Below are positions 1 through 37,197 of a stretch of 37,197 nucleotides of DNA, piece after piece. The notes under the pieces are model-generated. The model was not told the origin of the DNA. It saw only the letters and a program-made list of their open reading frames with translations, and searched no databases. Both the position numbers and the translations under genes were made by a program. How positions within the stretch are numbered: position 1 is the first letter of the stretch; each line of letters opens with the position of its first letter. The stretch comes from Octopus bimaculoides (lineage: Eukaryota): NCBI RefSeq assembly GCF_001194135.2, contig NC_068992.1, positions 64,629,592 to 64,666,788 on the forward strand, in the 5' to 3' direction.

Positions 1-161
1 GAATGTAATTTATGATTTGATCACCCTTTTGAGTTTGATAATGTCTTCGACGTTATCAGCATTTGACAAAGAATTATTTTCAAAGAATTGTTTTCAAAAG
101 TTTCGGTAACGTGTCAAGGTTGAATTCTGAAGAAAAGCTAAAAACATTTGCACTTTTATCC

Positions 162-207
<46 letters not shown>

Positions 208-689
208 CTCTCGCTCGCTCTCTCTTTACCTGCTAGAAATAACAGTCAAATTTCTCTCAAGCTGTAATCTACTGCATTTAAGTAAAGGTCGAGGGTTACA
301 CTGGATGGTGTAGTCCACGGTACACTTTTGCCATATTTTTAAGACACTATATTAGGGTTCGAAATACCGGTACCAGCAGCAGCAGCTCAACCCCCATCAC
401 CGCCGTCACTGCCAGTAACACCACAACACTGCTACCAACACAACCACCACCACCACCACCTTACTACTACTACTACTACTTACCGCCAAATGAGGGACAC
501 TTCTGAACGTGAACACTAAACCTGCCAGTAATAGCAGCCATCAAATCTTCCTCTGCTGCCTCTGAAAAACACAAGGAATTACATAGAGTAATCTGAGAAG
601 AGATGGTTGGGGGACGTCATGTTTGGATTGCCTTTCATCATAGGTGGTTTCTGGATTAGGGATGCCCCGGAGCTAAACAACTATAAACA

Positions 690-842
690 TCTCTCTCTCT
701 CTCTCTCTTTCTTTCTCTCTCTCTCTCTTTCTTTCTCTCTCTCTCTCTCTTCCTCTTTCTTTGTTTCTCTCTCTCTCTTTTTCTCTTTTTCTTTCTTTCT
801 CCCTCTCTCTGCCTTTCCCTGTCTGTGTCACTCTCTCTCTTC

Positions 843-874
<32 letters not shown>

Positions 875-875
875 A
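690..875. repeat. (CT)n-rich microsatellite upstream of the KLHL10 acceptor
   Basis: Seen directly; also (CT)n at about 166-222. Confidence 0.9.
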
Positions 876-907
876 CCCTAGCCAAAACACTATGTTTTCT
901 TTTACAG

Positions 908-1077
908 GTGTTACATCAGTGTGGTGGTGCTACATTCCTTTATATATGCCATGGGCGGCTACGATGGCCAAGTACGTCAGAACACGGCTGAACGCTACAA
1001 CAAAAGCAAAAATCAATGGAGCTTCATTCAACCGATGCATCACCAACGCAGTGATGCCAGCGCTACAGTTCTCTACG
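908..1077 (+). CDS. KLHL10: KLHL10-like Kelch protein, internal exon (5' exons lie upstream of the window)
   Basis: tttacag acceptor and G|gtaaat donor. Translates (R)CYISVVVLHSFIYAMGGYDGQVRQNTAERYNKSKNQWSFIQPMHHQRSDASATVLY(G), closely matching the KLHL10 Kelch repeats as recalled (RCYVSV...FIYAMGGFDG...NTAERY...NQW...PMHEQRSDASATTLYG). Confidence 0.9.
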
Positions 1078-1704
1078 GTAAATAGTTTATAGACGTTCTT
1101 CCATACATACTCAAGATACTGTAGATCGTCGGCTGTCGTCTGCCATGCAGCAAGAATGGTGGTTGTACATGTGTGAGCAAATCAAAATTAATTTGCTCTT
1201 TTTATTAAGACTTGGGATTAAAATTAGGGTGCTGTGGAATTTATCTGTGAGATAGAAAAGCAGCTTATTGATCCGTTTTTAAATGTCTGCGTCTTAGCTA
1301 ACAATTACCACGAAATTTTGGTGGTCATTCTGTGTCTTTCGATTACCAAATGTGTTTTGAAAGAGCTGTTTTTTATCTTTTTTCTTTTACAAGTGGCAAT
1401 GGCGATATGAATAGGTGTGTTGTTGAAGGCAATTCTGTAGGTTTCATGTGGATTGTTGATGTATTGCCTGCGGAGACATCAGCATAGTAAGCAATATTTC
1501 TAATCAAGATATTTGCTTTTTAGACGGAATTTCAGTATATTTCGGCAATTGCTTGTCGTATCCTTTCCTTCTACGTCTTTTCTTCAACAGTTTTGAGACT
1601 TAATGGCACTAGCGTTTTTATGCCGCTCCCCTTAGCGTTTTTTCTTCTTTTTTAATGAAGACCTTGTGAAATTTATGACTGCCTGAGAAAGATTAAGATT
1701 ATCC

Positions 1705-1743
<39 letters not shown>

Positions 1744-2182
1744 TGCAGCACGGAATTTTGTCAGTGAACAGGTCGCGGTCTCAAAGCGACGAAAATATTT
1801 TGGCAAATTAAATTTAAATGTTGAAGTGAATCTAACGGGTTTCGTGTGTTTTTAAATGGCTTATAAACACCTTCCACACTGCAATTGTTTTTTGGTTTCA
1901 GCCGGTGGTAAACTAGCGAGAGAACCTCTACAAGGTCTCTCGACCGGCTAGAAATAGGAGGCAAATCTCCCTCCAAAATAATGCCTTTGTTAATGTCTTG
2001 AAGGAGAAAAAGCAAAAAGAAACACTAGAATGATAACATTTGGAAAGTTTTTGTTCAGAGTTGTCTAGGGGTTAAACAACAACAACAACCGGACCACGAT
2101 GTAAAAAATGACACACTTAACATATTAATGGAGAGGGACATGGTTTGAAAGTTGATGGAAGACGAGAATAATGATAATAAAC

Positions 2183-2419
2183 GAGATAGATAGATAGATA
2201 GATAGAAAATGGATGGATGCATGGATGGATGCATGGATGGATGGATCGATCGATCGATGGACGGATAGACAGACGGACGGACGGACTGACAGACGGATGG
2301 ACTGACAGACGGATGGACGGGCAGACGGACGGTTGGATGGATGGATAGAGGGAGGAAGGGAGGGAGGGAGGGAGGGAGGGAAGGACAGATGGACATACAG
2401 ACAGACACACACGGACAGA
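2183..2419. repeat. compound tetranucleotide microsatellite (GATA/GGAT/GACG/GGGA) abutting gap
   Basis: Seen directly. Confidence 0.9.
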
Positions 2420-2758
2420 NNNNNNNNNNNNNNNNNNNNNNNNNNNNNNNNNNNNNNNNNNNNNNNNNNNNNNNNNNNNNNNNNNNNNNNNNNNNNNNNN
2501 NNNNNNNNNNNNNNNNNNNNNNNNNNNNNNNNNNNNNNNNNNNNNNNNNNNNNNNNNNNNNNNNNNNNNNNNNNNNNNNNNNNNNNNNNNNNNNNNNNNN
2601 NNNNNNNNNNNNNNNNNNNNNNNNNNNNNNNNNNNNNNNNNNNNNNNNNNNNNNNNNNNNNNNNNNNNNNNNNNNNNNNNNNNNNNNNNNNNNNNNNNNN
2701 NNNNNNNNNNNNNNNNNNNNNNNNNNNNNNNNNNNNNNNNNNNNNNNNNNNNNNNNNN
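2420..2758. other. assembly gap (others at 12531-12892, 31029-31675, 32438-32447, 32646-32742)
   Basis: N runs. Confidence 1.
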
Positions 2759-2818
2759 ACGAATAGCTGGGAAAATGTCTCCGAAATGGACACGCCGAGA
2801 AGTAATTTTGCAATCGAG
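2759..2818 (+). CDS. KLHL10: KLHL10-like exon, only 3' end visible (5' part in N gap 2420-2758)
   Basis: TNSWENVSEMDTPRSNFAIE followed by a gtagga donor; matches the Kelch W...M..PRSNFGIE motif; phase 0 joins the 8755 exon. Confidence 0.85.
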
Positions 2819-4392
2819 GTAGGAACCATTAACTTTTATACATCGTGGTCCCTGTTTCCCCTCTCCTTCCCCGAACTTTGAATAACCAATTATCTATCTG
2901 CCTATTTATTCTAATAACCTCTCTACCTATCTTTCTGACAATCCTTCTTTCGTTTTAACCTAACTTACTCTTTCTGTGTCTGTCAATCCGTCTGTCTCTG
3001 TCTCTCTGCCTGTCTGCCTGTCTGCCTGTCTGTCTGTCTGATGTAGAGATTTCTCGTGTGAGAATATATGTATGGTAACCATAAAAATCAGTAAAAAGCA
3101 GGCCTACAGTGAAACTAGGATAGTATCCAGATTACTTCTACTGTGTCTGTTTAGACAAGTAGTATATTGAGTTACAGAATTTCGAAACAAACTTGTCGAA
3201 GTGACAAGACATCTGCCAAAAATTCTGACCTTCTAAAACACGCACCAACACGGATCCCGCTCCATGATCCAATGTGTGATTTCTGAAATCCAACCAACAG
3301 TCCACTAAAGAGTTGTCCTTAAACTGACTGATGATCCCCGAAAAAATACACCGGTTAGCCAGCAAATAAGGCCAGGGCAAGGTTTGCATAACACTTGCGC
3401 TCCTTCAGGTGCAGGGACAGGGAAACCCCACCTCCCTGACATGCTTCGTCTGGAAACCCCACGACCAAAGAAACGATTTCTGTAATGTTACATGAAGCAT
3501 CCATGACAGCATCCCCCCTTACTCACCCTACGCTCGTAAATGCTGACTATGCCTTCCCGAGAAACTGTATATACTACAACATCCTGCAGAAGCCGTCAAG
3601 AGGAAAACCAGTTTATCGTATCGCTGCCATCAAAGAAACGCTCTGTTAATGAACAATTGATTGCTACTACCCCAGAAAGACAACCTTGACTTTTGTAGGC
3701 CCTTGTGCACTTGCAAGGTAGACAACACCTGTTCATTCGTTAAGAGATTATTCTCCTTCCACTAACCACCACTGCTGCGAACAACTAGTTACAAATGCAT
3801 CGAATACAGTTCCGCACATCACACAAAGAACCGCGTACAGCAGGGCCACATTTTCATCTGTTCTCGCAAAAATATTACTAATAGCTAACCTCATACTGCA
3901 AGACTAGTTACCTCACTATGCAGAACAGTGACAGCAGGCTCTCATTCCAATTTAATGTCGCTAAATTGTCAAATTCCACAAGTGGTAGACTTACTGCCGC
4001 CGCTAGAATATCCCTTGTACCACATACGTGGAACAATAAGTAAGAAAATTTGTTGCCGTTGTATTGTCAACTTCAACTCGTGAAATTTCGAGCCAATGGA
4101 GGTTTCCAATTATTCTTACTTCGAAGTTATATTTATTTCTTCTCCACTCTAAGCTTAAGCGTCCGATGAACTCAACATCCACGAAACTTCGAGTAATGTG
4201 CAGCTTATTCTCCTTGTTAATAAACACATTTCACTTCCACTGTGTGTTGAGTGTCTCTTCATTACTTTATATTTTTACTCATAGGTGTTATAGGTGTGTT
4301 TATGTTTAGATATATATATACAAAAATACTCATATACAATATACACACACCTGCACGCAAACCCGCCCATACGTCCACATGCATGCATGCGT

Positions 4393-4636
4393 GTATGTAT
4401 GTATGTATGTATGTATGTATGTATGTATGTATGTATGTATGTATGTATTATGTATATATGTATGAGAATGAGGGAAACTTGGTCTGCAATATCTACAGTC
4501 GTGTATATTTATCAAAGCTTGGACTCATTAATCACTAGCAGAGCCACAAGTAGAAAGCATATATTTGTCCGAATGCGCCACATACTTAACAGTCAGTGAT
4601 GGTCTCCCTAAGTTGCTAGTAGATACCTTGTGTGTA

Positions 4637-4669
<33 letters not shown>

Positions 4670-4872
4670 CTGTGTGTGTGTGTGTGTGTCTGTGTCTGTG
4701 TCTGTGTCTGTGTGTGTATGTATGTATGTATGTATGTATGTGTAAATATTTATCCGAATTCCTAATCAAAACTTTTTCTATAATAAATATGACTGTTATT
4801 TTGTCCTACCATTGAGTCGTCCCCATCAGTAAATTCCAAAAACTTCTTTAAAATAACAACTTAAAGTTAACT

Positions 4873-4932
<60 letters not shown>
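4393..4932. repeat. microsatellite cluster (ATGT)n, (GT)n, (CA)n
   Basis: Seen directly at 4393-4447, 4629-4742 and 4874-4932. Confidence 0.9.
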
Positions 4933-7005
4933 ATGAAATAAAGCTCGTTAATACTTCTATGTAGAGTCAAACTCATGTATAACCAGTGATACTCACGGCG
5001 TACATTCACAGCTTGACTAAATATGTCTGTAGTCAACATACTGTTCACGATTTCTTTAAACATATGTAAGTATTTGTGCATTTCTATCTCTGTATAAACT
5101 TATGTATAAATGTATGTTTATGTACATATTATATATTGATTAAACTAATTACTATTCTATAATTTTAAGTTTTATGCCAGGAAAACAATCTTCATGTGTT
5201 CTCTTCATCTATAACAATAAACACGAAATTCTGTCCGTCCGTCCGGGACCCCTGTATCTCAGTTTACATTTGCTCTCCATAGAGACATATAACTTTTTGG
5301 AATCAGTATGATCCCGGGGTTGAAAAGCTGCCCTTTATTTGGTTCTTGAACATCCAGCATTGGGATCAGTTCTGGATGAGGACTGTTATATGCTTACAGT
5401 TGAAAATTCAAATTTTAAAAGGACTCCAAAAATTTGTGAACTTACAAGTTTTTCATTTAAGCTGAATTAATAGTAATACCATATTTGGTAGTGTGCCAAT
5501 GAATACTTTATTATTATTGCGCTCTGTAGTGTTGGGCTGTAGGCTCAATTAGCCCTCCACAGGAGCTAGCTTAAAAGTTCGCACGGAGTGTGGCTTTTAA
5601 GCTAGTATGATATATAATAATGAGTGAAAGAGAATGTTTTCATAAATACCAAGTGAAATCAAGACGGTAAATATCTATTAGTACAATAATAAGTGGATTC
5701 ATCGATAGAAAACAGTTGTTGTATCTTGGAAGAGCATATTGTAATCATCCAATATGCTGTAAAACCTTCTGTTGATGCTGCAATTTACTATAATTGCATC
5801 AAGTTTTTCTTTGCGGTTTTTTTCTTTTTCTTTTTGTGGCACTTGCAGAAAATCTCAGATCTTATATTCAAATAGTTCGTAGGATGATTTTAATTAATTT
5901 GAATATGATATTTTTCCGATATGCAAAAGTAGCAATATCTGAAACTGATCATATTTGGCTTAAAGTAATCTATAATTAGTTACTTAATGTTAAAATTATC
6001 TATACTGCTGCCTTTTAATTTTCATGCATAATTTGATAATGTTGTAGTTATTCTATTATTTTCAATCCAGAATAAAAAATTTAAAAAAAAACAAAAAAAA
6101 AACGTAAAAGACATTCAATGAGTAGTTACTCTCTGTAAAGCCAGAGAAGTGTTTGACCATAAATACTTCAGTGGAGGCTAGCTCTGTAAATGACTGATTT
6201 AGTTTTGCAGTAGCTATCACATGAGCATGACGCTATAGTTCAACATTTAGACGTTGCCTTATCTTTCCTTGTTTATTGAGATTTAGAGGTATAAGTACTT
6301 CCCCTTTTCGCTGTGTAGCTGTAACCCACCTTATTATTACAGTTAGACAATCTTCTGAATCAGTAGTCGATTCCAAAATGCTTAATGAATACTAAAACTT
6401 ATGTAATTGAATTAGATTTCGCATTCAACGGAAAACGATGTTAAGTCAAGCTATATAAAACGCGCTTTCTGTTATACTCAAAAAGCAGTAGAATAGCAGT
6501 GAATTTTAAATATCATATTAAAATTAATATTTGCTCTGTCTCACGAATAAATGCTCTTTAATTTATCCGTCATACTATTTTGTTTATATAATGATATAAT
6601 GTTTATCTAATCATATAATGATATTTCTGAACAAACTGACTCCAAAAAGGCTGCTGTTGGTCTGCATTGGCAAAACTTATACAGTACAATGATCTTGCCT
6701 TGGGGAATAGAAAATCTGACGTCTCGAACAGATTTCTTCTTCGGGGAAAAGTTGAAAGGAGAGAAATGTGTGTGTGTGTGTGTGTGTGTGCATGTAGATA
6801 CAATAAAATCAGAAATCAGATAGCTCTTGTTCACACTTTAACAGGAGATATTTTAAAATCATAACATAAGGATTGTTACATGTTTTTTTTTAAAGGTAAA
6901 ATGTACATCATCTCGCTTATTTTTTTTTTAATCTTCAGCAAAAAACAATGGCATTGCTTTCTTAGTTTTTATATATTCTAAAATATTTCACGCAAACTAT
7001 TACAC

Positions 7006-7065
<60 letters not shown>

Positions 7066-7348
7066 CATCGAATACCTTACGTGGAGTCATATGCTTTTTA
7101 TTGAAGTTGCAAAACCTTCACAAAGCTGTAAAGAGTTTCACGTTCCCGTTCGTCGGACGGTTGTGATGAATGCTGAAATAAAATTGTGATGGTACATTTA
7201 ATAAATGTAATTATTTAAGTTTTGGGTATGTACCTAGTGGTTAGCCAATGAAGCGCATTCGCCGCTGATGGCTACTTGACATCATCCACGGCATTTGAAC
7301 AATTGTTACTGGATCTATTTCAGGAATTTCTCAGTATTCGTTGAGTAA

Positions 7349-7726
7349 ATAACAAATGATAGAGATGGAGAATGGAATATACGAGAAACCCGTGTAGAAT
7401 GTTATGACACGATCTCAGAGCAATGGTAAGTTCCATACAAACCAAGGAGGCCATTCTTTATTGCTCGCAACGATAGTTTCGACACATCCTGCATCGATCC
7501 GACGTGGGTGGGGTACAGCCCGGCGGCTTAAACCTACCGTTACTAACTGTATTAACACCGTGCGAAACAGGGTTTATTTAACGAGATACCCCTTATAACA
7601 TCACTTGACGAGGTACTTCTGCATTAAGGGATGCACTACAACCAGTTGTACAGTATTTCACCCGTGAGGGATCGCTGCAGCATGGGTTTCTCGTTTATTC
7701 TATTTTCCTTCCCTACCATTTGTTAT
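7349..7726. mobile_element. non-autonomous TIR element carrying a KLHL10 exon/intron fragment
   Basis: Inverted arms 7349-7394 and 7681-7726 match at 39/46; internal 7389-7459 matches 8810-8880 at 66/71. Confidence 0.7.
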
Positions 7727-8024
7727 ATATAAAAGAAATATTATATTATATTATATATAAATAGAAATTGTTTGATGAAATTGTATTTAACAATAAGAAA
7801 ATTCTAATATCACAACAAATCGTTTCGTAACTTAAAAACATGTAAGTAATTTATATTATTTAGTAATAAATAAATTACTCTCATGTCTGCAAAAAATCTT
7901 TATCCTATATATTCCATGTGTTATGTAGAATGATACGTATATAAGGAAGTTTTTTTTTAGTATTACCGGATTACTTGAATCCATATAAATTTATATATAT
8001 ATATACATATATAGATATATTCAT

Positions 8025-8063
<39 letters not shown>

Positions 8064-8187
8064 CATACATATACATGCATAAATATATGTGTATACACAC
8101 ACAGATATACATACATACATATATAAGCACACATACGTAAATATAAACATATATATATATATATATATATATACTCACACACACACA

Positions 8188-8481
8188 CAGCTTGTTCGTG
8201 AAATTAACGTGCAAGTGGCTGAGCACTCCACAGACACGTGTACCCTTAACGTAATTCTCGGGGAGATTCAGTTTGGCACAGAATGTGACAAAGCTGGCCT
8301 TTTGAAATACAGGTACAAGAGAAACAGGAAGAAAGAGTGAGAGAAAGTTGTGGCGAAAGAGTACAGCAGGGTTCACCACCACCCCCTGCCAGAGCTTCGT
8401 GTTTTCGCTCAATAAACACTCACAACACCCGGTCTGGGAATCGAAACCGCCATCCTAACCACTGAGCCATCGCGCCTCCAC
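8188..8481 (-). mobile_element. tRNA-derived SINE
   Basis: - strand head gtggaggcgcgatggctcagtggttagg...ggtttcgattcccagaccggg has A/B-box-like motifs; microsatellite flanks. Confidence 0.7.
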
Positions 8482-8754
8482 ATATATATACATATATATA
8501 TATATATAAATATATGTATGTGTGCGCGCGTGCGTGCGTGTGTGTGTGTGTGCGTGTGTATGTACATACATGCATACAGTCGCAATATTTTAAAAAATAT
8601 TTTCTTAAAAGCCATTAACTCTTTAAAAAAATGTCTTAGAAAAACAGAATGACAAATTTTTTGAAACAAAATTTTCATATTGTGTGTAAGCGCTTTCATT
8701 GATCAATGTTTCAAACACACATATTATATACATGAATATATATAATTTCTGCAG

Positions 8755-8846
8755 GTTTTGGAAGGCATGATATTTGCCATAGGTGGATTTGATGGTTTCA
8801 ACACCATTTCCCGTGTAGAATGTTTTGACACTGTCTCAGAGCAATG
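8755..8846 (+). CDS. KLHL10: KLHL10-like exon
   Basis: ttctgcag acceptor, VLEGMIFAIGGFDGFNTISRVECFDTVSEQ(W), TG|gtaagt donor (phase 2). Confidence 0.92.
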
Positions 8847-9214
8847 GTAAGTTCCATACAAACCGAGGAGACCATTCTTTCCTTTTATACATGCTATCAA
8901 AATTCCTTCTGTATTATTTTTTCCATTATAAATAAATGTTTTCTAACCCCATCCATCACCAACCTTTTAAGAGCCAGGCAAGATACAATTGTGTCTTCTA
9001 TCATATCTAAGCAACAACGGAAATGGGACAAAAATATCAACAAACATCAGTGCTTATTGCAAGAAGTCAACGGATGTTCTTTTGTTACTCTCATCAGTGA
9101 GGCAATGAATGACACCGCTTGTATGACAGTGACACTCATCCACAACTATCATGTAATGTCAAGACCTCCCCCCCCCCACACACACACATATAAGCAACAT
9201 ATACAAATATATGT

Positions 9215-9355
9215 CTACCAAACCCACTCACAAGGGTTTTGTTGGTCCAGGGTCATTGAGGAAAATACTTGCCTAAGGTACCATGCAGTTGGACTGAACC
9301 TTAAACCATGTGGTTAGGAAGCAAGCTTCTTAACCACACAGTCACTTCTGCACCT
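9215..9355 (-). mobile_element. SINE family A, 5' fragment
   Basis: Reverse-complement similarity to the head of 9403-9815. Confidence 0.65.
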
Positions 9356-9402
9356 GAATTTGAATGGATATTTTAAAAGTCTTTGAATTCAAATCTTGGT
9401 TA

Positions 9403-9815
9403 GTACAGGTGTGGTTGTGTAGTAAGAAGCTTGCTTCCCAACAACATGGTTCCGGGTTCAGTCCCACTACATAGCATCTTGGGCAAGAGTCTTCTGCTAT
9501 TGCCTTGGGCTGACCAAAGCCTTGTGAGTGGATATGGTAGATGGAAACTGAATGAAGCCCGTCGTATATGTGTGTGTGTGTATCTTTGTGTTTGTGTATC
9601 TTTGTGTTTGTGTTTGTCACCCCCGTCACTGCTTGACAACCGGTGTTGGTGTGTTTATGTTCCCATAACTTTGCGGTTCGGCGAAACAGACCGATAGACT
9701 AAGAACAAACCTTAAAATCTAAGGCCTGGGGTTGATTTGTTCAAAACCCTTCAAGGTGGTGTTCCAGCATGACCACAGTCAAATGACTGGAACAAATAAA
9801 AGAACCAAAGAATAA
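9403..9815 (+). mobile_element. SINE family A, near full length (octopus tRNA-derived SINE type)
   Basis: tRNA-like head (gtggttgtgtagtaagaagcttgc...ggttccgggttcagtccc), cttgggcaag core, internal (GT)n, tail atgactggaacaaataaaaga; many copies in the window. Confidence 0.8.
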
Positions 9816-9894
9816 ATGCAGAAATGACGCCTGCTGGCCCTCGGGGATCAAGTCAATCAAAAACAAAAGACACATGTAAATATATATATTTCAG

Positions 9895-10076
9895 AATTTT
9901 GGCACAAGGCCAGCAATTTCGGGGGGGGGGGATAAGTGAATTACATTGACCCCCACTCTTCAACTGGTATTTATTTTATCAACTCCTAAAGGATGAAAGG
10001 CAAAGAACATAAAGTGAAAAGAAATACTGCTAAACATTTAGTCTGATGTGTTAACGATTCAGTCACCTTGCCGCTT
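9895..10076 (-). mobile_element. SINE family B, degenerate
   Basis: ggcacaaggcc...gacccc...aaaggatgaaaggcaaag; similar to 24226-24435. Confidence 0.7.
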
Positions 10077-10519
10077 CGTAATAGATAAAAATGTCTCTAA
10101 AGATAGGACTAATAATCTAGAAAAATTACAATTTCAATATTTCATTTTTGTATTTGGTTTGCAAGATTTCTGATGCGAATTTAAGTGTTGAAACATATTT
10201 TGTTGTATCTTGGGAGGATCATTTGGCCAATAATAAGTTTGGCCAATGCACTGGTTCTATTTAACTTCTTTATTATTTTTTAATTACAACTAGTTAACTA
10301 ATCGATTGTTTGATTAATCATTTAAGCAATGATTCAACTAGATTTGTCAAGATCCATTTATTGCCAGGAGTAGCGAGGGGATGATGACGTGAATGACAAT
10401 GAAATGACCCTAACAAACCGAGCTGATTGTTTGACCTCAATGATTGATGAAATAATCAAATAGATGATCTGTTAAATGGTTAACTAGTTAGTTAATAATA
10501 ATGGCTTCAAATTTACTCA

Positions 10520-10722
10520 TGTCACAAGGCCAGCAATTTTGTGGGGAAGGGTAAATCTATAACATCGACCTACAGGGCTTATTTGGTAATTTATTTTTTC
10601 GACCCTGAAAGAATGATGGTAAAGTCGACCTTGGCAGGATTTGAACTCAGAATGTAAAGAACTAGAAGATGCAGCTAAACATTTTGTCTCATGCACTAAC
10701 AATTCCGCCAGCTCCCCACCTT
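10520..10722 (-). mobile_element. SINE family B
   Basis: Reverse-complement similarity to 24226-24435 (gaaaggcaaagtcgacc, gatttgaactcagaa). Confidence 0.75.
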
Positions 10723-10726
10723 CAAT

Positions 10727-10730
<4 letters not shown>

Positions 10731-10794
<64 letters not shown>

Positions 10795-11008
10795 AAGAAG
10801 AAGAATCCTTTCTAATAGAGGCACAAGGCCTGGAATTTTGTGGGGAGGAGACTAGTCGATTGCGTCGACCCCAGTGTTTTATTTATCGACCCTGAAATAA
10901 TGAAAGGCAAAGTCAACCTTGGTGGAATTTGAACTCAGAATATAGTGACACACAAAATACCGCTAAACATTTCAACCAACGAGCTAACGACTCTGCCAGC
11001 TCGCCACC

Positions 11009-11078
<70 letters not shown>
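10731..11078. repeat. (AAT)n/(AAG)n microsatellites between SINE-B copies
   Basis: Seen directly at 10731-10805 and 11010-11078. Confidence 0.9.
10808..11010 (-). mobile_element. SINE family B
   Basis: Same motifs; flanked by (AAT)n(AAG)n and (AAT)n. Confidence 0.75.
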
Positions 11079-11079
11079 G

Positions 11080-11205
11080 TTTCAAATTCTGGCACAAGGC
11101 CAGAAATTTCAAGGAAGGGGGTAAATCGAATACAATGACCCCAGTATTCAACTGGTACTTATTTTATCGACCCTGGGAGATGAAAAGCAAAGGCAACCTT
11201 GGCAG
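11080..11205 (-). mobile_element. SINE family B, 3' fragment
   Basis: ggcacaaggcc...gaccccagtattcaactggtacttattttatcgacc. Confidence 0.7.
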
Positions 11206-11370
11206 AATACTATTACAACTACTAATAATAATAATAACAGTGAAACAGAACCAGCGTTTGTGTTTTTATTGGTATAATGACCCTCCCAAGATACAACAAA
11301 ATACAACTGCAATCATTTCATGTTACCTACGCCTGTATTTTTACTGATTTATTATTTTTTATTTCACAAG

Positions 11371-11548
11371 GTACAAAACTGCCAGTCTGAACATCAATCG
11401 GAGTGCCCTTAGCGCATGTGTCATCGAGGGTCTCCCCAATGTCAAACCGTATATTAGCGAGAGGAACAGGAAAGAAGGTGGTGTAGGCAGCAATTCAAAA
11501 CCAAATTTCTTACATCCAGAAAGCAACCGTTACTCTCTTACATATTAA
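11371..11548 (+). CDS. KLHL10: KLHL10-like terminal coding exon
   Basis: tttcacaag acceptor; G completes TGG (W), then YKTASLNINRSALSACVIEGLPNVKPYISERNRKEGGVGSNSKPNFLHPESNRYSLTY-TAA. RSALSAC..GLPNV..Y matches the KLHL10 end of the Kelch domain. Confidence 0.9.
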
Positions 11549-11711
11549 GAAAAAGGAAAAAGAAACAAAACAATTTGGGACTGACATACAAAATTCTACT
11601 GATACAAGGAACAGCAGACAGACAAAAGTACATTAATGATGATAATGATAACGATGATGATGACTATGATAATAATTATAATAATGATAATAAAAATAAT
11701 GATAGAGAAAA

Positions 11712-11717
11712 AATAAA
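11712..11717 (+). promoter_or_regulatory. candidate polyadenylation signal for KLHL10-like gene
   Basis: AATAAA about 165 nt after the stop; the region is AT-rich, so it could be chance. Confidence 0.3.
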
Positions 11718-11995
11718 GAAACAATTTTGATAACAATATGTTTTCTTTATGCAATTTTATTCTGAGTAAATATATTTGACCAAAGCAGTAAAAAATGAAT
11801 AGAAAAAAAAGAGTTTGTCAATGAAGTTATGCAGGAAGATTTTATAAAAGATTAATAGAGTTAGCGGTTGGAATAACCGTCTAAGGAATGAGAACATCCA
11901 TTTTACTACCGGTATAAACTACCTCTGTTAACCCTGGGCATACATATGCAAGCATACTATGCTCATAGGATACAGGTAATATCAGGAATCAAATT

Positions 11996-12507
11996 TAAAT
12001 TAGGCAGAAAATGGAGAAATCTTGATCAACAACAATTGACTAACATCGCTTATTATTTTTTAATACAAAGCTTTATCCCATCTAACAGCCGTTTCTGATT
12101 CCAATGTCCTGCAGTGTTGCTAAAGAAAATTCTGAGAATATTCGTCATATTTTGTAACACATCCGATCTGGAACATGGAGTTTCATCAGAGTGAAGAAAA
12201 ATACATAAAATAAAAGAAAAGAAAAGAAGAGCCTCGAGGGGAAGAATGGAGGTTTAATATATTTGAATCATACCATTTTGCAGTGTAATGCTTCAGGCCG
12301 TTGAGTAGATGACTAAACTAGAAATAATAATATTTCTAGTTCAGCTATTTATTATTTTTCTTCACTCTGATGAAGCTCCTTGGCAACACTGCAGGACATT
12401 GGAAACAGAAACGGCTGTTAGATGGGATAAAGTCTTGTATTAAAAAATAATAATCGATGGTAGTCAATTGTTGTTGATCAAGATTTCTCCAATTTCTGAT
12501 TAATTTA
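11996..12507. repeat. long inverted repeat (foldback)
   Basis: 11996-12212 is the reverse complement of 12345-12507 (about 90% identity by eye, with an ~60-bp segment missing from the right arm); spacer about 130 bp. Confidence 0.85.
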
Positions 12508-13009
12508 TATATATATATATATATATATATNNNNNNNNNNNNNNNNNNNNNNNNNNNNNNNNNNNNNNNNNNNNNNNNNNNNNNNNNNNNNNNNNNNNNN
12601 NNNNNNNNNNNNNNNNNNNNNNNNNNNNNNNNNNNNNNNNNNNNNNNNNNNNNNNNNNNNNNNNNNNNNNNNNNNNNNNNNNNNNNNNNNNNNNNNNNNN
12701 NNNNNNNNNNNNNNNNNNNNNNNNNNNNNNNNNNNNNNNNNNNNNNNNNNNNNNNNNNNNNNNNNNNNNNNNNNNNNNNNNNNNNNNNNNNNNNNNNNNN
12801 NNNNNNNNNNNNNNNNNNNNNNNNNNNNNNNNNNNNNNNNNNNNNNNNNNNNNNNNNNNNNNNNNNNNNNNNNNNNNNNNNNNNNNNNNNNNATATATAT
12901 ATATATATATATATATACGGGATGCAATGAGTAAAATGTTGCCATTTTATATACATTGCTTGTTTTTGATTTTGTTGACGACACAGTATAATGGGTTCAG
13001 TCATGCACC

Positions 13010-13430
13010 ATCTTTGAGAAAAACAGCACCATGACGCAATTCACTCTGCCAAAAATTTGGAAATGATATGCTGTAGTGCTTGGCATTCGTGCCAGAAGCT
13101 CCAATACGAACATTTCAGAGTGTTTGAATGTTAATCTGAGTACAGTGCAACCTGAGGGCATGTACCGAGAGTGATAAAACTCAAACATCCAGTCAACATC
13201 ATGGAGTTCAGAGTGATCACTAGTGATGCCGACGTTATGCCTCCATTTATCTTCCCACACGGCCTCACACTCAACACGGAGGCCTGCATCAAGTACCTGG
13301 AGGAGGTAGTGCTGCCCTGGCTGAAGAGGGTTGTTGCTGGAAGACCCTATCTGGTAACAGAATTCTGCACCATGCCACAAGCAAAACTCAGTCATGGATG
13401 TCAGACAATTTCTGCAACCATGTCTCCCCT
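13010..13430 (+). mobile_element. Tc1/mariner (maT/DD37D-like) transposase relic
   Basis: KHPVNIMEFRVITSDADVMPPFIFPHGLTLNTEACIKYLEEVVLPWLKRVVAGRPY resembles the ITm DDE segment V.VWG.I...G..P.F......N...Y...LE..V.PW; decayed. Confidence 0.7.
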
Positions 13431-13609
13431 AACTCCCATCCACAAGGCTTTGGCTATTGTAGAAAACACTTGCCCAAGGTGCCAAATAGTGGAACTGAAC
13501 CCAGAATTTTGTATTTGGATAGTAAACTTCTTACCACTTAAATTGTTTAATCATCAATTAATTACATATGCAACATTACCTCTCTGATGACAGGTAACTA
13601 TAGTTAGTA

Positions 13610-13925
13610 AATAGACGGCGACCGGCCATGAACGAGTATGGCTCAGTAATGTGTACCATGCTTTCATTAATTGCTTTAGGTGCCTGTGTAGTCACGAGAA
13701 GACACAGGCACACTCTGAACTCAGCCACCTTTTACTTAGTCGAGTGACACATCCAGAATGTGGCAAAACAAAGGAAGAGAGCTACAACAGCACTCAGCTG
13801 AATGAACTGAAACAATGTGAAATGAAGTGCCTTGCTCAAGGACACGATGCACTACTTGGTCCACGAATTGAACCCACGACATAACGATAGTGAGCCAAAC
13901 AACCAAACCGCTAGTTCGCGCAGAG
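13610..13925 (-). mobile_element. tRNA-derived SINE with CORE-like ccttgagcaaggcact motif
   Basis: - strand head ...gtcgtgggttcaattcgtggacc and gtgtccttgagcaaggcacttcatttcac. Confidence 0.6.
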
Positions 13926-14017
13926 CAAACCAAGGGGAATGAATCCAATAAAATGAGAGTTACCTCCCTTGTAAGATGGACGGCTAGCAAAAGATGTTTG
14001 ACCTTCAAATAATTATA

Positions 14018-14229
14018 TAAAGGGTGCTAAGAAGATAACGGCTTTGGATAAAGGAAAATACAGGAGGATCAGTTAATCATGATTTTATTCAATACATTCC
14101 ACTGTTTCACACGCTTACTGCTGCAGTCCTTCAAATTTTCTAAACTCTGTGAAAGAATTTAGAATTTTGGGCTTCCATCCAGGTCTTTCACAATAGCCTT
14201 AAATTCAGGTACTTTTCAGCAGCCCTTTG
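14018..14229. mobile_element. mariner-derived MITE
   Basis: Imperfect TIRs (taaagggtgctaagaag / tttcagcagccctttg) flanked by TA on both sides; the interior resembles a decayed mariner C-terminus. Confidence 0.55.
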
Positions 14230-15319
14230 TATCATTGATACACAGGTTCGAGCAGTTAGAACTGACTTGGAGGCTACATAACAGTTCATAATAGAAGATT
14301 AAAAAAAAAAAAGAAAAGAAAAACTGAAAAAGACTTCAAATCCAGCAAAAGAAATTTGATGCATTTCCAATGAGTACAATTTCAAAACCCCTCAGCCTTC
14401 ACTGCTGTACACCGTTATTTACATGGAACAACTCAGAGTTCGGAATTATGGTAGACAATGTTGATATTGTTGTCTAGCTTCACGTGTCAAACTGAGTAGA
14501 GTATTTAGACCACCACTGAAGCACTGAGTTCATCATCATCATCGTCATTTAACGCCTGTGTTTCAGGCTGAAATAGTTTGGGTTGTTTCACAGGATTCAC
14601 ACAGGTCCAAAGATTGCATCATGCTTTAATGTCTGCCTCAGCAAAGTTTCTACACCTTGATGTCCTCATAAACACCAACCACTTTACAAAGAAGTATACT
14701 AATTATTTTTTTGGAGGGATTGAGGTGGTTAATTTTTTTGCAGCTCAAACTAAAGGCTCCCAAGACTCAGGTGCTGTTGTTTAGCTCCATCTGAAACAGG
14801 GTAGTGTGTCACACCAACTCTCCATATATCAGACTGTGTGAATCTAAATGACATCTTGCTCGTACAACCCCAACTAAAAGCGTTTAAGGACATGGGGTTT
14901 CTGGTGATGGTAGCAGTAGTGTTGGTGTTACTTAACATCAGGTCATATTGATATAACAGATCTAGGAACAAAGGCATTCCAGCTTATTGTATGTCAGACA
15001 TCACAATGTCCATTGAATTCTGTATTTTAGATGAAAGGGTATGGTTTGAGGGACATTTCCCTACTATTTCTAACAAGTACATTCATTAGTCACCTCTTCT
15101 GATTTCAGAACAATAGAGCATATATAAATAGTTAACTATTGTTCATTGTCAGGGTTCTGTCTTCTTTATGTTTCAAGTTACTGAGATGTCCAACCCATGC
15201 CAGCATGGACAACAGACATTAAATGATGACGAGTCTCTGACAATCTGATAGTTTTAAAAATCAGAATCTGATTCTCTAGTTAAGGAACTTATCGTTGGAT
15301 GTCATTAAATTCATTCTCC

Positions 15320-16240
15320 AGATGGTGACATAGAGTTCTGTCATAGTGGCTGGTGTCATCCAGGATGACATCTTGGCACCCTACCTATTCATTATGCCTA
15401 GATTATGTGCTATGCACCTCTGTAGACAAGATGAAGGACAAAAGATTTACTCTTTAACCAGCAAAAGCAGATGTTTTCTGACTGTGACCATCACAGAAAC
15501 AAACTATGCTGATGAGGTGATGCTACTACCAGATGAAGTTAAGGATGCAGTCTCTCTTGCACAATCTTGTAAATGCTGCTAAAGATGTTGGTCTCTACAA
15601 CTCAGACAACACAGAATATATGATGTACAACCAGAGCAGCTAAATTAACTTCACATCTGGAAAATCCTTGCAAAATGTTGACTAATTCACATACCTTAGA
15701 TATAAAATTGCAATGTAGGATTCGTCTGCAAGTGATGTTCATGTCCAAAATGGCAAAACCTGGACAGCGTTAAATGAATTATCAACAATGTGGAAATCTA
15801 AGCTTCCATTAAATTTAAAATGAAATTTCTTTCAGGCAGCTGTGCAGTCAGTTCTGCTATAAGGATGTACAACATGGACTCTAACAAAGCAGTTTGAAAA
15901 GAAAATTGACAGAACTTATATATGAATGCTTTGAGCTGCTCTGGACATCTGGAAACAACACTCTACGAAAGAACTTCTCTAAGATAATTTACCACTTTCA
16001 GAGAAAGAACTATATTTGCTGGATATTGCTGGAGAGCAAAGGGTAAGATCAGTGGCACTCTTCTTTGGGAACTGAAGTATGGCTCTGCAGATGCTGGCAG
16101 ACCACATCAACTTACAGAAAAGCAACTGTGCAAGGATTCTAAGTGCACTCGCAAAGAACAACTGAGTGCAATAGCAGACTGAACGGACAGGAGAGAATGA
16201 GTCATGGCCATCCATGCAACAAGCTCAACCTGATGACGAT
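15320..16240 (+). mobile_element. degenerate RTE-type non-LTR retrotransposon (RT region to 3' end)
   Basis: GVIQDDILAPYLFI...TETNYADEVMLL resembles RT motifs QGD.L.P.LF and YADD; stops and frameshifts; ends near a gatgacgat tail. Confidence 0.75.
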
Positions 16241-16244
16241 CGTC

Positions 16245-16500
16245 GTCGTCGTCGTCATCATTTAAAGTTCACTTTTCCAATGCTTGCATAGATCAGAAGT
16301 TTATTTGAATCAGATTTTCTACAGCCGGATGCCCTTGCTGTCAACAACCCTCACTGGTTTCCAAGCAAGATAACATTTCCCCATGCATCTTTTCTGGAGA
16401 ATACTGGAAACAAAGACACTGTTTGCATCACTGTGACACTTATTTACAACTATCACATGATGTCAAGATAAGGAGACACAAATACGCATAAATAATATAC
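16245..16500 (+). mobile_element. RTE-tail-related short repeat (catcatcatttaa... family), diverged
   Basis: catcatttaaagttcacttttcc...tttctacagccggatgcccttgctgtc; related copies at 14533-14690, 16865-17070 and 25365-25560. Confidence 0.55.
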
Positions 16501-17172
16501 AAGTAAAAGATAAAAAAATAATAAAGTACATTTTATATTTCTTTAATAACATTAAGTTTTAAAAATTCTTTTTTTTCTTCTTTTTTTAATGTTTGCAGCA
16601 AAGAACCATAAATCAATTTAAAAGAGAAAAGAAATATACAATAAAAAAATTACAAACAAAGTAGGGTGGGTGTTAAAACTTGAAGACGGATTTCAAAGAC
16701 AAAAAAAGGTAAAATAAGCATTTCAGGGAGGGGAGTGGATGGAATCAAAACGCATCCACACAAGAATAAGGATCCATCTTCACCAAAGACATGGCAGGAA
16801 TCATTTACCATGGCTTACAAACTGCAGCAAAAAACTAGAACAGAACTACTTATACAATTATTTAGTCATCATCAGCCACATTTTATCATGTGCTTCCATG
16901 GGTTGGATGGAATTTATTGAAGCAGATTTTCTACAGCTGGATGCCCTTCCTGTTGTCAATCCTCACCTGTTTCCAATCAAGGTGATATTTCTCCATGGCC
17001 AGACGTCTTCTCGCAGAATATTGGAAATAAATAACAGCTTGTAAGACCACGACAATCATTTACAACAATCATTGCCTCTCCTTGTTTGGACAGCATTTCC
17101 AGACAAGGAAACACAAGCACACACACTCATGTATGTGCGTATGCTTGTGCCTCATATATTATATATATATGA

Positions 17173-17335
17173 CAGGCTTCTTTCAGTTTCCGTCTACCAA
17201 ATCTATTCATAAGGATTTGGTTAGCCCAAGGCTACAGTAGAAAACACTTGCCCAAGATGTCACTCAGCTGGAACTGAACCTGGAAACATGTGAATGGGAA
17301 ACAAACTTCTTAACACACAGTCACACCAGCACCTA
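17173..17335 (-). mobile_element. SINE family A, 5' half
   Basis: tcagtttccgtctaccaaatc...acacttgcccaag...gaactgaacc. Confidence 0.7.
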
Positions 17336-17488
17336 CAGTTTTATGGTATTGTTATTAGTTCCAGATGAATAACAAATCTCACTGGTTCAACTCCTTTGAA
17401 TTGAAACCCATCAAAACTAGGTCCCATGAAACACAATTCCTTTTTTAAAGTGATTTCAATTAAAACCTTTCATCAAAACTTATGTTCA

Positions 17489-17494
17489 TTTATT
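17489..17494 (-). promoter_or_regulatory. candidate polyadenylation signal for TIPIN
   Basis: AATAAA on the - strand about 205 nt after TGA. Confidence 0.35.
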
Positions 17495-17698
17495 TACGAA
17501 ACACCAACTTAATGACATTCTTCATTAGCAAAAAAGAAAAAAACAAACAGGAATTTGGTAACAAAAGGATTAAAATTGTTTTTCTGTTTCTGCAGAGGAA
17601 TTCTAATGGAGATTTAATATTCAGACAAGGCAACAAGATGGAAAGATGATGGAATTCAGTTTGTACAGATTCATCTGAGTTAGCCTGCTTTCTTACAG

Positions 17699-18249
17699 TC
17701 AGCATTTGTCCCTCAGACACACATCATTCTCTTTCACAGTTGACTGATCCATGTCTGTTACACTCTGGAGTACATCATTCTCTTTCACAGGTGACTGATC
17801 CATATCTGTCACACCCTGGAGTACATTGTTCTCTTTCACAGTTGACTGATCCACGTCTGTCACACCCTGACACACATCATTCTCTTCCACAGTTGACTGA
17901 TCCATGCCTGTCACACCATCACACACATCATTCTCTTTTACAGTTGACTGATCCATGTCTGTCACACCCTCACACACATCATTCTCTTTCACAGTTGACT
18001 GATCCATGTCTGTCACACTCCGACACACACCATTCTCTTCCACAGTTGACTGATCCACGTCTGTCACACCCTCACACAATCCAGGTGTTTGTTCTGTTTT
18101 GCCATTAAAACCAGAAACTGTCTTTTGGAAACTGTCACCATCTTCTTGGGAGAGTGTTTTCCTTGTGGAGACTTCTTGGAGATGGTCTGGATTGTTTGAG
18201 TTTACCAAAGAATGGTCAGATGGTATAGGTGTTCCAGTGAAAGAAGAAT
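17699..18249 (-). CDS. TIPIN: TIPIN terminal coding exon with 17-aa tandem repeat
   Basis: tttttctag acceptor; phase 1 opens (N)SSFTGTPIPSDHSLVNSNNPDHLQEV..., the same frame as ORF 17699..18208, ending VCLRDKC-TGA. Confidence 0.8.
17720..18076 (-). repeat. coding minisatellite, 7 x 51 bp (17 aa, consensus CEGVTDMDQSTVKENDV)
   Basis: Seven consecutive units read from the ORF translation; cagttgactgatccatgtctgtcacac recurs every 51 bp on the + strand. Confidence 0.95.
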
Positions 18250-18568
18250 CTAGAAAAACAGAAAATAATTGTTTAAACTGTATACACAGTTCTTATATAT
18301 ATATGTGTATGTGTGAGTATAAATATATATATATATGAAAGAGAGAAAGAGAGAGAAAACAGAAACAGATACATCCATACCTACACACAAGCAGACATTT
18401 ATACCATATAATCTCTAGAGACACATTAAAAAAACAGGGTCACAAATAAAAATGTACGTGTGTGTGTTGTGTGTGTACACTAAAATATATACACACACTC
18501 ACACAAACAACGCAGGTACATATAACACACATAGAGACAACACCATTGAGAATTTATAAAGTAATTAC

Positions 18569-18731
18569 TTTGGTTGTTGGAAGTCTTCTGGTTGCCAGAT
18601 CTAATCTCCTCATTTTGGGGAGCATTCTGTCTTTGGGGAGTGTTCTGGTTAGCAGCTAATCTAGCAGCCCTTCTTTCCAGAGCAAGTTGTCTATTCCTGG
18701 CAATCTTTTCTTTCATTTCTACAGAAAGAAC
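18569..18731 (-). CDS. TIPIN: TIPIN coding exon 7 (RPA32-binding-type helix)
   Basis: atttcag acceptor, VLSVEMKEKIARNRQLALERRAARLAANQNTPQRQNAPQNEEIRSGNQKTSNNQ, A|gtaatt donor. Matches the TIPIN motif RIERNKQLALERRQAKL. Confidence 0.93.
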
Positions 18732-18957
18732 CTGAAATAATTTGTTAAAAGAAACACTTGTTAAAAACCCTGTTTTCCCGCAATTCACCGTTTTCCATTG
18801 CTCTTGGTAACTGCTCCTTACTGAGGTTTGTATTGCCTGAGAGTTGATTGGTGAAACAAAATAAACAAACAAATATTCTAAATTACTAATACATTAAAAA
18901 TTAAATTAAAATAATAATTAACCCTAATTAGCAGTCATTAATAAAGTATTCTTTCTG

Positions 18958-19165
18958 TAATTCTTTTACTTGGTTCAGTTTGTCAGGCCATGCTGGGGCA
19001 CCACTTTGAAGGATTTAGTAAAAAAAAAAATCAACTGCAGTACGTGTATTTTTTTTAAAGTTTGTGAGTTACTCTATCAGTCATTTTGCTAAACTGCAAG
19101 TGTTACAGGGAAGTAAACAAACCAACACCGGTTGTCAAGCAGTATGGTGTAAAACACAGAGACAT
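18958..19165 (-). mobile_element. SINE family A, 3' half
   Basis: ttttacttggttcagt...ccatgctggggcacc...caacaccggttgtcaagc. Confidence 0.65.
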
Positions 19166-19779
19166 GACATACTTATGCCTATGTCATTCAGCGATGGCTG
19201 TCTGTCATAAGCTGATGTTGACTATTCTGTCCAGACAGTTTTCTGGACATCATGCTTTAGCATGAAGAGTAAGGCAGTTGGCGTCATCCTCCACCAGACT
19301 GCCTCTCAGGGCCTCCATGTAAAGTACCAAGTGAAGTACAAGAGTACAACAAGCATGGTTAACAATGAAGCTGCCCCATAGTAACAGCTCACTTGCTAGT
19401 TGATGCCCAACTGTTGTCTGATGGTTCAGATCTTCTGCTTGGCCACAGCAGCCTTCAAGCCGTTGATCTTCGTGCAATTTCATTTTTTGAAGAAAATGTT
19501 GGGGAATTATAAGCAGTTGGCCTAGGACTCCTCCACCTTGTTGGTTATTCATCATCCTGCTGCTGTCGCTACTCTATTCCTGGCACAGGATGCTATGAGG
19601 TTACCATCACTTGCCCAAGATGCCATCCCAGTCTACAGGCAGAAGGTGCAACTTACTCTCTTTTTTATAGCCTAACAATGAAGTGGATGCTGTACCATAA
19701 ATGCCTGTGTCATTAACAATAGGCACACTCACAAACACAAGTCAATGAAATGCAGTGCCTCTGAAGGATCTATGGAGCA

Positions 19780-19985
19780 ATGTTACTTGGCAGGTTGTGT
19801 AGCTTAATGATCAGGAAATCTCTCCAGATCAAGCCAGTGCTTCTCTGCATTGAGAGATCACAGCTCCTGTACAAGAGACATGTGAATAGAATGCCATAGG
19901 AAAAGAATCACATGACAGAGTCTTCAAACCGAGCTGACTGGCAGGAGACCCTGAATGAGATAGTTGGATGATATCTGTAGTCTCA
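19780..19985 (+). mobile_element. decayed RTE LINE C-terminal fragment
   Basis: QLLYKRHVNRMP*ERIT*QSLQTELTGRRP resembles RLRWYGHV.RM...GRRPRGRP; a related copy lies at about 28140-28390. Confidence 0.5.
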
Positions 19986-20175
19986 GTTAGTCATGCTTGG
20001 GAAATGCTCCAGCCTGGTCATGCACTTGGGGCAACCCCTGGCCATACCATCTCCACTCAAGCCATCCAATCCATACCAGCATAGAAAATGGATGTAAATG
20101 ATGAAACATGTATAAGAGTAAAAAAAAAAAAAAAAAGTGTAGTAAATATGTAATGTTTAAAACAAAGAATCTTAC

Positions 20176-20352
20176 AGTAACTTGCGATGGTGGATGGTTG
20201 GTGGTTGATGGAGTAGAAAAGCCTGAAGGAGGAGACGTAAGATACGATGTACTGGACACACCATTATTATTATTGTTGTTGTTGTTGTTGTTTGGTGATC
20301 GCATCATTTCATTCCATGCAGCTTCAGCAGCAGTTACTTCATCCATTTGCAT
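20176..20352 (-). CDS. TIPIN: TIPIN coding exon 6 (low complexity, poly-Asn)
   Basis: tttttacag acceptor, 59 open codons MQMDEVTAAEAAWNEMMRSPN10GVSSTSYLTSPPSGFSTPSTTNHPPSQVT, gtaaga donor; phase 0/0 fits both neighbours. Confidence 0.8.
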
Positions 20353-21178
20353 CTGTAAAAATAAACAAAAGATAGAGATGCATAAGAGATAGTTTTACCT
20401 GTTAAAAATAGTTCAGAAGGAACAGTGAGCACAACCCATAGTGTTTCCTGGGCCCTTCTATATTCAAGAATAGGGGAGACAGCTGTGTTAAAACAGGCTT
20501 CTCACAAATATGAAGGAAGGGCATAGTCAGTTATATCAAGCCTAGTATTTAAGGGGTATTGTATTTAGCTTTAGACTTGCCATTACACACAGCATATCGT
20601 GGACATTTTTTAAACCTCAATAAACCCGTTCTGCTCAAGAAAATTTTCTCCAGACAAACAGACAGACAGACAGAAAGAGAGAAAGAATAGAACTGAGCCT
20701 AGAACAGGGCTGGGCCTTCATGAACAGCTACAAAAGAATGAAAGATAAAGCTGAACTCAGAGAACAGAGTCAGAAGAACTGTCACAAGGCAATCCATTCA
20801 ATGCTCACCCAATTTGCCCCTTTTTTGTTGACCTCTGGAAGGATAAAGGGTAAAGACAACCTCAACTGGATTTGAACTCAGAACACAAAGACCCAAAAAC
20901 AAAAACTGCACAGTATTTTGATCAACACTCAAATGAGACAGTAACACACACACATATACAAGATAGGCTTCTTTCAGTTTCCCTCCACCAATTCCACTCA
21001 GAAAGTTTTAGCTAGTCTAGGGCTATGGTAGAAGCCCAAGGTTCCGTACAATAGGACTGAACTGCCAACTACGTGATTCAAAAGTGATCTTCTTAAACAC
21101 ACAGTCATACCTGTGCCTAAAGATGTATATATAAACATGTGCATGCATGTATACGTATGTATGGATATATATATATAC

Positions 21179-21290
21179 ATCATCATCGTTTAACGTCCGC
21201 TTTCCATGCTAGCATGGGTTGGACGATTTGACTGCGGACTGGTGAAACCGGATGGCAACACCAGGCTCCAATCTAATTTGGCAGAGTTTC
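21179..21290 (+). mobile_element. RTE-tail-related short element, truncated, embedded in (TA)n
   Basis: catcatcatcgtttaacgtccgctttccatgctagcatgggttggacg, nearly identical to 24472-24590. Confidence 0.7.
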
Positions 21291-21534
21291 TATATATATA
21301 TATATATAGAATAGCATGTAAATATCTGGTTGCAAATCTACCAAGGCAGCTTTTGACTTTTTCTGTCCAAAAGGGTATTCAACCCAATAGTTACTTGCTA
21401 TTATTTATAACTTTATGTGCTTCAAGATCCACTATTCCAAAACTGAATTCACTTTCACCCAAAAGTTTATGAATTCTTATAATTTCAACTGTGTGTATAT
21501 ATTATATATATATATAGTCAATCTAAACAAGAAC

Positions 21535-22085
21535 AAGCAAGAAAAACCAACGCAAGGATGTGGAATAAGTACTGTGTTATCGGACACTCAAAAAAGGAAA
21601 GAAAACGTGCTGGTGACATGCAAAAAGCACCCACTACACTCTTGGAGTGGTTGGCATTAGGAAGGACATCCAGCTGTAGAAACATTGCCAGATCAGATTG
21701 GAGCCTGGTGTAGCCACTGGCTCTCCAGACCTCAGCATCATCATCATGAGTTGGACGATTTGACTGAGGTCTGGAAAGCCAGCGGCTGCACCAGGCTCCA
21801 TTCTGGTTGGGCAATGTTTCTACAGCTGGATGCCCTTCCTAATGCCAACCACCCCAAGAGTCTAGGGGTTGCTTTTTATGTGCCACTGGCACAGGAGCCA
21901 GTCAGGCGGGCCTGGCATCGATCATGTTTGGATGGTGCTTTTTACATGCCACCAGCATGGGAGCCAGTCAGGCAGACCTGGCATCGACCACATTCAGATG
22001 GTGCTTTTTGTGTGCCACCGGCATGGAGCCTGTCAGGGGGCACTGGCATCGACCACATATGGATAATGCATTTTACATGCCCCAG
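21535..22085. mobile_element. nested, oppositely oriented copies of the same RTE-tail-related family with ~63-bp internal repeats
   Basis: 21600-21735 is inverted relative to 21735-21870; repeated ttttatgtgccaccggcacaggagccagtcagg...ggcatcgaccac...gatggtgc units at 21873-22080. Confidence 0.6.
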
Positions 22086-22733
22086 GAGGAAAATAGGGAT
22101 TGAATAAACCCAGATGAATACCTCTTTAAGCACTTAGTGGGAATAGAAACCAGCTAACTAAATTGTCTGGTTGGTACAATAGCAATCCACATATGTTGTT
22201 TTATTCCTTGTGACAGGAGAATTTGTAAATCCAACATAGAATACCAATTATTTTTGGTGTATTAATCACAGAGTATATTAAAAAAAATGAACAATGAAGA
22301 TGTATTATATCTACAGGGTGGCCCAAAAGTAGGTTTACAGTTATTCAACTATCCCTTTCGCATTCATATATTAACAGTTTAGATCTTAATTATAAAAAAA
22401 AAATGAAATCATCATTCTATGCTAATTTAGTTAACTGTAAGATAGAATTTTAAATGTAATGTAGTTTACATGTTTGTGTGTGTGTCTATAGGTAGGTTTA
22501 TAATATATACACACATTCACCACTTAAAAGTGAATGCTGCATTAGAACACACAAATATTGTAATATTTGCCAAGAAAGAAAAATTCTTTGGTTATTTGGT
22601 GCATAAAAGCACATCGAGGCTATTGCCAGTGGCAGACAATCACCACTACTTCAGCTGCCAGGACTATCAGATCACATGATTCTGGCCTCTTTTATACAGA
22701 CACTGGCTGTGATGTCCCCACACAAACTCTTAC

Positions 22734-22841
22734 CGCATTTGTAGTATTGTTTGGGTTACCGTCATCGTCATCATCGACTTGGTTTGAGACAAAGTCATCA
22801 TCCAGCACCGGCATGTCAAGTCGGATGCGTTTAATACATGA
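22734..22841 (-). CDS. TIPIN: TIPIN coding exon 5
   Basis: cttgcag acceptor, SCIKRIRLDMPVLDDDFVSNQVDDDDDGNPNNTTNA, gtaaga donor (cf. vertebrate TCLKRIRLDLPILHEDFVS). Confidence 0.95.
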
Positions 22842-22929
22842 CTGCAAGACAAGAAAAGTAGGGAGAGAATGAGAAAAATACATAAGGTATAGGTGCACAT
22901 TTACACGTGTTATATGACATATATATATA

Positions 22930-22971
<42 letters not shown>

Positions 22972-23356
22972 CATATCATCATTTAACATGTTTTCCATAC
23001 TGGAATGGGTGTGTGCATGTATATATACATATACATACCTTATTTGTGGATTAACAAGACAACCAATGGTTTTGTGTGAAAACATATTCACAATTCTTTA
23101 AGCGTACAACAAGGAGATGCTGATGCTCTCTAGATTTTGAATGAAAATACCACAAATAAAGAATATTTATCTGTCAAAGTGATGCTGAGCAGTCATTCTC
23201 ACCGTTCAATATTAGCATGTGTGTAGATATATATAATATGGCAGATGTTTTCTCTTTAACCATAGCCACACTTATACTGTATTATGACCAGCATAACAGA
23301 AATAAAAATTGAACCCAAAATTAGAACAAGACAGAGTTAGAATCAAGAACACTAAC

Positions 23357-23479
23357 TTGAACACTTTTTTTAGTCCCAAGTTTTTCAATACGCTGAAGAC
23401 AATCAGAAAACATCATCGGTGGAAAAAGTCTGTGAGCCCAGTGTTCCAAAATCTTCAGAGTTTTGTCAAGATCTTTTGC
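23357..23479 (-). CDS. TIPIN: TIPIN coding exon 4
   Basis: Poly-pyrimidine/cccag acceptor, AKDLDKTLKILEHWAHRLFPPMMFSDCLQRIEKLGTKKSVQ, gttagt donor. EHWAHRLFP is the Swi3/TIPIN signature. Confidence 0.97.
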
Positions 23480-23534
23480 CTGGGGGAAAAAAAAAAAAAA
23501 AAAAAAAAAAAAGAAATATTAAAAATATTCTTTC

Positions 23535-23724
23535 CTACTCTAGGCATAAAGCCTGAAATTTTGGGGGATCGACCCCAGTACGCAACTAGTACATAATTTA
23601 CCGACCCTGAAAGGATGAAAGGCAAAGTCGACCGTGGGAAATTTGAACTCAGAAAGTAAAGACAGATGAAATACCGCTAAACATTTTGCCCGGCATGCTA
23701 ACGCATCTGCTAGCTTGCCGCCTT
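23535..23724 (-). mobile_element. SINE family B
   Basis: Reverse complement of 24226-24435. Confidence 0.75.
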
Positions 23725-23874
23725 GAAAAGTTTTAAATATAACCCTTTACTTAGCTAGTCTAACTCATGGTTCTGATTTCAAATCATATCATGGACATCT
23801 TAGCCTTTTATGTCTTTCAGGGGAAAATATAATGAATACAAGTAATTCAAGTGAATGATAAAAATTTACATAAA

Positions 23875-24190
23875 CAGGGTCCATATAAGATTTTTGGGGG
23901 TTCATACATCAAAAAAGTAAGTTGGAGATCCACAATACTATTTTAAGGACATCTGAAAAAATTTTGCTTTAGATTTGTGCGTTGGTATGTATTGCAAGGA
24001 ACAGCTAAGACTCTTTCTCCAACGTTTTACACAGTTCAACCTACAAAAGTTAATGTGTGAGAAAACATAAAGGGAATTTTGGAAGAAGTTTCTATAAAAC
24101 TAGTTTTTAAACAATGAATGATGATGGGGGTCCATCAGAATAAAATAGCAATCAAAGGAGTCCATAGATAAAAAACGGTTGAGAACCCCT
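23875..24190. mobile_element. hAT (Charlie-like) non-autonomous element, one clear end
   Basis: Ends aaaaacggttgagaacccctg (CAGGGGTTCTCAACC-type terminus); the left end is degenerate. Confidence 0.45.
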
Positions 24191-24225
24191 GAGATATATA
24201 TATATACATACATACTGTATATAAA

Positions 24226-24435
24226 GGCGAGCTGACAGAATCGTTAGCATGGCGGGCAAAATGCTTGACGGTATTTCGTCTGCCACTACGTCCTGAGTTC
24301 AAATTCTGCCAAGGTCAACTTAGCCTTTCATCCTTTCGGGATCAATTAAATAAGTACCAGTTACGCACTGCAGTCGATGTAATCGATTAGCCCCCTTCCC
24401 CAAAAATTTTCAAGGCCTTGTGCCTAGAGTAGAAA
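24226..24435 (+). mobile_element. SINE family B, near full length
   Basis: ggcgagctgacagaatcgttagc...ctgagttcaaattctgcc (A/B-box-like) ... ggccttgtgcctagagtagaaaataata. Confidence 0.8.
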
Positions 24436-24457
24436 TAATACATACATGCATATATAT

Positions 24458-24805
24458 CATCATCATCATCATCATCGTTTAACGTCCGCTTTCCATGCTA
24501 GCATGGGTTGGACGATTTGACTGAGGACTGGTGCAACCGGATGGCTACACCAGGCTCCAATCTAATTTGGCAGAGTTTCTACAGCTGGATGCCCTTCCTA
24601 ACGCCAACCACTCAGAGAGTGTAGTGGGTGCTTTTACGTGTCACCCGCACGAAAACGGCCACGCTCGAAATGGTGTCTTTTATGTGCCACCCGCACAAGA
24701 GCCAGTCCAGGGGCACTGGCAACGATCTCGCTCGAAAACCCTACAAGGCCAGTCAGGCGGTACTGGCAACGGTCACGCTCAGGATGGTACATCTTATGTG
24801 CCACA
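24458..24805 (+). mobile_element. RTE-tail-related short element
   Basis: (cat)n cgtttaacgtccgctttccatgc...tttctacagctggatgcccttcctaacgccaacc..., TA repeats on both flanks. Confidence 0.75.
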
Positions 24806-24910
24806 TATATATATATAGTTCAAGAATAAAGAAAATGCAGAGACAAGGAGAAAGGACAATAAAGAAGGTGCATTAGGTTGATACTGAGGAAAAATGGAAA
24901 AAGCTTTTAA

Positions 24911-25131
24911 CCCTTTAGCATTTAAACTCAGCATATCCGACCCAAATATTCTACCTGTTTTATGATCAAGCTGTCTAGATCCAGCCTCTTACATTTACCC
25001 AATGAAGTCACTCTAAAAATATACAGACACACCATTGAAATCTAGAGGCTACAAAGTAATGCAAGGATTAATACAAAACAATGTGAATAAATAAGCATTA
25101 GATTTGACAGAAACATCTGAATGCTAAAGGG
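24911..25131. mobile_element. piggyBac-type MITE
   Basis: TTAA|CCCTTTAGCATT ... AATGCTAAAGGG|TTAA: perfect 12-bp TIR with TTAA target duplication. Confidence 0.9.
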
Positions 25132-25194
25132 TTAATGTTTTGAGCTTATGCTCTTACTAGAGAAAGGCTAGATGAGGAGAAATAAAAGATGGAG

Positions 25195-25345
25195 AGACTT
25201 ATTTCAGTTTGTCTACCAAATCCACTCACAATGCTTTGATTGACTTGGGGCTGTCATAGCAGGCACTTGCCCAAGGTGCCATGCAGTGGGATTAAACCAG
25301 AAACTACATGGTTGGGAAGTGAACATCTTAACCACACAGCCATGA
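25195..25345 (-). mobile_element. SINE family A, 5' half
   Basis: tcagtttgtctaccaaatccactcac...cacttgcccaaggtgccatgcagtggg. Confidence 0.7.
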
Positions 25346-25802
25346 CTAAATACATATATCATCATCATCATCATCATCAGTTTATACCAGCTTTCCTTAG
25401 TTGTTTGGGTTGGATGGGCGTCACAGTGTAGCTCAGTTCTTTTTCTGAAATACTGAAGGACCACAGAACAATTGTATTTTCCAGTTTCAGCACAGTTTCC
25501 ACAACAAAACACCCTTCTTCCTAACACCAACCACTTTACAGAGTGTATTTTATCAACACCAGAAAGGTACAAGGCCAGAAATTTACAAGGAAAGGTTAGC
25601 CAACTAAATATAAACCAGTACAATATTTCATCGACCCCAGAAGGTTAAAAGACAAAGCTGATCTCAACAGGATTTGAACTCTGAATGTAAAACACCAGAG
25701 TAAATACTAAAAGGTATTTGACCCAAGAATCTTGAAGAAAATGAAAATAAATGGTAAAAAAAAAAGTGGGGTGAAAACAAAAAAAAAAAACACTGCATTT
25801 AC

Positions 25803-25878
25803 CTCGTAACCGTTTCCTTTGAATGTCACATCCTTAAAGAGTTTTGGTAATAGTGCAATTCCTCTTTCACCACTCAGT
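25803..25878 (-). CDS. TIPIN: TIPIN coding exon 3
   Basis: (R)LSGERGIALLPKLFKDVTFKGNGYE between ttgaag and gtaaat; Swi3 motif L..ERG......F....FKGKG.E. Confidence 0.95.
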
Positions 25879-27362
25879 CTTCAAAAGTAAGAAGTTTAAC
25901 CTGGTTTTAGAATGTTCTAGTTTACATGATTGATGTTGTTGTTGTTTATTAAAACCCAAATCTGCAGAGACTCTAGATGTTTTAACATCAAGTTACTCAT
26001 AAATGAACAGACCTATAACCAAAGACAACCAATTCATGACCATCCCACCTTTTTAGTGGTATGTTGCCATGAAGGAATACATTATTTAGCATGGCCTTCC
26101 ATTTTTGAAATGGCAGAGTGACTTCAAAGATATTTGGCTATTTATAGCTGATTGAGTGACCACACAAAGGTTCCTTCTTTAGTTTTTCTTTTTTTCTAAT
26201 TGTCTAGGTCAATGACATCATATATTGTTGTTTTGACAGCATCATATATTTGACAGTATCACTTTTTGTGAAGTTACTAACTCAACACAGATTAATGAAT
26301 GGATGGATGGATGGATAAACAGAGAGACAGATAGATAGATTGATAAGTCGGTAGACTGACAGATTGATAGAGAGTTAGACAGATTGACAAGTAGACATAC
26401 ATAATGTAGACTCACTTAAACTGAAGGGAAAAAAAAACCAAAAGATTCTTCACAGTTACAAGTGGAACACCTTTAATAACAGGTCAGCAGGATCAGGGCT
26501 GACCTGGGGGCTAAGCAACAACTTCCTGTAGATCAGTGTTTCTCTAACTGGGTGGTATCATCCCCTGGAGGAGGGGGAGGGGAAATTTTACATGGATAGT
26601 AGGCACAAAAGAAGTGGTACGATGGTAGGGAGAAGGGACAAAAAATGTATCTGTACAGTATATAAGTCCTTGTCTCCTATTAAATTATAATCTTAAAAAA
26701 AAAAAATTTAATGTAATATTAAAATAAACCCACCTGCCAGCCACAATCACAACAACAACAACAACATCAATAATAATAGTGACAGACTTCAGAATGAGAA
26801 TAAGTTAATAAACAAAACCAAATATATACCATCTCTGCTTATAAAATCTGATTATAGTAGAGTGATGCTGTGGACAGTGGACACCAGTGTCAAAGAAGTT
26901 CTCAGAACTCAATTATTCCGGCCTAATACATGTACATACATTAAAAATAAGAGTGTGTGAGGAAGGACACTGAATCATAGCAAAAGGTTGTTGAAAAAGT
27001 GTTAGAGTTTAAAAAAAGTTAAAATACTGGGGTCGATTTGTCTAACCCTAACCCTAACCCTTCAAAACACTGCTCCAGTATTTCTACAATCTCTTGACTG
27101 AAACAAATAAAAATCAAGAGATATGTAAATGTATGATAAGGCTTTCAATGATGTGTCTGCTTTGAGTATGATACACAGACTGATATTTTGAACTAATATT
27201 GCTACTACTGCTTATAATGGATTTTAAAAAACTGAGAGTTTCAGAAGCACTCATGTAAATCATTTATTGAAACACCCACAAAATAAACAAATAAAATATT
27301 CCATTAATCTTTTACCATAATTAACATTTTTGAAAAGTTGCAAAAAAACCGTTTAAACTCAC

Positions 27363-27456
27363 CGAACATCATTCAGTTTAGGCCGAGGATTTCGAACAAC
27401 TTTCTTAGAAGCACCTTTTGCAAGTTTCTTGTTGATGTTAGCATCAAAAGTATTTT
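27363..27456 (-). CDS. TIPIN: TIPIN coding exon 2
   Basis: tttttag acceptor, (E)NTFDANINKKLAKGASKKVVRNPRPKLNDV(R), CG|gtgagt donor; matches the KR.V.RN.PKL start of the Swi3 domain. Confidence 0.92.
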
Positions 27457-27685
27457 CTAAAAATGGATATAAAACAAACCAATAACATTTTCTTTTTTTA
27501 ATAAGAGGTTGAATTGGATGCTAGAATTGCAGGAGCTGGCACAGTCGAGTGCAAGCACCAATATGCAATCCTCAGAAGACAAGAGGTTGGTGAAAAAAAT
27601 GCCAAACTTGCAATCTTCAGTTTAATTTTCGTGTCTGTCCTCATCTACAGCCAGGAATGTTGGAGAATGATCAACAGAGAATCTT

Positions 27686-27904
27686 TAACTCCTTTATTTG
27701 TTTCGGTTATTTGACTGCAGCCATGCTGGGGCACTGCCTTGAAGGGCTTTAACTAAACAAATCGACCCCAGGACTTATTCTTTTTTAAGCCTAGTACTTA
27801 TTCTATCGGTCTCTTTTTGCCAAATTGCTATGTTATGAGGACATAAACACACCTACACCAGTTGTCAAGCAGTGGGAGAACACAGGTACAAAGACACGTG
27901 TGTG

Positions 27905-27940
<36 letters not shown>

Positions 27941-28097
27941 TACACACACGATGGGCTCCTCTCAGTTTCCATCTACCAAATCCACTCATAAGTCTTTGGT
28001 CAGCCTGAGGCTATAGTAGAAGACACTTGCCCAAGGTGCCAAACAGTGGAACTGAACCCAGAACCAAGTGGTTGGGAAGCAAGCTTCTTACCACATA
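27686..28097 (-). mobile_element. SINE family A, near full length
   Basis: Reverse complement of 9403-9815 with an internal (TA)/(TG) microsatellite. Confidence 0.8.
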
Positions 28098-28599
28098 GAT
28101 CATGAATACAAGAGTCCAAAATGGATTCCTCCAAAGAATCTCTGGAGTAACATTATTCGACAGGGTGTGTAGCTCAGAGATCAGGAAGTCTCTTCAGGTT
28201 GAATTGCTGCTTCACTGAACTGAGAAGTCACAGCTCCAGTACCACAGACAAGAGATTAGAATGTTACAGGGAAGAATTGCAAGACAGATTCTTCAAGCTG
28301 ATCCAACCAGTAAGAGACCTAGGGATTGACTAAGTACAAAATGGCAAGATAATATCTATAATCTTGGTTGGTTACACTTGGAAATCCAGCTGGAAAATAA
28401 CATGGCAGCTGCATCTGATAGGACCCAATGGAGTGGGCACCCCAAAGACCCTTCCAGGAATAGTGAGTGGAGAAAATGGCTGGATGGGTTTATGTTTTCA
28501 TGTTGTTGCAGAGTTCTTGGTTTTTATTCTTCGCAATATCAACCTACATAAGAACACTTCTGATTCCACAATACCAACTTTAGTATTATAGATCCAAAG

Positions 28600-29420
28600 A
28601 CTACCCTCATGTCTGTGGCATCTGAGACCATTTGTGTTTCTATTATACCAACCTGTCTGTGATTGCCTCTGCTTGAGTGACATTGTCCAGCCTAAAAGCA
28701 GATGCAAACCCACCTGTGACAACCACTGGTTTTATATTACCCATCTTAGACCACATCTGGATTTGTGATAATAAACTGAGAGACCACCTATAGTTCTTTA
28801 ATATCATCTTGAGACTTTGGTTCTATGATGCCAAAGTAGAACCATTGGTTCTGTTGTACCAACCCTTCTGTGACCACCTCTGGTTCTATAACCAATTTGC
28901 TTGAGACCAAATATCAAGCTACATAGGACAGCTTTCAGTTTTGATACCAACCCACTTGAGACAACTTCTAGTTTAATGACTAACTTGCCTGAAATCAGAT
29001 ACCAATCCACATTGGACAGTCTCTGGTTCTGAAACCAACCTATCTGAAATTATATACAGTTCTGATACTAACCTACCTCTGAGACCACCTGTGTCTTTAA
29101 TTAACTCTGGGTGTTTGACATTAACCTACTTGACCAGGTACCAACCCACTTGTGACAACCTCTGGTCCTAGAATACCAAACTCAGACCACATCTAGATCA
29201 ATGATAATCAACTGAGACTTTCTTTAGTTCTATAAAACCAGTTTTGGTTTCATGACACTGTTTACAGCACTGGTTGTGAGAAGCCAATCTTTTTTGTGAC
29301 CACCTCTGGTACTATAACACTTATCTACCTGAAATCAGATACGAACTCATGTTAAGAAAGCCTTTACCTCTGATTCCAATCCGAGACAACCTCTGGTCCT
29401 ATGATATCAACCTACCAGTG
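28600..29420. repeat. degenerate minisatellite, ~30-35-bp units (gagaccacctctggttctgataccaacc)
   Basis: Motifs accacctctggttct and ataccaacc recur more than 10 times with divergence. Confidence 0.65.
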
Positions 29421-30866
29421 TTTCATTAGTTTACAAAATCTCTCCAAATTCTTGATTCTTTTCAAAATTATTTAAAATATTTATAAGAAGAGTATTTCAT
29501 TGGAAACATGACAACAAAAGGCTAATTACATCAACTAATTACATCAGATTATGTTGCTTCATATAAATTAGTTAGCAGTGAAATAACAAGTCCAATTAAA
29601 TTGATTAAGTTGATTACTCCTTCCTACAAAACTTGTGGCCTTGGAACACTCAAAAAATTCATTATTGTTTCATTGTGCTGTTCAGAATAAGAACTAATAA
29701 CATACTGGGGATCAGATTAAATTATTATCATCATCATCATCTGGTTGGCTGACTTACCAAGATCTGTGCAACACCTCCATGTTACAAGATGTCCCAATTG
29801 AGCAATGAAGCATGAATATCTGAACTAGGTTTTAGCAACATTGTTCTTTCATTAGCTGAAATAATACATCTGTGCACTCTACAACCACAGATGACAGCAG
29901 TGGTTTGCTAACTGAACTGGTTGATCCTGGCTGTTGACAATTTCTTGTCTGTTCATCTGCTCAGCATCTCTGGATGTTCGCCATTGATTCAATAAGATTC
30001 ATTTGATGAAATAGTTCACATCCACAAAGCAGCATCTCATGATTTCAATGCGCTCTGGCTCAGGTAGTTATATGTCAGTTACCCCATAGCTGACACCCTG
30101 ACAGAGTAGACCAGGGAACAACAGAAGTTAAGAGGTAGTTCCACACCCCTCAAAACCCTACAAGTTCCAAACCAGGGATGCAATTTAAGACCGTACCCAA
30201 GACAAATTGTTTATACAGTTCCACAGAATTTATGGTCTTGGGACATTCTTACGAATTGCTAATACATCAGGTTGTGTTGCTCGATAGAATTAAGTATCAA
30301 TCAAATATTAGGAGTTAATTAAATCAATTACATATTCCCATAAAATTTACGGTTTTGAGACACCTTTAGAAACTGCTATTACATCAAACGTTATTGTTTT
30401 AAATTCTTAATCTGGAATTCAGCAATGGAATAAAATAGTTTTACATTTCTTCTTAGATGATGAAATAAATATACCAGAAATATATATTGTTATGTTATAT
30501 TCGAAAGAAACCAACAAAACAGCTGTCAGTGATTTAAGCGGTTGAGTAAGGGAAGTAACTCTGCCAACCCTACCCTCAATAAGCTGAAAAACCAGTACCA
30601 AAACCGGTCAATGAAATGAGCCTCTGTGATAACTGGTTCTGCTAAGAAAAAACAACTAAATCTTCCTCAAATGATAGCCTGTCTTTAAAAACTCGGATAC
30701 AATAGAAAATGTAGTATGCTCGGAGAAGAAAATTGAATGGGTCACAGTCAGAATATCTCTGATCATTGGTCTGCTTGATCAGGGATGAAGATGCAAACTG
30801 ACCAGAGAACAATGGTTGGCAATAATGACAGCAAATATGTTGACACTCACAAATATGTGTATGTGC

Positions 30867-30905
<39 letters not shown>

Positions 30906-30994
30906 CCAAGTGGGTGGGTCAGTGGGTATACATCGGCATGGTGATGCATACAGGAAAAATATGAGTGTGTATATTTTTATTAAGATACATATAT

Positions 30995-32067
30995 CATCAT
31001 CATCATCATCATCATCATCGTTTAACGTNNNNNNNNNNNNNNNNNNNNNNNNNNNNNNNNNNNNNNNNNNNNNNNNNNNNNNNNNNNNNNNNNNNNNNNN
31101 NNNNNNNNNNNNNNNNNNNNNNNNNNNNNNNNNNNNNNNNNNNNNNNNNNNNNNNNNNNNNNNNNNNNNNNNNNNNNNNNNNNNNNNNNNNNNNNNNNNN
31201 NNNNNNNNNNNNNNNNNNNNNNNNNNNNNNNNNNNNNNNNNNNNNNNNNNNNNNNNNNNNNNNNNNNNNNNNNNNNNNNNNNNNNNNNNNNNNNNNNNNN
31301 NNNNNNNNNNNNNNNNNNNNNNNNNNNNNNNNNNNNNNNNNNNNNNNNNNNNNNNNNNNNNNNNNNNNNNNNNNNNNNNNNNNNNNNNNNNNNNNNNNNN
31401 NNNNNNNNNNNNNNNNNNNNNNNNNNNNNNNNNNNNNNNNNNNNNNNNNNNNNNNNNNNNNNNNNNNNNNNNNNNNNNNNNNNNNNNNNNNNNNNNNNNN
31501 NNNNNNNNNNNNNNNNNNNNNNNNNNNNNNNNNNNNNNNNNNNNNNNNNNNNNNNNNNNNNNNNNNNNNNNNNNNNNNNNNNNNNNNNNNNNNNNNNNNN
31601 NNNNNNNNNNNNNNNNNNNNNNNNNNNNNNNNNNNNNNNNNNNNNNNNNNNNNNNNNNNNNNNNNNNNNNNNNNNAGGCCCAATGTACGAAGGTCTTGCC
31701 TCACCACCTCAGCCCAGGTCTTCCTGGGCCTACCTCTTCCACGGGTTCCCTCAACTGTTAGGGTGTGGCACTTTTTCACGCAGCTATCCTCATCCATTCT
31801 CACCACATGTCCATACCAGCGCAATCGTCTCTCTTGCACACCACAACTGATGCTTCTAATGTTCAGCTTTTCTCTCAAGATACTTACACTCTGACGGGTA
31901 TTCACATTGACATTACACATCCAACGGAGCATACTGGCTTCATTCCTTGCGAGCTTACGTATGTCCTCAGCAGTTACAGCCCATGTTTCACTGCCATGTA
32001 GCATGGCTGTTCGTACGCATGCGTCATACAGTCTGCCTTTTACTCTGAGTGAGAGTCCCTTTGTCGC
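30995..32067 (-). mobile_element. 5'-truncated RTE-clade LINE (spans gap 31029-31675)
   Basis: Open frame ATKGLSLRVKGRLYDACVRTAMLHGSETW...RRLRWYGHVVRM...RGRGRPRKTWAEVVRQDL, the RTE ORF C-terminus; 3' tail acgttaaacgatgatgatg on the far side of the gap. Confidence 0.9.
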
Positions 32068-32876
32068 CATATATATGTATGTATATATGTATATATAAAG
32101 GAGACCACTAGGTGGACTGTTAATGTGCTAGAAGAAGATCACATGTAATGTGTAATTACATGTGATCTTCTTGGACTGCCTCTAATGCAGCTTTGATGGT
32201 CGCCCATAAGACATCTTTTGATGTAAATTGGCATCCATCAGCATAAGCATCTTGTTTAATGATAGACCAAAGATTTTTGATAGGGTTGAGATCTGGATAT
32301 GCTAGCGGCAACACCATCAACCTTTCACTTGTATGCTGTAAGACCCTAGGAATGAATGGGGTGATCCTAACAGAGTGGGAGAGAGTGTTGTCATGCATGA
32401 ATACGAGATTCCTTAGAAGTAACAGCAGTATGTCATCNNNNNNNNNNTACAGTCTGCCTTTTACTCTGAGTGAGAGTCCCTTTGTCGCCATATATATGTA
32501 TGTATATATGTATATATAAAGGAGACCACTAGGTGGACTGTTAATGTGCTAGAAGAAGATCACATGTAATGTGTAATTACATGTGATCTTCTTGGACTGC
32601 CTCTAATGCAGCTTTGATGGTCGCCCATAAGACATCTTTTGATGTNNNNNNNNNNNNNNNNNNNNNNNNNNNNNNNNNNNNNNNNNNNNNNNNNNNNNNN
32701 NNNNNNNNNNNNNNNNNNNNNNNNNNNNNNNNNNNNNNNNNNAGCGGCAACACCATCAACCTTTCACTTGTATGCTGTAAGACCCTAGGAATGAATGGGG
32801 TGATCCTAACAGAGTGGGAGAGAGTGTTGTCATGCATGAATACGAGATTCCTTAGAAGTAACAGCAGTATGTCATC
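32027..32876. repeat. identical tandem duplication (32027-32437 = 32448-32876) across a 10-N gap, probable assembly artefact
   Basis: Visible bases are identical; the junction is a 10-N spacer. Confidence 0.8.
32173..32437 (-). mobile_element. Tc1-like transposase fragment
   Basis: FMHDNTLSH...YPDLNPIKNLWSIIKQDAY resembles Tc1 DDE motifs QQDNAP.H and SPDLNPIENLW; duplicated at about 32594-32890. Confidence 0.8.
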
Positions 32877-33206
32877 TAGCCAGAGATCCAGGAGATTGCA
32901 GTATATTTTGACGGGGCTGGAACTGCCCCTAGGGGCCAATTCCTCCCTTCGGAAAATACACAAATGAAGCTTGGGTGCTTCGCACAGATTACATAAAAAA
33001 ATTTTAAACAAATGTGGGCAATAAAAGGTCAAATAAAGGTTTACCTCTGCAGCCGATGTGACAGCACGTCCGTCAGTAGAGATAGATAGATAGATAGATA
33101 TAGATTGTGTATGTATAATGTGTGTGTACATCTATTAGCACGTTCATTGTTTAATGATAATATGAGAACACAAGTATTAAGAATAATTATAAGAATCTCT
33201 AATTAC

Positions 33207-33330
33207 CATCTTCTGCATTAGCAGTCTCTTCCTCCGCATCATTCTGTAAAGCTCCTATGTCCTCATTTTCAGCTCCCTGCTCCTCAGTAGTTCCAAAGAT
33301 ATCATCCATCTCCAAGCCAATCGATTCCAT
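33207..33330 (-). CDS. TIPIN: TIPIN coding exon 1 (start codon)
   Basis: cattgcag acceptor, 16-nt UTR (exon begins 33346), CCAAAATGG context, acidic MESIGLEMDDIFGTTEEQGAENEDIGALQNDAEEETANAED, G|gtaatt donor. Phase 1 fits the 27456 exon. Confidence 0.8.
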
Positions 33331-33736
33331 TTTGGTTCCTCAACAGCTGCAATGGTACACAGACAGAAACACATATCATCATCATCATCATGTAATGCAT
33401 GTATTCCTTGCTGGCATAGATTGGATAGTTTAACTGGCTCCAACAAGCCTGAGGACTATGTTCAACTCTAAAGTCTAATTCATTATAGTTTTTACAGCAG
33501 GGACCCTCACTAATGTTAACCAGTTTACAGAATGTACTGGGTTCTTTTCTGCATGGTACCAGCACTAGTGAGGTCAACTTGTAATTCAGGCTTTATGTAG
33601 TTTCTAAGTTACTTTCAAAAGACCAGTTAAATACAACAATAAATTAAAAGAAAGTTATTTTACTAAAAAGTTTTTACTTCAAAGTTTTTAATTATTTAAA
33701 AAAAACAATTACTTGAAACTTAAGCTGTGTATTTAA

Positions 33737-33931
33737 CAGTGGCGTGTGGTGGTTGTATGCATTGGGTATGCTGCCACACCCAATGCCACAAAACTTCAAG
33801 CAGGGGTATAACAAAAGCTTTCCATTAAGGTTTGTGATTAAATTAATGAATAAGGTTAACATTTATAATGAATTTGTCATTTCCAATGGGTGTCCAGCAC
33901 ATAGCTAGCACACCCGGAATATACACCTCTG
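33737..33931. mobile_element. hAT-like MITE
   Basis: Ends CAGTGGCGTG / TACACCTCTG; flanking 8-mers gtatttaa and gcatttaa (7/8 TSD). Confidence 0.65.
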
Positions 33932-34424
33932 GCATTTAATTAGCAATGTGATATGACTTGAGTATGACTTTAAAAGGTATCTGGTAGTGGAGCCCTGGTT
34001 CTGGAGATCCAGGCTTTTGAGGAGGAACCCCCTCTTGGTCATTATTGTTCACTAGTCTACTCTGACCCAAAATAGTAGCACCTGTTAGGGTCCCAGTAAT
34101 GGGTTAATCAGCATGTTATGGAAGGAATTCCAAGTACAAACCTTCACTGCCTTTTGAGTGCCTTGGGAGAGGAAAAGACCCCACTGTAGTTAACCTCAAC
34201 AGCAAATCAAAGAGGCCCTCTTTGATACCCTTCCAGCAACTCCAGGGTATGTGAAGCTCACCAGCCCGGTAAGACAAGTCACCTAGAAGGCCACTCCAAT
34301 GTAAAACCTATAGCTTACTGGTCACTGCAACCTCTTAAACAACTGAGATCAGATTGCAAGGGTCTGACTCTCAATTTAAAACTACTAAATGCAGAAAGGA
34401 AGAAATTGGTTTACAAACCACTTG

Positions 34425-34746
34425 AGTAAAGATTGTTTGCCAACATAAGATGGCAGTCCCAGTCTAGGACAAATGTTGCTGTAATTTAGCCTCAGGAGAC
34501 ATCGTCTCCAGCTGGCTACACGACATGATCTGTGTCCTTATATCTGTGTATTACGATTTCCATAACATGCTGAATGCACAGATATTGTTTTGAGATGAGT
34601 TGGGGTGATAGATTCCCTTGTTCGAAAATATAAGGATACAGATCGTGTCGTATAGCCAGCGGGAGACGATATCTCCTGGGGCTAAATTACAACAACATTC
34701 ATCCTAAGCCAGGACTGCCATGTTATGTTGGCAAACAATCTTTACT
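34425..34746. mobile_element. foldback MITE with ~119-bp TIRs
   Basis: 34425-34543 (agtaaagattgtttgccaacataagatggcagtcc...tgtgtccttatat) is the near reverse complement of 34628-34746; TSD not resolved. Confidence 0.85.
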
Positions 34747-35200
34747 AAAAAGTACTGTTACTGAATATCTCACGTTTTGACATTTTAAAATAGTAATTTT
34801 CTAAACCACTTGAGGTTTTTAGTGTCTTGGGCGACTCTTCTTAGTAGTCTACAGACACTAAAAAACTACCACTGGTATGGAATGCTTAATCACATTTGAC
34901 ACTTTCAAGATTTATGGTTTCCAAAGAAGGATCCCAAAATCAATTTACCATATCATGTATTATTATTGATACCACTACATGGACAACAGCAGAAATATAT
35001 ACATATCGTAGTTTTACACATATAAATACATTCTTATCGTAGAGTCTCAGGTATTTAATATAAAGTGACCTAAGAAAACTTTGATGATTAACTACGAAAA
35101 TCCATAGAATCATTAGATTAACTGCAGATTGGTGGCTCTCGCTATATTTGACTTTGTTTTCAGAGTTCTGAAAAAGTGTATATCTTTAGATAAAATTTTG

Positions 35201-35387
35201 GGTAATTTTTCAGATTAACACTCGCATGATTACCTAACCCTAACTCTAACATTAACCCTAAACCCTAACCCTGACCTAAAATTGTAACCCTAACACTAAC
35301 CCTAATCCGTAATCCTAACCCTGACCCTAAAACCCTAACACTAACACCCTAGTGAAAATCATGCGGGTGTTAATCTGAAAAATTACC
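35201..35387. mobile_element. Merlin-like MITE containing degenerate (CCCTAA)n
   Basis: 31-bp TIRs beginning GGTAA (30/31 match), perfect 8-bp TSD AAATTTTG at 35193-35200 and 35388-35395; interior is telomere-like repeats. Confidence 0.8.
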
Positions 35388-35569
35388 AAATTTTGCTGGG
35401 AATTATTTCAAAGAAGAAAAAATGAAAAAAAATGAAAAATGTCCCAAGTTAGGAAAACAGTGATAAGAAGTCGGGGCAAAAGGGATGGAGAACGATCCGA
35501 AACCCTCCCCAACGGACTTGGTCATCTTTTTATGATTTTTTTTTTTTTTTTTTGTTTCCGTCATTAAAT

Positions 35570-35890
35570 TGCGACTAGGCCCGGGCACCGCTTCGAGGAA
35601 TTTTAGTCGAATGAATTGACCCCAGGACTTTATCTTTTATTCTATCAGTCACTTTTGCTAGATTGCGGAGACGTAAACACACCAACATCGGTTATCAAGC
35701 GGTAGTGGGAGACAAGAACCGACACGTATACGACGGGCTTTTTTTTCAGATTCTGTCAAGCAAATCTACTAACAAGGCCCTGGTCGGCCCCATGCTACAG
35801 TGGAAGACACTTGTCCAAGTTGCCACTCAGTGGGACTGAACCCGGAACCATGTGGTTGGGAAGCAAGCTTCTTATCACACAACCACGGCA
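35570..35890 (-). mobile_element. SINE family A
   Basis: gaccccaggact...caacatcggttatcaagc...gaagacacttgtccaag...gggactgaacccggaaccatgtggttgggaagcaagc. Confidence 0.75.
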
Positions 35891-35904
35891 GCGCTTGAAT
35901 TCAT

Positions 35905-36117
35905 AAGTATATTATTCTTTCCAAGCTTGGAGTTCTGGGGAAGGTGGGTAAGTCGATTACATCGACCCCAGTATCCAACTGGTACTTATTTTATCAACAC
36001 CGAAATTGTGAAGGGCAAAGTCGACCTCAACGGAGTTTTAACTTAGAATGTAAAGACGGACGATATGCCGCTAAGCATTTTGTCCGACGCGCTACCGATT
36101 CTGCCAGTTCGCCGTCC
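35905..36117 (-). mobile_element. SINE family B
   Basis: Reverse complement of 24226-24435. Confidence 0.75.
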
Positions 36118-36180
36118 TAAGTTTCTAAATAATGCAGATTTCCTGAAAGAAATTTGGCACAAACACCTTTTCAGGACTAA

Positions 36181-36302
36181 GGTAAAGAATACGCACACAG
36201 GGTAGTTAGGGTTAGGATTAGAATTAGGGGTTAGGGTTTAAGGTTATGAATAGGATTAGAGTTAGGGTTACGCCGAAAACCGGTGGTATCGTATTCTTTA
36301 CC
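36181..36302. mobile_element. short GGTAA-ended TIR element with degenerate (TTAGGG)n
   Basis: GGTAAAGAATACG ... CGTATTCTTTACC perfect 13-bp inverted ends; no TSD found. Confidence 0.55.
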
Positions 36303-36673
36303 TCTGCCCTTTTTATATGATGTACACAACGATTATATTGGTAAAATGTTTGAGGTAATTGTTTTGTTTTCGCTTTTACCCAGATAAAAAGAAGTTTACA
36401 ATTCAATAACTTGTTAAATATCATCATACAGCATTAAATAAACTGTGACATTATTCATTATTAACATAAAAAAAGCGGAAGACAAGTAACGGGGACATAA
36501 AAACTGAAGTTATTACGACGGGACATGAATCGAACTATAAAAGAAGACATAAAACAATATATTCGAAATATTTACATTAAAAAAAACATTAATTAACATT
36601 GATACTCATGTCTGAAATAATTAGAAAATAAAGCAGTTAATTAAATATATAAACATACCAACAAAAACCATAC

Positions 36674-36745
36674 AGTAGTAAACAAGTCACAACCGGAGCG
36701 CGACTAAAGTTTGAGGGAAATATTTCTAATTGGCGCTAAAATTAT
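36674..36745 (-). promoter_or_regulatory. putative TIPIN non-coding first exon / promoter
   Basis: Short CpG-containing patch (ccggagcgcgac) in AT-rich DNA, followed on the - strand by a gtatgg donor at 36673; E2F-like TTGGCGCTAAA at 36730-36740. The ATG exon has an acceptor, so an upstream exon is required. Confidence 0.4.
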
Positions 36746-37197
36746 CTGCCCCTGATTTTTTTAATTTACTTCTCGCTTTTGATTTCTGCCGACAGATGTA
36801 GAGATGGCTGTGTGTTTTATATATAGATATTATTAAGGAGACACTTAGAATAGTAAAAATGGTTTTTAAAAAGGACAATAGTTATTCAAATATAGTTTCC
36901 AATAAAACCATAAGACTGGCACTGAAGTAATTTTACATTTAGTAAAATGAAGTATTGAACCCCTAACTCCTGAATCAAATAACCACACAATTTTATTTCT
37001 AAAGCACTTGAATAGACTATATAAATAATTTTTTTTTTAAATAAATAAAAAATAAAAAATAATGCAATAATTTAAATAAAATAAATATATGAATTAAATA
37101 TTACTAAAATTATATAATGACAAATTATATATACTTCCCAATATAGGTAAATTTGAAAATAATAATAGAGGATAATTTAAAATTAAAACTATGTATA

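Follow-up and report, generated by a model that had tools for sequence, protein, structure and literature searches.

A short sequence that reads like the end of an exon lies within an inverted repeat in an intron of a KLHL10-like gene of Octopus bimaculoides, upstream of the exon itself. How did a fragment of the gene come to rest there, and is it the cargo of a Pack-type transposon, as an earlier note on this DNA proposed, or the trace of another process? We approached the question through a single window, meaning the whole stretch of 37,197 nucleotides (37 kb) that was analysed; all positions are counted from its first letter.

Results

Host gene and assembly

The window contains the 3' part of the KLHL10-like Kelch gene on the plus strand. 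Translations of its exons match with 100% identity a fragmentary O. bimaculoides UniRef entry, A0A0L8I2P4 (P0017), while Kelch repeats 4-5 are hidden by a run of Ns. The vertebrate counterpart, KLHL10, is required for spermatogenesis. The inverted-repeat element sits in the 5.9-kb intron that runs from 2821 to 8755, immediately before an exon (8755-8846) whose homologue in KLHL-type proteins is the last Kelch repeat.

~906-1082, plus strand: exon of the KLHL10-like gene, translation as in P0017
...2821, plus strand: end of the exon before the 5.9-kb intron, translation as in P0017
8755-8846, plus strand: source exon, last Kelch repeat of the KLHL10-like gene, identical to P0017
11372-11545, plus strand: last exon of the KLHL10-like gene, translation as in P0017
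2420-2758: N run (assembly gap), hiding Kelch repeats 4-5
12531-12892, 31029-31675, 32438-32447 and 32646-32742: further N runs (assembly gaps)

The assembly is a draft, and no N gap falls inside 7349-8880. Far downstream, long "ORFs" near 30.9-32.1 kb are artefacts of translated Ns. Short N runs there are flanked by direct duplicates that are 100% identical (32027-32224 = 32448-32645 and 32304-32437 = 32743-32876), and these duplicates, spanning 32027-32645 and 32304-32876, seem to stem from scaffolding or gap closing and not from biology.

A copy of the neighbouring exon-intron boundary

Within 6500-9500 there is one direct repeat that is not a microsatellite: 7389-7459 agrees with 8810-8880 at 66 of 71 positions (blastn E 2e-25), figures that recomputation reproduced exactly as first given. 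The source, 8810-8880 on the plus strand, consists of the last 37 nt of exon 8755-8846 and 34 nt of the next intron, including an intact splice donor. It lies 1.4 kb downstream of the copy in the same orientation, again as described before. The element thus occupies the intron upstream of the copied exon, and the intronic part of the copy comes from the intron downstream of that exon.

Three of the five differences between copy and source fall in the exon part (7404, 7411 and 7412) and two in the intron part (7444 and 7450). At 93% identity the parental copy is the only source within 37 kb, and no further copies of the 71-nt repeat were found in the 37-kb window. Both ends of the copy are sharp. 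Beyond them there is no similarity between the flanks, for which gapped local alignment stays at shuffle level (p 0.67 and 0.51), and no arm-like sequence was found near 8810-8880.

In frame, the copy reads ...RVECYDTISEQW and the live exon ...RVECFDTVSEQW, the two peptides that had been reported; the copy has Tyr and Ile where the live exon has Phe and Val. At the Phe/Tyr position Tyr is the consensus of the Kelch family, found in 122 of 149 distant homologues against 21 of 149 with Phe, a comparison set made up of distant Kelch proteins only (at most 42% identity to P0017). The homologue whose motif is closest to that of the octopus, P0043 (VECFDSTSEQWY), has Phe. On the earlier suggestion that the copy may preserve an older allele or a paralogue, these comparisons point in different directions.

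The donor context is the same in copy and source, GAGCAATG before the boundary and GTAAGTTCCA after it, which bears out the claim that an intact donor was copied into the intron. The copied donor falls at 7425/7426, and its use in splicing is putative. An in-frame stop lies just upstream of it, and the acceptor candidates that precede it are all weak (AG at 7105-7106 and at 7344-7345), so that use of this donor would most likely yield a pseudo-exon with a premature stop.

The copy interrupts one arm of a longer inverted repeat

The outer arms, 7349-7394 and 7681-7726, are complementary at 39 of 46 positions (blastn, 49 nt, 83.7%, E 1e-9). These are the 46-bp arms of the earlier note, and its count holds; the repeat is longer than was thought, however, at about 76 nt per arm, as it resumes past 7394/7681. 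Just inside the right arm, 7651-7680 stands opposite 7489-7518, with 11/12, 15/20 and 21/30 complementary positions over 12, 20 and 30 nt (p 4e-4, 2e-4 and <2e-4 in 5000 shuffles). This inner stretch is the weaker part of the arms, matching at only 21 of its 30 positions. The left arm is therefore made of two segments, 7349-7394 and 7489-7518, split by 94 nt of filler (7395-7488).

7349-7394, plus strand: left arm, outer part, 46 nt, 39/46 complementary to 7681-7726; its last 6 nt are CCCGTG
7489-7518, plus strand: left arm, inner part, 30 nt, 21/30 complementary to 7651-7680 and paired in the fold
7519-7650, no strand assigned: loop or interior, 132 nt, GC 44%, CpG not depleted
7651-7726, minus strand: right arm, continuous, 76 nt, 60/76 complementary to the filler-free left arm

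Folding gives the same picture. In the minimum free energy (MFE) structure the outer arms are paired, the 94 nt are looped out as a side branch and the stem then resumes, with 7489-7518 pairing to 7669-7680 and beyond. As it stands the sequence folds with a z-score of -4.8, and removal of the 94 nt brings this to -7.5. With the filler removed, blastn finds a single ungapped inverted repeat of 61 nt (85%, E 1e-16), and taking out 7395-7488 makes the left arm continuous again and complementary to the right arm, which has no interruption. When the two halves were aligned globally without constraint, the alignment took a weak path through the exon copy instead; it was overruled by the shuffles, the MFE fold and blastn.

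Because the inverted repeat resumes at 7489-7518/7651-7680, the copy lies inside the left arm and not between two complete arms. The idea of an element that encloses a captured segment between its arms thus gives way to another anatomy, in which the segment belongs to 94 nt of patchwork set into one of the two arms of about 76 nt. To judge from the restored sequence, the ancestral unit would have measured about 284 nt: a 132-nt loop between arms of about 76 nt each, which today are complementary at 60/76 positions.

There is next to no chance that these resemblances are fortuitous or a product of the assembly. The draft status of the assembly, its N gaps and the 100% identical duplicated gap flanks elsewhere in the window make the question a fair one, but the copy has an E value of 2e-25 and the restored arms one of 1e-16. 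The repeats are also diverged (93% and 79% identity), unlike collapse or duplication artefacts, and 7349-8880 is free of gaps.

The filler as a probable patchwork

The 94 nt of filler comprise the exon/intron copy, 12 nt without a template and a probable second piece of the same exon.

7395-7459, plus strand: filler piece 1, copy of 8816-8880, with 31 nt of exon end and 34 nt of downstream intron; donor at 7425/7426
7460-7471, plus strand: filler piece 2, 12 nt (ATTGCTCGCAAC), no template above shuffle level in the window
7472-7485, plus strand: filler piece 3, probably also copied from this exon (12/14 to 8791-8804)
7486-7488, plus strand: ambiguous 3-nt junction, ATC; 7483-7488, CACATC, agrees with the arm motif CCCRTG at 4/6
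8791-8804, plus strand: probable template of piece 3, 6 nt upstream of the first template

At the left junction, the 6 nt CCCGTG (7389-7394) are common to the end of the outer left arm and to the start of the direct repeat in the exon, so the copy does begin within the last 6 nt of the arm, as had been observed. The right arm has CCCATG at the same spot. As this is the form expected from CpG decay of CCCGTG (CpG to CpA), the motif was already in the arm when the event took place. It was native to the arm and not brought in with the exon copy, and the 6-nt microhomology between arm and exon is therefore genuine.

Past the 12 nt for which the window offers no template above shuffle level, 7472-7485 (GATAGTTTCGACAC) matches 8791-8804 (GATGGTTTCAACAC) at 12 of 14 positions, in the same exon and on the same strand. 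For the 29-mer that remains of the filler, this is the sole match of at least 12/14 in the whole window on either strand, and 300 shuffles gave no hit in the exon, where about 0.002 would be expected. Since the match was noticed after the fact, we regard 7472-7485 as a probable second piece from this exon and grade it no higher. The right junction is uncertain by about 6 nt, because CACATC can be read either as the end of piece 3 or as a decayed second CCCRTG; the pattern CCCRTGCTGCAKCGATCC matches 7483-7500 with 2 mismatches.

The order of the exon pieces is permuted: 7472-7485 follows piece 1 in the filler, while its template precedes that of piece 1 in the exon. Such an arrangement fits repeated template switching, or separate priming by the two broken ends, and does not fit erosion of a larger duplication. 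We had also considered that the 71 nt might be all that is left of a tandem duplication that once covered more of the exon region and was later eroded or overwritten by insertions, a reading to which we give only a very slight probability. Copy and source do lie on the same strand of the same gene, 1.4 kb apart, and a second exon-like piece is close by. Against this, no residual similarity is left in the flanks even with gaps (shuffle p 0.67 and 0.51), the exon pieces are permuted, and the split arm encloses the copy on both sides, an arrangement that erosion would not create. Flank homology being absent, the duplication remnant was rejected.

The hairpin is older than the filler

The order of events can be read from the arms. 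The right arm is continuous opposite the interruption of the left arm, so the hairpin is older than the filler. The divergence of the repeats leads to the same order: the two arms differ at 16 of 76 positions and the copy differs from its source at 5 of 71 (Fisher p=0.018), which again places the hairpin before the filler. When the intron part of the copy is taken alone (2/34), the comparison with the arms gives p=0.054. Jukes-Cantor (JC) distances are 0.25 between the arms and 0.07 from copy to source; set against a time scale for octopus repeats (PMC13282606), they would make the filler roughly 10-25 My old, with the hairpin older.

What we observe is probably accounted for by a MITE-like hairpin in the intron of the KLHL10-like gene, the left arm of which was broken and then patched by microhomology-primed copying of an exon 1.4 kb away. 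We infer a break, its repair by gap filling or template switching, and no later movement of the element. The starting point would have been an inverted-repeat element of about 284 nt in the 5.9-kb intron, MITE-like in size and shape and putatively a transposon. Its left arm would have been broken 46 nt from the outer end, whether by a transposase, by processing of a hairpin or cruciform, or at a stalled fork. The exposed end, ...AAACCCGTG, could then have annealed to the CCCGTG of the exon, which lies on the same strand 1.4 kb further downstream, and a polymerase would have extended it from there by 65 nt over the exon-intron boundary. At least one further template switch would have added first the 12 nt that match no template in the window and next about 14 nt copied slightly upstream within that exon, before the end was rejoined to the remaining arm. 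One arm would thereby have gained a 94-nt patchwork, which contains an exon end that does not function and a splice donor that looks intact. As the copy contains intron, a nascent unspliced transcript is conceivable as the template, besides DNA.

That the arm resumes after exactly the filler speaks for repair; a point against is the length, 94 nt being long for classical polymerase-theta filler. What remains of the proposed Pack-type capture with microhomology is a local copy on the same strand, joined via CCCGTG, whereas its role as cargo between intact TIRs does not stand. A patchwork within one arm suggests repair filler in a pre-existing hairpin rather than a gene-carrying Pack-type element.

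Transposon or simple hairpin

What was the hairpin before it was patched? Several features are those of a MITE: inverted repeats of about 76 nt (79%), a small size (284 nt without the filler) and no Pfam match. For a target-site duplication the only candidates are TA (with termini ACAAATG...) and the 6-nt TAAATA/TATATA with one mismatch, in flanks that are AT-rich. Interior and arms have a GC content of 44-63%, against 19% in the right flank, and are thus foreign to the surrounding AT-rich intron. The observed/expected ratio of CpG is about 1.1 over ~7050-7700, including the left flank at 7090-7348, against 0.48 for the window. Since CpG is undepleted beyond the left arm, the end of that arm may not be the insertion boundary, and the element together with its left flank may form one younger or unmethylated unit. 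Octopus genomes hold many Tc1/mariner, other TIR and MITE families (PMC13282606), and this abundance makes a MITE plausible here.

The window holds no relatives of the element. Its arms occur once in the 37 kb, a result that says little about their copy number in the genome, and the loop (7519-7650) has no template elsewhere in the window. A six-frame query of arms and interior gave no hit among the 5.8 billion proteins of an ORF collection, and the restored arm junction gave 0 matches in metagenome contigs; since a repeat family with at least 6 copies in the window, taken as a positive control, drew no match in either collection, these negatives do not bear on copy number. The element gave no Rfam match at gathering thresholds or at E<=10, no tRNA with ARAGORN and no Pfam match in its frames, so that its interior holds no recognisable coding or RNA family.

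It is possible, if doubtful, that the inverted repeat was never a transposon and arose instead as a local inverted duplication or foldback, whose fragile hairpin then underwent the same repair event. Its single copy in the window and the lack of a convincing target-site duplication would fit such an origin, as would an interior without transposase remnant, RNA family or protein family match and a CpG content that stays undepleted over ~7050-7700, past the left arm. An origin by local duplication sits less well with the size and shape, which are typical of MITEs, with the abrupt break in composition at the end of the right arm, or with a 132-nt loop and arms that have no template elsewhere in the window.

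The opposite possibility strikes us as unlikely: a MITE family, still active or active until recently, would have supplied the arms as its TIRs, and a Pack-type element able to move, or moved in the past, would carry the KLHL10 piece as cargo. The inverted repeat is real, of MITE size and with a foreign, GC-richer interior; the TA flanks are compatible with a Tc1/mariner-type insertion, families of that kind and MITEs are abundant in Octopus (PMC13282606), and the capture junction shows microhomology. Yet the fragment splits one arm 46 nt from its end and does not lie between complete arms, the arms are 21% diverged, and no second copy occurs in the window. Moreover, the source is only 1.4 kb away in the same intron-exon neighbourhood, which argues that the structure was formed in place rather than having arrived by transposition. 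A MITE-like hairpin, broken and repaired where it stood, continues to be our preferred account.

Other repeats in the window

Several unrelated repeats were recorded. Just downstream of the last exon of the KLHL10-like gene and adjoining an assembly gap, an inverted repeat of 134 nt (11993-12126 vs 12377-12510; 92% identity, spacer about 250 nt) makes a MITE or foldback candidate (11993-12510) in a better state of preservation than the element at 7349-7726, to which it is unrelated in sequence. A SINE-like family of about 150 nt has at least 7 copies with 70-84% identity and a conserved core (...ACTTGCCCAAGGTGCCA..GGGACTGAACCC...), two opposed copies of which form a 72-nt inverted repeat at 9261-9332/9423-9494.

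9212-9360: SINE-like copy
9408-9573, minus strand: SINE-like copy
13452-13543: SINE-like copy
17165-17327: SINE-like copy
25204-25348: SINE-like copy
27962-28098: SINE-like copy
35746-35901: SINE-like copy

Between the element and exon 8755-8846, a GC-rich block flanked by microsatellites (8190-8470, minus strand) resembles on that strand the head of a tRNA-derived SINE (GGCGCGATGGCTCAGTGGTTAGGATGGCGGTTTCGATTCCCAGACCGGGTG...); it drew no ARAGORN or Rfam call and has no second copy in the window. A tandem array at 17710-18078 has a period of about 51-52 nt and copies that are about 87% identical. At 13156-13584 on the plus strand there is an open frame of 143 codons (...VMPPFIFPHGLTLNTEACIKYLEEVVLPWLKRVVAGRPY...), which resembles a remnant of a mariner-type transposase; it has no Pfam match at E<=0.01.

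Discussion

Gene fragments within or beside inverted repeats have been described in several settings, and the octopus locus shares part of its anatomy with each. In plant Pack-MULEs, capture is mostly in trans, the elements are often multi-copy, and they have distinct 9-10 bp target-site duplications and Mutator-type TIRs. The likeness here is confined to a gene fragment between inverted termini; none of those other traits is apparent in the octopus window.

A second parallel is the abortive gap repair known at the P element and at Ac/Ds, which leaves short filler copied from nearby, joined through a few bases of microhomology, at or inside the terminal repeats. The octopus filler likewise has a nearby template, microhomology at its left junction and a position within a putative terminal repeat. 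The filler of P element and Ac/Ds follows the breaks of transposase excision, whereas the octopus break could equally stem from fragility of the hairpin.

Microhomology-primed copying in cis, several switches and permuted pieces also characterise insertions made by polymerase theta end joining and by FoSTeS/MMBIR, and the octopus filler probably shares these traits. As in templated insertions generally, there is a template in cis, 1.4 kb downstream, with microhomology at the junction, and a site that is continuous without the insert. Classical end-joining filler is usually shorter than about 30 nt and templated within about 100 bp; unlike it, the octopus filler measures 94 nt and has its template 1.4 kb away, which brings it closer to gap filling or replication-based switching.

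The nearest parallel is found among animals. Tan et al. (2021, Nat Commun 12:4280, PMC8277862) reported 370 Pack-TIRs in 100 animal genomes, most of them single-copy; in 57% the parental copy is no more than 15 kb away, usually less than 5 kb, the breakpoints show microhomology, and the authors ascribe these elements to transposition-independent gap filling, citing the gap-repair model of the P element (PMC8277862). In that survey both flanking repeats had to match at least 10 bp of consensus termini of TIR transposons, and a unique parental copy of at least 90% identity, itself not flanked by the element, had to reach a BLAT score cutoff of 100 (PMC8277862). The octopus fragment has a parental copy of 93% identity with one source in 37 kb, and at 71 nt it falls below the BLAT cutoff of 100. 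Breakpoint microhomology, frequent in Pack-TIRs and not obligatory, is present at the left junction as CCCGTG.

Like the single-copy Pack-TIRs, the locus shows a short host fragment copied in cis, over less than 5 kb on the same chromosome, into an inverted-repeat element; it is present once (in the 37-kb window), has microhomology at a breakpoint, is intronic and could alter host transcripts. It is unlike them in that the octopus arms are only putative TIRs, the 71-nt fragment is below the detection score of the survey, the fragment splits an arm and is not in the interior, and the filler is a patchwork of at least 3 pieces. The statement that no such case was described for a mollusc family holds as far as molluscs go, neither molluscs nor octopus being mentioned in the Pack-TIR survey, but the process itself is catalogued in other animals (PMC8277862). 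Taken together, the comparisons suggest that the octopus case is a DNA-repair scar of an ordinary type, one with precedents in animals, and that it is probably best read as break repair by microhomology-primed copying, as in single-copy Pack-TIRs (PMC8277862).

For the gene, the event left the KLHL10-like locus with a splice donor copied perfectly into one of its introns, with no evident functional consequence unless the donor is used or the element family is mobile with its cargo. A far-reaching scenario would have a mobile cephalopod Pack-MITE family that repeatedly acquires host fragments, together with use of the donor at 7425/7426 in testis, the resulting premature-stop pseudo-exon tuning expression of the KLHL10-like gene; we consider this highly improbable. 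The interest of the locus lies more in its legibility. Because the uninterrupted right arm records the state before the event, one genome is enough to reveal both the junctions and the order in which things happened. The locus thereby provides a well-preserved cephalopod example of an intronic hairpin-forming element that was probably patched with nearby genic sequence, and would extend to molluscs a process catalogued for other animals (PMC8277862).
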